Made by a program: the position numbers and the translations under genes
Shown: in pieces, positions 1 to 64,000 of the stretch
How positions within the stretch are numbered: the stretch's first letter is position 1
How the letters are laid out: every line of letters starts with the position of its first letter
Origin: Clostridia bacterium
Lineage (GTDB): Bacteria > Bacillota > Clostridia > TANB77 > CAG-508
DNA length: 64,000 bases
Assembly: GCA_017937285.1 (NCBI GenBank)
Contig: JAGBDU010000038.1
Coordinates: forward strand, 7,795 to 71,794
Reading direction: 5' to 3'
Notes under the pieces: generated by a model
The model's database searches: none
Told to the model about the DNA's origin: nothing
The model's input: only the letters and a program-made list of their open reading frames with translations

Positions 1-104
1 ATTGCAATATCTATATCTTGGATTTTGGTTATTCCAAGTTTCTTCTTTATTAAATTTTTTTCAATTCTGCTTAAATCTGAATATTTTTTCTTTGGTTTTG
101 CCAT
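1..104 (-). CDS. hypothetical protein, N-terminal part only (runs off the window edge)
   Basis: Minus-strand ATG at 104-102 preceded by AAGGAAG. Reads MAKPKKKYSDLSRIEKNLIKKKLGITKIQDIDIA and stays open to position 1. Confidence 0.4.
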   Translation of the reverse strand, partial: MAKPKKKYSDLSRIEKNLIKKKLGITKIQDIDIA

Positions 105-464
105 GATTATTACTTCCTTAATTTAAAATTGAAGAAAGTATATCATATATATGGTTTTTTCGTAAATATATTTCTTGCAATTAAGTAATCTCAATGTTTA
201 TATGATTTTGAAAACTTTTTTTATAATTTTATCCTTACACCTGCTTTTATCTATTGTAAAAAAATCTTTTATTTGGTATAATGTTCTCAACAAATAGTAA
301 TTTATCGCTGAGGTTGAATTTTAAAATTTAAATAAAAAAATTATAAATTTTTGAGGTGGGTATATAAAATATACTCATCTTTTATTATGTCAATTAAATA
401 TTGTATAATATAGGTAGAGTTCTATATATTGTAAATTATGGAAAAATGTAAGGAGGTAATTGTC

Positions 465-1460
465 ATGAGAGAATTATTTATTGAAAAAGTAATTGATTTG
501 GCAGGAGAATTTTTAGACAATAACCAAAGAATAAAATTAAAAGAGATACTTACAGAAATATGTTTAAATTATCACATTGAAATATTAGAACAAAACCGAA
601 AACAAGAAATACAAAAGAACAACGAAGAAATATTAAATAAATTTATATCATCAAAAGAAATTGAAGGCTGTTCACTTAGAACATTAAAATATTATAAAGA
701 TAATATAACTAAAATGCTAGATACTGTAAATCTTCCAATAAATGAAATTACAACAGAAACGTTAAGAAATTATTTATCAAATTATAAAAACAATTCAACT
801 GCTGGTATGGTTACAATTGATAATATAAGAAGAACATTATCAAGTTTCTTTGCTTGGTTGGAAAACGAAGACTATATAGTGAAAAGCCCAGTTAGAAGGA
901 TTCGCAAAGTAAAAGCAACCAAAAAAGTAAAAGAAACATTAACAGATGAAAATTTAGAAAAATTGAGAGATACTTGTTCAAATGTAAGAGATTTAGCAAT
1001 ATTAGAACTATTAATTTCAACTGGTATGAGAGTTGGAGAGCTAACTAGATTAAATATAGCAGATATGAATTTTCAAGAAAGAAGTTGTATTGTTTTAGGA
1101 AAAGGGAATAGTGAAAGAGAAGTTTATTTTAGTGCAAAGAGTAAAATGTATATAGAAAAATACTTAGAAACCAGAACAGATGACAATGAAGCATTATTTG
1201 TATCACTAATAAAACCTTATAACAGATTAGGAATATCAGGAATTGAAATTGCTATTAGAAATTTAGGAAGAGAAGCAAATATAAATAAAGTACATCCACA
1301 TAAATTTAGAAGGACAATGGCAACTATGGCTATAGATAAAGGTATGCCAGTCGAACAAGTTCAAAAATTATTAGGACATATAAAAATAGATACAACAATG
1401 GAATATGCTATGGTAAATCAAAATAATGTAAAAAATTCTCATAGAAAATACATAACATAG
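465..1460 (+). CDS. tyrosine site-specific recombinase (phage-integrase/Xer family)
   Basis: ORF 438-1460; AAGGAGG precedes the ATG at 465. Catalytic-domain motifs are present: LLISTGMRVGEL (Arg), HPHKFRRTMAT (H-x-x-R), LLGH and the terminal TTMEYA tyrosine. Confidence 0.85.
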   Translation: MRELFIEKVIDLAGEFLDNNQRIKLKEILTEICLNYHIEILEQNRKQEIQKNNEEILNKFISSKEIEGCSLRTLKYYKDNITKMLDTVNLPINEITTETLRNYLSNYKNNSTAGMVTIDNIRRTLSSFFAWLENEDYIVKSPVRRIRKVKATKKVKETLTDENLEKLRDTCSNVRDLAILELLISTGMRVGELTRLNIADMNFQERSCIVLGKGNSEREVYFSAKSKMYIEKYLETRTDDNEALFVSLIKPYNRLGISGIEIAIRNLGREANINKVHPHKFRRTMATMAIDKGMPVEQVQKLLGHIKIDTTMEYAMVNQNNVKNSHRKYIT

Positions 1461-1580
1461 TATGATTATTATAAAAATATTATGTAAATGTTGAATTTAA
1501 AAGAATTATATAGTATAATACAAATATGGAAGTTCTTTCCATGTAAGAAATGCATATCAATTAGAAAGGTGTCAGAAAGT

Positions 1581-1982
1581 ATGAAGGTATTAAGCTTAAT
1601 TGAACCATGGGCAACTCTTATCAAAGAGGGCAAAAAGGTCATCGAAACAAGAAGTTGGAAAACATCTTATAGAGGTGAACTTTATATCCATGCAAGTAGC
1701 AAAAAAATCAAAAGGAGTGATGAACACACAATTGAACTACTGAAGTTAATTCCTAATGTTCCTATGGGATATGGTAACATTATATGCAAATGCAAATTGG
1801 TAGATTGTGTATATATGGATCAGGAATTTTTGGACAGAATTCAGAAAGACAAGCAAGAATTCTTATGCGGAGAATATAGCTTAGGAAGATATGCTTGGAT
1901 TTTGGAAGATGTAGAAGTTCTTGATGAACCAATTCCTGCAAAAGGACATTTGAACATTTGGAATTATGATGCTGACGAATAA
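1581..1982 (+). CDS. ASCH (PUA-like) domain protein
   Basis: Internal ATG at 1581 after GAAAGG. MKVLSLIEPWATLIKEGKKVIETRSWKTSYRGELYIHAS ... GRYAWILEDVEVLDEPIPAKGHLNIWNY matches the ASCH family pattern. G+C is visibly higher than in the flanks. Confidence 0.7.
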   Translation: MKVLSLIEPWATLIKEGKKVIETRSWKTSYRGELYIHASSKKIKRSDEHTIELLKLIPNVPMGYGNIICKCKLVDCVYMDQEFLDRIQKDKQEFLCGEYSLGRYAWILEDVEVLDEPIPAKGHLNIWNYDADE

Positions 1983-2000
1983 CAGAAAGGAGCATGCAAG

Positions 2001-2519
2001 ATGAAAATCATACAGCTGAAAGAAACTGAAAGAATTCAAGAGGGATTGCGGAGTTTGACTGAAGAATTTATAGGAGAGTATCCATATTACTCAACATGGA
2101 TTCAGAAGAACGAAGCAACATTCAAAGATGGAACAAGAGTTATTTATGAACTCAACGACGATGGAGAAACAGTAGGATACATGATGATTCATTTTTCAAC
2201 GGCTAAATGTGCCAAGATTAATGGAATCTATGTGTTTCCCAATTGTCAGAAAAGAGGATATGCTAAGGAAGCTTTGTTGCAAGTTCTGGAAGAACTTAAA
2301 GCACAGAAATATGACTATGCATATATCCAAACCCGTATTCACAACAAGATTGTGGTTCATATGTTTGAGTCACTGCATTTTGATGTGATTGGTCAGAATT
2401 ATCACAACATAGAGAAACAGAGTAACTGGGTTGCTGTGTATGATCTGTGGCATAGAAGAAATTTTGATGAGATGCTTGATTTAGCAGAACAACTCTATCC
2501 TGGCTTTTCTAAGAACTGA
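2001..2519 (+). CDS. GNAT family N-acetyltransferase
   Basis: 172 aa; acetyl-CoA binding motif region INGIYVFPNCQKRGYAKEALLQVLEEL; AGGAG RBS upstream. Confidence 0.8.
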   Translation: MKIIQLKETERIQEGLRSLTEEFIGEYPYYSTWIQKNEATFKDGTRVIYELNDDGETVGYMMIHFSTAKCAKINGIYVFPNCQKRGYAKEALLQVLEELKAQKYDYAYIQTRIHNKIVVHMFESLHFDVIGQNYHNIEKQSNWVAVYDLWHRRNFDEMLDLAEQLYPGFSKN

Positions 2520-2529
2520 TATGTAATGA

Positions 2530-2560
2530 GGCAAGGTGTCAAATGACATCTTGCCTTTTT
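2530..2560 (+). terminator. rho-independent terminator
   Basis: GGCAAGGTGTC-aaat-GACATCTTGCC hairpin followed by TTTTT. Confidence 0.75.
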
Positions 2561-2604
2561 CAAAATTTAGAATTATAATATAAACGAAAAAGGGGGAAGA
2601 TAAT

Positions 2605-3390
2605 ATGTCATATTTTGATACTCATGCTCACTATGATTGGAAAGAATTTGATAAAGATAGAGAAGAATTATTTGATAAATTTAAGGAAACACTTTGTGGA
2701 CTTGTAAATATAGGTATAAATATAGAATCAGCTAACAAAGTTATAGAATATGCCAATAAATATTCATATATGTATTATTCATTAGGAATACATCCTATGG
2801 AAGTAGAAAAAGAAATTTCAGTGAATTTAATTGAACAAATAGTAAAAAACGAATTAAAAAATAAGGAGTCAAAGTTAGTTGCAATTGGAGAAACTGGTTT
2901 GGATTATCATTTTAATTATCCTATAGAATTGCAGAAGAAGTATTTTATTGAACAAATAAAATTAGCTAATAAATATGATTTACCAATAATTATACATTCG
3001 AGAGAATCACACGAAGATGTAGAAAAAATATTAAAAGAATATAGAGTTAAAAAAACAGGGATAATGCATTGCTATTCTGGAACACCAGAAATGTCAAAGA
3101 AGTTTATCGATATGGGTTATTATTTAGGAATAGGAGGACCTGTGACAAGATATAAAGATATACAAGAAACAGTTAAAATAACCCCTATTGATAAAATTGT
3201 TATAGAAACAGATAGTCCAGTTTTGCCACCTGAACCATTCGAAAAACATTCAAGAAACAATTCACTATACTTAAATTATATTGTCAAAAAAATATCAGAA
3301 ATAAAAGGTCTATTAGAAGAGGATGTTATAAAATATACAACTCAAAATGCATATAGAGTATATGGAATAAAGGATTATTTTGATAAATAA
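2605..3390 (+). CDS. tatD: TatD family metal-dependent DNase/hydrolase
   Basis: 261 aa; N-terminal FDTHAHYD, GETGLDYH, IIHSRES and IETDSP motifs typical of TatD; GGGGGA RBS. Confidence 0.9.
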   Translation: MSYFDTHAHYDWKEFDKDREELFDKFKETLCGLVNIGINIESANKVIEYANKYSYMYYSLGIHPMEVEKEISVNLIEQIVKNELKNKESKLVAIGETGLDYHFNYPIELQKKYFIEQIKLANKYDLPIIIHSRESHEDVEKILKEYRVKKTGIMHCYSGTPEMSKKFIDMGYYLGIGGPVTRYKDIQETVKITPIDKIVIETDSPVLPPEPFEKHSRNNSLYLNYIVKKISEIKGLLEEDVIKYTTQNAYRVYGIKDYFDK

Positions 3391-3473
3391 TCTAAGAGAC
3401 AAATTACAATTTTATACTATGATAAAAAGTATCATAAAAAAGCATGAGGCACTTGGTTTCAAGTGTCTTAAAT

Positions 3474-3495
3474 AATCTTACAAAAATGTAAGATT
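3474..3495 (+). promoter_or_regulatory. BceR-type response-regulator operator (inverted repeat AATCTTACA-N4-TGTAAGATT)
   Basis: Perfect 9+4+9 palindrome, with TATAAT at 3515-3520, upstream of the regulator gene. The same box recurs at 5243 and 5807. Confidence 0.6.
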
Positions 3496-3539
3496 ATTTC
3501 TATAAAAAATATGTTATAATGTTTCTGGAGGTTATCAAA

Positions 3540-4220
3540 ATGCAAAAAGTATTGATAGTAGAAGATGATGAAAAATTAAGAAATGAGTTAGAAATATTTT
3601 TAAATAATAATGGTTATCAAGCAGAATCTTTAAAAACATTTGATAATACTATAAATGATATTTTAGAAATAAATTCTAATCTTATCTTATTAGATATAAA
3701 CTTACCAAGTGCTGATGGAGAATATATTTGTAAAGAAATTAGAAAACAATCTGATATGGGTATAATTATTGTAACAAGCAGAGATAACGAATTAGATGAG
3801 TTACTTTCCATTAATTATGGAGCAGATCATTACATTACAAAACCATTTAATATACAAATATTACTTGCTAAAATAAATTCATTATTAAGAAGAACCAATA
3901 GTAATAATGAAGCAAAAGAAAAAATAAATGCGAAAGATTTTATTTTAAACATATCTAATAGCACAATAGAAAAGAATGACAAAATTATTGAATTAACTAA
4001 AAATGAATATAAAATTTTAAAATATCTAATTGAAAACAGAGGTAAAATTGTATCAAGAGAAGATATAATGGATTCTTTATGGGAAAGCGAGAGTTTTATT
4101 GATGACAACACTCTTAGTGTAAATGTTACCAGATTAAGAAATAAACTAGAAGAATTAGATCTAAAAGAACTAATAGAAACAAAAAGAGGACAAGGATATA
4201 TATTAAAGGGAGAGAATTGA
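3540..4220 (+). CDS. OmpR-family response regulator (BceR-like)
   Basis: GGAGG then ATG at 3540. Receiver domain MQKVLIVEDDEKL ... LLDINLP ... TKPF, plus a winged-helix C-terminus (LTKNEYKILKYL, VNVTRLRNKLE, RGQGY). Confidence 0.9.
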   Translation: MQKVLIVEDDEKLRNELEIFLNNNGYQAESLKTFDNTINDILEINSNLILLDINLPSADGEYICKEIRKQSDMGIIIVTSRDNELDELLSINYGADHYITKPFNIQILLAKINSLLRRTNSNNEAKEKINAKDFILNISNSTIEKNDKIIELTKNEYKILKYLIENRGKIVSREDIMDSLWESESFIDDNTLSVNVTRLRNKLEELDLKELIETKRGQGYILKGEN

Positions 4221-4221
4221 T

Positions 4222-5241
4222 ATGAACTTAAAAAGTTTTATAAAAGATAAAATACTTTTAACAGTTTTACTATTATTTGGAATTATTACAATAGAGATAT
4301 TTTTAATCCCTTATCCATTTGGAAATTTTATAAAATTATATATCCCAATAGTAATTTTGAGTTTATATGTAATAGGGGTTATTATTGAATATTGTACTAA
4401 AAGAAGTTTCTATGAAAATCTATCGAATACTCTAAATGAGTTAAGTGAAAAATATCTAATTACAGAAATTATAAATTCGCCTAGTTTTATAGAAGGCAAA
4501 ATATTAAAAAGTTTACTAGAAGAAATAGATAGATCAATGATTGAAAATGTAAACAAGTATAAATATATGCAAGAAGATTATAAAGATTATATAGAACTAT
4601 GGATTCATGAAATAAAAATACCAATAGCAGCAAGCAAAATGGTAGTAGAAAACAATAAAAATGAAGTTACCAAAAGTATAGATGAAGAATTAGATAAAGT
4701 AGAAGATTATATTGAACAAGCTCTATTTTATGCAAGAAGTAACACAGTAGAAAAAGATTATTACATAAGGAAAGTAAAATTAAAAGATATTGTAAATGAA
4801 AGTATTAAGAAAAATAAAGCAGTATTAATCCAAGAAAAAATAACAATAAATATTCATGATGTAGATTTGGAAGTAAGTACAGATAATAAGTGGATTGTAT
4901 TTATCTTAAATCAAATTATACAAAATAGTAGAAAATATAGAAAACAAAATGAAAATTTAGAAATAGAAATATATGCAAAACAAGGAATAGAGAATGTTAT
5001 TTTATATGTAAAAGATAATGGAATAGGAATAAAAAAAGGAGAAATTACAAGAGTATTTGAAAAAGGATTCACAGGAACAAATGGAAGATTATCAAATAAA
5101 AAATCTACAGGCATTGGATTATATTTATGTAAGAAATTATGTGATAAATTAGGAATAGCAATAGAACTAAATTCTATTCAAGAAGAAGGTACAGAAATAC
5201 GATTAGTATTTCCGAAAAGTAGTTATATTGATATGCAATAG
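4222..5241 (+). CDS. intramembrane-sensing histidine kinase (BceS-like)
   Basis: Two N-terminal TM helices with almost no extracellular loop. H-box ELWIHEIKIPIAA; N/G boxes QIIQNSRKY, DNGIGI, GTGIGLYL. Starts 1 nt after the regulator stop. Confidence 0.9.
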   Translation: MNLKSFIKDKILLTVLLLFGIITIEIFLIPYPFGNFIKLYIPIVILSLYVIGVIIEYCTKRSFYENLSNTLNELSEKYLITEIINSPSFIEGKILKSLLEEIDRSMIENVNKYKYMQEDYKDYIELWIHEIKIPIAASKMVVENNKNEVTKSIDEELDKVEDYIEQALFYARSNTVEKDYYIRKVKLKDIVNESIKKNKAVLIQEKITINIHDVDLEVSTDNKWIVFILNQIIQNSRKYRKQNENLEIEIYAKQGIENVILYVKDNGIGIKKGEITRVFEKGFTGTNGRLSNKKSTGIGLYLCKKLCDKLGIAIELNSIQEEGTEIRLVFPKSSYIDMQ

Positions 5242-5242
5242 A

Positions 5243-5272
5243 AATCTTACAAAATTGTAAGATTAGTGTAAG
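5243..5272 (+). promoter_or_regulatory. BceR-type operator plus a third direct TGTAAG half-site
   Basis: AATCTTACA-aaat-TGTAAGATT, then TGTAAG again 11 nt further on (5267-5272). It is followed by a 25-nt block identical to 5831-5855 and by TATAAT at 5305-5310. Confidence 0.6.
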
Positions 5273-5332
5273 GAAAATCAATAGGAAATATTTAAAAAGT
5301 GAATTATAATATAGATGAAGTGGAGGTATTAT

Positions 5333-5758
5333 ATGGAAAAACAAAGAAAATTTTTTATTATATTAGTTATAATATTATTTTTATTAATGATTGTAGGTAT
5401 TTTTTATCATTTTATGAATAAGAGGACTTATAAACTTAACTTGCCACAACTAGATAACTTGAAAAGTATTTCATTAGAGCAAAATGCAAATGGAAAAGTG
5501 ATTAGTGATAATGGAGAAATGAAAGATATTATAAGTAGTTTAAATGGAAAAGAAAGAGCCACAAAAGAAGAAAGCATACAAGATCATCCTGTTAATACTA
5601 CGAATGAAGTGAAAGTCGATTTTAATTTCAAAGAAACTGGTGCATCTACTCTATTTATATATGAAAAAAACAATAAATATTATATAGAACAACCTTATAA
5701 TGGTATTTATAGAATTTCAGAAGATGAGTACAATTCAATAGAAAAATATATAAAGTAA
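5333..5758 (+). CDS. small membrane-anchored protein of unknown function
   Basis: GGAGG RBS then ATG at 5333. N-terminal TM helix FFIILVIILFLLMIVGIFY followed by a soluble domain. Has its own Bce-type promoter and a terminator hairpin at about 5774-5806. Confidence 0.6.
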   Translation: MEKQRKFFIILVIILFLLMIVGIFYHFMNKRTYKLNLPQLDNLKSISLEQNANGKVISDNGEMKDIISSLNGKERATKEESIQDHPVNTTNEVKVDFNFKETGASTLFIYEKNNKYYIEQPYNGIYRISEDEYNSIEKYIK

Positions 5759-5806
5759 ATTAGCCAAAAACCTAAGATTATCAAAGTAAAATTGGTAATC
5801 TTTTTT

Positions 5807-5836
5807 TATCTTACAAAAATGTAAGGTTAATGTAAG
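5807..5836 (+). promoter_or_regulatory. BceR-type operator plus a third direct half-site, upstream of the ABC transporter
   Basis: ATCTTACA-aaaa-TGTAAGGT with TGTAAG repeated at 5831-5836, and TATAAT at 5859-5864. Confidence 0.6.
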
Positions 5837-5901
5837 GAAAATCAATAGGAAATATAACAAGATGCAAGTATAATAGAGTTAAATCGAAAGGAGTTTTTAT
5901 T

Positions 5902-6669
5902 ATGGAGAAAGTATTAGAGGTAAAAAACATAGAGAAATACTATGGAAACAAATCAAATCTAACAAAAGCAATAGATAATATTAGCTTTAATGTTGAAAAA
6001 GGAGAATTTGTTGGAATTATGGGAGCAAGTGGATCTGGTAAAAGTACACTTTTAAATGTGATTTCAACAATAGACAGAGTAACTGCTGGTCATATTATTG
6101 TTAATGGCGAAGATATTACGAAACTAAAAGGAAACAAATTAAATAAGTTTAGGAGAGAAGAACTAGGATTTATTTTTCAAGATTTTAACTTATTAGACAC
6201 ATTAACAGCCTATGAAAATATTGCTTTAGCTTTAACAATTCAAAAAGTAAATGCCAGAGAAATTGATAAAAGAGTTAATGAAATAGCTGAAAAGCTAGAA
6301 ATTAAAGATATTTTAAAGAAATATCCATATCAAGTATCTGGAGGACAAAAACAAAGAATTGCATCAGCAAGAGCAATTATTACAAATCCAAAACTTGTAT
6401 TAGCAGATGAGCCTACTGGAGCATTAGATTCAAAATCAGCTAGACAATTACTAGAAAATTTTGAATTTTTAAATCAAAAAATGAGTGCAACTATTCTAAT
6501 GGTTACACATGATGCTTTTACAGCTTCTTATGCAAATAGAATTTTATTTATTAAAGATGGAAAAATCTTTAATGAGATAATTAAAGGAAATGATACAAGA
6601 AAACAATTCTTTGAAAAAATAATAGAGGTGCAAACACTTCTTGGAGGTGATTTAAGCGATGTTATTTAA
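5902..6669 (+). CDS. ABC transporter ATP-binding protein (BceA-like)
   Basis: Walker A GASGSGKST, signature SGGQKQR, Walker B LVLADEPT. Confidence 0.9.
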   Translation: MEKVLEVKNIEKYYGNKSNLTKAIDNISFNVEKGEFVGIMGASGSGKSTLLNVISTIDRVTAGHIIVNGEDITKLKGNKLNKFRREELGFIFQDFNLLDTLTAYENIALALTIQKVNAREIDKRVNEIAEKLEIKDILKKYPYQVSGGQKQRIASARAIITNPKLVLADEPTGALDSKSARQLLENFEFLNQKMSATILMVTHDAFTASYANRILFIKDGKIFNEIIKGNDTRKQFFEKIIEVQTLLGGDLSDVI

Positions 6670-8761
6670 GTTATCTTTCAATAATATGAAAAAAAGTATA
6701 AAAGACTATGCAATATATTTCCTGACATTAGTATTAGGTGTAGCAATCTTCTATATGTTTAATTCAATAGATAGCCAACAAGCTATGTTACAAGTATCTG
6801 CATCACAAAGAAGTATTATAAAATTAATGATAACAATGCTTAGTTTTGTATCAGTATTTGTAGCAGTTGTATTAGGGTTATTGATTGTATATGCAAATAA
6901 TTTCTTAATTAACCGAAGAAAAAAAGAGTTTGGAATTTATATGACACTTGGAATGGGCAAAAGGCAAATATCAAAAATAATATTAATGGAAACAATATTT
7001 GTTGGAGTAATTTCACTTGTAATTGGATTAGTTGTTGGTGTATTTGCATCACAATTCATGTCAATATTAGTAGCAAAAATGTTTGAGGCAGATATGAGTG
7101 AATTTCAATTTGTATTTTCAAAAGACGCTTGTATTAAAACTTGCATTTATTTTGCAGTAATGTATGTTGCTGTAATGTTTTTCAATACATTTACAGTTTC
7201 AAGATATAAATTAATAAATTTATTAAATGCTACAAAGAAAAATGAAAAAGTAAAAATTAAGAATCCTATTTTGTGTATATTAGTATTTTTATTTGCTGCC
7301 ATAATGCTTGGATATGCTTATTGGAAAGTAACAGCAGATGCACATAGTTTAGATACAGCAGAAAAATTGTTGCCTCCTATTTTAATGGGAATCATTAGTA
7401 CAGTATTAGTTTTTTGGTCTTTATCAGGATTTATAATACAAGTAGTTCAAAAAATGAAAAATATATACTTAAAAGATACTAATATGTTTGTACTAAGACA
7501 AATCAATAATAAGATTAATACAATGGTAGCAAGTATGAGTGTTATTTGCTTAATGTTATTTATGACAATATCAATACTTTCTTCAAGTCTAGCATTAAGA
7601 AATACAATGCAAAGAGAAGTAGCCGAGATGACACCAGTAGATTTGAATCTATATAAAACAGTCTTCTTGCCAGAAGGTCATATAGAAAATGGGAAAGAAG
7701 TAAAACCAACAAAAGAACAAAGGGAAGATTCTAAAAATCCGATAGTAGAAACATTAAAAAACAATGGCTTAGACATGAATGTATTAAAAGATATAATAGA
7801 AATACCTATATATGCTTGCAATGATTTAACTTGGCATGATAGTTTTGGCACTTATTTTGAAGAAGTAAATAAACAATATTCAATGCTTCTATACGATACA
7901 CCAGAAGAGATTATAAAAGTATCAGACTATAATAAAATAGCAAAATTATATGGATTAGAGCAATATGAACTAAAAGAAGATGAATATATAGTTATTTGTA
8001 ATTTTGATAATATGAAAAATATGAGAAATGAAGCTATAAAAGCAGGAAATATAACAATACATATAAAAGAAAATGAGTATCATTTAAAATATAATGAATG
8101 TAAAAATGGATATATACTAATGTCAACAAGTCGTACAAATACAGGTATAATATTAGTTCCAGATAATTGCCCTTTGACAGATGATATGCAAGAAAGATAT
8201 TTATTAGTTGCAAATTATAATGCAAATACAGATGAAGAAAAAGAGAAAATAGAAGCAATATTTTCAGTAGGAAGCTTCGGAGAAAAATCAGATCTTATTA
8301 AAAACTTAGATAAAAACGGAATTGAACTAGATGGATTAACTAAAATTTCTATAAGAGAATCAAGCAATGGTTTAGCAACAATAGTTACATTTATAGCGAT
8401 TTATTTAGGTATAATATTCCTAATTGCAAGTTCAGCAATATTAGCACTAAAGCAATTAACGGAAAGCTCCGACAATAAACAAAGATATACTATTCTAAGA
8501 AAAATTGGTTGTGATGAAAAAATGATAAATAAAGCACTATTTAGGCAAATTGGAATATTCTTTGGAGTTCCACTTATTTTAGCAATTATACACTCTATAT
8601 TTGGAATACAATTTGCAATAGAAATGATGTCTGGCTTAGCAAGTAAAGATGATTTATTACCATCTGCAATTGCAACAGTAGTTATTATAGGTGTAATATA
8701 TGGAGCATATTTCTTGGCTACTTATTATGGTAGCAAAAATATAATCAAGGAGGAACAATAA
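6659..8761 (+). CDS. FtsX-domain ABC permease with a large extracellular domain (BceB-like)
   Basis: 700 aa with about 10 TM segments and a roughly 200-aa loop between TM7 and TM8. Overlaps the ATPase gene by 11 nt. Confidence 0.9.
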   Translation: MLFKLSFNNMKKSIKDYAIYFLTLVLGVAIFYMFNSIDSQQAMLQVSASQRSIIKLMITMLSFVSVFVAVVLGLLIVYANNFLINRRKKEFGIYMTLGMGKRQISKIILMETIFVGVISLVIGLVVGVFASQFMSILVAKMFEADMSEFQFVFSKDACIKTCIYFAVMYVAVMFFNTFTVSRYKLINLLNATKKNEKVKIKNPILCILVFLFAAIMLGYAYWKVTADAHSLDTAEKLLPPILMGIISTVLVFWSLSGFIIQVVQKMKNIYLKDTNMFVLRQINNKINTMVASMSVICLMLFMTISILSSSLALRNTMQREVAEMTPVDLNLYKTVFLPEGHIENGKEVKPTKEQREDSKNPIVETLKNNGLDMNVLKDIIEIPIYACNDLTWHDSFGTYFEEVNKQYSMLLYDTPEEIIKVSDYNKIAKLYGLEQYELKEDEYIVICNFDNMKNMRNEAIKAGNITIHIKENEYHLKYNECKNGYILMSTSRTNTGIILVPDNCPLTDDMQERYLLVANYNANTDEEKEKIEAIFSVGSFGEKSDLIKNLDKNGIELDGLTKISIRESSNGLATIVTFIAIYLGIIFLIASSAILALKQLTESSDNKQRYTILRKIGCDEKMINKALFRQIGIFFGVPLILAIIHSIFGIQFAIEMMSGLASKDDLLPSAIATVVIIGVIYGAYFLATYYGSKNIIKEEQ

Positions 8762-8762
8762 A

Positions 8763-9083
8763 ATGGAGAACATAAAAGAAAAAATGCCTATGATTATCGC
8801 AGTTATAGTAGCGATAGCAATTTGTGGAATAGCATTCTTTATTATGGAAAATTATGAAACAGTTTATTATACTCAAATAGATAATACTAAAATTCAAAGT
8901 ATATCTGCAACAGATGATATGAAATATGAATATACTTTAGATTCTTATAATGAAAATGGAAAGAAAAGAATGAATAAAAGTAGCAAAAGAGGTGGTAAAG
9001 ATGAAGAAGTTTCTAAAAATAGTATTTTTGTTAATATTGATAATAACAAGCATAGCATTGCTATTTGTTGGAAATGGTTATAA
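8763..9083 (+). CDS. YxeA/DUF1093-like small protein, C-terminal half atypical (possibly truncated)
   Basis: Signal-anchor followed by YYTQIDN...KYEYTLDSYNENGKK, which resembles YxeA proteins encoded after Bce-like transporters. The last ~30 codons overlap the next gene in another frame. Confidence 0.45.
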   Translation: MENIKEKMPMIIAVIVAIAICGIAFFIMENYETVYYTQIDNTKIQSISATDDMKYEYTLDSYNENGKKRMNKSSKRGGKDEEVSKNSIFVNIDNNKHSIAICWKWL

Positions 9084-9696
9084 AATGTATAAAGATGCAA
9101 TAGAAGAAATAAGTATAGAAAACAAAATAAAAGAAATAAAAAGTAAAGAAAACTATACAGAAATTTCAGATTTACCACAAACTTATATCAATGCAGTATT
9201 ATCAGTAGAAGATCATAGATTTTATAAGCATTTTGGGATAGATTTAATTGCAATAGGCAGAGCAACAATAAACGATATAAAGGCTATGGATTTTGTAGAA
9301 GGAGGCAGTACAATAACACAGCAACTAGCAAAAAATATATATTTTACACAAGATAAAAAGATTGAAAGAAAAATAGCAGAAGTATTTATGGCAGTTAAAA
9401 TAGAAAATAAATGTGAGAAAGATGAAATACTAGAATTATATTTGAACACAAGTTATTTTGGAGATGGATACTATACTGTAAAAGAAGCAAGTTTAGGGTA
9501 TTTTGGGAAAGAGCCAAATCAAATGACAGATTATGAAGCGATTATGCTTGCAGGAATACCAAATGCACCATCAGTATATTCTCCAACTAAAAATCCAGAA
9601 CTAGCCAAGCAAAGGCAAAAGCAAGTAATCAATAAAATGGTGGAATACGAATATTTTACACAAGATGAGGCTAACAAAATTTTAGAACAGAAATAA
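9001..9696 (+). CDS. monofunctional peptidoglycan glycosyltransferase (GT51)
   Basis: AGAGGTGG RBS then ATG at 9001 (the ORF track starts at GTG 8992). TM anchor; GT51 motifs EDHRFYKHFGID, GGSTITQQLAKN, RKIAE, YLN. Confidence 0.85.
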   Translation: MKKFLKIVFLLILIITSIALLFVGNGYKMYKDAIEEISIENKIKEIKSKENYTEISDLPQTYINAVLSVEDHRFYKHFGIDLIAIGRATINDIKAMDFVEGGSTITQQLAKNIYFTQDKKIERKIAEVFMAVKIENKCEKDEILELYLNTSYFGDGYYTVKEASLGYFGKEPNQMTDYEAIMLAGIPNAPSVYSPTKNPELAKQRQKQVINKMVEYEYFTQDEANKILEQK

Positions 9697-9699
9697 AAC

Positions 9700-9730
9700 T
9701 GTGCTAATTGCAGAACTAACAATTAGCACA
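9700..9730 (+). terminator. terminator-like hairpin
   Basis: TGTGCTAATTG-9 nt-CAATTAGCACA. A second hairpin GAGAACTACT..AGTAGTTCTC lies at 9754-9780. The T-tract is weak. Confidence 0.45.
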
Positions 9731-9913
9731 AACATCCCCTTTTATTTTCAAATAGAGAACTACTAAAAGCAGTAGTTCTCAAAAGACTATAAAATAGTTA
9801 TTAGTTATAAATTATATATACTAATTAAATTTTAATACACAGAGGTTTAATAATTAATGTGTAAAAAAATGCACAATGAGTAATTAATGTTATTATATGA
9901 AAGGAGAAAAAAC

Positions 9914-10273
9914 ATGAGTTTTTTAGGAAATGTATTATGGTTTATCTTTGGAGGATTTTTAAGTGGACTTTCTTGGTGTGTATCAGGTCTTATTTGGTGT
10001 ATCACGATAATAGGAATCCCTTATGGAAAGCAATGTTTTAAATTTGCAGCACTTTCTTTTGCACCATTTGGAAAAGAAGTAGAATATGGTGGAGGAATAC
10101 CATCATTATTTGCCAATGTAATATGGATTATTTTTTTTGGTATTCCAATGGCAATAGAAAATTTCTTTTTTGGGTGTATCTGGTGTATAACGATAGTAGG
10201 TATTCCATTTGGACTTCAATTCTTTAAAATCGCTAAATTATCTTTAGCACCTTTTGGATCAAGAGTAGTTTAA
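9914..10273 (+). CDS. YccF-domain inner membrane protein
   Basis: AAGGAG RBS. Duplicated motif WCITIIGIPYGKQCFKFAALSFAPFGKEV / WCITIVGIPFGLQFFKIAKLSLAPFGSRV, typical of YccF/DUF307. Confidence 0.8.
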   Translation: MSFLGNVLWFIFGGFLSGLSWCVSGLIWCITIIGIPYGKQCFKFAALSFAPFGKEVEYGGGIPSLFANVIWIIFFGIPMAIENFFFGCIWCITIVGIPFGLQFFKIAKLSLAPFGSRVV

Positions 10274-10384
10274 AAACTGTTTGAATTTAACATTGATTAT
10301 AAGTTATGCATTTTGTAAGGGAGCAGTATTTGCTCTCTTTTATAATATCAAAAATAAAGCTCTTTATAAAAAGAAGCTTTATTT

Positions 10385-11101
10385 TTAACTTTCAATATAT
10401 GCAACAATGTAATCAAAAAAATCTGGCAAATTCATATCATTAATATCATTATTTTTAAAAATAGAGTGTTTTAAAGTGGGCGAAATCGTACTGTCAATTT
10501 CGTCTTTCACTTTATAGACACTCTTTCTTACTGTATCAAAACTGACATCCTCTAACTTACTAACTGTATAAAATGCATTATATAGATATCCAAATAATAA
10601 ATATTTGCTATTATTAGCAGTTAAAATCTCAAGGCAATCTCTAAATTGTCTTACAACTGGAGAAGATAAATTCAATTTTAAATCATCTATCAATTTATAA
10701 ATTTTTTCATTATTAGAAAAGATTTTTCCATCTATCATTTCTTTAAAAGAAGCTGAAATAATATCACTAGGGACTTTGTATGGAAAAAACCTAGCAGGAA
10801 TTTTAGTTTGTGCAAATTCATTCTTATCTTTTTTATCTTTAAAAGTCATAATAATTTTACAATCATTATCATTTCTTTTTTGAAAATCAAATAAAAAATT
10901 CTTCAATTCATTTTTGTCAAATGTAGTATCAATCATAAAGACATCAGGTTTTACCGAATCATATATTTCATTTAATTTTTCAATGTCATCAACATAAGAA
11001 CTATCTATCAAAAAGTTTCTATCATCTTGTAGTATTGAGATCATATTAGTTGATTTTGGTTGATGACATATACTATCAAAAGCAACAAATACTAATTTCA
11101 T
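10385..11101 (-). CDS. orphan receiver-like / Spo0A-C-like regulator; the first ~19 codons probably derive from the IS end
   Basis: From Met20 (11044) the sequence reads MISILQDDRNF...KPDVFMIDT, like a CheY-type receiver. The C-terminus (YLYNAFYTVSKLEDVSFDTVRKSVYKV) resembles the Spo0A C-terminal HTH. The annotated ATG overlaps the IS transposase stop (ATGA). Confidence 0.5.
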   Translation of the reverse strand: MKLVFVAFDSICHQPKSTNMISILQDDRNFLIDSSYVDDIEKLNEIYDSVKPDVFMIDTTFDKNELKNFLFDFQKRNDNDCKIIMTFKDKKDKNEFAQTKIPARFFPYKVPSDIISASFKEMIDGKIFSNNEKIYKLIDDLKLNLSSPVVRQFRDCLEILTANNSKYLLFGYLYNAFYTVSKLEDVSFDTVRKSVYKVKDEIDSTISPTLKHSIFKNNDINDMNLPDFFDYIVAYIES

Positions 11102-11862
11102 TTTATTCCTCGTATTCTAAAATTATTATACCAATTAACATAATCAAACAATTCTGTTTCCAATTCTTCAAAGTTTTCAAATATTCTATTAAATGCAAAT
11201 TCTGTTTTTATTATTTTGTATGTGGCTTCTGCAACCGCATTATCATATGGACAACCTTTTTTACTAAGTGATCTTTCTATATTAAATGTTTTTAATACAT
11301 CGTCTATTATTTTATTTTTAAACTCATTTCCTCTATCTGTATGAAATATATTAATTTTATTTAAATTAGTTTTTATTGTTCCAAATGCTTTATATACTAA
11401 TTCTGCTGATTTATTTTTTCCTGCCGCATATCCTATTATTTCTCTGTTAAATAAATCTATTATTAAGCATATATAGTTCCACTTTCCTTGAACATTTACA
11501 TATGTTAAATCGCTTACTACTACATCTAATTTTTCTTTTCTATCAAATTCTCTATTTAATTTATTTTCAATTTTATCTTCATTACACGTTGCTTTATGTA
11601 CTTTAAATTGTTTCACTGTATAATTTGATACTAATCCATTTAAATTCATATATTTTCTTATTCTTCTTAAACTAACTTGATATCCTAATTTCTGTAATTC
11701 CACTTTTATTTTTCTTGAGCCATAATTATTTTTACTTTCTTTAAATATTCTAATTATATGATTCTCTAACTCAATATCTTTTCGTTTATTTTTTCTTTCG
11801 TAATACACTATTGATCTTGATATTCCTAATAATTTACACATCGCGCTGATACTGTATTTCAC
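11098..11862 (-). CDS. IS3-family transposase OrfB (DDE integrase core)
   Basis: VVSDLTYV...IIDLFNREIIG...HTDRGNEFKN...PYDNAVAEATYKIIKTE gives the D, D, E pattern of the rve domain. The frame stays open upstream into the orfA end. Confidence 0.9.
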   Translation of the reverse strand: MKYSISAMCKLLGISRSIVYYERKNKRKDIELENHIIRIFKESKNNYGSRKIKVELQKLGYQVSLRRIRKYMNLNGLVSNYTVKQFKVHKATCNEDKIENKLNREFDRKEKLDVVVSDLTYVNVQGKWNYICLIIDLFNREIIGYAAGKNKSAELVYKAFGTIKTNLNKINIFHTDRGNEFKNKIIDDVLKTFNIERSLSKKGCPYDNAVAEATYKIIKTEFAFNRIFENFEELETELFDYVNWYNNFRIRGIK

Positions 11863-11876
11863 TTTATTGGCTAATA

Positions 11877-12167
11877 TTATTTTGATTTTTGTCCCAATAT
11901 CAGCGCTGCTTGCTTTAAAATATCATTTTCCATTCTTAATTGTTGATTTTCTTTTTTTAATCTAATTAATTCTTTTTCTTCTTCTGTTCTATTATCACAT
12001 GCTTTAAATGATCCTGTATTATTATATTTTTTTACCCAATTCATAAATGCAGATCTTGTTAAATCATATTCTTTTACTATTTCTGCTGTTGGCTTTCCAC
12101 TATTATATAATTTTACCATTTGTAACTTAAATTCTTCTGTAAATTCTCTTTTTGGTCTTCTAGACAT
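11877..12167 (-). CDS. IS3-family transposase OrfA (HTH)
   Basis: MSRRPKREFTEEFKLQMVKLYNSGKPTAEIVKEYDL... plus a leucine-zipper-like LKKENQQLRMENDILKQA. It ends GGA CAA AAA TCA AAA TAA. A -1 slip on CAAAAAT joins the orfB frame. Confidence 0.9.
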   Translation of the reverse strand: MSRRPKREFTEEFKLQMVKLYNSGKPTAEIVKEYDLTRSAFMNWVKKYNNTGSFKACDNRTEEEKELIRLKKENQQLRMENDILKQAALILGQKSK

Positions 12168-12235
12168 GCTAATTCCTCCATTTCAATTCGATTTATTATA
12201 ACATGTCCTTATCTTTTCTGTCCAAATTATTATAA

Positions 12236-12582
12236 TCTATCCATTTGTTAATTGATTTAGAAGATGGAATTATAAATCAAACTGAATATGAAGAATATCG
12301 TAAAGATTATTGTAAGCATATAAATGAATTAAATAAAATAAAAAAAGAATTGAATCATGAATTGAAAAATAATAAAGCTAATAGTATAGCAAATAAAAAG
12401 TGGATAAATACATTTACAGAGTTTAAACAAATAGAAAAACTTAATTCTAAAACTATATATGAACTAATAGACAATATATATATATAGAAGAAAATGGTGG
12501 AATTAAAATAAAATTTAGATATCAAGATGAATTTATTCAAGCAATTGACTTTATAAAAACAAATAATTGTGCTATAATATAG
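12236..12582 (+). pseudogene. C-terminal remnant of a large serine recombinase (5'-truncated, frameshifted)
   Basis: LIDLEDGIINQTEYEEYRKDYCKHINELNKIKKEL...KTIYELIDNIYI, then after a +1 shift in an (AT)n run EENGGIKIKFRYQDEF. This matches the coiled-coil and C-terminal tail pattern of large serine recombinases. There is no catalytic N-terminus. Confidence 0.55.
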
Positions 12583-12595
12583 AAAGTTGTAAAAA

Positions 12596-13585
12596 TTGAA
12601 AGATAGAATGGAAGTGAATAATATAATGGATATGTATCAAAAAAGAAAAATAAGAGCTGAAAAGAAGATGAAATCTGAAGATGAAAAATGGTTTCCAAAA
12701 ATCTCGATATCATGGTATCCAGGTCATATGGCAAAAACAAAAAGACAAATAATAGAAGATCTAAAATTAGTAGATGTAATAGTAGAAATATTAGATGCTA
12801 GAATACCAATATCTAGTCAAAATCCAGACATACAAAAATATATAAAAGAAAAAGATAAAATACAAGTTTTAAATAAATGCGATTTGGCAGATGATACTGC
12901 GACAAACAACTGGGTAAAATATTTTAAAAAAAATAATATACCAGCAGTAGTTACAGATTCAAATTCAGGTAAAGGTATAAGAGATGTAATAAAAATGATT
13001 CAAATAGTAGCAAAAGAATCAAAAGAAAAATATGCTCAAAAAGGAAGAGTTGGAAAAAACATTAGAGTATTAGTATTAGGAATTCCAAATGTAGGAAAAT
13101 CATCTTTTATAAATCGAATATCAAAAAAAACATCTGCAAAAGTAGGAAATAAACCAGGTGTTACAAGGCAAAAACAATGGATAAGAGTAGAAGAAGGTAT
13201 AGAGCTAATGGATACACCAGGCGTATTGTGGCCTAAATTTGAAAATGAAACAGTAGCTATGAATTTAGCATTTACAGGAACAATAAAAGATGATGTATTA
13301 GAAAAAACAGAAATTGCATTTGAACTACTAAAATTTTTAGTAAATAATTATAAAACAAATCTTTCAGAGCGATATAAATTAGAAAATAAAATAGATGAAA
13401 TAATGAATTCAACTGAAGATATAGATGATAATGATAAATATTTAAGTATACTAGATACAATAGCTAAAAAGAGAGGCGCAATAGTATCTGGAGGAAGAGT
13501 AGATTATGAAAAAGTATCAAATATCTTATTAGATGAGTTTAGAAGCGGAAAATTAGGAAAAATAACTTTAGAAAGAATTAATTAA
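12596..13585 (+). CDS. rbgA: ribosome biogenesis GTPase A (YlqF/RbgA); true start probably internal (12626 or 12668)
   Basis: ISWYPGHMAKTKRQI, a circularly permuted GTPase (NKCDL before GIPNVGKSS), DTPGVLWPKF. Confidence 0.85.
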   Translation: MKDRMEVNNIMDMYQKRKIRAEKKMKSEDEKWFPKISISWYPGHMAKTKRQIIEDLKLVDVIVEILDARIPISSQNPDIQKYIKEKDKIQVLNKCDLADDTATNNWVKYFKKNNIPAVVTDSNSGKGIRDVIKMIQIVAKESKEKYAQKGRVGKNIRVLVLGIPNVGKSSFINRISKKTSAKVGNKPGVTRQKQWIRVEEGIELMDTPGVLWPKFENETVAMNLAFTGTIKDDVLEKTEIAFELLKFLVNNYKTNLSERYKLENKIDEIMNSTEDIDDNDKYLSILDTIAKKRGAIVSGGRVDYEKVSNILLDEFRSGKLGKITLERIN

Positions 13586-13610
13586 AAGCGAGAGGGAAAA
13601 GGAGGAAATA

Positions 13611-14009
13611 TTGGAAGAATTAATAGAAAGAGCAAAATCTCCAGAAGAAATAAATATGCTATCACCACTAACATGGGCATATGTAGGAGATTGTATATAC
13701 GAATTATACATAAGAACAGATTTAGTGAATAAAACGAAACTAAAGCCTCATAAATTGCATATTGAAGCAATAAAATATGTAAAAGCAAAAGCACAAGCAG
13801 ACATATTAAAAAAAATAGAAAATAATTTAACAGAAAAAGAGCTAGATATAGTAAGAAGAGCAAGAAATGCAGAAAACCATCATTTACCTAAAAATGCAGA
13901 TCCAACAGATTATATGTATTCAACAGCTTTTGAAGGGTTAATTGGATATTTATTTTTAACTAAGCAAGATGAGAGATTAAAAGAAATTTTAAAAATGTGT
14001 AAAAATTAA
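13611..14009 (+). CDS. mrnC: Mini-ribonuclease III
   Basis: TTG start after GGAGG. LTWAYVGDCIYELYIR...RRARNAENHHLPKNA...STAFEGLIGYLFL. Confidence 0.8.
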   Translation: MEELIERAKSPEEINMLSPLTWAYVGDCIYELYIRTDLVNKTKLKPHKLHIEAIKYVKAKAQADILKKIENNLTEKELDIVRRARNAENHHLPKNADPTDYMYSTAFEGLIGYLFLTKQDERLKEILKMCKN

Positions 14010-14129
14010 ATTTTGAAAAATGAAACATCAAGCTAGTTAAAATAAGAAAAAATATAGAATAATCAAATTAAAATAATTCAATTAAAAATAATTCAAAATA
14101 ATTCAATTAAAAAAATAAAGGAGTAAAAA

Positions 14130-14723
14130 ATGAAAGAGATTTTAATAATATGTGCAATGCAAAAGGAGTCAGATTTAATAGCCAAAAAACTAAATTTAAA
14201 ACAAATAGAAGAAAATCTTTGGAATAAAGATAATATATCACTTCTAATATCAGGAATAGGAAAGCAACGTACAGCAATAAGTCTAACTAAATATTTATGC
14301 AAAAACAAAAAGCCTGATTTAGTAATAAACATAGGATATGCAGGCTCAACAGATATTAAAATAGGTACATGGGTAAATATCATAAAATCATATAATTACG
14401 AATGGGAAATTCCAGGAGAAGAACAATACAGCTTTTTAGATTATGGCAATCAAGATTTAATACAAATAAAAAACAAAAACATAGAAAAAGTAGAATGCTA
14501 TTCTGCAGAAAGTTTTGTAACAAAAACAGATTTAAAAGGTCATATAGCTTTTGATATGGAATTACATTCAATAGTTACTATATGTGATATGTACAAAATA
14601 CCAGTAATGTCTTTAAAAAAGATTAGTGATAATTTGAGTTTAGATGACTATTATGAAAATACAGAAAATAATGAAAATGTATTTGAGTTAGATAGTTGTT
14701 TAAATTATTTAGATTTAAACTAG
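14130..14723 (+). CDS. PNP_UDP_1 family nucleosidase (MTA/SAH nucleosidase-like, short)
   Basis: ILIICAMQKES...LLISGIGKQRTAISLTKYL...PDLVINIGYAGS...FDMELHSI. Confidence 0.65.
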   Translation: MKEILIICAMQKESDLIAKKLNLKQIEENLWNKDNISLLISGIGKQRTAISLTKYLCKNKKPDLVINIGYAGSTDIKIGTWVNIIKSYNYEWEIPGEEQYSFLDYGNQDLIQIKNKNIEKVECYSAESFVTKTDLKGHIAFDMELHSIVTICDMYKIPVMSLKKISDNLSLDDYYENTENNENVFELDSCLNYLDLN

Positions 14724-14771
14724 AAAAAGATGACAACAAATAATGTATTATTATAATATTTTGAAGGAGTT

Positions 14772-14820
14772 AAAGGTAAGTCAAGTATAAAAAAGTATGT
14801 TTTATACTTGACTTACCTTT
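14772..14820. terminator. bidirectional terminator between convergent genes
   Basis: About 21-bp perfect stem AAAGGTAAGTCAAGTATAAAA / TTTTATACTTGACTTACCTTT. Confidence 0.8.
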
Positions 14821-14854
14821 AAATGTTACAATTCACCGTCATTAATTTCAAATT

Positions 14855-16096
14855 CTAACCTCTCAAAAGACTAAACCATCTTTTTATAATAAAAGCACTC
14901 ATATTCATAAAATTATTTTTACCAACATCTCTATCAGAAACAATATCAACAGTAGCAACTAAATTAGTATCCAAATAATAATTTATTTCACCAATTTTTT
15001 GACCCTTAGAAATAGGAGCAGATATACTATCTGGAATATTAACTTGCTGAGATATCTTTGATTCCTGACCTTTTGAAATTAAACAAGATCTATTTTCAGA
15101 AAAAACAGCATTTATATTATTTTCCACTCCTTTTTCAACAGAAACAGTTTTTACAATATCATTTGCAGTTGCAAGATCTGTAGATGAATAATTACTAAAA
15201 CCATAATCAAGTAAAGCTTTTGCTTCAGAAAATCTTAAAGCAGTCGTAGGAGCTTTCATAATAACAGCAATTAAATTCAAATTATTACGCGTTGCACTTG
15301 CCGATAAATTATATAATGCTAAACTTGTAGAACCAGTTTTTAATCCAGTACAGCCTTCATAATTTCTAACTAATTTATTAGTATTAACAAGTTCAGATTT
15401 TCCACCACGAATACTATCCATCCATATAGTTGTATAGTTTTTTATAGTAGAATGATTTTTTAAAAGTTCTCTAGACATTATTGATATATCATAAGCGCTA
15501 GTAACATGACCATCTTCATCTATACCATGACAATTTTTAAAACAAGTATCATTCATGCCAAGTTCTTTGGCTCTTTGATTCATTTTATCCACAAAAGCCT
15601 CTGTACTACCACATAAATATTCAGCCATAGCAACAGTACAATCATTTGCAGAAACAACACACATACATTTTAACATTTCATTAACAGTTAAAGTTTCGGT
15701 AGTTGTAAGCCATATTTGAGATCCTCCCATAGAGCTTGCTTTTTCACTACAAGGAACCTTATCATTTAATGTAATTTGATCAGAATCTAAAGCTTCCATA
15801 ATTAAAAGAATAGACATTATTTTGGTAACACTTGCAGGACGCAATTGTTCGTGAATATTATGTTCATATAATATTTGCCCAGAATCTTGATCAATTAAAA
15901 TTGCAGAGTCAGATTGCAAGTTAAGAGGATTGGTATTAATAGCAGTTGATGTATTATTAGATGTTTCCATTGATTCATTGTATGTTGACCATGCGTAATT
16001 ATCATCTACTGCAAAAACAATTATATTAAAATTAAATATTATGCTTAATCCCATAAAAATATATAATGTTTTTAGTAAAAATTTTTTTATATACAT
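14855..16096 (-). CDS. D-alanyl-D-alanine carboxypeptidase (PBP5/DacF-type)
   Basis: GGAGG then ATG at 16096. Signal peptide; SVTK (SxxK), SAND (SxN), KTGS (KTG). Confidence 0.9.
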   Translation of the reverse strand: MYIKKFLLKTLYIFMGLSIIFNFNIIVFAVDDNYAWSTYNESMETSNNTSTAINTNPLNLQSDSAILIDQDSGQILYEHNIHEQLRPASVTKIMSILLIMEALDSDQITLNDKVPCSEKASSMGGSQIWLTTTETLTVNEMLKCMCVVSANDCTVAMAEYLCGSTEAFVDKMNQRAKELGMNDTCFKNCHGIDEDGHVTSAYDISIMSRELLKNHSTIKNYTTIWMDSIRGGKSELVNTNKLVRNYEGCTGLKTGSTSLALYNLSASATRNNLNLIAVIMKAPTTALRFSEAKALLDYGFSNYSSTDLATANDIVKTVSVEKGVENNINAVFSENRSCLISKGQESKISQQVNIPDSISAPISKGQKIGEINYYLDTNLVATVDIVSDRDVGKNNFMNMSAFIIKRWFSLLRG

Positions 16097-16242
16097 TATT
16101 ACCTCCATCTAATAAGGAAAGGAGCTATTTTTTACTTATAAAAACAATTTAAAATTTTCATTACAAATATAATTATAAGTGACTCCGTCCTAAATAAAGT
16201 ATATTATTCAAAATAACAAAAATGTCTAAATATTGTAATAAA

Positions 16243-16965
16243 CTACTTAAGAGCAACAATTTTTACATATACTTTTCCATTATCAGCATTAGCATATATT
16301 TTTATTGAGTCTTTAGAATTATTAATAAATTTTAAATCTTTGCTACCATAAGATATTGCAGCATCTTTTCCTTCAGGAACATAATTTACATCTTTTCCAT
16401 GAGGATGTCTTTCTGTTACATTTAAGCTAGGTATTCCAAGCACTGCGTTATACAATGTTGAACTTACTTGGCAATTTCCACCACCTAATGCTTGTGTTAT
16501 TTCTTTATTTATAATTACATCAGCTTTTTTATATCCTTTATCCTCAGTGGATTTTCCTATAGTTTTACAAAATGAAAATTCTTCTTGAGGTTTTACAACT
16601 ATTCCATTTAATTTAGAACAAGTTATTTTTATATTATTTAACCTATTTGAAGATTTTGATTTTATTGGAGTTGAAAACTCATATAATATACTTTCTGTGT
16701 TTGTAGTAGGTTGATTTTCTTGAATAGTATTATTAGTAATCACATTATTATTTTGAGTAGTATTATTTATAGTGTTATTTTCTACAGGTTGTGTATTTGA
16801 AGTATTATTAACTAATATATTTAATGAAGTATCATTTGATATAGTTCCAGTTCTACTTATTTCTATATTGGCTTGATTTGTAGTGTTGGCATTATTAGAA
16901 TTATTACATCCAGTTAAAATAATAATTGGAAAAAATAATAAGAATATTATAAATACTTTTTTCAT
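16243..16965 (-). CDS. VanW-domain lipoprotein
   Basis: Lipobox LTGC after the signal peptide, an N/T-rich linker, and a VanW core GGGNCQVSSTLYNAVL...ERHPHGKDVNYVPEGKDAAI. Confidence 0.8.
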   Translation of the reverse strand: MKKVFIIFLLFFPIIILTGCNNSNNANTTNQANIEISRTGTISNDTSLNILVNNTSNTQPVENNTINNTTQNNNVITNNTIQENQPTTNTESILYEFSTPIKSKSSNRLNNIKITCSKLNGIVVKPQEEFSFCKTIGKSTEDKGYKKADVIINKEITQALGGGNCQVSSTLYNAVLGIPSLNVTERHPHGKDVNYVPEGKDAAISYGSKDLKFINNSKDSIKIYANADNGKVYVKIVALK

Positions 16966-17148
16966 TGTTAATCTCCTTGTATATTAATTTTATTATTTTA
17001 GTATAATTAAAATTACAAAAAATATACGGGATAAAAAAATTATAAAATTAAATAATAATAACATTAATAATAATCATTTACATTTTTTGGGGAAAATGAT
17101 AAAATTCATAACAAATATAATTTATAAAAATAGAGCGAGGTATAATAA

Positions 17149-17850
17149 ATGTCATATATAGAATTCAAAAATGTATATAAAGAATATACAATGGGAGAAA
17201 TCACAATAAAGGCACTAGAAAATACAAATTTTGAAATAGAAAAAGGAGAACTTGTTATTATAGTAGGTCCATCAGGTGCAGGAAAAACAACTACTTTAAA
17301 TATATTAGGTGGAATGGATTTTGCAACAAAAGGAAATGTTATAGTTGACGGAAAAAATGTAACTAAATTAAAAAATAAAGATTTAATAAAATATAGAAGA
17401 GAAGATATTGGTTTTGTATTTCAATTTTATAATCTAGTACAAAATTTAACTGCCAAAGAAAATGTAGAGCTTGCTACAGAAATTTGTAATAATTCGTTAA
17501 ATGTAGATGAAGTAATTGAAAAGGTAGGACTAAAAAATAGAAAAAATAATTTTCCATCTCAACTATCAGGAGGAGAGCAACAAAGAGTTGCAATTGCAAG
17601 AGCTATAGCAAAAAATCCAAAACTACTATTATGTGATGAACCAACAGGTGCATTAGATTATAAAACAGGAAAACAAATATTAAAATTATTACAAGATACT
17701 GCAAAAAAAGAAAATATGACAGTATTAATTATTACACATAATGGAGCACTAGCACCAATGGCAGATAGAGTAATTCGCTTTAAAAATGGAACTGTAGAAA
17801 GTGTTGAAATAAATAAAAATCCAAAGTCAATAGAAAATATAGAATGGTAA
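17149..17850 (+). CDS. ABC transporter ATP-binding protein (MacB/FtsE-type)
   Basis: [25 protein letters not shown]. Confidence 0.9.
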
Positions 17851-17965
17851 GAGGTTTATAGGTTTAGCCGATAAAGTTATTGTTATAAAAGCAAATATTA
17901 AATTTTATAGCCATAGCAAAAACCTAAATTTATTAAAAAGAAAGATATTTTAAGGAAAATAAGTA

Positions 17966-20501
17966 ATGAAAAAAGCTTTAATTAAAGATAGTGTAAAACA
18001 AATTAAAAATACGTTTAAACGTTTTATATCAATATTACTAATGGCATTTTTAGGTGTGGGATTTTTTGCTGGAATAAAAGCAACTTCACCAGATATGGTA
18101 TATACAATAGATAAATATTATGATGAACAAAATGCCTATGATATTCAGGTAGTTTCAACATTAGGTTTAACAAATCAAGATTTAAAAGAAATAGCAAAAA
18201 TTGAAGAGGTAGAGCAAATTGAAGGAACATACGAAAAAGATGCATTGGTAGATATAGATAGAGCAGAAGTTGTTGTAAAATTATTGCCACTAAAAAATAT
18301 AAATGCTCCAGTATTAATAGAAGGAAATCTTCCTCAAAATGTAAATGAGTGTGCAGTAGAAAAAAGTTTTTTAGAAAGTAAAAATAAAAAAATTGGTGAT
18401 TTTATAGAACTTAAAGTAGAAAATTCAAAAAATGATGATGGGGAAGAAATTCAATATCTAAAAGAAAATAATCTAAAAATAGTAGGTGTTGTTGAAAGTC
18501 CTCTTTATATTTCAAGTGATAGAGGTACAAGTACTTTAGGTGCTGGTAAAGTGAATTATTTTATGTATATATCTGAAGATAATATTAATGCAAATGATAT
18601 ATATACACAAATTTATGTAAAAATGAAAGATTCTAATGCATATATAACATCTAGTAATGAATATGAAAAAAAATGTAGAAAAATTAAAAAATAGTATAGA
18701 GCAAATAAAATCAGAAAGAGAAAATGCTAGATATAATGAATTAATAGATACAGCTACTAAAAAACTAAATGAGGCAGAAAAAGAGCTTATTGATGCTAAA
18801 GCCCAAATAGCTGATATAGAAAGCCCTATATGGTATGTATTTGATAGACATAATAATGACGGATATGATGGATTTATACAAGATTCACAAAGTATAAAAA
18901 GTATAGGAGCAGTATTTCCAGTAGTATTTTTTGTTGTAGCAACATTAATATCATTAACATCTATGACAAGAATGGTAGAAGAGCAAAGAACTCAAATTGG
19001 AACATTAAAAGCTCTTGGATATAATAAGTTCCAAATAATAAGTAAATATGTTATATATGCAGCAGTAGCAACTGTTATTGGTGGAATAGCTGGCATGTGT
19101 GTTGGATTTCAGCTTATACCAAAGATTATTATAAAAATGTATCAAATGATGTACCAATTATCTAATCCTGTAATTAAATTTAATTTTTATTATGGAGCAA
19201 TTGGATTAGGTTTAATAAGTTTTTGTATAATAGGTGCAACAATATATGCGGCTTTAAAAGAGCTAGTAAATACCCCAGCGGCCCTTATGAGACCTAAGTC
19301 ACCTAAAATAGGAAAAAGAGTTTTTTTAGAGCGAATACCTTTCATTTGGAAGAGATTGTCTTTTTCTAGAAAAGTAACCGTAAGAAATATATTCAGATAT
19401 AAAAAGAGATTTTTAATGACTATTATAGGAATATTTGGATGTACTTCATTAATACTTGCTGGATTTGGATTAAAAGATTCTATCAAAAGCATATTACCAG
19501 CTCAATTTGAAAATGTATTTAATTATGATATGCAGATAACATTAAAAAATGGAATTAGTGAAGAGCAAAAAAATAATTATATAGAAGATTTAAAATCAAC
19601 AGGAAAAATACAAAAAGTTGTAAGTACATATATGATGTCAAGTACAGTAGAACATAATGAAAATAAAGAAGATGTGATTATAATTGTTCCAGAAGATGAA
19701 AACAAATTAGATGGAATAATTAATATAAAAGATGTAAAAACAAAAGAAAAAGTAAATTTAAAAGAAAACGAAATTTGCATAACCGATAAAGCATCACAAT
19801 TATTAGATATAAAAAGAGGAGATACAGTTAAACTAATTGATGCAAATGATAATGAAATAGAAGTAAAAGTATCTGATATTGTAGAAAATTATGCATATCA
19901 CTATGTATATATGTCAAAACAAACATATGAAAATTTATATAGAAAAACATTTAATACAAATGTGTTATATACACAAAACATAGATTTAACAGATGAAGAA
20001 ACAGATAATTTATCAAAGGATATTATTGATGATAATGAAGTATCAGGAGTAAGTGTAATATCAACAGCTATAAATAGAATGTCTGAAATGATGAATTCAT
20101 TAAATTATGTTGTAATAATATTAATAGTTTCAGCAGGATTACTTGCATTTGTAGTTCTATACAATTTGCAAAATGTAAATATAAGTGAAAGAATAAGAGA
20201 ACTTGCTACCATAAAGGTACTAGGTTTTTATGATAAAGAAGTTTATTCATATGTTACAAGAGAAACAGTTTTATTAACAATAATTGGTATAGCTTTAGGT
20301 TTAATTGGAGGATATTTCCTAAATGCATTTATACTTAATACATGTGAAATAAATATACTTAGATTTAATAAAATAATAAGACCAATAAGCTATATATATT
20401 CGATTTTGATAACAGTAGGATTTAGTATTATAGTCAATATTGTTACATACTTTTCACTTAAAAAAATCGATATGATAGAAAGTCTGAAGAGTGTAGAGTA
20501 G
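17966..20501 (+). pseudogene. large FtsX/MacB-type ABC permease split by a frameshift in an A8 run
   Basis: ORFs 17966-18694 and 18657-20501 overlap at GAAAAAAAATG (A-run 18666-18673). One A fewer would give a continuous ...NEYEKNVEKLKNSIEQ... The C-terminal part carries FtsX helices. Confidence 0.6.
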
Positions 20502-20551
20502 TGAAAAATTAGAACTAGTAAGGTTGTGTCGAAAAATGTAAAAAAAAACCG

Positions 20552-20580
20552 TTGACAAACAAAAAAACAATTTATATAAT
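20552..20580 (+). promoter_or_regulatory. sigma-A type promoter
   Basis: TTGACA, 17 nt, TATAAT. Confidence 0.6.
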
Positions 20581-20702
20581 TAGGAAGAAAAGATAGATAA
20601 ATATTGAAATTTGTTTTATTATCTTGTAAAAAAACAAACATAAAGTTATAATCATATTATCGAATTTTTATAAGAATAAACAACAAAAGACGAGGTGGAA
20701 AA

Positions 20703-22073
20703 ATGGAAGAAATAGATTTAAAAAGTTTATTTAATTTAATATGGAAGAAAAAAATAGCTATTATCTGTATTACTATACTTGGAGCATTAATAGCAGTAGG
20801 ATATAATTTATACTTTACAGTGCCGAAATATAAATCAACAACTACTTTTTTGCTTACTCAATCTGCTGATGAACAAAATGTATCAAATACAATAACAACA
20901 ACAGATATTACTCTAAATTCAAAATTATTAAATAATTATACAGAATTAATAAAAAGTGATTCTGTATTAAATGAAGTGCTTAAACGATTAGAGATAGTTT
21001 ATAATACGCAAGAGCTAAAGAAAAATATTTCAATAGTGTCAAAATCAGATACATTTATAGTACTATCTGTTGAATTTCCTCAGAAAGAAAAAGCACCGTT
21101 AATTGCAAATACAATTGTAGAAGTATTTAACGAAAAAGTTAAAGAAATTTATAATATGGAGAACGTTCATGTTATGGATTTGGCAGTAGAAGCAAATAAG
21201 CCAAGCAATATAAATCCTATTAAATATTCTATAATAGGTGCAGGAATAGGATTTATAATTTCAATAATGATTGTTTTAATATTTAATTGTTTTGATGATT
21301 CTGTAAAAGATGAAAATGATATAGAGCGTCAATTAGGATTAAAAACATTAGCAAAAATATCTAAACAGCAAAAGATAAAAAAAATAGAATGGAATCCAAA
21401 GGCAGATTACATAGAAGGTATAAAAGCATTAAGAACTAATTTACAATTTGTAAAAAGAGGGAAAGATATAAAAACAGTTGCAATTACAAGTACTTGTCCA
21501 GGAGAAGGAAAGAGTTGGATAGCTTCAAATTTGGCACTTGCATTTGCAAAAGCAGATTATAATGTATGTGTTGTAGATACAGACATGAGAAAAGGCACAA
21601 TACATAATAAATTTGGTATAAGTCAGACACCAGGACTTTCAAATTTAATAATAAGCGATGATGATGTAGAAGATTTTAAAATGTTATACAATAAATATAT
21701 TAAATCAACTAAAATAAATAATATTTCTGTAATTTCTTGTGGAAATTACAGTACAGATTCTTCAGAGCTTCTTATTTCAAACAAAGTAAAAAAATTAATA
21801 TATGTATTGAAACAATATTTTGACATAATAATTTTTGATACAGCACCAAGTACATTATTAACAGATGCGATAATACTTAGTAGATTAGTAGATACAAATA
21901 TTATAGTAACAGAATATGGAAAAACAAAATTTAAAGAGCTAAAAAATGTAAAAGATTTAATAAATAGCGTCGAAGGGGACTTAGCAGGAGTTGTAATTAA
22001 CAAAATTGATGACAATAAAAGAAAAGATTACTATTATGGGGAAACGAAAAAAGTAAAAAAAAGAAGACATTAA
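20703..22073 (+). CDS. Wzz chain-length-determinant domain fused to a BY-kinase (CpsC/CpsD-type fusion)
   Basis: Two TM helices flank a Wzz-like loop. Walker A PGEGKS, A' VVDTDMRKG, Walker B IIIFDTAP. C-terminal tyrosine cluster DYYYG. Confidence 0.85.
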   Translation: MEEIDLKSLFNLIWKKKIAIICITILGALIAVGYNLYFTVPKYKSTTTFLLTQSADEQNVSNTITTTDITLNSKLLNNYTELIKSDSVLNEVLKRLEIVYNTQELKKNISIVSKSDTFIVLSVEFPQKEKAPLIANTIVEVFNEKVKEIYNMENVHVMDLAVEANKPSNINPIKYSIIGAGIGFIISIMIVLIFNCFDDSVKDENDIERQLGLKTLAKISKQQKIKKIEWNPKADYIEGIKALRTNLQFVKRGKDIKTVAITSTCPGEGKSWIASNLALAFAKADYNVCVVDTDMRKGTIHNKFGISQTPGLSNLIISDDDVEDFKMLYNKYIKSTKINNISVISCGNYSTDSSELLISNKVKKLIYVLKQYFDIIIFDTAPSTLLTDAIILSRLVDTNIIVTEYGKTKFKELKNVKDLINSVEGDLAGVVINKIDDNKRKDYYYGETKKVKKRRH

Positions 22074-22447
22074 ATTAAAGTCTTAAAATTTATTTCTTTA
22101 GAATGAAATAAATTTTAATAAATAAAAGTTATTTCACAAATGTGAAATAACTTGACAAAAAATTAAAATAAATTATTAAGAGAAACTGATTTTTATAAAT
22201 TAGCTTCTCTTTTTTTTTGCGCTTATAGGAGAAAGGAACGATATTTAAATCAAAACAAATTACGGAAAGAAAACTTTCGAAATACAAAACGACATAATAA
22301 GTTGACACCAACGAGATTATTTTTAAATTATGTTAATATTTGTGCTTAAAATTATATATACTAAAAAATAAAATAGTAAGTAGAAAAGGTGTAAATTATA
22401 TGCTATACTATAAGTGGTTATATCAAAAATTAGAAAGAGGTAAAATT

Positions 22448-24405
22448 ATGTTTAAATTGGTATCAAATTACAAGCGGGGCAGGAGACCAACCACAGGCAA
22501 TAGAATATCTATCTAAAGGAATACAAGAAGGCAAAAAATTCCAAACGCTTCTAGGAGTTACAGGTTCGGGAAAAACCTTCACAATGGCAAATATAATACA
22601 AAAAGTACAAAAACCAACATTAGTATTGGCTCATAATAAAACTTTAGCTCGGACAATTATATAGTGAATTCAAAGAATTTTTTCCAGAAAACTCTGTTGA
22701 ATATTTCGTATCATACTACGACTACTATCAACCAGAAAGTTACATTCCATCATCAGATACCTACATCGAAAAAGATTCCTCAATAAATGACGAAATCGAC
22801 AAACTACGTCATTCAGCAACATTATCTTTGTTCGAACGAAAAGACGTAATAATAGTAGCCTCAGTATCATGCATCTATGGCTTAGGAGACCCAATTGATT
22901 ATCAAGAAATGATGTTATCTTTGCGTCCAGGAATGGAAAAGCCAAGAAATGAAGTAATGAAAAAATTAGTAACAATGCAATACTCAAGAAATGAACTAGA
23001 CTTCAAAAGAGGTACATTCAGAGCCAAGGGTGATGTGTTAGAAATATATCCATCATCACAAAGTGAATCAGCTATAAGAGTAGAATTCTGGGGAGACGAA
23101 ATTGAAAAAATTCATGAAATAAATCCACTAACAGGAAAAAGCATAGGATTACGCTCACATGTATTAATACCACCCGCTTCTCAATATGTAACAAGTAAAG
23201 AAAAATTAGAAAGAGCAATATCAACAATAGAAGAAGAAAAAAAGGAAAGAGTAGAATATTTCAAATCACAAAACAAACTAATAGAAGCACAAAGAATAGA
23301 AGAGCGTACAAACTTTGATATAGAAATGATGAAAGAAACAGGATTTTGCCAAGGAATAGAAAATTATTCAAGACATATAAGTGGTAGACCAGCAGGAAGT
23401 CCACCATACACATTATTTGACTATTTTCCAAAAGACTTTTTACTACTAATAGACGAATCACATGCAACTATTCCACAAGTAAGAGCAATGTATAATGGAG
23501 ATAGAGCAAGAAAAGAATCATTAGTAAATTATGGATTTAGATTACCATCAGCATTTGATAACAGACCACTAACATTTAAAGAATTTGAAGAGCGAATAAA
23601 CCAAGTAGTATTTGTAAGTGCAACACCAGCAGATTACGAAAAAGAGCACAGCAAAGAAAATGTAGTAGAGCAAATAATAAGACCTACAGGACTATTAGAT
23701 CCAAAAATAGAAGTAAAACCTGTAACAAACCAAATAGATGACCTAATAAATCAAATACATCAAATAATAGAAAAACAAGAAAGAGTTTTAGTAACAACAC
23801 TAACTAAAAAAATGGCAGAAGATTTAACATCATACTTAGCAAGTTTAGATATAAAAGTAAAATATATGCACTCAGACATAAAAGCGTTAGAAAGAATGGA
23901 AATAATTCGTGACCTACGTTTAGGAGAATTTGATGTACTAGTAGGTATAAACTTATTAAGAGAAGGACTAGACATACCAGAAGTATCATTAGTAGCAATA
24001 CTAGATGCAGACAAAGAAGGATTTTTACGTTCAGAAAGATCATTAATACAAACAATTGGTCGTGCAGCAAGAAATACAGAAGGACGAGTAATAATGTATG
24101 CAGATGAACTAACAGAATCAATGGAAAAAGCAATACACGAAACTAACAGAAGACGTGAAATCCAAATGAAATATAATCAAGACCATGGAATAGTACCACA
24201 AACAATAAAGAAATCTGTAAGAGCGCTAATTAGTGCAAAAATAGTAGAAGAAGCATCAGCAGAATATAAACTTGATAAAGGTAGCAACATTCAAGATGTA
24301 ATAAATAAATTAACAGACGAAATGTTAAAACATGCAGCAGCAATGGAATTTGAAAAAGCAGCAGAGCTTAGAGATAAAATTAAAGAATTAGAATCAATGA
24401 TATGA
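22448..24405 (+). pseudogene. uvrB: excinuclease ABC subunit B with two +1 frameshifts in the first ~70 codons
   Basis: ATG 22448 gives MFKLVSNYK. The frame is lost at about 22475-22479 (CGGGG), then [57 protein letters not shown] reads in the next frame. It is lost again at about 22650 (GCT C GGA), then [29 protein letters not shown]... runs into ORF 22828-24405. Confidence 0.85.
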
Positions 24406-24492
24406 ATCTGTGAAAGCTGATTTGTTTGAATAGTATGAAAAAATGTAAGTGTACTTGTTTGAATAATATAAGTAAATTTGGTTAAAAAATTG

Positions 24493-24551
24493 GTTACAGT
24501 TCAGTGAAAAGAATCAGCCGTTTCAAAGGAATTATATTATAAATTGCAAAA
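24493..24551 (+). repeat. short intergenic repeat family GTTACAGTTCAG...AGCCGTTTCAAAGGAATTATATT, copy a
   Basis: 12-nt GTTACAGTTCAG is identical at 26773 and, reverse-complemented, at 43275. The tail is shared with 26800-26825 and, inverted, with 36673-36705. Confidence 0.65.
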
Positions 24552-24562
24552 TCGTAAATAAT

Positions 24563-24592
24563 TTGACAAGAAAAGCATGAGTGATATATAAT
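24563..24592 (+). promoter_or_regulatory. sigma-A type promoter for the two small paralogous genes
   Basis: TTGACA, 18 nt, TATAAT. Confidence 0.5.
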
Positions 24593-24687
24593 AAGACAAT
24601 CAAATTGAAAGGAAAAAGATTTTATTTTTCATTAGTAAACGACAATCTCTATTGCAATGCAAAAGAGATACAAAAAGGAGGTAGACA

Positions 24688-25113
24688 ATGTCTAACTTTT
24701 TACAACAAAGTAATAAAACCTATCTTGAAGACACATTTGTACCGCAAGTTGGAATTCTGTTGCCTAATGGAGAATTTAAACCAAACACGGGGCAAGGACA
24801 TCCAAAACATGCACAAGCAATATGCCAAGATCTTAACATTGAAGTGCCAAATGGATGCAATGCTGATGATTTTCTCATAATGTCTGGATGTGCAATGATA
24901 GCAACATATGATGCTTTTAAAAGAAAGCAGATTAAAATTGCTAAAAATAATCCGCATTATGATAAAATGATGACAGTTATGAATTCATATATTTCACATG
25001 GATTCAAAGTTATTGAAGGCTGGAATTTGAACACTGAATATCAATATGCACTAGAACAAGCCCTGAAAATGACTCATAAAACTATCATTGAAGAAACAAT
25101 CATTATCCAATAA
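24688..25113 (+). CDS. hypothetical protein, paralog A
   Basis: AGGAGG RBS, 141 aa, G+C richer than the surroundings. Shares the G-x-GH...A..I...DFLI..G..I pattern with the next ORF. Confidence 0.6.
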   Translation: MSNFLQQSNKTYLEDTFVPQVGILLPNGEFKPNTGQGHPKHAQAICQDLNIEVPNGCNADDFLIMSGCAMIATYDAFKRKQIKIAKNNPHYDKMMTVMNSYISHGFKVIEGWNLNTEYQYALEQALKMTHKTIIEETIIIQ

Positions 25114-25142
25114 ACATTTGTAAAGAAGCGGAGGTAAACGAA

Positions 25143-25439
25143 ATGTATAGAAACAAATTAGGATTTATTATTTTAGGTAACTTTGTTCCTATAGCTGGCT
25201 GTGGACATGATTCTGTAGCTATGGAAATCATACGGAACAACGGGTGGTTATCTGAGTTTCATCAGTACACTCATTCAGATCCAAAAGATTTTCTAATTCT
25301 GAAAAAAGGTGCAATTCAAATTGGTAGCTCTGGTATTTCAACCCAAATAATTTATAGCTCCCTAAAGCACTCTCGGAAGGATATAGAAAAAGTGCAAGAG
25401 AAATATGGTTTGTGGGGATATAAACTTATAGCCTATTAA
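25143..25439 (+). CDS. hypothetical protein, paralog B
   Basis: GGAGG RBS, 98 aa. AGCGHDSVAMEIIRNNGW...DPKDFLILKKGAIQIG aligns with paralog A. Confidence 0.6.
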   Translation: MYRNKLGFIILGNFVPIAGCGHDSVAMEIIRNNGWLSEFHQYTHSDPKDFLILKKGAIQIGSSGISTQIIYSSLKHSRKDIEKVQEKYGLWGYKLIAY

Positions 25440-25468
25440 CGCCAAATATAATCTTAGCTAAATGACAA

Positions 25469-25510
25469 AAAGAAATGCTTATTTTCAACTGAAATAAGCA
25501 TTTCTTTTTC
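25469..25510 (+). terminator. rho-independent terminator
   Basis: AAAGAAATGCTTATTT - loop - AAATAAGCATTTCTTT followed by a T-tract. Confidence 0.8.
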
Positions 25511-25673
25511 GTATTATAGGAAAGTTCGTTTTTTATTTTATTACTAAAAATATAACTAGCCAAATAAATTTTTTAAAAATTTGTTAATATTTTAAACTTT
25601 TTAGTAACATAAATCGTATTCATAATAGAAAACGAAAAAATAAGGAGAAATTTTATAATAAGGAGGAATTTTT

Positions 25674-26636
25674 ATGAAGAAAAGTTTAAAATGTTTAATT
25701 TTTATAATGATTATTTTATTGGTAAGTAATTTTAATAGTATGGTATTTGCTTGTGAAGAAGATTATCTAGATAACTGGATGCAAGATGAAGATTATTGTT
25801 TTTACTTTGATATATATAAGGGCATTAGTCCAGAAAATGTATTTATGGAAGTTGGAGAAACAAAAGATGTAAAGAAAATATTGTGTTTTACATCTGCAGA
25901 TTATGATTATATATATGACGAATCTAGTCAAGAATGGATAGAGCAAGGAAAACAATTTGACATCGTTTTAAATAAATTATTAGTAAAATCTTCAGATGAC
26001 AGTTGTATTAGCATTATTATTAATGAAAATAAAATGGACGGTATTACAGAAATGCAATTAAAAGCAAATAAACCAGGAGAGTGTGAGATATATGCTGATT
26101 ATTATTACAATAATAAACATTATGAGATTCAAACGACATTTTTTGTAAAGGGTAACAAGCAAGATGATAATATAGCAGATAATACAATAATTAATGATAA
26201 TAAACAAATAGAAAATAAGATTCCTGAAGAAGTTAAAAAAGATACAACTAATGAAACACCAGTAAAAGTCGAAAATACTACACCACAAAAATCAAATGAA
26301 AACACAGTAAATACTTCCAAAAATACAAATTCTAATAATTCAACTATAACTAAACCAAATAATGAAAAAATAAATAAAACAGAAGAACAAGAAGAAAAAG
26401 AAGATAAAAATGAAATTGATGCTGATGATAAAAATAAAATAAATGATGATAAAGTAGAGAAAAATGAAATTACTACAGTTACTACTAACGAAACACAAAT
26501 AATTGAAAATTCAAAATCAAATAAAGATGAAAAAACAAGTAAAGTAAATATTATAATTATAGTTGTTAGTATTATACTAATATTAACAGGTGTTACAATA
26601 TTTGCAAGAATCTTAATTAAACGTAATAATGAATAA
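25674..26636 (+). CDS. surface-anchored protein (signal peptide, Ig-like domain, N/K/E/T-rich linker, C-terminal TM anchor)
   Basis: N-terminal signal LIFIMIILLVSNFNSMVFA, low-complexity middle region, C-terminal IIIIVVSIILILTGVTIFARILIKRNNE. Confidence 0.7.
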   Translation: MKKSLKCLIFIMIILLVSNFNSMVFACEEDYLDNWMQDEDYCFYFDIYKGISPENVFMEVGETKDVKKILCFTSADYDYIYDESSQEWIEQGKQFDIVLNKLLVKSSDDSCISIIINENKMDGITEMQLKANKPGECEIYADYYYNNKHYEIQTTFFVKGNKQDDNIADNTIINDNKQIENKIPEEVKKDTTNETPVKVENTTPQKSNENTVNTSKNTNSNNSTITKPNNEKINKTEEQEEKEDKNEIDADDKNKINDDKVEKNEITTVTTNETQIIENSKSNKDEKTSKVNIIIIVVSIILILTGVTIFARILIKRNNE

Positions 26637-26772
26637 TATTGTTGTATTTAAAATTAATAGCAAAAACTCATCCATAAGGGTGAGTTTTTTGAGTATAAGA
26701 CAAATGAAAAAAATGTTGAAGGTTATAACAAATGTGTGTTATATTTCAATGCAAAGAGTAAGCCGTTGCAAA

Positions 26773-26825
26773 GTTACAGTTCAGGTACTTTAAGATAAGC
26801 TGTTCAAAGGAAATAGATTAATAAT
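26773..26825 (+). repeat. same intergenic repeat family, copy b
   Basis: GTTACAGTTCAGGTACTTTAAGATAAGCTGTTCAAAGGAAATAG. Confidence 0.65.
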
Positions 26826-26898
26826 CAATACAAACTATTGTTTCAATGCAAAAAATAGTGTATAATAGCAATGATATTCTGTACGGTAAAGAAAAAAA

Positions 26899-26912
26899 CG
26901 TACATTTGTTCA
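26899..26912 (+). promoter_or_regulatory. candidate LexA (Cheo) box upstream of uvrA
   Basis: CGTACATTTGTTCA, whose reverse complement is TGAACAAATGTACG. It is close to the Gram-positive consensus CGAAC-N4-GTTCG and lies 25 nt before the uvrA ATG. Confidence 0.4.
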
Positions 26913-26936
26913 TAATATTCATAAGGGGGCTATTTT

Positions 26937-29759
26937 ATGAATGACAAAATACTAATAAAAGGTGCAAAAGTACATAATCTAAAGAACATAGATTTAGAAA
27001 TACCAAGAGATAAATTAGTAGTTATAACAGGACTTTCAGGATCCGGAAAATCATCATTAGCATTTGATACACTATATGCAGAAGGCCAAAGAAGATATGT
27101 AGAAAGTCTATCGTCATATGCAAGACAATTTTTAGGACTAATGGAAAAACCAGATGTAGAATCCATAGATGGATTATCTCCAGCCATATCAATAGACCAA
27201 AAAACAACATCAAAAAATCCACGATCAACAGTAGGAACAGTAACAGAAATATATGACTACATACGTTTACTATATGCTAGAATAGGTGTACCTCACTGCC
27301 CAAAATGTGGTAAAAAAATAGAAAAACAATCAATTGACCAAATTATAGATAATATAATGAGCCTTGATGAAGGAACAAAAATCCAAATACTAGCTCCTGT
27401 AATTAGAGGAAGAAAAGGAGAATATAAAAAGTTATTAGAGGACTTCCAAAAAGAAGGATTTGTAAGAGCTAAAATAGATGGACAAGTTTATGAATTATCT
27501 GATGATATTGATATAGATAGAAAAAAGAAACATACTATTGAACTTATAGTAGATAGATTAGTTGTAAAAGAAGATATAAGAGGAAGACTGACAGAATCTG
27601 TAGAAACAGCTCTAAAACATGCAAGCAATTTAGTTGGTGTAGATGTAATAGGGGGAGATCCGCTTCTATTTAGTCAAAATTATTCTTGTCCTGATTGTGG
27701 TATAAGTATTGAAGAGCTAACACCTAGAATGTTTTCATTCAATAATCCATTTGGAGCATGTCCTGCATGTTCTGGTATTGGATATGTAATGAAAATGGAT
27801 GAAGATTTAATTATCCCAGATAAAAACAAAACTTTATATGATGGTGTTAAAGCATTTGGAGCAAGTACCATGAAAAAAGGCGATACTATGGCAAAAATGT
27901 ATTTTGAAAGTATAGGCAAAAAATATAATGTAGATATAAAACAACCTATTAAAAAGCTTCCTCGTAAATTTTTAGATAAAATACTTTATGGCACAGGTGA
28001 TGAAGAAATAGATTTTAAATATACTTCATCTGCAGGAACAAGAAAATTTACAGCACCATTTGAAGGAGTAATGCCTACACTAACTAGAAGATACAAAGAA
28101 ACAAAATCACAAGGTATGAGGGATTTTTATGAAATGTATATGAGTAGCAGTCATTGTGATGTATGTAATGGAGCAAGATTAAAACCAGAAACATTATCTG
28201 TAACAGTTGGAAATAAAAATATAAATCAGCTTACAGATATGCCTATAAACAAAATAAAAGAATTCTTGAATAATTTAAAACTAAATAAAACTCAAGCAAT
28301 GATATCAGAGCTAATATTAAAAGAAATAGATAAAAGACTTCAATTCTTGTTAGATGTCGGATTAGAATATCTAACTCTATCAAGAACAGCAGGTACATTA
28401 TCAGGAGGAGAAGCACAACGTATTCGTTTGGCAACACAAATAGGTTCTGGCTTAACAGGAGTACTATATATATTAGACGAACCAAGTATAGGTCTACATC
28501 AAAGAGATAATGAAAAACTAATAGCTACATTAAAAAAATTAAGAGATTTAGGTAACACAGTAATAGTAGTAGAGCATGATGAAGATACTATGTATGCAGC
28601 AGACCAAATCATAGATATTGGACCAGAAGCAGGTGTACATGGTGGAAACGTAATAGCACAGGGGACAGCTGAGGAAATAAAAACAATTCCAGAATCTATT
28701 ACAGGACAATACTTAAGTGGCAAAAAGAAAATAGATTTACCTAAAAAAAGAAGAAAATCTAACGGTAAATCTATTCAAATAATAAAAGCATCAGAAAACA
28801 ACCTAAAAAATATAGATGTAAAAATACCATTAGGTCAGTTTGTATGTATAACAGGCGTATCTGGTTCAGGAAAAAGTACATTAATAAATGAAATACTATA
28901 TAAAACAATAGCGAGAGATTTAAATGGAGCAAATGAAAAGCCTGGTAAATGTAAAGAAATAAAAGGTATAGAAAATATAGACAAAATAATTAATATAGAT
29001 CAATCTCCTATAGGAAGAACACCACGCTCTAACCCAGCTACATATACAGGAGTATTTGATAGCATAAGAGACTTATTTGCAGGAACAAATGATGCTAAAC
29101 TTAGAGGATTTGACAAAGGAAGATTTAGCTTTAATGTTGCTGGAGGTAGATGCGAAAATTGTAATGGAGATGGATTAATAAAAATAGAAATGCATTTTTT
29201 ACCAGATATATACGTACCTTGCGAAGTATGTAAAGGTAAAAGATATAACCATGAAACTCTGCAAGTTAAATATAAAGGTAAAACAATATCAGATGTACTT
29301 GAAATGACAGTAGAAGATGCTTTAAAATTTTTCGAAAACATTCCTAAAATAAAAAATAAAATTCAAACATTATATGATGTAGGTTTAGGATATATAAAAC
29401 TTGGACAACCATCTACCACATTATCAGGAGGAGAAGCACAACGTGTTAAACTTGCAACAGAACTTTCTAAAAAAGCTACTGGTAAAACATTATATATATT
29501 AGATGAACCTACTACAGGACTTCATATAGCAGATGTTCATAAATTAGTTGATATTTTACAAAGATTAGTCGATACAGGAAATAGCATTGTAGTTATAGAG
29601 CATAATTTAGATTTAATAAAAACAAGTGACTATATTATAGACTTAGGTCCAGAAGGAGGAGAAGCGGGAGGTACAATAGTCGCGACTGGAACTCCTGAGC
29701 AAGTTTGTAAGGTTGAAAGCTCTTATACTGGCAAGTTTTTAAAGAAATACTTGATATAA
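26937..29759 (+). CDS. uvrA: excinuclease ABC subunit A
   Basis: 940 aa. Two ABC modules ([18 protein letters not shown], two LSGGEAQR signatures) and zinc-finger cysteines [18 protein letters not shown]...CEVCKG. Confidence 0.95.
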
Positions 29760-29830
29760 TATATACTAATTTTAATTGTGCTTAGATTATAATTTTTATA
29801 GATTAAAAGGAAAATTTTAATAAATTTAGA

Positions 29831-29864
29831 AAAACAAGCAGTGAATTAAACACTGCTTGTTTTG
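29831..29864. terminator. bidirectional terminator
   Basis: AAAACAAGCAGTG-aattaaa-CACTGCTTGTTTT between convergent genes. Confidence 0.8.
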
Positions 29865-29868
29865 TACA

Positions 29869-30822
29869 TTATAATGAAAATAAATCGTAAGCGTTTTCAA
29901 AAAGTATTTTGTTTCTGTCTTTCTCAGTAATATTTAAAGTGCATATTACCTTAAGCTCATCCTTAGAATTTCCCCATGGAGAATCTGTGCCAAATAATAT
30001 TTTATTAGCACCAACATACCGCAAAGCGATATTGTAAATATCTAATGGAGAATCTAAACACATGTGATTGCCAAATGATGATTCTTGGTGCTTAAACATA
30101 AAAGTAGAAGGACAGCAATCTATAAATACATTTGGCATGTTTGCAATTTCTTCTAGATATTGTGGAAAAAGCTGAGCTGCATGTGCTATTACTACTTGGT
30201 TTTTTGGATGATTTTTTGCAAAGATAAGAGCATTTTCAGTAGATTCAAGCGACCTTGTACCAGTATGAATAAGAAATGGTAACTTAGTGCTTAAATGTAG
30301 CTCTTTTACTGATGCTTGATTTGTCCATGGATGCAATTTATAACCTACAAACTCGTTTGCAAAATTATGCTCAAAAAAATTGATTTCTTGTTGAATTGTA
30401 GAATTACAAATGCTTAAGAAGACGAATGGCTTTATTTTAAAGCGCAGGCTCTGTGTCCGCTTCAAAAGTTCAATATTATACTTCCTTACAGGATCAATTC
30501 CTGTATAAATAATTGTATTGCAAGTTTTACAATATATGGATAAAAAATTATTGCTTTGAACAATTGCAGTTCTATGTTTCTTTGAATAGGTACAATCAGA
30601 ACAATTTTCCATATTGTTGTTTATGCTTTCACATTTTGGGCAAGATATTGAACAATCAGATGGGCATCGAAAAATATCCAATTTAGGATTTAAAGAGGGA
30701 AGTGCAATTGAAATACCAGCTGTATCCATTTCATGCAAAAATTGCTTTAAGTTGTAATCGTTGTAGAAAAAGCAATTACTGCTAAATGGATTGATGTGCA
30801 AATGTGTGTTTACAATAGGCAT
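29869..30822 (-). CDS. amidohydrolase-2 (TIM-barrel metal hydrolase) family protein with a Cys-rich insertion
   Basis: N-terminal NTHLHI (HxH) and C-terminal ILFGTDSPW. About 60 inserted residues carry CPSDC..CPKC...CSDC...CKTC. GGAGG RBS; G+C richer than the flanks. Confidence 0.75.
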   Translation of the reverse strand: MPIVNTHLHINPFSSNCFFYNDYNLKQFLHEMDTAGISIALPSLNPKLDIFRCPSDCSISCPKCESINNNMENCSDCTYSKKHRTAIVQSNNFLSIYCKTCNTIIYTGIDPVRKYNIELLKRTQSLRFKIKPFVFLSICNSTIQQEINFFEHNFANEFVGYKLHPWTNQASVKELHLSTKLPFLIHTGTRSLESTENALIFAKNHPKNQVVIAHAAQLFPQYLEEIANMPNVFIDCCPSTFMFKHQESSFGNHMCLDSPLDIYNIALRYVGANKILFGTDSPWGNSKDELKVICTLNITEKDRNKILFENAYDLFSL

Positions 30823-30923
30823 AATTCAAACCTCCATTATTGCCAACAAAATTTATTTTCATTTTTTTGTACATAGGTACATATAATGTAATGTGATTAT
30901 AATAACATACGAGAAAATTTAAA

Positions 30924-31048
30924 TCAAGTTGGGGACGGAGATTTTTTGGAGGTGTCATTGGGGACGGAGATTTTTGACACAAACTCCATTTGTGTCAAAA
31001 ATCTCCGTCCCCAATGACACCCCAAAAAAATCTCCGTCCCCAACTTGA
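30924..31048. repeat. 125-bp near-perfect palindromic element (60-nt arms, 5-nt loop), two TTGGGGACGGAGATTTTT copies per arm
   Basis: Base-by-base pairing of 30924-30983 with 30989-31048 gives 58/60 complementary positions. It shares the core TCAAGTTGGGGACGGAG with the element at 38724. Confidence 0.9.
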
Positions 31049-31130
31049 CATTTTTATACATTATTTATAAAATATATAAAAATAAAAGAGCGGGAAAATA
31101 TAACACGAATAAATCGTATGAGGAGGGAAT

Positions 31131-31631
31131 ATGATAAGAGAAGGAAAACTAAGTGATGCAGATCAAATTTCAAAAATAAAAGTAGAATCATGGAAAGCCA
31201 CATATAAAGATTTGATGCCGGACAATATATTAAAAGATATAACATTCGAAAAAGAAAAAGAAAAATTTATAAATAAATTTGGCAAAAGACGAATAGTTGT
31301 ATATGAAGAAAATGACGAAATATTAGGATACTCTTTTTTTGGAAAAAGACAAAATTTGAACCAAGAAAATATGGCAGATTATACATCAGAAATATATGCG
31401 TTATATATAAAAAATGATTATAGAAGAAAAGGAGTAGGAACAAAAATTATACAACACATATGTAATACTTTAAAAGAAGAAAATAATGATAAGGTATTAT
31501 TGTGGTGTTTAAAAGGCAATCAAGGCGCAATAGATTTTTATAAGAAAAATGGTTTTGAATATTTAAAAGATAAAGCACAAGAACTAAATGGCATAAATGT
31601 AGAAGAGCTAAGTTTTGGAAAAAAATTATAA
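31131..31631 (+). CDS. GNAT family N-acetyltransferase
   Basis: 166 aa, RRKGVGTK (R-x-x-G-x-G) motif, GAGGAGGG RBS. First gene of the radical-SAM operon. Confidence 0.85.
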   Translation: MIREGKLSDADQISKIKVESWKATYKDLMPDNILKDITFEKEKEKFINKFGKRRIVVYEENDEILGYSFFGKRQNLNQENMADYTSEIYALYIKNDYRRKGVGTKIIQHICNTLKEENNDKVLLWCLKGNQGAIDFYKKNGFEYLKDKAQELNGINVEELSFGKKL

Positions 31632-31644
31632 AAGGAGTATCTTT

Positions 31645-31845
31645 ATGAATTATAAGTTAACTAGATATGTGTCATATAAAGAAAAAAATAATATTATAGC
31701 TGTTTATTCGAATTTCAATCTAATGTTTTTTAAAGGTGATACTGCAATGTGGTTTAAGAAAATTGTAAATAAGGAAAATATAGATGAAATTCCAAAAAAA
31801 TATTTAGAATATTTACAAAGGAAAGAAGTGATAGAGCTTGATTAA
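31645..31845 (+). CDS. small PqqD-like protein (candidate RiPP recognition element / peptide chaperone)
   Basis: AAGGAG then ATG at 31645, 66 aa. Its size, its position directly before the rSAM genes and the pattern ...NNIIAVYSNFNLMFFKGDTAMWFKKI...IDEIP..YLEYLQRKEVIE fit the PqqD/RRE fold. The assignment is by eye only. Confidence 0.45.
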   Translation: MNYKLTRYVSYKEKNNIIAVYSNFNLMFFKGDTAMWFKKIVNKENIDEIPKKYLEYLQRKEVIELD

Positions 31846-32908
31846 TGGATTTTCAAGAAATGAAATTGCAGATTTAATTTGGGAAAAGCCATATTTTACT
31901 CAAATAGAGCTAACTAGAAATTGCAATTTTTCATGTAAATTTTGTTTTGAAAATTGTGATTATGGAAAAAAGTATGAAGATAAATCGTTAGATGAATGGA
32001 AATATGTAATAGATAATTTATATTCGCTTGGGGTAAAACACTTGCATTTTTCCGGAGGAGAAAACTTTTTATATAAGTACTATAAAGAGCTATTACAATA
32101 TGCAAAACAAAAAGATTTTAGAGTGCTAGTAAATACAAATGGTTATTTTGATATAACAAATGTTTTAGATTATGTAGATGATTTTGTTTTTTCTGTTCAT
32201 GGTTATAAAGATGTTCATGACGAAATAGTAAACAAAAAAGGTGCTTTTGATAAAGTAGAAAAGAACATAGAAATAGCTGTAAATGCCAATAAAAATGTTT
32301 CAATAAATAGTGTTTTGATAAAAGAAAACTTAAATGATTATTTAAATTTGTATAATTATTTTTATGGAAAATATAAAAATAAAGTTAAATATTCACCAAC
32401 TTTGGCAATTCCATGTAAAACTGGTAAAAAAATTGATAATCTATCAGTAGATTTAAATAAAGAAAATATGGATATATATCTTAATATTTTAAATACTGTA
32501 GGTGAGCAAAATCTGGTGTATAAACATGGACTACATGGTTTGTGTAGCCTAGATAGAAATGAAAATGACTTCTTTATGCCAGTATGTGCAGCAGGTAAAA
32601 GTAAACTTATTATAAAATATAATGGAAACGTGTATCCTTGTAATTTTTTTCAAACTGATGAATATTTATGTGGTAATGTATTTCAACAAGATTTAAAAGA
32701 AATTTGGAAAAATGGAAAAGGATTTAATGTATTTAGGTCATATTATTTATGTAATGATATACCTGATGAATGTCAAAGCTGTAAAAAGAAAAATAATTGT
32801 TATTCAGGATGTAGAGCTTGGACCAAAAGCTACATAAATGGGGATATGAGTATTAAAAAGGAAAGAGATGATAGATGTGAAATTATCAATGCATATATTA
32901 GAGCTTGA
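31838..32908 (+). CDS. radical SAM enzyme with a C-terminal SPASM domain (maturase 1)
   Basis: CNFSCKFC (CX3CX2C), SGGE, and SPASM CQSCKKKNNCYSGC (CX2CX5CX3C) preceded by CAAG...GNVYPC. TTG start overlaps the previous stop. Confidence 0.9.
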   Translation: MINGFSRNEIADLIWEKPYFTQIELTRNCNFSCKFCFENCDYGKKYEDKSLDEWKYVIDNLYSLGVKHLHFSGGENFLYKYYKELLQYAKQKDFRVLVNTNGYFDITNVLDYVDDFVFSVHGYKDVHDEIVNKKGAFDKVEKNIEIAVNANKNVSINSVLIKENLNDYLNLYNYFYGKYKNKVKYSPTLAIPCKTGKKIDNLSVDLNKENMDIYLNILNTVGEQNLVYKHGLHGLCSLDRNENDFFMPVCAAGKSKLIIKYNGNVYPCNFFQTDEYLCGNVFQQDLKEIWKNGKGFNVFRSYYLCNDIPDECQSCKKKNNCYSGCRAWTKSYINGDMSIKKERDDRCEIINAYIRA

Positions 32909-33848
32909 AATAACAACTAGATGTAACTTAAACTGCTTACATTGCTATAATAGAGGCTATGAAAATATGGATATGCCATATGAGCAGATAATAAAATATA
33001 TAAACTTCGCTAACGAAAATTCAGTAAGTACTTTAGTAATTTCTGGAGGAGAAGCAAGTTTGCATAAAGATTTTATGAAATTATGCGAATATTTAGAGCA
33101 AGAAAGACCTAAATTAACTAATATTTCAAAAATAGTATTACAAACTAATGGATATATTTCTAATATGGATATTACTAAATTAAGAGGATTTGATTACATA
33201 CATTTAAGTTTTGATTTAGATGACAACAAAATTAGAAAAATCGAAGCGGATAAAACAATAGAATTAGCAAAAAAAATAAAATCTGCAGGAATTTCACCAT
33301 ACTTTTTTACAACAGTACATAAAAATAATGTGAATCACATTGATGAAATAGTTAAATTAGCTAATGATAATGAAATACGAATTGCATTCAACTTTTGTAT
33401 AGATACTGGCAGAAACAAAGAGGTTTTATTAAGTACTGAAGAAAAAATATTTGCTATAAAAAAATTATTACAATATGAAAAAGAAGGCAAAATAAGTAAA
33501 TTACGAAACCCATATGTAAATTCATATAAAGAGCTTTCTTCAGATGATGATAATTTTAGAATAAAAGGTGGATGTACAGCAGGAATTGCAGCATGTAGTA
33601 TATTAGCTAATGGTGATGTTATACCATGTCCATTTTTTAGAGAAGTATGTGGAAATGTAAATGAAAATAAATTAGAAGATATTTGGTTTAATTCTGAAAT
33701 GTTAAAAGAGCTTAGATATAGAAAAAAGTACGAAACCTGTGGTGATTGCAAATACCTAGCTTATTGTGGTGGATGCAGAAAATCTGCATACGAAACATCT
33801 CATAAGTTAAATGGATTTGATAAAAATTGTATTATGATAGGGAGGTGA
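32868..33848 (+). CDS. radical SAM enzyme with a C-terminal SPASM domain (maturase 2)
   Basis: CNLNCLHC (CX3CX2C), SGGE, and SPASM CGDCKYLAYCGGC (CX2CX5CX3C) preceded by CTAG...GDVIPC. The start may instead be the ATG at 32889. Confidence 0.9.
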   Translation: MIDVKLSMHILELEITTRCNLNCLHCYNRGYENMDMPYEQIIKYINFANENSVSTLVISGGEASLHKDFMKLCEYLEQERPKLTNISKIVLQTNGYISNMDITKLRGFDYIHLSFDLDDNKIRKIEADKTIELAKKIKSAGISPYFFTTVHKNNVNHIDEIVKLANDNEIRIAFNFCIDTGRNKEVLLSTEEKIFAIKKLLQYEKEGKISKLRNPYVNSYKELSSDDDNFRIKGGCTAGIAACSILANGDVIPCPFFREVCGNVNENKLEDIWFNSEMLKELRYRKKYETCGDCKYLAYCGGCRKSAYETSHKLNGFDKNCIMIGR

Positions 33849-33852
33849 TATC

Positions 33853-33918
33853 ATGGAAGAATGGCAAATGGATATTGAGGAATACAACGAATGTGGATGT
33901 GCAATAAACGGAGATTAA
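33853..33918 (+). CDS. 21-aa candidate RiPP precursor peptide MEEWQMDIEEYNECGCAINGD
   Basis: Absent from the ORF track because it is too short. GGGAGGTGA SD lies 5 nt before the ATG, 4 nt after the maturase-2 stop. A terminator follows about 30 nt downstream. Confidence 0.45.
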   Translation: MEEWQMDIEEYNECGCAINGD

Positions 33919-33946
33919 AAATCTAATAATCAATTTATTAAAATTT

Positions 33947-33980
33947 AAAGAAAGCAGATAAAATTATTCTGCTTTCTTTT
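33947..33980 (+). terminator. rho-independent terminator closing the rSAM operon
   Basis: AAAGAAAGCAGA-9 nt-TCTGCTTTCTTT followed by T. Confidence 0.8.
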
Positions 33981-34109
33981 ACTTGAATTATAATAAAGTT
34001 TTTATAAATTATAATAATGTTTTTATGTGTCTCTATTCTTATCTATTTCATTTTTACAAAATATAAGCAAGAATCAATCCGCTTCTATACTATACTAATA
34101 TAATAATAA

Positions 34110-34184
34110 TTAATCATTTTCTTGATTTTTTTGATTACCACTTTTGTTACCATTTTTATTTCCTTTTTTCTTCTTATCTGCCAT
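34110..34184 (-). CDS. 24-aa hydrophilic basic peptide MADKKKKGNKNGNKSGNQKNQEND
   Basis: Strong GGAGGTG SD 7 nt before the internal ATG at 34184. The longer 63-aa track ORF has no RBS. Confidence 0.35.
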   Translation of the reverse strand: MADKKKKGNKNGNKSGNQKNQEND

Positions 34185-34363
34185 AAAAAAACACCTCCGT
34201 TCATAAAAATAGTGTGTACATAAATTTATAAAGTATGCATTTAAATAAAAAAATCTGTAACCAAATAACTTGAAAAAGAATATATGTATGGTATAATCCA
34301 TAATGGGAAAACAATAATACCAGTTATTAATACATACGATTATTGGGAAAGGAATGATAAAAT

Positions 34364-35770
34364 ATGAATTACACTTATATAAATAGAAAGTTAGAAGAAT
34401 TTAATGCATACATATCAAATAAAAAAATTGCAATAATAGGAATTGGAGTTAGCAATATTCCTTTATTAGATTATTTCTATAAAAATAATGCTAAAGTAAC
34501 AATATTTGATAAAAAAACTTTAGATAAATTAGATGACAAAGTGATAGAAAAGATAAGTAAATATAATATAGATTATTCATTAGGAGAAAATTATTTAAGT
34601 AAATTAATAGGATTTGATGTTATTTTTAGATCACCAAGTTGTAGACCAGATACAAAAGAATTAGTAGAAGAAGCTAAACGTGGTGCATTAATAACATCAG
34701 AAATAGAAATGCTTATAAAATTATGCCCAGGTAAAGTAATAGGTATAACAGGTAGTGATGGTAAAACAACAACAACTAGTCTTACATATGCTATATTAAA
34801 AGAAAAAGGATATGACTGTTATTTAGGTGGAAATATAGGAATACCACTTTTCACAAAATTAAATGAAATGACTCCTGAATCAATAGTAGTATTAGAGCTA
34901 AGTAGCTTTCAATTAATGAATATGGAGATTAGCCCTAATATATCTGTTATTACTAATATATCTCCAAATCATTTAGATATTCATAAATCATATGAAGAAT
35001 ATATAGAATGTAAAAAGAATATATTTACACATCAATCTTCTGATGGAATAGTGGTATTAAATGCAGATAATGAGATAACAAATAAAATGAAGTCAGAAGC
35101 AAATGGAAAAGTAATAATGTTTAGTAGTAAACAAAGATTAGATAATGGAGTTATATATGATAATAAAACTATAAAATCATGTGAAGATGGATTAAGAAGA
35201 CATGTAATAGATGTTAAAAATGTAAAATTAAGGGGAATCCACAATTACGAGAACATTTGTGCGGCTATTGCAGCAACATCATCTTTAGTAGATATAGATA
35301 CACAAATAAAAGCAATAACAAAGTTTTCAGGGGTAGAACATAGGTTAGAGTTTATAAGAGAAATAAATGGTGTAAAATGGTATAATGATTCTATAGGAAC
35401 AAGTCCATCAAGAACAATAGCTGGTTTAAATTCTTTTGATGAAAAAATAGTATTAATAGCAGGAGGATATGACAAACATTTAGATTATACACCAATAGCT
35501 AAACCTATAGTAGAAAATGTATCTGCTTTAGTATTAGTAGGAGCAACTACAGAAAAAATATACGAAGCGGTAACAAAAGAGCTTAAAACACAAAACAAAG
35601 ATATGCCAATAGTCAAATGTACTACATTAGAAGAAACAATATCTATAGCTAATAAAATAGCTAAACCTGGAGAGGTAGTATTATTTTCACCAGCAAGCGC
35701 AAGTTTTGATATGTTTAAAAACTTCATGGAAAGAGGAGATTTGTTTAAGGAATTAGTAAATAATATATAA
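34364..35770 (+). CDS. murD: UDP-N-acetylmuramoyl-L-alanine--D-glutamate ligase
   Basis: 468 aa, GITGSDGKTTTTSL P-loop, Mur ligase middle and C-terminal domains, N-terminal Rossmann IGIGVSN. Confidence 0.9.
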   Translation: MNYTYINRKLEEFNAYISNKKIAIIGIGVSNIPLLDYFYKNNAKVTIFDKKTLDKLDDKVIEKISKYNIDYSLGENYLSKLIGFDVIFRSPSCRPDTKELVEEAKRGALITSEIEMLIKLCPGKVIGITGSDGKTTTTSLTYAILKEKGYDCYLGGNIGIPLFTKLNEMTPESIVVLELSSFQLMNMEISPNISVITNISPNHLDIHKSYEEYIECKKNIFTHQSSDGIVVLNADNEITNKMKSEANGKVIMFSSKQRLDNGVIYDNKTIKSCEDGLRRHVIDVKNVKLRGIHNYENICAAIAATSSLVDIDTQIKAITKFSGVEHRLEFIREINGVKWYNDSIGTSPSRTIAGLNSFDEKIVLIAGGYDKHLDYTPIAKPIVENVSALVLVGATTEKIYEAVTKELKTQNKDMPIVKCTTLEETISIANKIAKPGEVVLFSPASASFDMFKNFMERGDLFKELVNNI

Positions 35771-36011
35771 CCAAATGCAATTCATTAAACAATGTGATTT
35801 GTCAATAAATTGTATTTTTTATAAAAGACTATCTGAAATATAATTTTAGATAGTCTTTTATTATATATTCAAATTTATAATGCATGATTGACAATATTAA
35901 GATTATAATTGTGTATACATTTTTTACATATATCTTTTATATATTAAAAAATTCGCCTAAGTCACTATTTTTTAGAATATTCATATATTAATATAAGGAG
36001 GTATAAAGCAT

Positions 36012-36593
36012 ATGTATAACAATGAATATGAAGATTATATGAGAAGTATTTTAGGTTATCCTATTCAAAATGAGATGAATACATATAGAGATAACAATTT
36101 ATTTTTTCCATACAGAAGCGGAATTGCTTATACAAATGAAAACAATTACGAAAGTTTATATCCAGAAATTTACAAAATTTTAAAACCTATGGTTAGAAAA
36201 GTATGTAACAATCCAAGATATGGTAGTATTTCAAATGATACTTTAGAAATTATGGCAAATGAAATATATAATAATATAGAATCAGATATTGATGTTATAA
36301 ATGTTAATATTAACACAAAAGAAGCGGAAACATCAGGAAATCTTGCAAGAACAGACATGAAAGTTAGCCAAAGCAAAATAAAAGATGAAGAATCAAGAAT
36401 TTGTTGCGGTAATCCTACATTAAAAGATTTAATAAAAATTATGATAATAAAACAATTAATAGAAAATAATGGAAATAGACCTCCAATTAGACCAAGACCA
36501 CAATTCCCAATGCCTCCACATAGAGAGCTTGAAAATCCAGCAATATATAACAGTGACTATACTGCAAATCAACCATTTCAATTTTATAATTAA
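36012..36593 (+). CDS. hypothetical protein with a Pro-rich C-terminus
   Basis: GGAGG RBS, 193 aa, RPPIRPRPQFPMPP tract. No family recognised. Confidence 0.55.
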   Translation: MYNNEYEDYMRSILGYPIQNEMNTYRDNNLFFPYRSGIAYTNENNYESLYPEIYKILKPMVRKVCNNPRYGSISNDTLEIMANEIYNNIESDIDVINVNINTKEAETSGNLARTDMKVSQSKIKDEESRICCGNPTLKDLIKIMIIKQLIENNGNRPPIRPRPQFPMPPHRELENPAIYNSDYTANQPFQFYN

Positions 36594-36606
36594 ATATTTA
36601 GTTAAA

Positions 36607-36705
36607 ATTCAGTGCCTTAAAATAAGCCATTTCAAGTGAGGTGGGTTCTATGGTTCCCAAACTGCGCATTACTGCATTTTTACAATATAATTCCTTTGGA
36701 ACTAC
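36607..36705. repeat. same intergenic repeat family, copy c (two halves in inverted orientation)
   Basis: ATTCAGTGCCTTAAAATAAGCCATTTCAAG forward. TGCATTTTTACAATATAATTCCTTTGGAACTAC is the reverse complement of GTAGTTCCAAAGGAATTATATTGTAAAAATGCA. Confidence 0.55.
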
Positions 36706-36927
36706 TATATATATTTATTTGAACTAAAAAATTATGAAAATACTTTAAAATTGAATTTTTAGATATACAAAATTTAGATTGTATATCTTTTTTATTATTA
36801 CACAAAATAAAATAAATAAACTGAAAATGTTTATTTTAAAAATAAACTATTGAGAACGAGATTTCTTTTATTTCAAACGAATCATATCTTCGTTCTAATA
36901 GTTTTAATGAAAGGATGGTATTTTTTT

Positions 36928-37365
36928 ATGAAAGTAAAAGATTGTATGTGTAATAATGTAGTTTGGTTAGAGCCAGAGACAAGTGTTTGCGATTGTGCAA
37001 AATTAATGTGTAAACAACATATAGGATGTATACCTGTATGTGATAAAAATCAAAATGTTGTTGGTTTTGTAACAGACAGAGACATTTTATTAAGAACAGT
37101 AGCTTGTAATAAAGATATTAACACAACAAAAATAAGTGATATAATGACAACAAATGTTTGTTGTTGTGATATTAATAATGATGTAGAGCATGCTACAAAA
37201 TTAATGTCTGAAAATCAAATAAGAAGAATACCAGTAGTAGAAAATAATAAAATAGTAGGAATATTAACATTAGGAGATTTAGCTAAAAATGAAGATATCA
37301 GCAATAGGGAAGTAGCAGAAACTTTTGAAAATATTTGTAATTGCAACCATAAAAATGCAGAATAA
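36928..37365 (+). CDS. CBS-pair domain protein, unusually cysteine-rich
   Basis: AAAGGATGG then ATG at 36928. Two CBS motifs (GCIPVCD..VGFVTDRDIL; IRRIPVVE..IVGILTLGDL). Confidence 0.8.
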   Translation: MKVKDCMCNNVVWLEPETSVCDCAKLMCKQHIGCIPVCDKNQNVVGFVTDRDILLRTVACNKDINTTKISDIMTTNVCCCDINNDVEHATKLMSENQIRRIPVVENNKIVGILTLGDLAKNEDISNREVAETFENICNCNHKNAE

Positions 37366-37631
37366 GGTAGGACTAAAATAAAAACATCATAAAAATTACT
37401 AGGGGACGAGTTAGAAATTATACGAGTTTCACTAACAATGTTGCTAAGCTAAGATTTTTGTACTCTACAATGTTACCGAGAGAAACGTAACATATATTAC
37501 GTTTCTCTCTAGTTTAGCGAATATTTTTAGAATAGATTTCTTAAGTTGGCAGTAGTGCTCCCTCTATGGGAGAGGAAGTTTAAATGAATAAAATTTTAAA
37601 ATAAGAATACAATATTACTGGTGATTTACAT

Positions 37632-38723
37632 ATGATTGTGAATGTTATGGATTTTAAAAAAGTAATTAAAAAGATATTAATATTAGTATTTTCAATAATA
37701 CTAATATGTTTAGGCTTTAAACTTGCCATTTTTTATATGCCATTTTTAATAGCTTTTGCACTATATTTATTAATAGAGCCAGTTATTAGGTTTTGTATGA
37801 ATAAATTTAATATGAAAAGAAAAACAAGTGCTTTGCTAATCTTAATTGTTGTACTAGCTATTATTATTGGTCTGTTAGTATGGGGAATAATGACAATAAT
37901 ATCAGAAGCTTCTAATTTGCTAAGTAATTTAAATGAATATGTAAATGTTATATATTCATTTATACAAGAAAAAACATCATCATTTGATTTCAGCAAAATA
38001 CAACTTTCTCCAGAGCTAAATGGAATACTAAATAATTCAACAGAAAATTTATTGATACATGTTTCAGAAATTGTAAAGAATTTTTTTACTGGCTTATTAA
38101 ATAACCTAACATCATTACCAACAGTTGGTTTTTATATTGTAATAACTATAATGTCATTATATTTTATAAGTACAGACAAAATATATATGATAGATCAACT
38201 AGAGCATCATTTTCCAAGAAGTTGGGTAAAAAAATTAGCATTGCATGTACATGGAATTGCTGAATCATTAGGAGGTTATTTAAAAGCTCAGGCTATCCTT
38301 ATATTAGTATCATTCGTAATTTCACTAGTAGGATTATATATATATTCACTAGTAGGTTTCAATATAAAATATCCGCTTCTAGTAGCTTTAGGAATAGGAT
38401 TTATCGATGCTCTTCCAATATTAGGCTCTGGGACAGTAATGGTACCATGGGCTATAATTGCAGCTTGTAAAGGTGATTTAAACTTAGGAATAGCAATACT
38501 TGTGTTATGGTTAATTATGTCAGTAGTAAGACAAATAATAGAACCTAAAATAGTAAGCGGACAACTAGGAATACATCCAATTTTTACATTAGTTGCCATG
38601 TACACAGGATTTAAATTTTGTGGAGTAATTGGACTTTTTGTAGGACCTATTATTTTAATTGTTTTAAAGAATATTTTTGAAAATAGGATAGATAAAGGAT
38701 TGGTTAAATCAATTATTGAGTAG
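37632..38723 (+). CDS. AI-2E/PerM (UPF0118) family permease, YtvI-like
   Basis: 363 aa, about 8 TM helices, GFIDALPILGSG...IEPKIVS motif typical of the family. Confidence 0.8.
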   Translation: MIVNVMDFKKVIKKILILVFSIILICLGFKLAIFYMPFLIAFALYLLIEPVIRFCMNKFNMKRKTSALLILIVVLAIIIGLLVWGIMTIISEASNLLSNLNEYVNVIYSFIQEKTSSFDFSKIQLSPELNGILNNSTENLLIHVSEIVKNFFTGLLNNLTSLPTVGFYIVITIMSLYFISTDKIYMIDQLEHHFPRSWVKKLALHVHGIAESLGGYLKAQAILILVSFVISLVGLYIYSLVGFNIKYPLLVALGIGFIDALPILGSGTVMVPWAIIAACKGDLNLGIAILVLWLIMSVVRQIIEPKIVSGQLGIHPIFTLVAMYTGFKFCGVIGLFVGPIILIVLKNIFENRIDKGLVKSIIE

Positions 38724-38918
38724 TTGGGGACGGAGCAAAAAATCAAAGAGGCTTGACCTCAAGTTGGGGACGGAGCAAAAAATCAAAGTTGTCATAATTG
38801 AACTTGTGAATTGTAGTAAGAAATGTTACATTTTATAATATCAATTATGACAACTTTGATTTTTTGCTCCGTCCCCAACTTGAGGTCAAGCCTCTTTGAT
38901 TTTTTGCCCCGTCCCCAA
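38724..38918. repeat. 195-bp palindromic element (78-nt arms, 39-nt loop), two AGTTGGGGACGGAGCAAAAAATCAAAG copies per arm
   Basis: The reverse complement of 38841-38918 equals 38724-38801 at 77/78 positions. The element fills the gap between the stop codons of two convergent genes. Confidence 0.9.
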
Positions 38919-38919
38919 T

Positions 38920-39477
38920 TTAAAGTTTTTCAGTCTCAACATATCCCTCGTCAGGAGGATATACATATGGATTTTCAGGAGCACTAGTTTCATTAATCTT
39001 AGTAATTTCAAGCACTGGAATTTCAGAATGATAATATCCTTTTGTTATAGTTCCTTCAATTTCAACCCAAGTACCATCAGCAAATTTACTACTTCCTGCA
39101 GAATTACATAAAAAACCAACTACAACAGCTTGTGCTTGTGTTTTTGATGTTTGCGAAGCTATCATTTCTCTTCCTAATACAAATTGATTTTCATTAAAAT
39201 CATAAAGTCTATAAACAAATCCAGAAAATTTAATTTTTTTGCCTAAATATAAATCTATATTTTCATGACAGCTTTTTAAAACATTAGTATAATTTTGAGC
39301 AGAAATTTCGGTTACATCAGCACTTTTTACCTCACAATCATCAACAAAATTTTTCTTAGAATTATTTACTAATGAATAAATTCCAAATATTGCAGAAATA
39401 ATAGTAACAGTAATTACTATATATATAATGATTTTAAAAATTTTAGATTTATTTAAACTAACATTGCAAATAAACAT
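38920..39477 (-). CDS. membrane-anchored protein, DUF1980/YcgQ-C-terminal-like
   Basis: GAAAGAGG then ATG at 39477. TM anchor, then KIKFSGFVYR...FVLGREMI...GTWVEIEGTI...PVLEI...PYVYP, which resembles TIGR03943-type proteins. Confidence 0.5.
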   Translation of the reverse strand: MFICNVSLNKSKIFKIIIYIVITVTIISAIFGIYSLVNNSKKNFVDDCEVKSADVTEISAQNYTNVLKSCHENIDLYLGKKIKFSGFVYRLYDFNENQFVLGREMIASQTSKTQAQAVVVGFLCNSAGSSKFADGTWVEIEGTITKGYYHSEIPVLEITKINETSAPENPYVYPPDEGYVETEKL

Positions 39478-39679
39478 ATAAATACCTCTTTCAACCTTGG
39501 CAAAATAAAATTTTTGTGACACACTGCATCATAAAAATTCAATTTTAGTACCTAATTTTTAATAAATTTTATGTTTAAATTAAAAAAAATATGATTTTTG
39601 TTGCGAAAAAATACATTTAGTGATATAGTACTAAAAGAAAAAAACTTAAGACACATAAGACGTAAAGGAGAAAAAAATA

Positions 39680-42442
39680 ATGGGTATAATCAAAAAATTA
39701 TTTAACTATAGTGAAAAAGAAGTAAAAAGAGTTATGCCATTGGTAGAAAAAATAAATGGTTTAGAAGACTCTATGAAAAAATTAACAGATTCAGAATTAA
39801 GACAAAAAACAGAAGAATTCAAAAAAAGACTAACTGAAGGAGAAACTTTAGACGATTTATTACCAGAAGCATTTGCAGTAGTAAGAGAAGCAGCAGTTAG
39901 AGTTTTAGGTATGAGACCATTCGATGTTCAATTAATAGGTGGTATTATATTACATCAAGGTAGAATTGCCGAAATGAAAACAGGTGAAGGAAAAACATTA
40001 GTTGCAACACTTCCAGCATACTTAAATGCATTAACAGGTGAAGGTGTTCACGTAATTACAGTTAACGATTACTTAGCAAAATACCAAGGAGAAATGATGG
40101 GTAACCTATACAAATTCCTTGGATTAACAGTAGGAATAATTGTAAATGGAATGAAACCAAATGAAAAAAAAGCAGCTTATGATTGTGACATAACATATGG
40201 AACAAATAATGAATATGGATTTGATTATCTAAGAGATAACATGGTAATATACAAAGACCAATTAGTTCAAAGAAAACTAAAATATGCTATTGTCGATGAA
40301 ATCGATAGTATTTTAATAGATGAAGCTCGTACACCACTTATTATTTCAGGTAGAGCAAATAAATCTTCTAACTTATACTCAAAAGCAGATTCATTTGTAA
40401 GAAAACTAACACCAAAAGTTATAGTAGAAGAAGATGTAAAAAATGTAGAACAAGCTGAAGATAATGAAAATTATGATTATATAGTAGACTTAAAAGCTAA
40501 ATCTGCAACACTAACAGACAAAGGTATAAAAAAGGCAGAAGCAGAATTTGGATTAGAAAATTTCAACGATTTAGATAACTCAGAATTAGTTCATAATGTA
40601 AACCAAGCACTAAGAGCCCATGGAGTTATGAAAAAAGATACTGACTATATCGTAAAAAATGGCGAAGTTTTAATTGTAGATGAATTTACAGGTCGTATCA
40701 TGTATGGAAGAAGATACAACAATGGATTACATCAAGCAATTGAAGCTAAAGAGCATGTTAAAATAGCAGATGAATCAAAAACACTTGCTACAATAACATT
40801 CCAAAACTACTTCAGAATGTATGAAAAATTATCAGGTATGACAGGTACTGCAAAAACAGAAGATGCAGAGTTCCAAGAAATATATAAATTAGATGTTATC
40901 GAAATTCCTACAAATAAACCAATGATTAGAAAAGATAACAATGATGTTATATACAAAAATGAAGCTGGTAAATTTAGAGCAGTAGTACAAGAAGTAAAAG
41001 AAAGCCATGAAAAAGGACAACCAGTTCTAATAGGTACTGTTTCAATTGAAAAATCAGAAAAATTAAGCAAAATGCTTCAAAAAGAAGGAATTAAACATGA
41101 AGTATTAAATGCTAAACAACACGAAAAAGAAGCTGAAATTATTGCTCAAGCTGGTAAATATGGTGCTGTTACAATAGCAACAAACATGGCTGGTCGTGGT
41201 ACTGATATCATGCTTGGAGGAAACAGTGAATACTTAGCAAAACAACAACTAAGAATGGAAAAATACACACCAGAGCAAGTTGAAGAAGCAACAACATACT
41301 ACGAAACAGATGATGAGCAAATCAAAAAAGAAAGAGCTCATTACAAAGAGCTAAAAGATAAATTTGAAGAAAAAATCAAAGAAGAAAAAGAAAAAGTTGT
41401 AGCTGCAGGTGGATTAAAAATAATAGGTACAGAAAGACATGAATCTCGAAGAATTGATAACCAGTTACGTGGACGTAGTGGTCGTCAAGGAGATCCAGGT
41501 GAATCAAGATTTTATATATCTTTAGATGATGATTTAATGAAAATCTTCGGAGGAGACAAAATAGTAAAAGTATATGAAAAACTTGGTGCAGATGAAGATA
41601 TGCCAATAAATTCAAAAATAATCTCAAATGCAGTAGAATCAGCTCAAAAAAGAGTAGAAGGTAAAAACTTTAGCATTAGAAAACATGTACTTCAATATGA
41701 TGATGTTATGAATTCTCAAAGAGAAATCATATATGCTCAAAGAAAACAAGTTCTAGATGGTGACAACTTAAAAGATAATGTATTAAAAATGATAGATGAT
41801 TCAATAGAAAGATTAGTAAATAGCTATGTATCAGAAGAAAAACTTACAAACTCTGAATCATTACTACAAGATATAGAAGTTTCTTTCGGAATAAAAGAAG
41901 TAGAATCAATAAAAAAAGAAAATACTACAGCAGAAGATGTAATTAATGAATTAAAAGAAAAAACACATAAAATTTATGAAGATAAAGAAACAGAATTTGG
42001 CACAGAAAATATGAGAGAACTTGAAAGAGTTGTTATGTTAAAAGTTGTAGACCAAAAATGGATGGATCATATAGATGACATGGATGAACTAAAAAACGGT
42101 ATTGGACTTCGTGCATACGGACAAAAAGATCCAGTTGTACAATACAGACTTGAAGGTGCAGACATGTTTGATGATATGATAGAATCATTAAAAGATGATG
42201 TATCAAAAATAATGTTAAATATCCAAAAGAAAGAAGAAAATGTACAAAGAAAAGAAACAGCAGAAATAACAGGAGCAGGATTAGAAGACACAGCTATCAA
42301 TTTAGTTGATGGTACTGTTAAACCTAAAGAAGGTGGACTTAATAAAACTATAGTAAAAACTGAACCAAAAGTTGGAAGAAATGATCCTTGTCCATGTGGA
42401 AGTGGGAAGAAATACAAAAATTGTTGTGGTAAAAATCAGTAA
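39680..42442 (+). CDS. secA: preprotein translocase ATPase SecA
   Basis: 920 aa, [38 protein letters not shown]-terminal zinc motif [14 protein letters not shown]. Confidence 0.95.
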
Positions 42443-42497
42443 TTTCAAGGGTTACAGAGTTTTTGACAAATTGACATAAATGTGGAAATTGAGCTTT

Positions 42498-42585
42498 TGT
42501 CGCCAATTTGTCGCCAAACAAATAAAATCTGTCGCCAAAATTCCTTAAAAATGCTTATTTATCAATGAATACAGACTCGGCGACA
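42498..42585 (+). repeat. three direct TGTCGCCAA repeats plus one inverted copy (candidate arm/operator sites of a decayed integrative element)
   Basis: TGTCGCCAA at 42498, 42509 and 42530; TCGGCGACA at 42577. They lie immediately upstream of the integrase remnant. Confidence 0.55.
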
Positions 42586-42685
42586 AAAATAAAATATTAA
42601 AAAAGTTTAATATTGACTGACATTGTAAAAGATGCCAGTCTTTTTTCGTTCAATCGTTATTTGCAGATTGGAGGTAAAAAATAAA

Positions 42686-42832
42686 ATGGTAAATGTAAGA
42701 AAGAGAGGAAATGTTTATGAGTACAATTTTGATGTTGCTAAAATTGAGAGGAAAAGAAAACGAATTACAAAATCAGGTTTTAAAACAAAAGCAGAAGCAC
42801 TAAAACAAGGAACAATAGCTTATAATGAATAA
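42686..42832 (+). pseudogene. N-terminal (arm-binding) fragment of a phage-type tyrosine integrase
   Basis: GGAGG RBS. MVNVRKRGNVYEYNFDVAKIERKRKRITKSGFKTKAEALKQG matches the integrase N-terminal pattern. It stops after 48 aa with no catalytic domain. Confidence 0.6.
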
Positions 42833-42846
42833 TTAAATACTGGTAG

Positions 42847-43224
42847 GAAATTTGTAGCACATATATTTACATAAGTCAAATTGCAAAAAAATATAATATT
42901 TTATTTCATACAGATAGTGTACAAGCAATAGGAAATGTAAAGATAGATATTCAAAACATGAATATAGACTCACTTTCCTTATCAGCACATAAATTTTATG
43001 GACCTAAGGGAATAGGAGTATTATATTTAAGAGATGGAGTAAAATTCAGAAAATATTTAAATGGTGGACATCAAGAGAGAAACAGAAGAGCAGGGACAGA
43101 AAATGTTGCTGGTATTGTTGGATTAGCAAAAGCATTAACCATAGCCTATGAAAACTTAGAAGAAAATAATAATAGAACAATTGAGTTGAGAAATTATTTT
43201 ATAAATGAAATTAAAAAAATATAG
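42847..43224 (+). pseudogene. internal fragment of a cysteine desulfurase (NifS/IscS class V aminotransferase)
   Basis: ...IAKKYNILFHTDSVQAIGNVKIDIQNMNIDSLSLSAHKFYGPKGIGVLYLR...GGHQERNRRAGTENV carries the PLP-lysine SAHK motif. The N-terminal ~200 aa and the C-terminal Cys loop are missing. Confidence 0.7.
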
Positions 43225-43274
43225 GTTGATGTTGTTGATAAATTAAGGAAATTATCTCCATTATATTGCTACTT

Positions 43275-43287
43275 CCTGAACTGTAAC
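43275..43287 (-). repeat. same intergenic repeat family, core only, copy d
   Basis: CCTGAACTGTAAC is the reverse complement of GTTACAGTTCAGG. Confidence 0.5.
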
Positions 43288-43381
43288 TATATGCAGGATT
43301 ATTTATTAAAATTTAATAAATTTAATTGAATTTACATTTATCATATGATAAACTAAAACTATCAAGGAAGGAAGTGTTAAA

Positions 43382-44489
43382 ATGATTGAATTAGAAGAAA
43401 ATTCAAAAACTTTACAATCAATAAAATTAAAATTAGAAAGTATAGGTGAATCTCTTTGACATACCTAAGCTAGAAGATGAATTAAAAAAATTAGAGGAAC
43501 AAACACTTGAACAAGAATTTTGGAATGATAGCAAAAAATCTGGTAAAGTATTACAAGAAATTAAAATAATAAAAAACAAAAAAGATAAATATACAAAGTT
43601 AAAATCAGAGCTATTAAATTTAATAGAAATGAACGAATTATTACAAATAGATGAAGACGAATCAATTGCAAAAGAATTGCTACAAAACACGTCATCTTTA
43701 GAAAAAGATATAGAAAATTTAGAAATCGAAACATTGCTTTCAGGAAAATATGATATAAATAATGCAATAGTAACAATTCATCCAGGAGCAGGTGGAACAG
43801 AATCGCAAGACTGGGCAGAAATGTTATACAGAATGTATACAAGATGGGCAAATGATAATGGATATACTATTAAGGAATTAGACTATTTAGATGGTGATGA
43901 GGCAGGTTTAAAAAGTGTAACATTCTTAATCTCTGGTGATTATGCATATGGATATATGAAATCAGAAAAAGGAGTACATAGATTAGTAAGAATATCACCA
44001 TTTGATGCAGGAGGAAGGAGACATACATCATTTGCATCTGTTGAAATATTACCCGAAATTACAGAAGATATAGAAATAGACATTAATCCAGATGACTTAA
44101 GAATAGATACATATCGTGCCTCTGGAGCAGGTGGTCAACATATAAATAAAACTTCTTCAGCAGTAAGAATAACACACATTCCAACAAATACTGTAGTGGC
44201 ATGTCAAACAGAAAGATCTCAAATTCAAAATAGAGAAACAGCAATGAAAATGTTAAAGTCTAAGTTATTGAATTTAAAGGAGCAGGAGCATAAAGAAAAG
44301 ATAGAAGACTTAAAAGGTGAACAAAAAGATATAGCATGGGGAAGTCAAATACGTTCATATGTATTTTGCCCATATACCTTAGTAAAAGACCATAGAACAA
44401 ATTATGAAGTAGGAAATGTCCAAAGTGTAATGGATGGAGACTTAAATGAATTTATGAAAAGCTATTTAAAATCATTACAAACTAAATAA
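43382..44489 (+). CDS. prfB: peptide chain release factor 2, with programmed +1 frameshift at CTT TGA C (43454-43460)
   Basis: ATG 43382 gives MIELEENSKTLQSIKLKLESIGESL, then TGA. The +1 frame continues DIPKLEDE... and contains the SPF and GGQ motifs. Confidence 0.9.
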
Positions 44490-44518
44490 TAATAATAATA
44501 ATACAAAGGAGAACTATT

Positions 44519-45157
44519 ATGAAACTTAAAGAAATATATTTAGAAAATCAGGTTCGTAGATATAGCAGTATAAATAAAATAAAAAAAGAAAATATCAAAT
44601 TGGATATAGACCCAATAAAAAAAATAAAAAACAACTGGATTATACTACTAGCTATGTTTGTTATTATAATAGCTATGTTATTATTAAATTTTAATCTTTC
44701 ATATTTTATAGTTTCAATAGGTTTAATATTTACATTAGTAATTGTGTTTATATTTGGAAATAAATCGACTTTATTATGTGATAAAAATACATTAAACGTA
44801 AAACAAGGATTTCAAAATATAAATATACCATATAATCGCTTAAAAAATGTATATATAGGAAAAGTTAGTGGAGTATTATTTTTTCTTCCAGCAATGACTT
44901 ATAATATTATAATTAGATACGAAGATAATTTTTCTTTTCTTAGAGAATTAGAATTTTCACTATTTTGTGCAGATACAAAAGAAGTAAATGATTTTATAAA
45001 CAACTTTTTAATTGAAGAAAAAGTAGAAGAAAGATATGTTAGATATGAAAAAAGAAAAATTTTCAGAAGATTGTTAAGTACTCTAATAACTGTAATACTT
45101 GCTGTCGGATTGCTCATATATTTTTTGCCAAAATGTGGCATAAATTTGCTTCCATAA
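44519..45157 (+). CDS. hypothetical membrane protein
   Basis: AAGGAG RBS, 212 aa, 3-4 TM helices. No family recognised. Confidence 0.6.
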   Translation: MKLKEIYLENQVRRYSSINKIKKENIKLDIDPIKKIKNNWIILLAMFVIIIAMLLLNFNLSYFIVSIGLIFTLVIVFIFGNKSTLLCDKNTLNVKQGFQNINIPYNRLKNVYIGKVSGVLFFLPAMTYNIIIRYEDNFSFLRELEFSLFCADTKEVNDFINNFLIEEKVEERYVRYEKRKIFRRLLSTLITVILAVGLLIYFLPKCGINLLP

Positions 45158-45221
45158 TATAATATAGTATAGTCTACAAAATATTGTAGACTAAATTTTT
45201 TATATAAAGGATGCAGATATA

Positions 45222-46391
45222 ATGAATACTATAGTTTTAAAATTTGGTGGCACTTCTGTAGCAGATAACGAAAAACTAAACATCGTAGCAAATAAAATTA
45301 CTACATTATATGATGAAGGATATGATATAGTAGTTGTTGTTTCAGCGCAAGGAAAAAAGACAGATTCATTATTAAATGAAGCATATGAACTATCAAAAAA
45401 TCCAATAGACAGAGAGCTAGATGTTTTACTTAGTACTGGCGAACAGGCATCAATTTCAAAATTAAGTATATTATTAAATGAATTGGGATATAAATCAATT
45501 TCTTTAACAGGTTGGCAGGCAGGCATATACACAAATAATATTAATCAAAATGCTATTATAGAGCATATAGATACAAAAAGAATAAATTCTGAACTTTCTG
45601 ATGGAAAAATTGTTATAATAGCTGGATTTCAAGGAATAAATGAAAATTTAGATATAACAACATTAGGAAGAGGTGGATCAGACACCACAGCAGTATCTGT
45701 TGCAGCAGCTTTAAATGCAACAGAATGTTATATATACTCAGATGTAGAAGGAGTATTTACATCTGATCCAAAAAAAGTAGCTAATGCTAAAAAACTAAAA
45801 GAAGTTTCATATGATGAAATGTTAGATATTTCAAACGAAGGTGCAAAAGTACTTCATAACAGATGTGTTGAAATAGGGAAGAAGTTTAATATACCTATAA
45901 TAGCGAAATCTACATTTAAAGAAGATAATGGAACTATTATAAATAATAAAATAGAATCACAAAAAATAAAAAGTTTAGTAAAAAATGATGAGTTATTATC
46001 GATACAAATAATTGGAAAAAAAATAGACTTTATAAGAATATATGATTTATTTGTAAAAAATGAAATTATGCCAATTGAATTTATTAATAATACTAATGAG
46101 ATAAAAGCTTTATTTAAATCAAGTCAATTAAATAAAATAAACTTTATAATAAAAGAAGAGCTTAATAATTTTGATGTTTTAATGCATAATATATCTAGAA
46201 TATCAATAATTGGTTATGGAATTGCAAATGATAATAATATATTAAAACAAATAATAGCAATCTTAGATAAAGAAAAATTCGATATTCAAAAAATAGATAT
46301 AAATAATGGAAAAATTAGAATTACATTTAAAACAACAGTGCCAAATGCGATACTCGAAACACTTCATAGCGAGTTAATAAAGACAGTATAA
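45222..46391 (+). CDS. aspartate kinase
   Basis: VLKFGGTSV, GRGGSDTTA and a C-terminal ACT-like region. Confidence 0.9.
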   Translation: MNTIVLKFGGTSVADNEKLNIVANKITTLYDEGYDIVVVVSAQGKKTDSLLNEAYELSKNPIDRELDVLLSTGEQASISKLSILLNELGYKSISLTGWQAGIYTNNINQNAIIEHIDTKRINSELSDGKIVIIAGFQGINENLDITTLGRGGSDTTAVSVAAALNATECYIYSDVEGVFTSDPKKVANAKKLKEVSYDEMLDISNEGAKVLHNRCVEIGKKFNIPIIAKSTFKEDNGTIINNKIESQKIKSLVKNDELLSIQIIGKKIDFIRIYDLFVKNEIMPIEFINNTNEIKALFKSSQLNKINFIIKEELNNFDVLMHNISRISIIGYGIANDNNILKQIIAILDKEKFDIQKIDINNGKIRITFKTTVPNAILETLHSELIKTV

Positions 46392-46416
46392 AAGCTGTCT
46401 TTATTTAGTTTCATCT

Positions 46417-46475
46417 AAAAAGCGGACAGAGCATAAAACATTATATTTAATGTTTTATGCTCTGTCCGCTTTTTT
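46417..46475 (+). terminator. long-stem rho-independent terminator
   Basis: 27-bp perfect stem AAAAAGCGGACAGAGCATAAAACATTA / TAATGTTTTATGCTCTGTCCGCTTTTT. Confidence 0.85.
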
Positions 46476-46528
46476 GGTATAATTTTATATTATATGAATA
46501 TATTTTACAAAAGGAGAGTGGAAAAGCT

Positions 46529-46834
46529 ATGAATATTGAGGAGAGAAAAAATAATTCTGCATCAAAATCAAATATTATTCAAAATTTAATATTGGAAAGT
46601 AGAGAAAAATTAAATATATCAGGTGCATTAGATGTGCTTAGTTTTGATGATCAAATAGTTATACTTGAAACACATTTAGGGTTATTAACAGTAAAAGGTG
46701 AAGATTTGAGAATTAATAAATTAAATATAGAATCAGAAGAAGTAATTGTTGATGGAAATATTTCAAGTTTATGCTATAGTGATAAAAGCTTTGAAAAAAG
46801 GGAAAATAATTTTTTAAGTAAAATTTTTAAATAG
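46529..46834 (+). CDS. yabP: sporulation protein YabP
   Basis: AAGGAGAG RBS. LILESREKLNISGALDVLSFDDQIVILETHLGLLTVKGEDLRINKLNIE. Confidence 0.85.
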   Translation: MNIEERKNNSASKSNIIQNLILESREKLNISGALDVLSFDDQIVILETHLGLLTVKGEDLRINKLNIESEEVIVDGNISSLCYSDKSFEKRENNFLSKIFK

Positions 46835-46846
46835 GAGTTAAAACTT

Positions 46847-47248
46847 TTGAATGAATTGATATATCAGCAAATTAAGATATTAATTATATTTATTTTAACA
46901 GGTATGTGTATAAGTTTATTATTTGATTTTTTTAGAATTCAGCGAAAAGTTTTTAAAACATTTGATCTTATTACATATATTCAAGATGTTTTATTTTGGA
47001 TTCTTTCAGGAATAATTTTAATAATTGTTATAATGAAATATACTAATGGTGAAATTAGAATATATATGATATCTGGGATGGCTTTAGGAATAATAATATA
47101 TTTAAGGCTAATTAGTAAATATATTATTAAAATAAATACTTCAATTTTAAGATTTATAATAAAATTTATTAAATTAATATTAGTACCTTTAAAAAAATTT
47201 TGTGAAATACTAAAAAAAAGCTGGAAAAAGAAGAATAATATGTTATAA
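46847..47248 (+). CDS. yabQ: spore cortex biosynthesis protein YabQ
   Basis: Small 4-TM protein immediately after yabP, FDFFRIQRKVF motif, TTG start. Confidence 0.7.
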   Translation: MNELIYQQIKILIIFILTGMCISLLFDFFRIQRKVFKTFDLITYIQDVLFWILSGIILIIVIMKYTNGEIRIYMISGMALGIIIYLRLISKYIIKINTSILRFIIKFIKLILVPLKKFCEILKKSWKKKNNML

Positions 47249-47289
47249 TATAGAAGTATATAATAATTATTAGTATTGGAGAAAAACAT

Positions 47290-47562
47290 ATGAAAAAGAA
47301 ATTAAAAATTAATAGATTTATTATAATCGCAGTAATAATATACTTTATATATACAATTATTTCTCAGCAACATACTTTAAATTCATATGAAAAAGAAGCA
47401 ACAGTTTATAAAAGTCAAATAAATCAAGCTAAAGAAGAAACAACAGAATTAAAAGATATAAAAAATAATATCAACTCAACAGAATATATCGAAAATATAG
47501 CAAGAGAAAAACTAGGAATGTATTTACCAAATGAACGAGTATACATTGATATTACTAATTAG
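47290..47562 (+). CDS. divIC: septum formation initiator (DivIC/FtsB family)
   Basis: N-terminal TM helix plus coiled coil, IARE.LGM motif, in the conserved yabP-yabQ-divIC order. Confidence 0.75.
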   Translation: MKKKLKINRFIIIAVIIYFIYTIISQQHTLNSYEKEATVYKSQINQAKEETTELKDIKNNINSTEYIENIAREKLGMYLPNERVYIDITN

Positions 47563-47678
47563 AGGCAAAATGGCTCTGCCTCTAATTCATCATTACACTA
47601 ATTAATTTTATGTCAAACATTATTCTTTTAATATCTTAAAAATTCCAAAAACAAATTAATATTTAGGGGGCAAAATTT

Positions 47679-49031
47679 ATGAATTTTGAAAATTGTACTT
47701 TAGTAGAATTAAGACAACTAGCTAAAGAAAAAGGCATTACAAATGTGTCAAAATTAAAGAAAGATGAACTTATTATTATTCTTTCAAAAAATGAAGAAGA
47801 TAATCAAAAAAAACAGCAGAACGAAACAATTGAAGTTGGACAAGCTAATTTAATAAAAAATGAAATTAATGAACAATCTAATAACAACGGATATAAAGTA
47901 ACAAATGCAGAAGATCAAATCATCGAAGGAATTTTAGAAGTATTACCAGATGGTTATGGATTTTTAAGAGGAGAAAATTACTTATCTACACCAAAAGATG
48001 TATATGTTTCTCCTGTTCAAATAAGACGTTTTAAATTAGATAAAGGAGATAAAGTAAAAGGTATTTCTAGACCTCCAAAAGAGGGAGAAAAATTTCCTGC
48101 TTTAATTTATGTAGGAGAAGTAAATGGTGAAGCACCAGAAAAAGCATATAGAAGAACAAAATTTGATGACCTTATTCCAATATACCCTACTGAAAAATTA
48201 AAGCTAGAAACTAAACCTAATGAATATGCTATGAGACTAATCGATTTATTATCACCTGTAGGTAAAGGTCAAAGAGGTATGATTGTAGCTCCTCCAAAAG
48301 TTGGAAAAACTACATTACTAAAAAAGATTGCAAATAGTATTTCTTCAAACAATCCAGAAGTAGAATTAATAGTACTTTTAATAGATGAACGTCCAGAAGA
48401 AGTTACAGATATGAAACGATCTATAAAAGGTGAAGTTATTTATTCTACATTTGATGAATTACCAGAACATCATGTAAAAGTTGCAGAAATGGTATTAGAA
48501 AGAGGAAAAAGACTAGTTGAACAAAAAAAGGATGTAGTAATTTTATTAGATAGTATAACAAGACTTGCCAGAGCATATAACTTAGTAATTCCATCATCAG
48601 GAAGAACACTTTCAGGAGGGTTTGATCCTGCAGCATTACATAAACCAAAAAAATTCTTCGGAGCAGCAAGAAATATAGAAAATGGGGGAAGCTTAACAAT
48701 ACTTGCAACTTCATTAGTAGAAACAGGAAGCAGAATGGATGAGGTTATATTTGAAGAATTTAAAGGAACTGGTAATATGGAAGTTGTATTAGACAGAAAA
48801 TTATCAGAAAAACGTATATTCCCAGCAATAGATATAAATAAATCTGGTACAAGAAGGGAAGATTTATTATTAACAGCCAAAGAATTAGAAACTGTATATG
48901 CATTAAGAAAAGCCTTAAATGCTATGCAAACTTCTGAAGTTACAGAACAAGTATTATCACAAATGGTTCAAACTAAAAATAATGATGAATTTATTGAAAC
49001 AATGGATTCATATTTAAAGAGATTTAAATAA
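47679..49031 (+). CDS. rho: transcription termination factor Rho
   Basis: Rho_N ([13 protein letters not shown]), cold-shock-like RNA-binding domain (GYGFLR), Walker [23 protein letters not shown]. Confidence 0.95.
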
Positions 49032-49139
49032 AAATTATAATATAACATAGTAGTTCAGAGCAGTTTCTCCCTGCTCTGTTTCTTTTTTGAGCATAAAAAA
49101 AGATATGTGTTCTCCTCACATATCTAGTGTGTTGTTAAA

Positions 49140-49530
49140 AAGCCCAAAATCAGCTTTACAATTGCTACAGTACATGTTCCTCGGTATGGCGAAGTGATTG
49201 CTTCAGAGAAAAGAGCTTTGCCAAGACTGCAAAAAGAGCTTGATGAAGCTAACAGGTTAAAGCAAAATAGTACTGTAACAATGAGGAGCAAACGTCATAA
49301 ACTTAAGTGAGGTGTTTGACATGAGCAACAAGCCCCAAAAAATAGTTCGGAATCCTTGTTTAGATGAGCCAATGCAGTCTAAACCAAAAGCCATACGCAA
49401 AATGGTAAATGAAAAATATATGTGAAACTTACCAATCGTGCGCCGAAACATTGAACGTGGCAAACTGGAATCCGCAAAGGCAGCTAAAGAACTTGCCAAG
49501 TATATCATTAAGTAAAAAATTACTGACCAA
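49140..49530 (+). other. G+C-richer patch of broken reading frames (mobile-element debris)
   Basis: Fragments such as ...RALPRLQKELDEANRLKQ..., MSNKPQKIVRNPCLDEPMQSKPKAIRKMVNEKYM* and ...RRNIERGKLESAKAAKELAKYIIK* lie in different frames. A terminator hairpin follows at about 49531-49574. Confidence 0.3.
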
Positions 49531-49599
49531 ATAAACAAGACTTTCAAACCAAAATTGAGAGTCTTGTTTATTATTTATAATACATTTGAAGAAGAACAA

Positions 49600-50100
49600 G
49601 GATGAATTTTAAGCCATTTTTATAAAAAAGACATATAACTTGTTGTGTTGCAAATTTTATAATTTTAACGAATTTGAGAAGTAGGGGAGAAAAATAACAA
49701 TTTTTAGTATAATGATTAATGTTTTATAAATTAAAATAAAATTTATAAAACATTTTTTTTAAAGTAAAAACAAATTTGGAAAAGAAAATCTAATATAGAA
49801 AATATAATAAGAAAAAAATAAAATACTAATTATAAGATAAATAAAATTTAATTTAAGTAACTACATATAAGAATCTAAAAAGTAATAGAAGAGAGGTAGG
49901 AAAAATTTTTAAATTATCTCTATATAGGGTATCAAAAACCGAAATATAACATTGCACAAAATCAAAGAAATCGGACATTTTATAATACAAAAAAATATAA
50001 CTAAAATCGCTGAAAAGTGCTAAAACAAGCGACTAAACAGAAAAAAGAGAAAAGCTACATAATGCGGCACTTTGGAATATAATATAGTTATTGAAATAGT
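49600..50100 (+). repeat. AT-rich non-coding repeat, copy R1
   Basis: Aligns by eye with 54934-55440 over about 400-500 nt, with many identical blocks: GATTTTAAGCCATTTTTATAAAAAAGA, GAGAAGTAGGGGAGAAAAATAA, GGAAAAGAAAATCTAATATAGAAAATATAAT, AACATTGCACAAAAT. Confidence 0.75.
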
Positions 50101-50382
50101 ATCCCTGTTACTGCAATGTTTATTGGAAAAGATGATTCTGGTAGATACAATTTTGCAGATAAGGGCTTATTTACGTTGTCAAAAGAGTTTATTGAAAGAG
50201 GAAAAGTATCTATTGATAAAGAATTCAATGGAGATGAAGCATTTGAAATTTATTCAAAAGTTAGACCAGTATTCAAAAGTACATGTTGAAATATAAATTG
50301 AACCGCCGTATGCCGAACGGCAAGTGCAGTGCTGCGAGAGGAAATAAATTAAATAATTATTTATTCTCTAATGGATTTATAC

Positions 50383-50440
50383 TTGACAATTAACAAATTT
50401 GATAGTATACTAATATACTATAAGAGTATACCAGTATACA
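50383..50440 (+). promoter_or_regulatory. promoter plus repeated AGTATAC operator-like motifs upstream of the TetR gene
   Basis: TTGACA (50383), 17 nt, TATACT (50406). AGTATAC occurs at 50404, 50425 and 50433. Confidence 0.5.
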
Positions 50441-50454
50441 AAGGAGATGAAATT

Positions 50455-51018
50455 ATGAAGAAAAAACAAATAATTGAAGCTGCAAGAAAACTATTTAATA
50501 AATATGGGTTTAAAAAAGTTACAATGGATGAAATTGCAAGAGGGGCTAATGTAACTAAAAAAACAGTTTATACGTATTTTTCTAGTAAAGAGGAATTATT
50601 TAAATATTTCATAAATGAAGAATTGGAAAATATGAAAAAAATTGTTGAAGAGGTTGAAACTGAAAACACAGATTTTTATGAAACTGTTCATCAAGGAATT
50701 TATAAGTTATTAAAATATACTAATCAAAAGAAGTTTCTAAAGAATCTTGTAAATGAAGCAGAAATTCTGAAAAATCCTGTGATAATTGAGAATTTAAAGG
50801 TTTTTGATGCCGAAATACAAAATTATATTAAACAAAAATTATTAATTGCAATTGATAAAGGTCATATAAAAGTAAAAGATGTTGATATTGTTACTTTTTT
50901 AATCTATAAAATGTATATTGCTTTAATGTTTGATTGGAATGAAAGCAATAAGAAATTAGATGAAAATATTATTGCAGACAATATTATTGGATTTTTAAAA
51001 AATGGTTTAAGTAGCTAA
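50455..51018 (+). CDS. TetR/AcrR family transcriptional regulator
   Basis: AAGGAG then ATG at 50455. HTH GFKKVTMDEIARGANVTKKTVYTYFSSKEELF. Confidence 0.85.
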   Translation: MKKKQIIEAARKLFNKYGFKKVTMDEIARGANVTKKTVYTYFSSKEELFKYFINEELENMKKIVEEVETENTDFYETVHQGIYKLLKYTNQKKFLKNLVNEAEILKNPVIIENLKVFDAEIQNYIKQKLLIAIDKGHIKVKDVDIVTFLIYKMYIALMFDWNESNKKLDENIIADNIIGFLKNGLSS

Positions 51019-51102
51019 TAGGTGTTTTTTTGTGATTTTATAAATAATCTCAAAAGCACCAAAAATACACTAATAAATTTATATAAAGAAAGGATATTTA
51101 AA

Positions 51103-53238
51103 ATGAATACTAAAAAAATTATAAAAATAGTTATTTTTACAGTTGTAATGTTAATCCCAATTATTTATAGTTTCTTCTATTTAAAATCATATTGGGATCC
51201 ATATGGTAACTTAAAAGATATGAAGGTTGCTATGGTTAATTTAGACAAAGGTGATAATGGGGAAAACGAAGGACAAAGAGTGATTGATAGTTTAAAAGAA
51301 AAGAATGTTGTTGATATTTGTGAGGTAAGTGAAAGTGATGCTGAAGATGGTTTGAAAAATCAAAAGTATTATGCAGTAATTATTATTCCAGAGAATTTTA
51401 CTAAAGATTTAAGAAGTGCAGGTGAAGTAAATAAAAAAGTTGTTAAAATTACATATGCACCAAATCAAAAGATGAATTATTTGGCTTCTCAAATTATTAA
51501 TAAAATTGTACTTGCAACAGAAAACCAAATTAAGAGCGAAATTTCTAGTAAAACTGTTGAAACACTTGCTGAAAGTATTAAAGATGTTCCAGATAGTTTA
51601 AAAGAAATTTCAGATGGTTCAGTTAAAATATTAGAAGGAACACAAAGTTTATCAAATGGATTAAATCAATTAAATACTGGTGTTAATACTTTAAAAAATA
51701 GCTATTCTGAATTTGATAATGGTGTTGAAAGGGTTACTAATGGAAGCAAAGAATTAACTAATGGAATTAATCAAATTGATGATGGGGCTAAAGAGTTATC
51801 AAACGGTGGTAAGACTTTAGATTCTGCTATTATGCAAATTAATCAAGGTGCTGATACTTTATTACAATCTGGAAATAGTGGAATAGAGCAATTACAAAGT
51901 GGAATTAATCAAATTAGTGCAGGAAGCAGTAATTTAAATGATGGTGTTAAGAAATATGTTGATAGTACTGATTATTTAGGAACAAATACTCAGGCTTATA
52001 TTGATGGTGCTAATGGATTAAATGAAAATACTAAAGCGTTATTAACAGCGGTAGCTCAGTATGGAAAGGTTAGTCAAGATCCAAATGTTATAGGATTATC
52101 TCAAAAAGCTGAGGCTATTTTAAATAGTGGAGCTTATGATAAGGTTGAACAAAGTGGCAATTTAATAAAAGGTGGAATTCAAGAATTAATGAAATCAAGC
52201 GGTACTTTAAAACAAGGTGCACAGAATTTATCAGACGGAACTGCTAAATTAAGTAATAGTACGGCAGGTTTAAATCAATTAACTTTGGGAATGTCTGAAC
52301 TAAAAAATGCTTTATCACAAGTTCAAAATGGAACATCTAATCTAAATAATGGAATTTCTTCATTAGAAAATGGAACTAATAGTATTAAATCAGGAAGTAC
52401 TGCATTAACAAATGGTTTAGAAACTTTGAAATCAAATTCTGAGAAAATAAAACTTGGTTTAAATACTTTAAGTGAAGGAACAGATAGTGCTTATAATGGA
52501 AGTATTGAATTACAAAATGGTGTTGAAACTTTAAAAAATGGTGTTGATGAAGGTATTGAAACTGCTAATAATGAAATTAAAAAATTAGATGGATTAAGCG
52601 ATCATGTTTCTAATTCAGTAGAACTTGTTGAAAAAGATTATGGTGAAGTTAGTTCATATGGTATAGCGTTTACACCATTATTTTTATCAATTGGTTTATG
52701 GGTTGGTGCTTTGATGTGTTATGTTGTTTTATATTATGACCAAAAACATAGATTTGGAATTTTTGATAGTGAGTATAAGAATAAATTAAAACAAGATTTA
52801 GCTTATTTAGGAATTGGAGTGGTTCAAGGTTTATTAACTGCATTTTTATTAAAATTATCATTGGGATATAATGTGGATAATACTTTTGTATATTATATGG
52901 TAAGTGCATTGATGGGAGTATGTTTTACAAGTATAATTCAGTTTTTAATAAGAACTTTTGGAGATGTTGGTAAATTTTTAGCATTAATTATTTTGGTTTT
53001 ACAATTAGCAGCGTCTGGAGGTACTTTCCCTGTTGATATTATTGATAAATGTTTTAGATGGTTGAATCCATTATTACCTATGACATATACAATTAAAGTT
53101 TTAAAAGATTGCTTGATTTCAACAGAAACAAATTTTGTTGCACATAATTGCTTGATTATTTTTGGTTATGTGTTAGTATCAGTTGTATTAACTGTTGTTG
53201 TTGAGATATTTAGAAAAAAGAAGAAAATAAAAAATTAA
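51103..53238 (+). CDS. YhgE/Pip domain membrane protein
   Basis: N-terminal TM followed by YWDPYGNL, a long repetitive coiled region (LSNGLNQLNTGVNTLKN...), and a C-terminal ABC-2-like 5-TM bundle. Confidence 0.85.
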   Translation: MNTKKIIKIVIFTVVMLIPIIYSFFYLKSYWDPYGNLKDMKVAMVNLDKGDNGENEGQRVIDSLKEKNVVDICEVSESDAEDGLKNQKYYAVIIIPENFTKDLRSAGEVNKKVVKITYAPNQKMNYLASQIINKIVLATENQIKSEISSKTVETLAESIKDVPDSLKEISDGSVKILEGTQSLSNGLNQLNTGVNTLKNSYSEFDNGVERVTNGSKELTNGINQIDDGAKELSNGGKTLDSAIMQINQGADTLLQSGNSGIEQLQSGINQISAGSSNLNDGVKKYVDSTDYLGTNTQAYIDGANGLNENTKALLTAVAQYGKVSQDPNVIGLSQKAEAILNSGAYDKVEQSGNLIKGGIQELMKSSGTLKQGAQNLSDGTAKLSNSTAGLNQLTLGMSELKNALSQVQNGTSNLNNGISSLENGTNSIKSGSTALTNGLETLKSNSEKIKLGLNTLSEGTDSAYNGSIELQNGVETLKNGVDEGIETANNEIKKLDGLSDHVSNSVELVEKDYGEVSSYGIAFTPLFLSIGLWVGALMCYVVLYYDQKHRFGIFDSEYKNKLKQDLAYLGIGVVQGLLTAFLLKLSLGYNVDNTFVYYMVSALMGVCFTSIIQFLIRTFGDVGKFLALIILVLQLAASGGTFPVDIIDKCFRWLNPLLPMTYTIKVLKDCLISTETNFVAHNCLIIFGYVLVSVVLTVVVEIFRKKKKIKN

Positions 53239-53282
53239 TATATTTAAATAAAATCAGGTTATAAGTACAATATTTCGACCTA

Positions 53283-53520
53283 GTAAAAGCAGAAGAGAGG
53301 TAGAAAATTTTTCAAAATTAGCTCCATATAGGGTATCAAAAACCGAAATATTACATTGCACAAAATGAAAGTAGTCGGACATTTTTTAATGGAAAAATAA
53401 TAAGCACAAAATTGCTGAAAAATAGCTATATTACAGTACTTATCTCGAAAATAACAAAGTTACATAATTCAAAGAAATTAATAACATAATTTAAATTAAA
53501 ATAGTTATCGAAATCCTACC
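53283..53520 (+). repeat. AT-rich non-coding repeat, partial copy R3
   Basis: AGAAGAGAGGTAGAAAATTTTTCAAAATTAGCTCCATATAGGGTATCAAAAACCGAAATATTACATTGCACAAAATGAAAG matches the 3' part of R1 and R2. Confidence 0.7.
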
Positions 53521-53572
53521 TTTTTTCGACATTTTTTTCAAGAAATAAATTACAGAATTCATAGAATAGTCA

Positions 53573-53601
53573 TTGTATTTGAGTCAATTTTACGATATAA
53601 T
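53573..53601 (+). promoter_or_regulatory. promoter of the small toxin-like ORF
   Basis: TTGTAT, 17 nt, TATAAT. Confidence 0.4.
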
Positions 53602-53652
53602 TAAAGAGTCCATGTATTTGGACAATCCCTGCAGAAGGGAGGTGCAAAAGGA

Positions 53653-53742
53653 ATGACATCCTATGAGCTAATCTGGCGATTAATTGTCTTATTGCTTTTA
53701 AGTAATAATGATAATGAAAACCAAGGCACAAACAAAGAATAA
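53653..53742 (+). CDS. 29-aa hydrophobic/charged peptide MTSYELIWRLIVLLLLSNNDNENQGTNKE (type I toxin-like)
   Basis: Absent from the ORF track. GGGAGGTG SD 9 nt upstream. Hydrophobic N-terminal half, polar tail, with a strong G+C-rich terminator directly after. Confidence 0.4.
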   Translation: MTSYELIWRLIVLLLLSNNDNENQGTNKE

Positions 53743-53747
53743 TCTTT

Positions 53748-53775
53748 GAAGGCGGACGACGACCGCCTTTTTCTT
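53748..53775 (+). terminator. rho-independent terminator
   Basis: GAAGGCGG-acgacga-CCGCCTT followed by TTTTCTTTT. Confidence 0.8.
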
Positions 53776-53786
53776 TTGAATTAAAA

Positions 53787-53855
53787 TAAAAAAAGAGATA
53801 TGCGACGAACATATCTCGATGCAAATCTTGTGACATCCTATGATTTGCTTAAGCT
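53787..53855 (-). ncRNA. candidate antisense-type sRNA (antitoxin) converging on the toxin-like ORF
   Basis: Minus-strand TTGACA (53890-53885), 17 nt, TATAAT (53867-53862). The transcript contains the hairpin GCAAATC..GATTTGC, whose loop CATAGGATGTCA is complementary to TGACATCCTATG at the toxin start codon. It ends in the hairpin GAGATATG..CATATCTC plus T7. Confidence 0.45.
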
Positions 53856-54227
53856 ATAATTATTATAGCATCATTCTTATTATATGTCAAATAAAATTTT
53901 TCATACATTATTTATGCGTATCTAATATTTTTATAAAAAAGAGATATGTGTCATCACACACATATCAAGCATTACTATAAATCGGTTACACTACAATGCT
54001 AATATTATTATAACACCATTTAATTATATGTCAAATCATATAAATTGACATTTTACATAAAAGATGATAATATAAATCCATAAATTCCAGGCACTTAGCC
54101 TGTTTATATAGTCCAGGTTAGTGGAATAATGCAGAATTTGCATATATTCGTGTTCAGCACTGACAAAGACATAGCAAGTAAGAAGGTCAGCTTACTTGTA
54201 CAAACTAAATTTAGGAGGAAATATGAC

Positions 54228-54572
54228 ATGAAGCTTATTGATTCTAAAGAAATTGAAAGAGTAAAGACAGAATTAGCTGTAAAACGGAATGAATTCGAAC
54301 AGATAAACTTCAATAGCTTAGATGAAAAACTCAAATGGATTGAAGATTTTTTCAATAGCTACGTTCCAATGTTAGAAGAGAGGTATCTTTCTAAAGAAGA
54401 GCGTAAGGGCTCGATATTTTTGCCAAATGAGCTGAGAATACACTTTTATATGTATTTTCCAGAACATGGTTTAAACCAGGCAAATAATTGTCAGGAGCTT
54501 GCAGGTGAATTAGCAAAAATTGCTAATAGTAGATCATATGCAAATAGATTTGCTTTCAGTCATTGGGATTAA
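54228..54572 (+). CDS. hypothetical protein (114 aa)
   Basis: AGGAGG then ATG at 54228, with promoter TTGACA-17-TAATAT at 54045. G+C richer than the flanks; no family recognised. Confidence 0.55.
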   Translation: MKLIDSKEIERVKTELAVKRNEFEQINFNSLDEKLKWIEDFFNSYVPMLEERYLSKEERKGSIFLPNELRIHFYMYFPEHGLNQANNCQELAGELAKIANSRSYANRFAFSHWD

Positions 54573-54597
54573 TTTTTAATATTGAAGGGAGTTATCT

Positions 54598-54854
54598 ATG
54601 TCTATAGTGATTCGTTGGCTTATTATTTTTTCAATAATTGCAATTTGGTTTGCAGTAGGCATTAAAATTTGCAGATCAAATTCAAACGTGAAAAAAATGA
54701 AACTGGTAAATACAAGAGAGTTGAACATGAAAGAACTCAGCAGTTCGAAACATTTATTCATTCTAATGGTTATAAAAGAATTATGAGCCTTGAACCAATT
54801 CCGTATTCTCTTGAACCATATGATTCTGATTGTGGTGGAGAAGATGGTTATTGA
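54598..54854 (+). pseudogene. small membrane protein, apparently frameshifted in an A7 run
   Basis: GGGAG RBS. MSIVIRWLIIFSIIAIWFAVGIKICRSNSNVKK, then the frame changes at GTGAAAAAAATG (about 54689-54700) into ...ETGKYKRVEHERTQQFETFIHSNGYKRIMSLEPIPYSLEPYDSDCGGEDGY. A terminator lies at 54858-54895. Confidence 0.4.
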
Positions 54855-54933
54855 ATCAAAAAAGAGTACTTACTTATTGTAGGTACTCTTTTTTCGATAG
54901 TCTATTTTTTTATACGTTTTGATAAAAACGAAA

Positions 54934-55440
54934 ATGGATTTTAAGCCATTTTTATAAAAAAGATATATAACTTTTATAATTATTTCAAAATTTAACAAAG
55001 CTGAATTTAACAAATCTGAGAAGTAGGGGAGAAAAATAATAATTTTTAGTATAAAGATTAATTTTTTATAAATTAAAAATATACTTTATAAAAATAATTT
55101 TTAAAAAGTAAAAATAAGTTTGGAAAAGAAAATCTAATATAGAAAATATAATTAGAAAAAAATAATAAATATAAGATAAACAAAATTTAATTTAAGTAAC
55201 TACATGTAAGAATCTAAAAGAGTAGCAGAAGAGAGCTAGGAAATTTTTCAAAATTAGCTCCATATAGGGAATCAAAAACCGGAATATAACATTGCACAAA
55301 ATGAAAGTAATATGACTATTTTCTATGAGGTAAATTTAATATATTAGTTTAGAAAAAGAGCAAAAGAGAAAATGACGAGAAACCGCTATAAATAAATGAA
55401 AACTATAATTTCGCCAAAATATTTATATTCTAAAATCCCA
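54934..55440 (+). repeat. AT-rich non-coding repeat, copy R2
   Basis: See R1. Same orientation, directly upstream of the folT cassette. Confidence 0.75.
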
Positions 55441-55605
55441 AAAATGTCGCAGTTTAATATAACTATCATTTTCCGCTTCTTATTTCCATACTAGAAAAAT
55501 ATAAAACTTAAAAACTATATAAAGTTTATATATTTATATTTATTTTTTGACAAAATATGATATAATCAGTAACGATTTAACACAAAAATAGAGAGGAGAA
55601 AGAAA

Positions 55606-56136
55606 ATGTCAAAAAATAAGAAAATAATATTATCTGCAATGTTGCTTGCACTACTTATAGTACTATCAAGATTTCTATCTATAGAAACTCAATTTTTAGT
55701 ATTAAGTTTTAGTTTTATTCCAATTATGATGTCAGCTATTTGGCTTGGACCTAAGTATAGTATGATGATTGCAGCTTTAGGTGATTTGATTGGTGCTTTA
55801 CTATTTCCATTTGGAGCATATTTTCCAGGATTTACATTAAGTGCTGCAATATCAGGCTTGATTTATGGTTTATTCTTATACAACAAGAACAACGCTTCAA
55901 TTAGTAATATAAAATTTTTATTAAAACTCATAATAAGCAGTATTCTTGTTTTAGGTTTAGTAAATATATTTATTACATCTTTTTGGCTACATATGTTATA
56001 TGGAAAAGCATACTTAGTTATTATAAGTACAAGAGCTGTATCTCAATTAATAATGTTACCAATTCAAGTTACAATAATATATATTTTAAATAAAGTTTTA
56101 AATCCAATATTTGATAAATATTTAATGCAGGATTAG
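55606..56136 (+). CDS. folT: folate-family ECF transporter S component
   Basis: 176 aa, 5-6 TM helices. LSRFLSIET...DLIGALLFPFGAYFPGFTLSAAISGLIYGLFLY is typical of FolT. Confidence 0.8.
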   Translation: MSKNKKIILSAMLLALLIVLSRFLSIETQFLVLSFSFIPIMMSAIWLGPKYSMMIAALGDLIGALLFPFGAYFPGFTLSAAISGLIYGLFLYNKNNASISNIKFLLKLIISSILVLGLVNIFITSFWLHMLYGKAYLVIISTRAVSQLIMLPIQVTIIYILNKVLNPIFDKYLMQD

Positions 56137-56147
56137 GAGGTTTAATA

Positions 56148-57458
56148 ATGATTGATGTAGATGTAAATGAATATTTAAAAAATTTTTATAAAGGTACAAA
56201 AAATCCTTCACTAAAAGCTATGCAATACTTTATGAATAAATATGATAATTTCGAAAAACAAATGAAATTCATACATATTGCAGGAACAAACGGAAAAGGA
56301 AGTTGTACAGAAATAACCGCTAATATTTTACAAAAACAAGGTTATAAGGTAGGTAAATTCTTATCCCCACATTTAATTAGATACAATGAAAGAATAAGTA
56401 TTAATGGAAAAGAAATATCTGATGAAGAAATGTTAAAACTGATAGAAGAATTAAAACCATTAATAGATGAGTATAATAAAATTGAAGAAGTTAATATCAC
56501 TTTATTTGAACTGGAAACAACAATGGCTTTACTATATTTTTACAAAAACAATGTTGATTTTGTTGTTCTTGAAACAGGCCTTGGTGGTTTATATGATTGT
56601 ACAAATATAATCACAAAACCATTAGTATCAATTATAACATCAATAGGATATGATCATATGCATATATTAGGTAATACATTAGCTGAAATAGCATATCAAA
56701 AAGCAGGAATTATAAAAGATAATTCAAATACTGTAATTTTTCAAAGTATACCTGAAGTTGATAATGTGTTTATTAAACAATGTGAGAATAAGAATAATAT
56801 TTTACATATAGTAAAAGAATCTGACGTAACAAATTACAAATTTGATAATAATTATCAATATTTTGATTATAAGGATATAACAGATTTAAGAATAAATTTA
56901 AAAGGAAAAATTCAAATTCAAAATGCAAGTCTATGTATAGAAGCAATGCAAATATTAAATGAATTAGGATACGAAGTTACAAGTCAAAGTATAAGATCTG
57001 GCTTAGAAACAGTAATTCATAAAGGTAGAATGGAACAATTGAATGATAATCCAATAATAGTATTTGACGGTGCACATAATGAACCTGCAATAAATAATTT
57101 ACAAAATATGGTACACATGTATTATAGTAATTATAAAAGAGTTTATATTATTTCGATCCTTAAGAGAAAAGATTATGATAAGATGTTAAAATTATTATCA
57201 GAAGATAAAGAAGCTTTATTTGTATTAACATCAGGAAATAATTCTGATAGTTATGCAACAAGTGATGAATTATATGAATATATGAAGAAATATACATCTG
57301 AAAAAAATATACTTATGAAGAACATAGAAAACGCTATAGAAGATGCTATGAACAATAATATAGATACAGTAAACTTTGTTGTAGGTAGTTTTTATACATA
57401 TGGTACAGTTGTAAGTAAAATAAAGGAACTAAAAAATGATAGAAATAGAAAATCTTAG
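56148..57458 (+). CDS. folC: folylpolyglutamate synthase / dihydrofolate synthase
   Basis: IHIAGTNGKGS P-loop and Mur-ligase-like domains. Confidence 0.9.
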   Translation: MIDVDVNEYLKNFYKGTKNPSLKAMQYFMNKYDNFEKQMKFIHIAGTNGKGSCTEITANILQKQGYKVGKFLSPHLIRYNERISINGKEISDEEMLKLIEELKPLIDEYNKIEEVNITLFELETTMALLYFYKNNVDFVVLETGLGGLYDCTNIITKPLVSIITSIGYDHMHILGNTLAEIAYQKAGIIKDNSNTVIFQSIPEVDNVFIKQCENKNNILHIVKESDVTNYKFDNNYQYFDYKDITDLRINLKGKIQIQNASLCIEAMQILNELGYEVTSQSIRSGLETVIHKGRMEQLNDNPIIVFDGAHNEPAINNLQNMVHMYYSNYKRVYIISILKRKDYDKMLKLLSEDKEALFVLTSGNNSDSYATSDELYEYMKKYTSEKNILMKNIENAIEDAMNNNIDTVNFVVGSFYTYGTVVSKIKELKNDRNRKS

Positions 57459-58251
57459 TTTTAAATATAAGAATGGAAAACAAATACTAAATGACATTAA
57501 TTTTACAATTAGAGATGGTGAAGTAATAAGTATAATAGGTAATAATGGAGTAGGAAAATCAACATTTCTAAAAATAATTTCAGGAATCTTAAAACCTACT
57601 AAAGGAAATGTAAAAATAGATAATATAGATGCATATCAAAGAAAAAACATGGAATTAATAAGAAAAAAAGTAGGAATAGTTTTTCAAAATCCAGATAACC
57701 AAATTTTATTTAATAATGTATATAATGACGTTGACTTTGCGTTAAAAAACTTAAATTTAGATAATAGTGATAAAAGAGTTAAAGAAGCATTAAATATGGT
57801 AGGAATGGCTGAACATATAAATGAAAATACATTTAAATTGTCTTTAGGACAAAAGCAGAGAGTTAATATTGCAAGCTGTTTAGCAATTCAGCCAAAGTAT
57901 CTTATGTTAGATGAACCTACTACTATGATAGATTCTTATGGTAAATTGCAAATATATGATATTATAAAAAAGTTAAAAGAAAATAATCAAACTATAGTAT
58001 TTATAACAAATAACATTAATGAGATATTGTTTTCTGATAGAATAATGGTTTTGGAAGAAGGAAAAATTAAACAGGTATTTAGTAAAGAAGAAATATTTGA
58101 TGATATTTCACTACTAGAAAAAAATAATATTTATATTCCAGATTTTTTAAGATTAATAATATTGTTAAATAGAAGCGGGTTAAATATAAAAATTAAAGAT
58201 TATTCAGTAGAAGAATTATCAAATAGCATTTTAAAGGAAATACGAAAATGA
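57436..58251 (+). CDS. ecfA: ECF transporter ATPase component (EcfA/CbiO type)
   Basis: GNNGVGKST, LSLGQKQR, LMLDEPT. Confidence 0.9.
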   Translation: MIEIENLSFKYKNGKQILNDINFTIRDGEVISIIGNNGVGKSTFLKIISGILKPTKGNVKIDNIDAYQRKNMELIRKKVGIVFQNPDNQILFNNVYNDVDFALKNLNLDNSDKRVKEALNMVGMAEHINENTFKLSLGQKQRVNIASCLAIQPKYLMLDEPTTMIDSYGKLQIYDIIKKLKENNQTIVFITNNINEILFSDRIMVLEEGKIKQVFSKEEIFDDISLLEKNNIYIPDFLRLIILLNRSGLNIKIKDYSVEELSNSILKEIRK

Positions 58252-58814
58252 AAAATATATTAAAATTTCTAATACTAATATTCTATTTAATATCTATTTT
58301 TTATATTAACAATATTATCGTTTTAATAATGCTTATATTAATGAATCTTTTAATTATGATATTTAATAAAATAAGTTTAAAGGGATTTTTTAAAAATATA
58401 GCATTATTATTGCCATTTGTTATTTTTACTGTTTTAATAAACTGTTTTATAATAGATTATAAATATGCAGTATTTATTGGTATAAGGCTAATATTGGCAT
58501 ATATGATTTCATATCTATTATCTAAGATGTTAACTATAAAAGATGTAGCTATAGTTATACAAAGACTGCTAATACCTTTAAAAATATTTAAAATTGATAA
58601 TAAGAAAATTGGATTGATTATTTTTATTGCATTAAGCATAATACCAAATGTTTTAAATGAATTGCAACAAAGGAAATATTCAATAAAATCAAAATCTACA
58701 AATATAAATTTGAAAAACCTTTTTTTAATTGTTAAATCAGTACTAGTTTCGATGTTGATAAAGGTAAATGAATATGAAAATGCTTTAGTATCTAAGGGAT
58801 ATTCTGGTGAATAA
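58248..58814 (+). CDS. ecfT: ECF transporter T component (CbiQ family), short form
   Basis: Multi-TM protein translationally coupled to ecfA, with C-terminal NALVSKGYSG resembling the conserved A-x-x-x-RG coupling helix. It is about 70 aa shorter than typical EcfT. Confidence 0.65.
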   Translation: MKNILKFLILIFYLISIFYINNIIVLIMLILMNLLIMIFNKISLKGFFKNIALLLPFVIFTVLINCFIIDYKYAVFIGIRLILAYMISYLLSKMLTIKDVAIVIQRLLIPLKIFKIDNKKIGLIIFIALSIIPNVLNELQQRKYSIKSKSTNINLKNLFLIVKSVLVSMLIKVNEYENALVSKGYSGE

Positions 58815-58905
58815 TTGACAAATTATGTAAAGTGTGCTAAAATATTCTTGTACGCGACTTAAAGTCATCAAACCATATCCGTATATTACGAAAGGAGTTT
58901 TTACT

Positions 58906-59841
58906 ATGGAAGAGCGGACATTTCATGCTTTGATGCGCGAAGTTTGTGCTGAAATGGGAATCAAAATGGAGGATCTTTCTTTTGGCTGGATTCTGCAGCT
59001 GTCTAAGGATGGCAAGGTAAGGCACATTACAGGCAGAAGATTTGATCTTAATCCCGAAGCAACTGGAGACATCGCATGTGACAAGTATGCTACCTATGAG
59101 GTTCTTAACTCTCAGAGTGTACCTGTAATCAAACATACGATGATCTTCAACCCTGCAACCAGAGCTTCTCTTATCGGAGATGATGGCATTTGGCTCACAG
59201 TCACTTCTGAATTTCTGAAGTATGGTTGTTTAGTTGTAAAACCGAACAATGGCTGCGAGGGCAATGGTGTATCCTTATGCCATTCTTTAAAAGAAGTAGA
59301 GGGTGCTGTCCAGAAACTCTTTAAATCCCAGAACTCTGTAAGTATCTGTCCTTATTATGATATTAGGACAGAATACAGAACATTCTATCTTGACGGCAAA
59401 GTTCATCTCATTTATGGAAAAACCAAACCTTATGTCACAGGTAATGGTAAGTCCACAATCGCTGAACTGATTGAAGAGTTAAATCTTCCGGATAAGAGTG
59501 TGGTGCAGGAAAACCTTAAGGAACTGGATTTAACCTATGTTCCTGCTGTGGACGAAAAAGTTAATATTTCATGGAAACACAACCTTAGCGGAGGTGCTAC
59601 GCCGACAATTTTAGCTAAAGGCGAACTTTATGATAAGATTGAGAAGCTTGCAATTGATGCTGGTAAGGCTATGAATATCAACTTTGCAACCATTGACATC
59701 ATTGAAACGACAGACGACAAGTTATATGTGCTTGAAATTAATTCCGGAATTGGAGCTACAATTTTTGTGGAATCAGTTGATGGAGGATATGAAATTATCA
59801 AGGACATATACAGACAGGCTATTAAGAAACTGTTTCAGTAA
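58906..59841 (+). CDS. ATP-grasp fold ligase of unknown specificity
   Basis: AAAGGAG then ATG at 58906. LVVKPNNGCEGNGV..., ...YVLEINSGIG resembles the RimK/ATP-grasp pattern. Clearly the most G+C-rich gene in the window. A terminator lies at 59845-59880. Confidence 0.7.
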   Translation: MEERTFHALMREVCAEMGIKMEDLSFGWILQLSKDGKVRHITGRRFDLNPEATGDIACDKYATYEVLNSQSVPVIKHTMIFNPATRASLIGDDGIWLTVTSEFLKYGCLVVKPNNGCEGNGVSLCHSLKEVEGAVQKLFKSQNSVSICPYYDIRTEYRTFYLDGKVHLIYGKTKPYVTGNGKSTIAELIEELNLPDKSVVQENLKELDLTYVPAVDEKVNISWKHNLSGGATPTILAKGELYDKIEKLAIDAGKAMNINFATIDIIETTDDKLYVLEINSGIGATIFVESVDGGYEIIKDIYRQAIKKLFQ

Positions 59842-59936
59842 CAAGCGAGAAGTGGAATCTTTTTGATTCCACTTCTTTTACGTAGTTATCAAAAGGAGGT
59901 TTTTTTATTAATACCTTTAAAAATTTTGAAAAGTAT

Positions 59937-60340
59937 ATGTATGCAGTAAAAAACTTATCAGATAAGTATATAGAGCAAGTACTTAATACTATAGGAAAAT
60001 TTATAACATTTTTAAAATGCTATAAATTTAATTGGTATGATGAAAATGAATTCAATATAAATTTTGAGATGATAAATGCAAGTGATATATATTTTTATCT
60101 TTTTTTCTTACAGAAAATGGTTACAGCAAGAATATGAGAAATAAGCAGATAATACATTTAAGATTATTTTTTAGGTATTTATATATGATAAACAAAGTAT
60201 CCAGAAATATTGCTACAACAGTAACCACTGAAAAAACATATAAGCAAGAATCAGCATATTTAACAATTGAAAATGCGAAAAAATTATTACAATATTTGAA
60301 AAAGAAAGGAACGGAAAATGGGGAAAAGAGCAATATATAA
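59937..60340 (+). pseudogene. frameshifted N-terminal (core-binding) remnant of a tyrosine recombinase
   Basis: ORFs 59937-60137 and 60134-60340. ...NKQIIHLRLFFRYLYMINKVSRNIATTVTTEKTYKQESAYLTIENAKKLL matches the SAM-like N-domain pattern. The catalytic domain is absent. Confidence 0.5.
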
Positions 60341-60829
60341 TTTAATGGAATTTAAAATTTTTAATATGTTTTTTACAATTGGACAATTAGACATGTTAAT
60401 GATAATATAAGAATGTACAAAAAATCAAATTTAAAAATGTACAATTTTATGCATTAATAAATTTGAAAAATTGTACATTTTTGTATTGACATTAATAAGA
60501 CATCATTCTAGAAGCTTTAATGTTATATAAAAACACATTAGAACACGTAATGAGAGAATTTAAACTTGAAAATGAAGAAAAAAATAATAAAATAAGCCAA
60601 ATAATATTTATTTATGAACAAATTCAAGCATTAATAACTGTAAAATTATAAATATATAATTATTAAAATTAAAATAAAAAATTAGAATTAGGGAAATTAA
60701 AAATAAAAATATAATAAATTATTTTATAAAGTAATAGATAAGTAATAGATAAATATATTAAATGTAAGAAAAACAATTGTTAGGTTGAATTTCTTGTAAA
60801 AGGGAAGCATACAATGGATGGAGGGTATG

Positions 60830-61450
60830 CTATATTTTGTCATATAAAACTTTGCACAAAATCAAAGTTTTGTGCAAATAGGAGTAGGAATAATTGTCCT
60901 GAAACCTCAATAAGACCCCTCCCACCAGTTTTTATGCTTATTTGAGCCTTATAGCTGTTTAGTATTTTTTATTCAATAATTTATATTATTCTATTATTTT
61001 TACTTCTTATACTTAATTCTTACGAGCTTACTATTTAAGCCACTTTTCAGACTTTTTCTTATAATTTATCTTTGTCCATTTTTTTTGCGTGTATTTTTAA
61101 AAAAAACTGGACCATAAAATTTTTAATTCATTTTTAGTCCTACCTTGAAATTTTCCTAAAAAGCCCCAAAACCGCATAAAGCCTAGAATAGCCGTATTTT
61201 ACCGACAACAAACTATATTACCTTTTTATAAAAATGGCTTAAAATCGATTCTCGTGCGTCGCTATTTTAGGGCTTTTTCAGCTATTTGGGTATTACTATA
61301 AATTTATAGATCTGATGGCTTAAAATTACTCAAAATCGTCAAAGCCTCAGAATGACCGTATTTTACAGACAACAAGTTATATTACCTTTAAATAAAAACG
61401 CCTTAAAATCAATTCTCGTAAGCCGTTATTTTAGGCGTTTTTGAGCATTT
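60830..61450 (-). repeat. AT-rich non-coding repeat, inverted copy R4, with a tandem ~164-nt terminal unit
   Basis: Contains TTTGCACAAAATCAAAGTTTTGTGCAAA, TATAAAAATGGCTTAAAATC (reverse complement of the R1/R2 start), and CCGTATTTTAC(C/A)GACAACAA at 61192 and 61356. Confidence 0.65.
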
Positions 61451-61999
61451 TTTGTAGTTACAATATTAGTACAAATTTTAACTAATTTAATAGATGAATT
61501 TTAAGTGAGTTTATAAGTACAGATGAATAATTTATCATATAAAATAAAAAAACGTCTTAAATTTGATTTTAAGACGTCAAATAAGTAGATTGTTAGCGAG
61601 TGTATACGAGCGCTACAAGAAACTTATGCAAAGCTAATATGATTACTAATTAGGATTCATTATACAAAAATCCATGACTAATATAAGTCAATTGTTGGCG
61701 AATGAAATGAGCTTTACAAGTGACTTATGCATAGCTATCATATATAAATTTATTATATATGTAATTAAATTCTAAAACTAATAATTTATAAAATTAAAAT
61801 CTAAGTTTAAACCTAATTTAAAACAATATTTAAAATTATAAATGAATAACTTGTTAGGTTCAAATATAAAATGTCTTAAAATTGATTTTCAGACTTAATA
61901 ATTATAAATTAAATTTACAAACTGGAATTAAAAATCTGCAATTTAAACCAAACAAAATTTATTTAACAAATGTTCGTTTTATAAAAAAACACAAAATTT

Positions 62000-62340
62000 T
62001 AAAACTTTGCACAAAATTCGATTTTGTAAATCTGTAAATCAAATTTCATAAATTTAGTTAAAAATCTAAAATTTTAATAATTTATAAATTTATTAATTTT
62101 ATTTTATATTTTTTCTTAATTATATTTTATTCTAAGTTTATCTTCAGTAATTTTTTGGTACTACCTATCTCCCACTTCTGCTCTATTTTTTTATAATAAA
62201 AAAATAGTAAAAAATCACTTATTCAAAAAAAGCCTACACCCCTACTCCCTCTTGATTTTGTCCCCAAAGCTAAAAATTAGCCTACATTTGTACTTTTTTG
62301 TATTTTTCAAAAAATATAATGCTTCAAAGCCTTTATTTTC
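62000..62340 (-). repeat. AT-rich non-coding repeat, diverged inverted copy R5
   Basis: TTTGCACAAAAT, TACTACCTATCTCCCACTTCTGCTC and CCCCTACTCCCTCTTGATTTTGT parallel the reverse complement of R1. Confidence 0.5.
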
Positions 62341-62675
62341 CACAGCATTTAGCTTTAGTTTCTTTCAATCAATATAGTTAATTGAAACTACTTGTAAAGC
62401 AATTTTTTATGATATTTCTATATTTTATTGCTGCTTTTGTTACTCCATATTTATATGAAAATTTTACTATTGACTCTTTATATTTTAACTTTAATGTGAT
62501 ATTATTACCCATAGAGAGTACCTCCGATATGTTTATTTTTTCGTCACTTAAACAATATCATTTTTGGTGCTCTCTTTCAACATTTTATTTTCAATTATAC
62601 TGTGACATATCTATTTTAAACCTATATTTTGTAAACTTATCTTATATAGATATCTTAATTAAATTATTCTGATAT

Positions 62676-63254
62676 TTATTTTTGAGCAATTATATTAAAG
62701 AAATGCCAATGTTTTTGATTTCCTAGTGCAGTTGGTTTATCAACTTCTATTTCATTAAATTCAAAAATCTTAAAATCCCCAAAAAGATTTTCCACTTGTT
62801 TTTTTGTAAAAAACGTCATTTCTGATTTTGTTTTGTTCCAAGAATCTCTATCTCCTATGAAATTTCCAACAAAATAGCCTCCCGTTCTTATTGAATCTTT
62901 AATAATCTTCCAAGTATCCCTAAATCTATTGTTATTACAAAAAGAAAGACTAAAATTTGCAATAATCAAATCTGTCTTCTTTATTTTTAGATTTTCAAAG
63001 TCTTGTATTTCAAATCTAAATGATGATTGTTGTTCTTCACTCAAACGCTTTCTAATTCTTCCTTCAACATCTTCTCTGTCAATCCCCAATACTTTCCACC
63101 CTTTTTTTATTAAATAAAGTGTGTCATTTCCTTGACCACAGCCTAAATCAATTGCATCTGTTTTTTTTAAATTTATGTTTTCTATAAAATACTTTACATT
63201 TTTGTTTGGTCTATCATTTTGAGTCTTTTCATAATATTTATCGATATCTCTCAT
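62676..63254 (-). CDS. class I SAM-dependent methyltransferase (TehB-like)
   Basis: GGAAGGAG then ATG at 63254. Motif I AIDLGCGQGNDTLYL, then VLGIDRE. Confidence 0.85.
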   Translation of the reverse strand: MRDIDKYYEKTQNDRPNKNVKYFIENINLKKTDAIDLGCGQGNDTLYLIKKGWKVLGIDREDVEGRIRKRLSEEQQSSFRFEIQDFENLKIKKTDLIIANFSLSFCNNNRFRDTWKIIKDSIRTGGYFVGNFIGDRDSWNKTKSEMTFFTKKQVENLFGDFKIFEFNEIEVDKPTALGNQKHWHFFNIIAQK

Positions 63255-63489
63255 AATAACTCCTTCCATTAATTATACGTATAAGAGTATATCAACTTTT
63301 TTTTCTATTATCAACACTGTCTTGACTTTATTTTTTACATATTCATACTTAATTATGTTATCAATTACCTCATATTTCATTACACTATCAAATACTTCTG
63401 AAATTATTCTAAAAAAATTGCTTATTTTGTGACTTTTTTGAACTTCAAAACTATCACATTTTTTATTACTGATTGCCCTCAAAGTACTG

Positions 63490-63960
63490 AAAAACTTGGA
63501 TTCTTATGGGGGGTGTCATCAAAGTTTTGTGCAAAAAGGAATAGGAGTAAAAATATAGACCTCACATTTAGGTCCTACCCAGTACTTTCTAGGCTTTCCA
63601 GCCATTAGTACTTATATTGTTACTATTATTATCTTATTATATAACTTTGCATCTTCTTATTATCTAATGTTATCCAACATCTTATATTACTTTATATTTA
63701 TGACCTCTTAAAATCCATTTTAAGCTTCTTAAATATTTTATCTATAAATTTGATATTCAATTATTTTTAATCTTTAAATTTTAATTTATAACTTAATAAT
63801 TTTTAGTAATTTCTGTTTCTATCTTATAATTTTATCAAAATTGCTCAAAATGCCTAAATCTCCATATTAGCCGTATTTTACCGACAACAAACTATATGGC
63901 TAAATTATAAACAACGCTTAAAAGCGATTCTCGTAAGCCGTTATTTTAGCAGTTTTCAGA
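63490..63960 (-). repeat. AT-rich non-coding repeat, inverted copy R6
   Basis: CAAAGTTTTGTGCAAAAAGGAATAGGAG and CCGTATTTTACCGACAACAAACTATAT ... GATTCTCGTAAGCCGTTATTTTAG match R4. Confidence 0.65.
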
Positions 63961-64000
63961 GATTTCTATATATAATGATAACTATATTAATTTAATCATA

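What the first reader, a model, noticed from the sequence alone, without database searches (positions are those of the whole stretch)
31131..33980. Compact GNAT / PqqD-like / two radical-SAM-SPASM / 21-codon ORF operon: candidate uncharacterised RiPP pathway
Five same-strand reading frames are packed with gaps of 13, -8, -41 and 4 nt and closed by a strong terminator. They are a GNAT acetyltransferase, a 66-aa protein that looks like a free-standing PqqD-type peptide-recognition element, two clearly different radical SAM enzymes, and a 21-codon ORF with an excellent SD. Each rSAM enzyme has CX3CX2C plus a complete C-terminal SPASM CX2CX5CX3C motif. This is the logic of rSAM-tailored peptides such as sactipeptides, ranthipeptides, PQQ, mycofactocin, streptide and triceptides. 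However, the peptide MEEWQMDIEEYNECGCAINGD does not look like any precursor family I can recall (not SCIFF, PqqA, MftA, SboA or StrA). Two maturases for a peptide with only two Cys suggest two different cross-link chemistries, for example Cys thioether to an Asn/Asp/Glu carbon plus an aromatic W/Y cross-link. There is no dedicated protease or exporter gene in the operon, which is also atypical.
Basis: partly seen in the sequence, partly recalled or inferred. Interest (0 to 1): 0.85.

Follow-up and report, generated by a model that had tools for sequence, protein, structure and literature searches.

The report
Undescribed radical-SAM modified peptide gene cluster
This is a real, intact gene cluster that very probably makes a small chemically cross-linked peptide from a 21-codon gene; the same cluster, with an almost unchanged 18-residue peptide, occurs in uncultured gut Clostridia and in the ultra-small CPR/Patescibacteria, and I found no description of it.

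Summary
GNAT, a 66-aa protein, two different radical SAM/SPASM enzymes and a 21-codon ORF sit at the stated coordinates.

The 21-codon ORF is a real gene. I fetched 81 loci that hold both radical SAM genes. A homologous peptide gene is present in 70, and 9 of the other 11 are cut by contig ends. Its last 18 residues fit W-x-M-x-[VI]-x-x-[FY]-x-x-x-G-C-x-x-N-x-[DN]-stop. In a code-25 genome the invariant Gly is a TGA codon.

The 66-aa protein matches no PqqD sequence model, but its AlphaFold model (pLDDT 94) matches RiPP recognition elements. Neither radical SAM enzyme reaches the cut-off of any curated NCBIfam family.

- Only one of the two Cys is conserved.
- The second enzyme's motif is CX2CX5CX2C.
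- An Amidohydro_2 gene on the opposite strand (29869-30822) belongs to the system.

Natural fusions (GNAT to the 66-aa protein, and the second radical SAM enzyme to GNAT) suggest the GNAT acts on the peptide. CPR versions carry a PP-loop ATPase, a third radical SAM enzyme and a methyltransferase instead. None of the Pfam-annotated neighbourhoods I examined has an exporter gene.

In the window the cluster is an accessory insertion between uvrA and murD. Aminoacyl-tRNA synthetase genes, mostly ValRS, lie beside the cluster unusually often. This is unexplained.

Verdict: a new RiPP-type family. Its chemistry and role are unknown.

The parts
29869..30822 (-). Metal-dependent amidohydrolase (Pfam Amidohydro_2) with a Cys-rich insert.
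   Evidence: PF04909, E 1e-11. The HxH motif and downstream His/Asp positions are conserved, as is a CPxDCSxxC...CKTC insert. Every fetched locus with a homologue also has the GNAT: the Clostridia loci, the SR1/Absconditabacterales loci L032 and L034 (same strand, operonic), and L051-53.
30925..31047 (.). Near-perfect 120-nt palindrome built from four GGGGACGGAGATTTTT units, in the divergent intergenic region. It overlaps TTGACA boxes. Its role is unknown and it is probably not part of the pathway.
   Evidence: Four exact copies against 0 expected. Folds at -104.7 kcal/mol, z -17.6. It is replaced by unrelated sequence in the 98%-identical strain L058.
31045..31073 (+). Promoter-like site (TTGACA-17-TAAAAT), 58 nt upstream of the GNAT start codon.
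   Evidence: 11 of 12 consensus matches. This is a consensus match only. The total number of such sites in the region is no higher than in shuffled sequence.
31131..31631 (+). GNAT N-acetyltransferase, probably acting on the peptide.
   Evidence: PF00583, E 1e-17. No specific NCBIfam family is reached. It is fused to the 66-aa protein as a 230-232-aa ORF in L004, L009, L054 and L056. It is fused to the C-terminus of rSAM2 in P0062-P0073 and L051.
31645..31845 (+). 66-aa stand-alone RiPP recognition element (RRE, winged-helix fold). It belongs to a new sequence family and is translationally coupled to rSAM1.
   Evidence: No Pfam, NCBIfam or PDB sequence hit. The AlphaFold model has pLDDT 94.3. 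The top Foldseek PDB hits are RRE domains: TbiB1 (TMq 0.88), PbtF, MccB, McbB, ThcOx, LynD/TruD and SuiB. It is present in 74 of 81 loci with both rSAM genes. Only 81 representatives were found among 1.84 billion proteins.
31838..32908 (+). Radical SAM/SPASM enzyme 1, a putative peptide maturase.
   Evidence: PF04055 plus PF13186. CX3CX2C and eight further Cys are conserved in 57-58 of 58 orthologues. Best NCBIfam hits are MftC, AhbD, WgkB and PqqE, all far below cut-off. Best PDB hits are SkfB and PqqE.
32868..33848 (+). Radical SAM/SPASM enzyme 2, a putative peptide maturase about 25% identical to enzyme 1.
   Evidence: PF04055 plus PF13186. Invariant Cys are C19, C23 and C26, plus C236, C243, C254, C291, C294, C300, C303 and C321. 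Best NCBIfam hits are NirJ2, AhbD and ACGX, all far below cut-off. Best PDB hits are SkfB and SuiB. At least 120 homologue clusters share 43% identity or more.
33853..33918 (+). Precursor peptide gene: MEE + WQMDIEEYNECGCAINGD (a 3-residue N-terminal extension plus the 18-residue conserved core).
   Evidence: 39 distinct cores were found; 38 are exactly 18 residues from the Trp to the C-terminus. W1, G12, C13, N16 and D/N18 are invariant. Codon-position entropy is 0.87, 0.60 and 1.36. The same peptide is encoded by 10 different DNA sequences. G12 is a TGA codon in Absconditabacterales locus L034.
33947..33980 (+). Terminator-like hairpin (12-bp stem AAAGAAAGCAGA/TCTGCTTTCTTT, 9-nt loop) that closes the operon.
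   Evidence: Read from the sequence and folded (z -4.6).

Best explanation
This is a ribosomally synthesised, post-translationally modified peptide (RiPP) pathway of an undescribed family. The steps below are marked as shown or inferred.

Precursor (shown): the 21-codon gene is translated. Its last 18 residues form a fixed-length, C-terminally anchored core that is strongly conserved.

Recognition (fold shown, binding inferred): the 66-aa protein is a free-standing recognition element. The Clostridial precursors have only 2-6 residues before the core, and CPR leaders are not conserved. The element must therefore bind inside the core, most likely its acidic N-terminal half (W1 to F/Y8). It would present the peptide to rSAM1, to which it is translationally coupled, much as PqqD does for PqqE and MftB for MftC.

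Radical chemistry (inferred): the two SPASM enzymes each carry the SAM cluster and a full set of auxiliary-cluster cysteines. Each would perform one radical modification on the invariant residues. My best guess is (a) a thioether from Cys13 to a carbon of Asn16 or Asp/Asn18 and (b) a carbon-carbon cross-link centred on Trp1, for example to Met3. Probability of this exact pair: about 0.25.

Tailoring in this window's subtype (inferred): the GNAT acetylates the peptide, most simply its N-terminal amine, because the Clostridial peptides seen here have no Lys. The GNAT is fused to the recognition protein or to rSAM2 in other lineages. The co-occurring metal amidohydrolase would trim the peptide or carry out another hydrolytic step.

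CPR relatives replace these two enzymes with an Asn-synthase-like PP-loop ATPase, a third radical SAM enzyme and a methyltransferase.

Biological role (inferred, weakest step): the product is a small compact peptide aimed at a conserved target. I lean towards an antagonist or antimetabolite linked to translation or aminoacyl-tRNA synthetases (about 0.3), ahead of a cofactor (0.15) or a signal (0.15).
For: Gene anatomy and domains.

Conservation of the quartet across gut Clostridia MAGs and CPR/Patescibacteria, with the peptide gene moving within the cluster. It lies downstream of rSAM2, between GNAT and the RRE, or upstream of the RRE.

Peptide core invariants and fixed length.

Protein-coding selection and the TGA=Gly codon in a code-25 genome.

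RRE fold.

Conserved cluster cysteines.

Closest solved relatives are peptide maturases.

No curated protein- or cofactor-substrate family is reached.

Fusions of GNAT to the RRE and of rSAM2 to GNAT.

Every fetched locus with the amidohydrolase also has the GNAT.

In loci that lack both GNAT and amidohydrolase (all but one are CPR), cores end in Asp in 12 of 14 distinct sequences when the PP-loop gene is present. They end in Asn in 4 of 5 when it is absent. This points to chemistry at the C-terminal residue.

The cluster is accessory: 0 of 80 related species have it next to uvrA, 30 of which show the uvrA-murD synteny.
Against: No modification has been observed. The chemistry is inferred only from which residues are invariant.

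No exporter, C39-type protease or obvious immunity gene appears in any annotated neighbourhood. That is unusual for a secreted antimicrobial RiPP.

The core is conserved across phyla, which is more typical of cofactor precursors such as PqqA and MftA than of bacteriocins.

Amidohydro_2 enzymes are not known peptidases.

The RRE assignment rests on a predicted structure, and the Foldseek E-values are weak (best 9e-3) even though the hit list is consistent.

The synthetase adjacency is partly explained by a pre-existing hotspot. Relatives of the L051 organism carry the same ValRS pair next to a different gene cluster.
Confidence: 0.72

Rival explanations
1. The cluster makes a peptide-derived small-molecule cofactor or metabolite, in the manner of mycofactocin or PQQ. 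The rSAM enzymes would modify the invariant C-terminal residues. The amidohydrolase would excise the modified fragment, as MftE does. The GNAT would acetylate the freed amine. The product would stay inside the cell.
For: The core is fixed in length, C-terminally anchored and conserved across phyla. The RRE is discrete and small, and rSAM1's best curated hits are MftC and PqqE. There is one precursor gene per cluster, and no exporter or immunity gene in the annotated neighbourhoods. Every fetched locus with the non-protease-family hydrolase also has the acetyltransferase.
Against: The system is rare and accessory. Only about 36 of 185,579 species representatives have it. None of 80 species related to the window organism has it at the uvrA site, and the s66 family has only 81 representatives. 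No client oxidoreductase travels with the cluster. The minimal clusters contain only the peptide, the RRE and the two rSAM genes (L025, L075, L076, L080). The invariant residues are interspersed with variable ones, so a single universal small molecule is hard to derive. Tailoring sets differ between lineages.
Confidence: 0.15
2. The product is a translation-directed antimetabolite, for example an aminoacyl-tRNA synthetase (ValRS) inhibitor or a Trojan-horse peptide in the style of microcin C. The neighbouring synthetase genes would be resistant or compensating copies. The GNAT and amidohydrolase would contribute to self-protection, as MccE and MccF do.
For: ValRS genes lie within 0-3 genes of the cluster in at least five different arrangements: L025/L080 upstream; L075 divergent; L089/L090 downstream of the PP-loop gene; L051-53 with three ValRS genes in tandem; and the L005-L014/L056-57 clade. 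AspRS is adjacent in L009 and L054/55, and MetRS in L003. The core ends in Asp or Asn, as MccA ends in Asn. A PP-loop (adenylating) enzyme correlates with the terminal residue. The core's conservation fits a universally conserved target.
Against: The window itself has no ValRS within 64 kb. Most CPR loci have no synthetase neighbour. In relatives of the L051 organism the ValRS pair sits next to an unrelated gene cluster, so the pair pre-dates the cluster there. GNAT fusions to the RRE and to rSAM2 point to tailoring rather than immunity. No MccB/E1-like enzyme is present. I could not count synthetase copies per genome.
Confidence: 0.2
3. The two rSAM/SPASM proteins are maturases of a protein or a tetrapyrrole (anaerobic sulfatase maturase, or AhbC/AhbD/NirJ-type heme enzymes), and the 21-codon ORF is a chance reading frame.
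For: NirJ2 and AhbD are the top-scoring curated models for rSAM2.
Against: Those scores are 4-5 times below the family cut-offs (124 vs 500, 99 vs 500; anSME 55 vs 349). The ORF is conserved with coding-type variation in 70 loci. Its invariant Gly is decoded from TGA in a code-25 genome. An RRE-fold protein is always present. No sulfatase or heme-pathway genes are adjacent.
Confidence: 0.02

Closest known systems
Mycofactocin system (MftA precursor, MftB RRE, MftC rSAM/SPASM, MftE hydrolase)
   Same: A short precursor with an invariant, C-terminally anchored motif. A small free-standing recognition protein next to a SPASM radical SAM enzyme. A hydrolase from a non-protease superfamily. No exporter. 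MftC is the best curated hit of rSAM1.
   Different: The MftC score is 97 against a cut-off of 265. There is no GVY terminus and no MftD or MftF. There are two SPASM enzymes instead of one. The amidohydrolase is Amidohydro_2, not creatininase-like. The system is rare and accessory, and no associated dehydrogenases are seen.
PQQ biosynthesis (PqqA, PqqD, PqqE)
   Same: A roughly 20-30-residue precursor, a discrete PqqD-type recognition protein and a SPASM enzyme. PqqE is among the top sequence hits in NCBIfam and the PDB.
   Different: The 66-aa protein does not match the PqqD sequence family. The PqqE score is 87 against 381. The Glu-X3-Tyr pair is absent, and the aromatic position can be Phe, Val, Leu, Ile or Cys. 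There is no PqqB, PqqC or PqqF.
Sactipeptide and ranthipeptide maturation (SkfB, AlbA, CteB/SCIFF, PapB, NxxcB)
   Same: SPASM/twitch radical SAM enzymes that link a Cys sulfur to a carbon of a nearby residue. SkfB is the closest solved structure by sequence for both enzymes. The invariant C-x-x-N-x-D resembles the Cys-to-Asn/Asp thioether motifs known for ranthipeptides (from my own knowledge of PapB and NxxcB).
   Different: Only one invariant Cys. No N-terminal RRE fused to the enzymes. No family cut-off is reached (StsB 74 vs 625, SkfB 65 vs 300, AlbA 50 vs 850). The core is conserved rather than hypervariable. No exporter or protease is present.
N-acetylated RiPPs with a pathway GNAT (triceptide HaaN; microviridin MdnD, from my own knowledge)
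   Same: A GNAT encoded in the cluster and physically tied to the maturation machinery. An aromatic-X-X motif (W-x-M) could host a three-residue cyclophane.
   Different: HaaN scores 18.9 against a cut-off of 250. No 3-CyFE-type family is reached. Cyclophane formation is pure conjecture here.
Microcin C (MccA heptapeptide, MccB, MccE GNAT, MccF peptidase)
   Same: A very short, near-leaderless, conserved precursor ending in Asn or Asp. A GNAT and a hydrolase are present in the cluster. There is a link to aminoacyl-tRNA synthetases. The MccB N-terminal RRE is among the structural matches of the 66-aa protein.
   Different: No MccB/E1-type adenylyltransferase. Radical SAM enzymes do the core chemistry. 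The synthetase most often nearby is ValRS, not AspRS. The GNAT appears to act on the precursor.

Membership tests
Radical SAM/SPASM-dependent RiPP pathway with an RRE (general class) | Radical SAM CX3CX2C cluster motif in the maturase(s) | tested here: met
   Present and conserved in both enzymes: 58 of 58 orthologues for rSAM1; C19, C23 and C26 in rSAM2; PF04055.
Radical SAM/SPASM-dependent RiPP pathway with an RRE (general class) | C-terminal SPASM domain with the cysteines for two auxiliary Fe-S clusters | tested here: met
   PF13186 in both enzymes. Eight further Cys are conserved in each. The motif is CX2CX5CX3C in rSAM1 and CX2CX5CX2C in rSAM2.
Radical SAM/SPASM-dependent RiPP pathway with an RRE (general class) | Peptide recognition element (winged-helix RRE / PqqD-like fold) | tested here: met
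   Met by predicted fold only: pLDDT 94, and the top PDB matches are RRE domains. No Pfam PqqD sequence match in 19 of 19 members.
Radical SAM/SPASM-dependent RiPP pathway with an RRE (general class) | Short precursor gene that co-occurs with the enzymes and is under protein-level selection | tested here: met
   Present in 70 of 81 loci; 9 of the other 11 are truncated. Codon-position entropy and TGA=Gly.
Radical SAM/SPASM-dependent RiPP pathway with an RRE (general class) | Demonstrated enzymatic modification of the peptide | not testable with these tools
   Needs co-expression and mass spectrometry.
Mycofactocin system | MftC equivalog score (TIGR03962, cut-off 265 bits) | tested here: not met
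   97 bits (rSAM1) and 81 bits (rSAM2).
Mycofactocin system | MftA-type precursor with a C-terminal Gly-Val-Tyr, plus MftD, MftE and MftF genes | tested here: not met
   The core ends in N-x-[DN]. No such genes appear in the annotated neighbourhoods.
PQQ biosynthesis | PqqE equivalog score (TIGR02109, cut-off 381) and a PqqD Pfam match | tested here: not met
   87 and 77 bits. No PF05402 hit.
Anaerobic sulfatase maturase / heme (AhbC, AhbD, NirJ) radical SAM enzymes | Curated equivalog cut-offs (349 for the sulfatase maturase; 500-650 for the heme enzymes) | tested here: not met
   anSME 55, AhbD 89 and 99, NirJ2 82 and 124, NirJ1 71 and 78.
Sactipeptide/ranthipeptide families (SCIFF, SkfB, AlbA, StsB) and the ACGX system | Family score cut-offs, and Cys-rich or repeat precursors | tested here: not met
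   StsB 74 vs 625, SkfB 65 vs 300, AlbA 50 vs 850, ACGX 99 vs 400. The peptide has a single invariant Cys and no ACGX repeats. No NCBIfam peptide model matches.
Triceptide (three-residue cyclophane) pathways with the HaaN GNAT | HaaN equivalog score (cut-off 250) | tested here: not met
   GNAT scores 18.9 bits against NF041716.
Microcin C-like peptide-nucleotide systems | MccB/ThiF-type adenylyltransferase in the cluster | tested here: not met
   No such domain appears among the called genes of the annotated loci. The only adenylating candidate is a PP-loop protein, found in CPR, SR1 and the L051-type loci.

The most novel reading that the evidence does not exclude
The cluster makes a new class of doubly radical-cross-linked 18-residue peptide, shared by horizontal transfer between CPR/Patescibacteria episymbionts and reduced gut Clostridia. 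The peptide acts on a universally conserved translation component, most plausibly valyl-tRNA synthetase. The neighbouring synthetase genes would be resistance or compensation copies. That would make it the first RiPP-type synthetase inhibitor built by radical SAM chemistry, and a molecular weapon or regulator of ultra-small bacteria.
Probability: 0.12. Interest if true: 0.88.

Novelty: new variant of a known kind. Interest (0 to 1): 0.6.

Why it matters
If the pathway works as inferred, it defines a new RiPP family with several unusual features.
- The precursors are nearly leaderless, so recognition must occur inside the core.
- Two distinct SPASM enzymes act on one 18-residue peptide.
- The recognition-element sequence family is new.
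- The peptide is conserved between human-gut Clostridia and CPR bacteria, which have very few biosynthetic pathways.

The pathway gives a compact 4-6-gene system for finding new radical peptide chemistry. The recurrent neighbourhood with ValRS, AspRS and MetRS genes gives a concrete, testable hypothesis about its target. It is not a long-standing puzzle solved, because uncharacterised radical SAM RiPP families are numerous.

Tried and rejected
- A single-protein scan of GTDB genomes with rSAM2 found nothing. An alignment-based scan was needed.
- A sequence-level PqqD/RRE assignment for the 66-aa protein failed against Pfam, NCBIfam and PDB sequences. Only the fold search worked.
- No NCBIfam model matches the precursor, including the long CPR forms.
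- An Rfam scan of 29500-34500 gave only spurious miRNA-type hits on the palindrome. There is no riboswitch or T-box.
- A viral-contig scan found no phage-borne copy.
- An apparent 100-aa insertion in some CPR rSAM2 matches was an artefact. The match had extended into the SPASM region of rSAM1.
- I first took the neighbouring class I synthetases for LeuRS from weak Pfam editing-domain hits. NCBIfam shows they are ValRS.
- The idea that the extra archaeal-type ValRS genes were co-transferred with the cluster is weakened. Near-identical ValRS pairs sit next to a different gene cluster in related genomes.
- The amidohydrolase as leader peptidase fits poorly. It occurs mostly where the N-terminal extension is only 2-6 residues, and it is absent from most long-leader CPR loci.
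- Six literature searches, including one for the peptide motifs as text, found no description of this family. Subscription-only papers are not covered.

Full report
**1. What is in the window**

Five + strand ORFs are present:
- a GNAT at 31131-31631
- a 66-aa protein at 31645-31845, called s66 below
- radical SAM enzyme 1 (rSAM1) at 31838-32908, with a TTG start
- radical SAM enzyme 2 (rSAM2) at 32868-33848
- a 21-codon ORF at 33853-33918, encoding MEEWQMDIEEYNECGCAINGD

The spacings are 13, -8, -41 and 4 nt. A hairpin at 33947-33980 follows the last ORF and folds much better than shuffled sequence (z -4.6). The terminator scanner missed it because its loop has 9 nt. A promoter-like TTGACA-17-TAAAAT lies at 31045-31073.

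The window has 26.5% G+C. The cluster lies between uvrA (26937-29759) and murD (34364-35770).

**2. Domain assignments**

Pfam confirms the GNAT, and Radical_SAM plus SPASM in both large proteins. In NCBIfam neither enzyme comes near any curated cut-off:
- rSAM1: MftC 97 bits vs 265, PqqE 87 vs 381, AhbD 89 vs 500, anaerobic sulfatase maturase 55 vs 349
- rSAM2: NirJ2 124 vs 500, AhbD 99 vs 500, ACGX 99 vs 400

By sequence, the closest solved structures are the peptide maturases SkfB, PqqE and SuiB.

In 58 rSAM1 orthologues the CX3CX2C motif and eight further Cys are conserved in 57-58 sequences. In rSAM2, C19, C23 and C26 plus eight further Cys are invariant or nearly so. One correction applies: rSAM2's terminal motif is CX2CX5CX2C, not CX2CX5CX3C.

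**3. The short ORF is a real gene and part of the system**

An alignment-based scan of one genome per GTDB species returned 48 loci. About 36 carry true orthologues at 39% identity or more. As labelled by the depositors, they come from:
- uncultured gut and rumen Clostridia
- CPR/Patescibacteria: Moraniibacteriota, Falkowbacteria, Saccharibacteria, SR1, Absconditabacterales, Paceibacterota and Staskawiczbacteria
- a few MAGs labelled Gammaproteobacteria

A metagenome scan added 80 more loci.

Across all fetched loci, 81 contain both rSAM genes and 74 of these also contain s66. A homologous peptide ORF was found in 69 by pattern, plus one (L077) by eye. Of the other 11, nine are cut by a contig end. 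L033 is degenerate (truncated rSAM1, frameshifted rSAM2), and L092 is unresolved.

The peptide gene changes position between lineages:
- downstream of rSAM2 in the window and its close relatives
- between the GNAT and s66 in L015, L016, L021 and L037
- upstream of s66 in CPR

I found 39 distinct cores. In 38 of them the distance from the Trp to the C-terminus is exactly 18 residues. W1, G12, C13, N16 and D/N18 are invariant, and M3, V/I5 and F/Y8 are nearly so.

Codon-position entropy is 0.87, 0.60 and 1.36 for positions 1, 2 and 3. One peptide is encoded by 10 different DNA sequences. The invariant Gly uses all four GGN codons, and in Absconditabacterales locus L034 it is a TGA codon, which is Gly in code 25.

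The first Cys of the window's 'CGC' is not conserved; it is Ala, Asn, Ser or Gly elsewhere.

CPR precursors have roughly 13-35 non-conserved residues upstream of the core. Clostridial ones have only 2-6.

**4. The 66-aa protein**

No member of the family hits Pfam PqqD or any other model, and a profile search of PDB sequences found nothing meaningful.

An AlphaFold model built on 23 homologues is confident: pLDDT 94.3, pTM 0.81. Its best PDB matches are almost all RiPP recognition elements:
- lasso-peptide TbiB1 bound to its leader (TM-score 0.88 over the query)
- the PbtF RRE
- the N-terminal domains of MccB, McbB, ThcOx, LynD/TruD and SuiB

The Foldseek E-values are weak (best 9e-3), as expected for a 66-residue domain, but the list is consistent. 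I accept 'PqqD-like recognition element' as a fold assignment, not a sequence-family assignment.

The family is small. A full HMM scan of 1.84 billion representative proteins found 81 hits, nearly all 55-120 residues long.

**5. The system is larger than the finding**

The 317-aa ORF on the opposite strand just upstream (29869-30822) is an Amidohydro_2 protein. It has conserved HxH, His and Asp metal-ligand positions and a conserved Cys-rich insert.

A homologue lies next to the cluster in the GNAT-bearing Clostridial loci L004-L016, L021, L024, L037, L056-60, L100 and L051-53. It also lies, operonically, in the two SR1/Absconditabacterales loci. Every fetched locus with the amidohydrolase also has the GNAT. 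The GNAT occurs alone in a few CPR loci (L081, L223, L224).

Two independent natural fusions tie the GNAT to the maturation machinery:
- GNAT fused to s66, as single ORFs of about 230 aa in L004, L009, L054 and L056
- rSAM2 fused to a C-terminal GNAT, in the 485-500-aa proteins P0062-P0073 and in L051

This favours a tailoring role on the peptide. The Clostridial peptides seen here contain no Lys, so the N-terminal amine is the simplest target.

Most CPR loci carry a different accessory set upstream of the precursor:
- a PP-loop, Asn-synthase/TilS-like ATPase
- a third radical SAM enzyme of about 420 aa
- a class I methyltransferase

Among loci that lack both GNAT and amidohydrolase (all but one are CPR), cores end in Asp in 12 of 14 distinct sequences when the PP-loop gene is present. 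They end in Asn in 4 of 5 when it is absent; the exception is the Clostridial L003 core. The GNAT-only CPR locus L081 also ends in Asn. This is not phylogenetically corrected. It suggests the PP-loop enzyme acts on the C-terminal Asp.

None of the Pfam-annotated neighbourhoods contains an ABC exporter, a C39 protease or an evident immunity gene.

**6. Genomic status of the cluster in the window**

UvrA places the organism among uncultured gut Clostidia of the 'Clostridium sp. CAG:273' type. The best match is 91%, to a sheep-gut MAG, and about 70 species share roughly 74-84% identity.

Thirty of these species keep uvrA followed by murD, but none of the 80 fetched loci has the cluster there. MAGs that do carry the cluster have it elsewhere. 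For example, L004 and L197 come from the same MAG.

Cassettes 98-100% identical to the window's occur in human gut and other metagenome assemblies (L001, L002, L058). No copy was found on viral contigs.

The cluster is therefore an accessory, mobile island. That argues against a housekeeping cofactor.

**7. An unexplained association with aminoacyl-tRNA synthetase genes**

ValRS genes, identified by NCBIfam, lie within 0-3 genes of the cluster in at least five different arrangements:
- directly upstream of the precursor (L025 Saccharibacteria, L080)
- divergent and upstream (L075)
- downstream of the PP-loop gene (L089, L090)
- about 1 kb upstream of the GNAT (the L005-L014 and L056/57 clade)
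- three ValRS genes in tandem immediately after the amidohydrolase (L051-53)

AspRS is adjacent in L009 and L054/55, and MetRS in L003.

By a rough estimate this is far more than two random flanking genes would give: about 3% per insertion site against about 4 of 7 Clostridial site types.

There are caveats. The window has no ValRS within 64 kb. Most CPR loci have no synthetase neighbour. Relatives of the L051 organism have the same relA...ValRS-ValRS locus with an unrelated gene cluster in place of this one, so that site is at least partly a hotspot. I treat this as a lead to the target, not as evidence.

**8. Mechanism**

Shown:
- a translated, strongly constrained 18-residue C-terminal core
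- an RRE-fold partner that is nearly always present and is translationally coupled to rSAM1
- two divergent SPASM enzymes with complete cluster ligands
- lineage-specific tailoring sets, with the GNAT physically fused to the machinery in some lineages

Inferred:
- The RRE binds within the core, because Clostridial precursors have almost no leader and CPR leaders are not conserved.
- Each rSAM installs one modification on the invariant residues. The C13/N16/D18 end and the W1/M3 end are the obvious sites.
- The GNAT acetylates the peptide, and the amidohydrolase performs a hydrolytic step linked to it.

The exact chemistry cannot be derived from sequence. I give about 0.25 to a thioether at Cys13 plus a Trp-centred C-C link.

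**9. Comparison with known systems, and verdict**

The architecture works like the mycofactocin and PQQ systems and like sactipeptide/ranthipeptide maturation. It fails every membership test for them (see the table).

No curated model exists for the precursor or the RRE. Six full-text searches, including the peptide motifs as strings, found nothing. Subscription journals are not covered, so prior description cannot be excluded.

I classify it as a new variant of a known kind, the radical SAM/SPASM RiPP pathway. It is of moderate to good interest: real, compact, conserved across very distant and poorly understood bacteria, and testable. It is also one of many uncharacterised families of this class.

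Noticed in passing
window 30925-31047: A near-perfect 120-nt palindrome made of four GGGGACGGAGATTTTT units, between the amidohydrolase and GNAT genes. It folds at -104.7 kcal/mol and is unique in the window. Unrelated sequence of similar length replaces it in a 98%-identical strain (L058). One metagenome contig of the same strain (L001) begins inside it. It may be a small mobile hairpin element or an operator.
   Followed up: partly
L051 4813-11823 (also L052, L053); L138-L140 9001-14230: Three ValRS genes in tandem: two archaeal/CPR-type (822 and 803 aa, 51% identical to each other) and one bacterial-type. They follow the cluster directly in a Hadza gut contig. Related genomes keep the relA...ValRS-ValRS locus but carry a different gene cluster there (two radical SAM genes, a GATase, a CapK-like gene, an aminotransferase, a U32 peptidase, an ATP-grasp gene and a NeuB-like gene).
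   Followed up: partly
L034 about 4642-4700: In an Absconditabacterales MAG the invariant Gly of the precursor's G-C pair is encoded by TGA. The gene reads through only in genetic code 25. This is an independent check that the small ORF is translated.
   Followed up: yes
window 29760-34363 compared with L141-L220: The uvrA-murD interval is variable (about 0.5-4.8 kb) across 30 related gut Clostridia species. Only the window's lineage has this cluster there. I did not examine what fills the interval in the other species.
   Followed up: partly
L033 5187-7500; L054 9051-9960: These are decaying copies. A Staskawiczbacteria locus has a truncated rSAM1, a frameshifted rSAM2 and no precursor. In L054/L055 rSAM1 is split into 79-aa and 228-aa fragments.
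   Followed up: no
L221 8740-11518 compared with L222: Two otherwise identical Falkowbacteria-type loci differ by an inserted element next to the cluster. The element carries a rolling-circle Rep-like protein and a serine recombinase.
   Followed up: no
L223 5673-7028; L224 11531-12523: Some CPR loci carry further radical SAM genes beside the quartet: a B12-binding radical SAM enzyme in L223 and an extra SPASM enzyme in L224. This points to more tailoring diversity.
   Followed up: no
L056 684-1598: A Peptidase_S66 (LD-carboxypeptidase / MccF family) gene lies a few genes upstream of a ValRS-linked copy of the cluster, next to a class II Asp/Asn-type synthetase gene. This may be coincidental.
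   Followed up: no

Follow-up and report, generated by a model that had tools for sequence, protein, structure and literature searches.

Two adjacent radical-SAM (rSAM) genes in a Clostridial genome raise the question of what their products act on, and whether a 21-codon open reading frame (ORF) lying directly behind them encodes that substrate. The locus was studied within a window of 64,000 nucleotides, the term being used here for the whole stretch of DNA that was analyzed. An initial annotation, prepared from the letters of the window, had singled out this ORF as the likely substrate peptide. Our analysis supports that reading through several lines of comparative evidence: the ORF is conserved despite relocation within its operon, it accumulates synonymous changes, its Shine-Dalgarno site is kept, and a partner with a predicted RiPP recognition element (RRE) fold is encoded beside it. 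We put the probability at roughly 85% that translation of the 21-codon ORF gives the precursor (substrate) peptide for a compact rSAM peptide-maturation operon, which consists of a GNAT gene, the RRE, rSAM-1, rSAM-2 and the peptide gene, together with a divergent amidohydrolase gene. The features on which the argument draws are as follows.

29869-30822, minus strand: Amidohydro_2-family metal hydrolase of 317 aa with a Cys-rich insert, divergent from the operon
31131-31631, plus strand: GNAT acyltransferase of 166 aa, predicted to be a likely tailoring enzyme of the peptide
31645-31845, plus strand: predicted stand-alone RRE of 66 aa, a three-strand sheet plus helices
31838-32908, plus strand: radical SAM/SPASM enzyme 1 (rSAM-1) of 356 aa with a CNFSCKFC motif and a SPASM domain, its gene overlapping both neighbors
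32868-33848, plus strand: radical SAM/SPASM enzyme 2 (rSAM-2) of 326 aa with a CNLNCLHC motif and a SPASM domain
33840-33845, plus strand: Shine-Dalgarno site GGGAGG, within the last codons of rSAM-2, with a 7-nt spacer to the peptide ATG
33853-33918, plus strand: predicted precursor peptide gene of 21 aa, starting with ATG and ending with TAA, translation MEEWQMDIEEYNECGCAINGD
33947-33979, plus strand: intrinsic-terminator-like hairpin with a 12-bp stem and the U-rich tail UUUUACUU, marking the operon end

The ORF was present exactly as first described in its coordinates, start and stop, and it forms the final gene of a tightly packed plus-strand operon. Its ATG (33853) lies 4 nt beyond the rSAM-2 stop codon (TGA, 33846-33848), which agrees with the spacing reported earlier; the distance of the ATG from GGGAGGTGA, given there as 5 nt, is really 4 nt, a trivial slip. 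The peptide had been called strongly acidic, and MEEWQMDIEEYNECGCAINGD indeed carries seven acidic residues and no basic ones. A terminator had been expected within about 30 nt, and the hairpin begins 29 nt past the stop codon of the peptide gene. This hairpin has a folding energy of -16.5 kcal/mol (z -4.9; equally stable structures in 0 of 200 shuffles) and was missed by a simple terminator scan because its loop is 9 nt long. An unannotated 24-aa Lys/Asn-rich ORF on the minus strand (34110-34184; MADKKKKGNKNGNKSGNQKNQEND), with a perfect GGAGGTG site 7 nt upstream, converges on this terminator region. A similar ORF, MADKKKKGNKNGNKNSENNKQD, occurs with the same ribosome-binding site approximately 1.3 kb from the peptide gene in a human-gut contig (L048), a distance that implies an indel between the L048 and window strains.

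Taken alone, a 21-codon ORF is not beyond chance at this site, given the 153 ORFs of 20 aa or more that overlap the 26-40 kb section of the window, an AT-rich region of approximately 26% GC. This abundance is the point in favor of regarding the ORF as a frame that arose by chance within conserved terminator or intergenic DNA. What places the ORF beyond chance is the conservation of its motif across loci. Homologues of rSAM-2 were found in uncultured gut Clostridia (63-98% identity, with L048 at 98%) and in many Patescibacteria (40-48%), and the carriers of the family include gut microbiomes of human, chicken and water deer alongside the many Patescibacteria. A total of 106 loci was fetched, and the motif search covered 105 sequences, namely 104 of the fetched loci and the window. 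The pattern W.[MI].{8}GC..N..* occurred exactly once in each of 72 of the 105 sequences, always on the rSAM strand, and the ORFs bearing it encode 39 distinct peptide sequences; no match was obtained in 20 shuffles of 814 kb. When loci with an intact cluster and sufficient flanks were considered, 61 of 62 had the peptide ORF on the strand of the enzymes, located either downstream of rSAM-2 (20 loci) or upstream of the 66-aa gene (41 loci). The lone exception, L086, has a deletion at the peptide site (L086:2650-3040) that takes the C-terminal half of the peptide in a cluster that looks decayed; L088 is otherwise similar. The cluster at L035:3300-6000 also looks decayed, with a truncated rSAM-1 match and a split rSAM-2 match, and neither an RRE nor a peptide was detected.

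The place of the peptide gene shifts with lineage. In the clade of the window as a whole, it lies 4 to approximately 240 nt downstream of rSAM-2; the Clostridia at 63-77% identity carry a 20-23-aa ORF there (e.g., MQDWQMDIEEYNECGCEMNTD or M(D/E)R(Q/E)DWEMSVEEFNDCGCAMNGD), separated from the rSAM-2 stop by 21 to approximately 240 nt. The Clostridial clade at approximately 50% identity has M(N/G)ENWQMDVQEFEEAGCAVNSD between the GNAT gene and the 66-aa gene, and L105 and L106 have MEIWQMDVEEFDNAGCAVNND between an rSAM2::GNAT fusion and the amidohydrolase gene. In Patescibacteria, an ORF of 31-49 aa (ending, for example, in ...DWKMSVKDFEKNGCLVNGD) lies directly upstream of the 66-aa gene and carries a long, variable, leader-like N-terminal extension of 10-30 residues. 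In an Absconditabacterales locus (L036:3642-3698), the peptide frame is open only under genetic code 25 (UGA = Gly), the lineage's own, which is an independent sign that the frame is translated. A Shine-Dalgarno-type site, mostly GGAGGTG and in two cases GGGGGTG, lies upstream of the start in every Clostridial copy that begins with ATG. The initial annotation had allowed that the DNA might be conserved only as a terminator region; the opposite was seen, with the peptide being kept while its place in the operon changes.

The substitution pattern addresses the same issue. The 23-aa Clostridial form is represented by 11 distinct DNA sequences, which were compared over a conserved segment of 18 residues. 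The segment is identical in 10 of the 11 sequences and has one residue different in the eleventh, with many third-position differences among the genes (pS, 0.70; pN, 0.004; pN/pS, 0.006). Across all Clostridia, the pN/pS of the peptide was 0.22. The invariant Gly is encoded by all four of its codons, and the invariant Cys and Asn by both of theirs. To judge from these comparisons, selection on the peptide gene evidently acts at the level of the protein and not of the DNA. A chance frame would be hard to reconcile with a pN/pS of 0.006, with an amino acid sequence retained through relocation, with a motif absent from shuffled DNA, with a gap to the preceding gene that ranges so widely, or with an Rfam scan of the operon region that found no RNA family at the ORF or at the terminator. 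We therefore regard this alternative as having almost no chance of being correct; the chance-ORF and terminator-DNA readings were rejected on the strength of relocation and synonymous substitution. A reading of the ORF as an attenuator or leader peptide was likewise rejected, as the ORF is the last in the operon in the window's clade. The comparative data indicate that the 21-codon ORF is a genuine gene whose conservation extends from gut Clostridia to Patescibacteria.

Alignment of the 39 peptides revealed two conserved blocks: a leader-like W-x-M-x-(V/I)-x-x-(F/Y), spanning W4-Y11 in the window peptide and showing an alternating hydrophobic pattern as in a strand, and a core, G-C-x-x-N-x-(D/N), spanning G15-D21. 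The leader-like and core-like halves proposed for the peptide at the outset coincide with these blocks. Trp, Gly-Cys and the Asn three residues past the Cys are invariant in the 39 distinct peptides; these residues were part of the search pattern, and a looser search with GC..N.{1,2}* recovered the identical set of peptides. The last residue, which the pattern left unconstrained, is Asp in 23 peptides and Asn in 16, and in every peptide the invariant Cys is followed by exactly five residues. The C14 position is more variable (Asn, 24; Ala, 6; Cys, 5; Lys, 3; Ser, 1), and the position of Tyr11 is occupied by Phe in 24 of the 39. Among the residues that had been listed as possible cross-link sites, C16, Asn19 and the terminal Asp/Asn are thus conserved, whereas C14, which is not Cys in 34 of 39 peptides, and Tyr11 are not; with Tyr11 so often replaced, the adjacent Glu/Tyr pair that had been compared with PqqA also lacks conservation, and the comparison is not supported. 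The unusually conserved core suggests a constrained function.

The peptide gene is genetically locked to the RRE gene and the two rSAM genes, and these four constitute the invariant core of the system. rSAM-1 is always paired with rSAM-2, and in the window their genes overlap by 41 nt. Both enzymes matched PF04055 and PF13186 above threshold, with CxxxCxxC motifs in their translations. Neither reached the cut-off of any curated NCBIfam family: the top sub-threshold scores were 124 bits for NirJ2 (cut-off, 500) and 97 bits for MftC (cut-off, 265), and the best sub-threshold matches were peptide maturases (MftC, PqqE, WgkB, StsB and SkfB). The nearest solved structures by sequence were SkfB, which was the closest, PqqE and SuiB. 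The cluster motifs begin at residues 29 and 19, leaving no room for an N-terminal RRE in either enzyme. By analogy with PqqD/PqqE and MftB/MftC, a stand-alone RRE would be predicted in such a cluster.

The 66-aa protein is a candidate for this role. Searches against Pfam and NCBIfam, a profile search of PDB sequences and a member-by-member Pfam search returned only noise for this protein. A profile search identified 26 homologues, all unnamed or labeled 'hypothetical', and the family is small (approximately 78 clusters at 50% identity among 1.84 billion proteins). An AF2 model from the single sequence had low confidence (pLDDT, 62), and no fold could be read from its search; the model built on the alignment of homologues was used instead (pLDDT, 94.7; pTM, 0.81). 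The best Foldseek match of the latter was TbiB1 with its leader peptide bound (5v1v_A; TMq, 0.87; probability, 1.00; E, 0.011), and almost all further matches were RREs, including the PbtF RRE (8t19), McbB, MccB, ThcOx, LynD, a lasso B1 protein and SuiB; the E-values are modest (0.011 at best), with a probability of 1.00 and TM-scores of 0.81-0.87. According to its predicted structure, the 66-aa protein has an RRE fold. RREs are binders of substrate leaders, and the cluster can be said to supply what a substrate peptide needs, because a stand-alone RRE-fold protein is present.

These results also bear on the possibility that the small protein is an accessory subunit or regulator of the rSAM pair, such as a scaffold, a chaperone or a metal- or cluster-binding partner, rather than their substrate. 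A very short and very acidic protein with one invariant Cys would suit such a role, and constant co-occurrence with the enzymes is expected of a subunit too. The RRE-fold protein, however, is fused to the tailoring GNAT in relatives and belongs to a class that binds substrate leaders; the variable N-terminal extensions of 10-30 residues in Patescibacteria are typical of precursors and not of subunits; and, as in PqqA and MftA, the spacing between the conserved segment and the C-terminus is constant. We consider a subunit or regulator very improbable and retain the precursor peptide as the preferred reading.

The genes around the invariant core are also informative. In one Clostridial clade, GNAT is fused to the N-terminus of the RRE (L005-L015, L025, L049, L051 and L097, e.g., L005:3169-3867); P0183, P0208 and P0212 likewise combine the two in one polypeptide. 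In another clade, it is fused to the C-terminus of rSAM-2 (P0062-P0073 and L105:2321-3823); because of these fusions to the RRE or to rSAM-2 in relatives, GNAT is tied to the same substrate. The amidohydrolase gene adjoins the cluster in all Clostridial loci but the L001-L004 lineage, on either side and on either strand, and in L105 and L106 it is co-directional and lies within the operon. The window enzyme contains a Cys-rich insert at residues ~57-103 (CPSDCSISCPKC...CSDC...CKTC) with a weak zinc-ribbon match, and the L105 homologue is shorter, at 307 aa. Accessory sets differ by clade: GNAT and amidohydrolase accompany most Clostridial loci, and a PP-loop ATPase, a third rSAM enzyme and a methyltransferase occur in Patescibacteria. 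The PP-loop ATPase (SGGxDS) was found in L105 (L105:134-1096), L106 and L091 in addition to Patescibacterial clusters. Upstream of the peptide gene, Patescibacterial clusters encode, besides this ATPase, a third rSAM enzyme that is extended at its N-terminus by approximately 115 residues and a SAM methyltransferase (L033:542-3558; L038:777-3539), the latter two being fused in L033; the best match of the methyltransferase was to daptide methyltransferase, below the cut-off. None of these three accessory genes was found within the window, and a 320-aa unannotated ORF (25674-26636) that was considered as the counterpart of the L105 PP-loop ATPase was rejected as not homologous. Because accessory genes differ, the final products may differ by clade.

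The wider surroundings are of a housekeeping nature in the window, whose flanks contain uvrA, murD and secA; beside the cluster in L001 are a gene of the phosphoglucomutase family and one for a class-I aminoacyl-tRNA synthetase, and in L105 it is accompanied by two genes for class-I aminoacyl-tRNA synthetases. Genes for an exporter, a protease or immunity were found neither in the cluster nor near it. Downstream of one Patescibacterial cluster (L038:6088-9470) lie genes for a HisKA_7TM membrane protein, a FeeM-like N-acyl amino acid synthase and a 7TM histidine kinase, neighbors that could hint at a signaling role at this single locus. Between the amidohydrolase and GNAT genes of the window, a near-perfect 125-nt palindrome (30924-31048) was observed, composed of two 60-nt arms that are 97% complementary, each of which contains TTGGGGACGGAGATTTTT twice. 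The palindrome occurs only once in the window, where it overlaps the operon's best promoter-like site (TTGACA at 31045), and unrelated sequence takes its place in L048; the matches of Rfam miRNA models to it were dismissed as artefacts of the long palindrome.

Assembling these elements, we propose the following scheme, in which RRE-peptide binding, the modified residues, the bond types and the order of steps are all inferred. The N-terminal W-x-M-x-(V/I)-x-x-(F/Y) would act as a minimal leader that docks as a beta-strand on the stand-alone RRE, and the RRE would then present the C-terminal (N/C)-G-C-x-x-N-x-(D/N)-COOH to the two SPASM enzymes. Radical chemistry is expected to be centered on the single invariant Cys, at or near Cys16. 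By analogy with ranthipeptides (NxxcB, PapB) and sactipeptides, the most likely reaction would be formation of an S-C thioether with Asn19 or the terminal Asp/Asn, an assignment we offer tentatively. A second modification might be introduced by the other enzyme, or both enzymes might act jointly; two thioether-forming enzymes are not obviously needed, because only one Cys is invariant. GNAT may then acylate the peptide, probably by acetylation of the N-terminal amine, which is suggested as the target because the window peptide has no Lys, and the amidohydrolase may trim, open or release the product. The presence of one invariant Cys together with two SPASM enzymes suggests that the chemistry may lie outside known classes.

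A secreted RiPP is less clear-cut as the product, because the cluster has no protease, exporter or immunity gene. The ORF would still encode a substrate if its peptide instead gave rise to a small metabolite or redox cofactor, as PqqA does to PQQ and MftA to mycofactocin, and not to a secreted antimicrobial RiPP. In such a pathway, G-C-x-x-N-x-(D/N) would be cross-linked, excised by the amidohydrolase and capped by GNAT. Several observations are in line with this: the core block, and not the leader alone, is conserved across phyla, with five residues always following the Cys; the RRE stands alone, as PqqD and MftB do; exporter, protease and immunity genes are absent from a cluster that sits amid housekeeping genes; and the tailoring enzymes (amidohydrolase, GNAT, PP-loop ATPase and methyltransferase) are of a small-molecule type. 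The system is, moreover, kept in the very small genomes of Patescibacteria, in which dispensable multi-enzyme pathways are rarely retained. On the other hand, a universal cofactor would not usually come with accessory sets that vary by clade, co-occurrence of a dependent oxidoreductase family with the cluster was not observed, the family itself is rare, as the count of RRE clusters given above indicates, and the cluster lies outside both the PQQ and the mycofactocin families. That the invariant C-terminal G-C-x-x-N-x-D/N gives rise to a small molecule or cofactor not known before, made from the peptide by two SPASM enzymes and a minimal RRE and common to host-associated Clostridia and ultra-small Patescibacteria, seems to us rather unlikely; if true, this heptapeptide pathway would be one more ribosomally encoded route to a cofactor-like product, next to those of PQQ and mycofactocin. 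The wider reading of the ORF as a precursor peptide of an rSAM maturation operon accommodates either kind of product.

The family of peptides and products does not appear to have been described previously. Neither the 21-aa peptide nor eight homologues matched any model in Pfam or NCBIfam at E-values up to 10, and four short Clostridial peptides (21-23 aa) were not found among 15 billion predicted proteins, a collection in which the longer Patescibacterial peptides are labeled only 'hypothetical protein'. Six representative C-terminal motif strings were found in no paper of the library searched, and topical searches on CPR/Patescibacteria rSAM RiPPs, on the combination of RRE, GNAT and amidohydrolase, and on rSAM-RiPP atlases did not turn up the system. 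Genome mining based on PqqD annotation may have skipped the system because Pfam misses the RRE. The peptide family is thus one that standard methods overlooked, and what had been an orphan rSAM pair in a human-gut Clostridial genome becomes a complete, testable pathway consisting of a peptide, an RRE, two maturases, an acyltransferase and a hydrolase.

Comparison with characterized systems places the cluster near several of them. It resembles the PQQ system (PqqA/PqqD/PqqE) in having a precursor of approximately 22 aa whose C-terminal core is conserved, a small, separate RRE protein beside a SPASM enzyme that itself lacks one, and no exporter. The differences are nevertheless substantial: against a PqqE (TIGR02109) cut-off of 381 bits, rSAM-1 scored 87.5 and rSAM-2 77; the peptides do not contain E-x3-Y, and their Tyr is mostly Phe; PqqB and PqqC are absent; there are two rSAM enzymes and not one; and the RRE of the window is undetected by the Pfam PqqD model. 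With mycofactocin (MftA/MftB/MftC), the cluster shares a stand-alone RRE, critical residues at a fixed distance from the C-terminus and tailoring enzymes of the small-molecule type, and MftC was the best NCBIfam match of rSAM-1. Here too, the scores of rSAM-1 (97 bits) and rSAM-2 (81 bits) fall far below the MftC (TIGR03962) cut-off of 265 bits, the peptides end in N-x-D or N-x-N and not in the G-V-Y of MftA, and homologues of MftD, MftE and MftF are missing.

Ranthipeptide and sactipeptide systems (SCIFF/Tte1186, CteB, PapB, NxxcB, SkfB, AlbA and StsB) offer a Cys-containing core, with Asn and Asp as possible acceptors, and SPASM maturases as points of similarity. Their cores are multi-Cys, whereas the present peptides have one invariant Cys, and the present enzymes do not carry the fused N-terminal RRE; the scores of 50-74 bits against the maturase families of these systems lie far below the cut-offs of 300-850, and a thioether would be hypothetical here. 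An adjacent rSAM/SPASM pair at one peptide locus is also found in two-rSAM sactibiotics, namely thuricin CD (TrnC/TrnD) and ruminococcin C (RumMC1/MC2). TrnC and TrnD of thuricin CD are reported to act synergistically (PMC12093266, PMC8188230). Unlike these sactibiotics, which have long multi-Cys precursors, fused RREs and exporters, the present cluster has one 21-aa precursor with one conserved Cys.

The triceptide system HaaA/HaaN likewise combines an rSAM-modified peptide with a GNAT, and W-x-M could formally be a three-residue cyclophane site. The GNAT of the window, in contrast, scored 18.9 bits against a HaaN (NF041716) cut-off of 250, and no triceptide maturase family was among the best 25 NCBIfam matches listed for each rSAM enzyme; W-x-M fits better as an RRE-binding strand than as a cyclophane site. 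By profile score and gene content, the cluster falls outside the PQQ, mycofactocin and triceptide HaaN families. Collectively, the components of RRE-dependent rSAM peptide maturation are all present, in the form of a linked precursor gene, an RRE and SPASM rSAM enzymes, and modification of the peptide is predicted from this arrangement. The phylogenetic spread of the system is unusual, and its biosynthetic logic is a familiar one.
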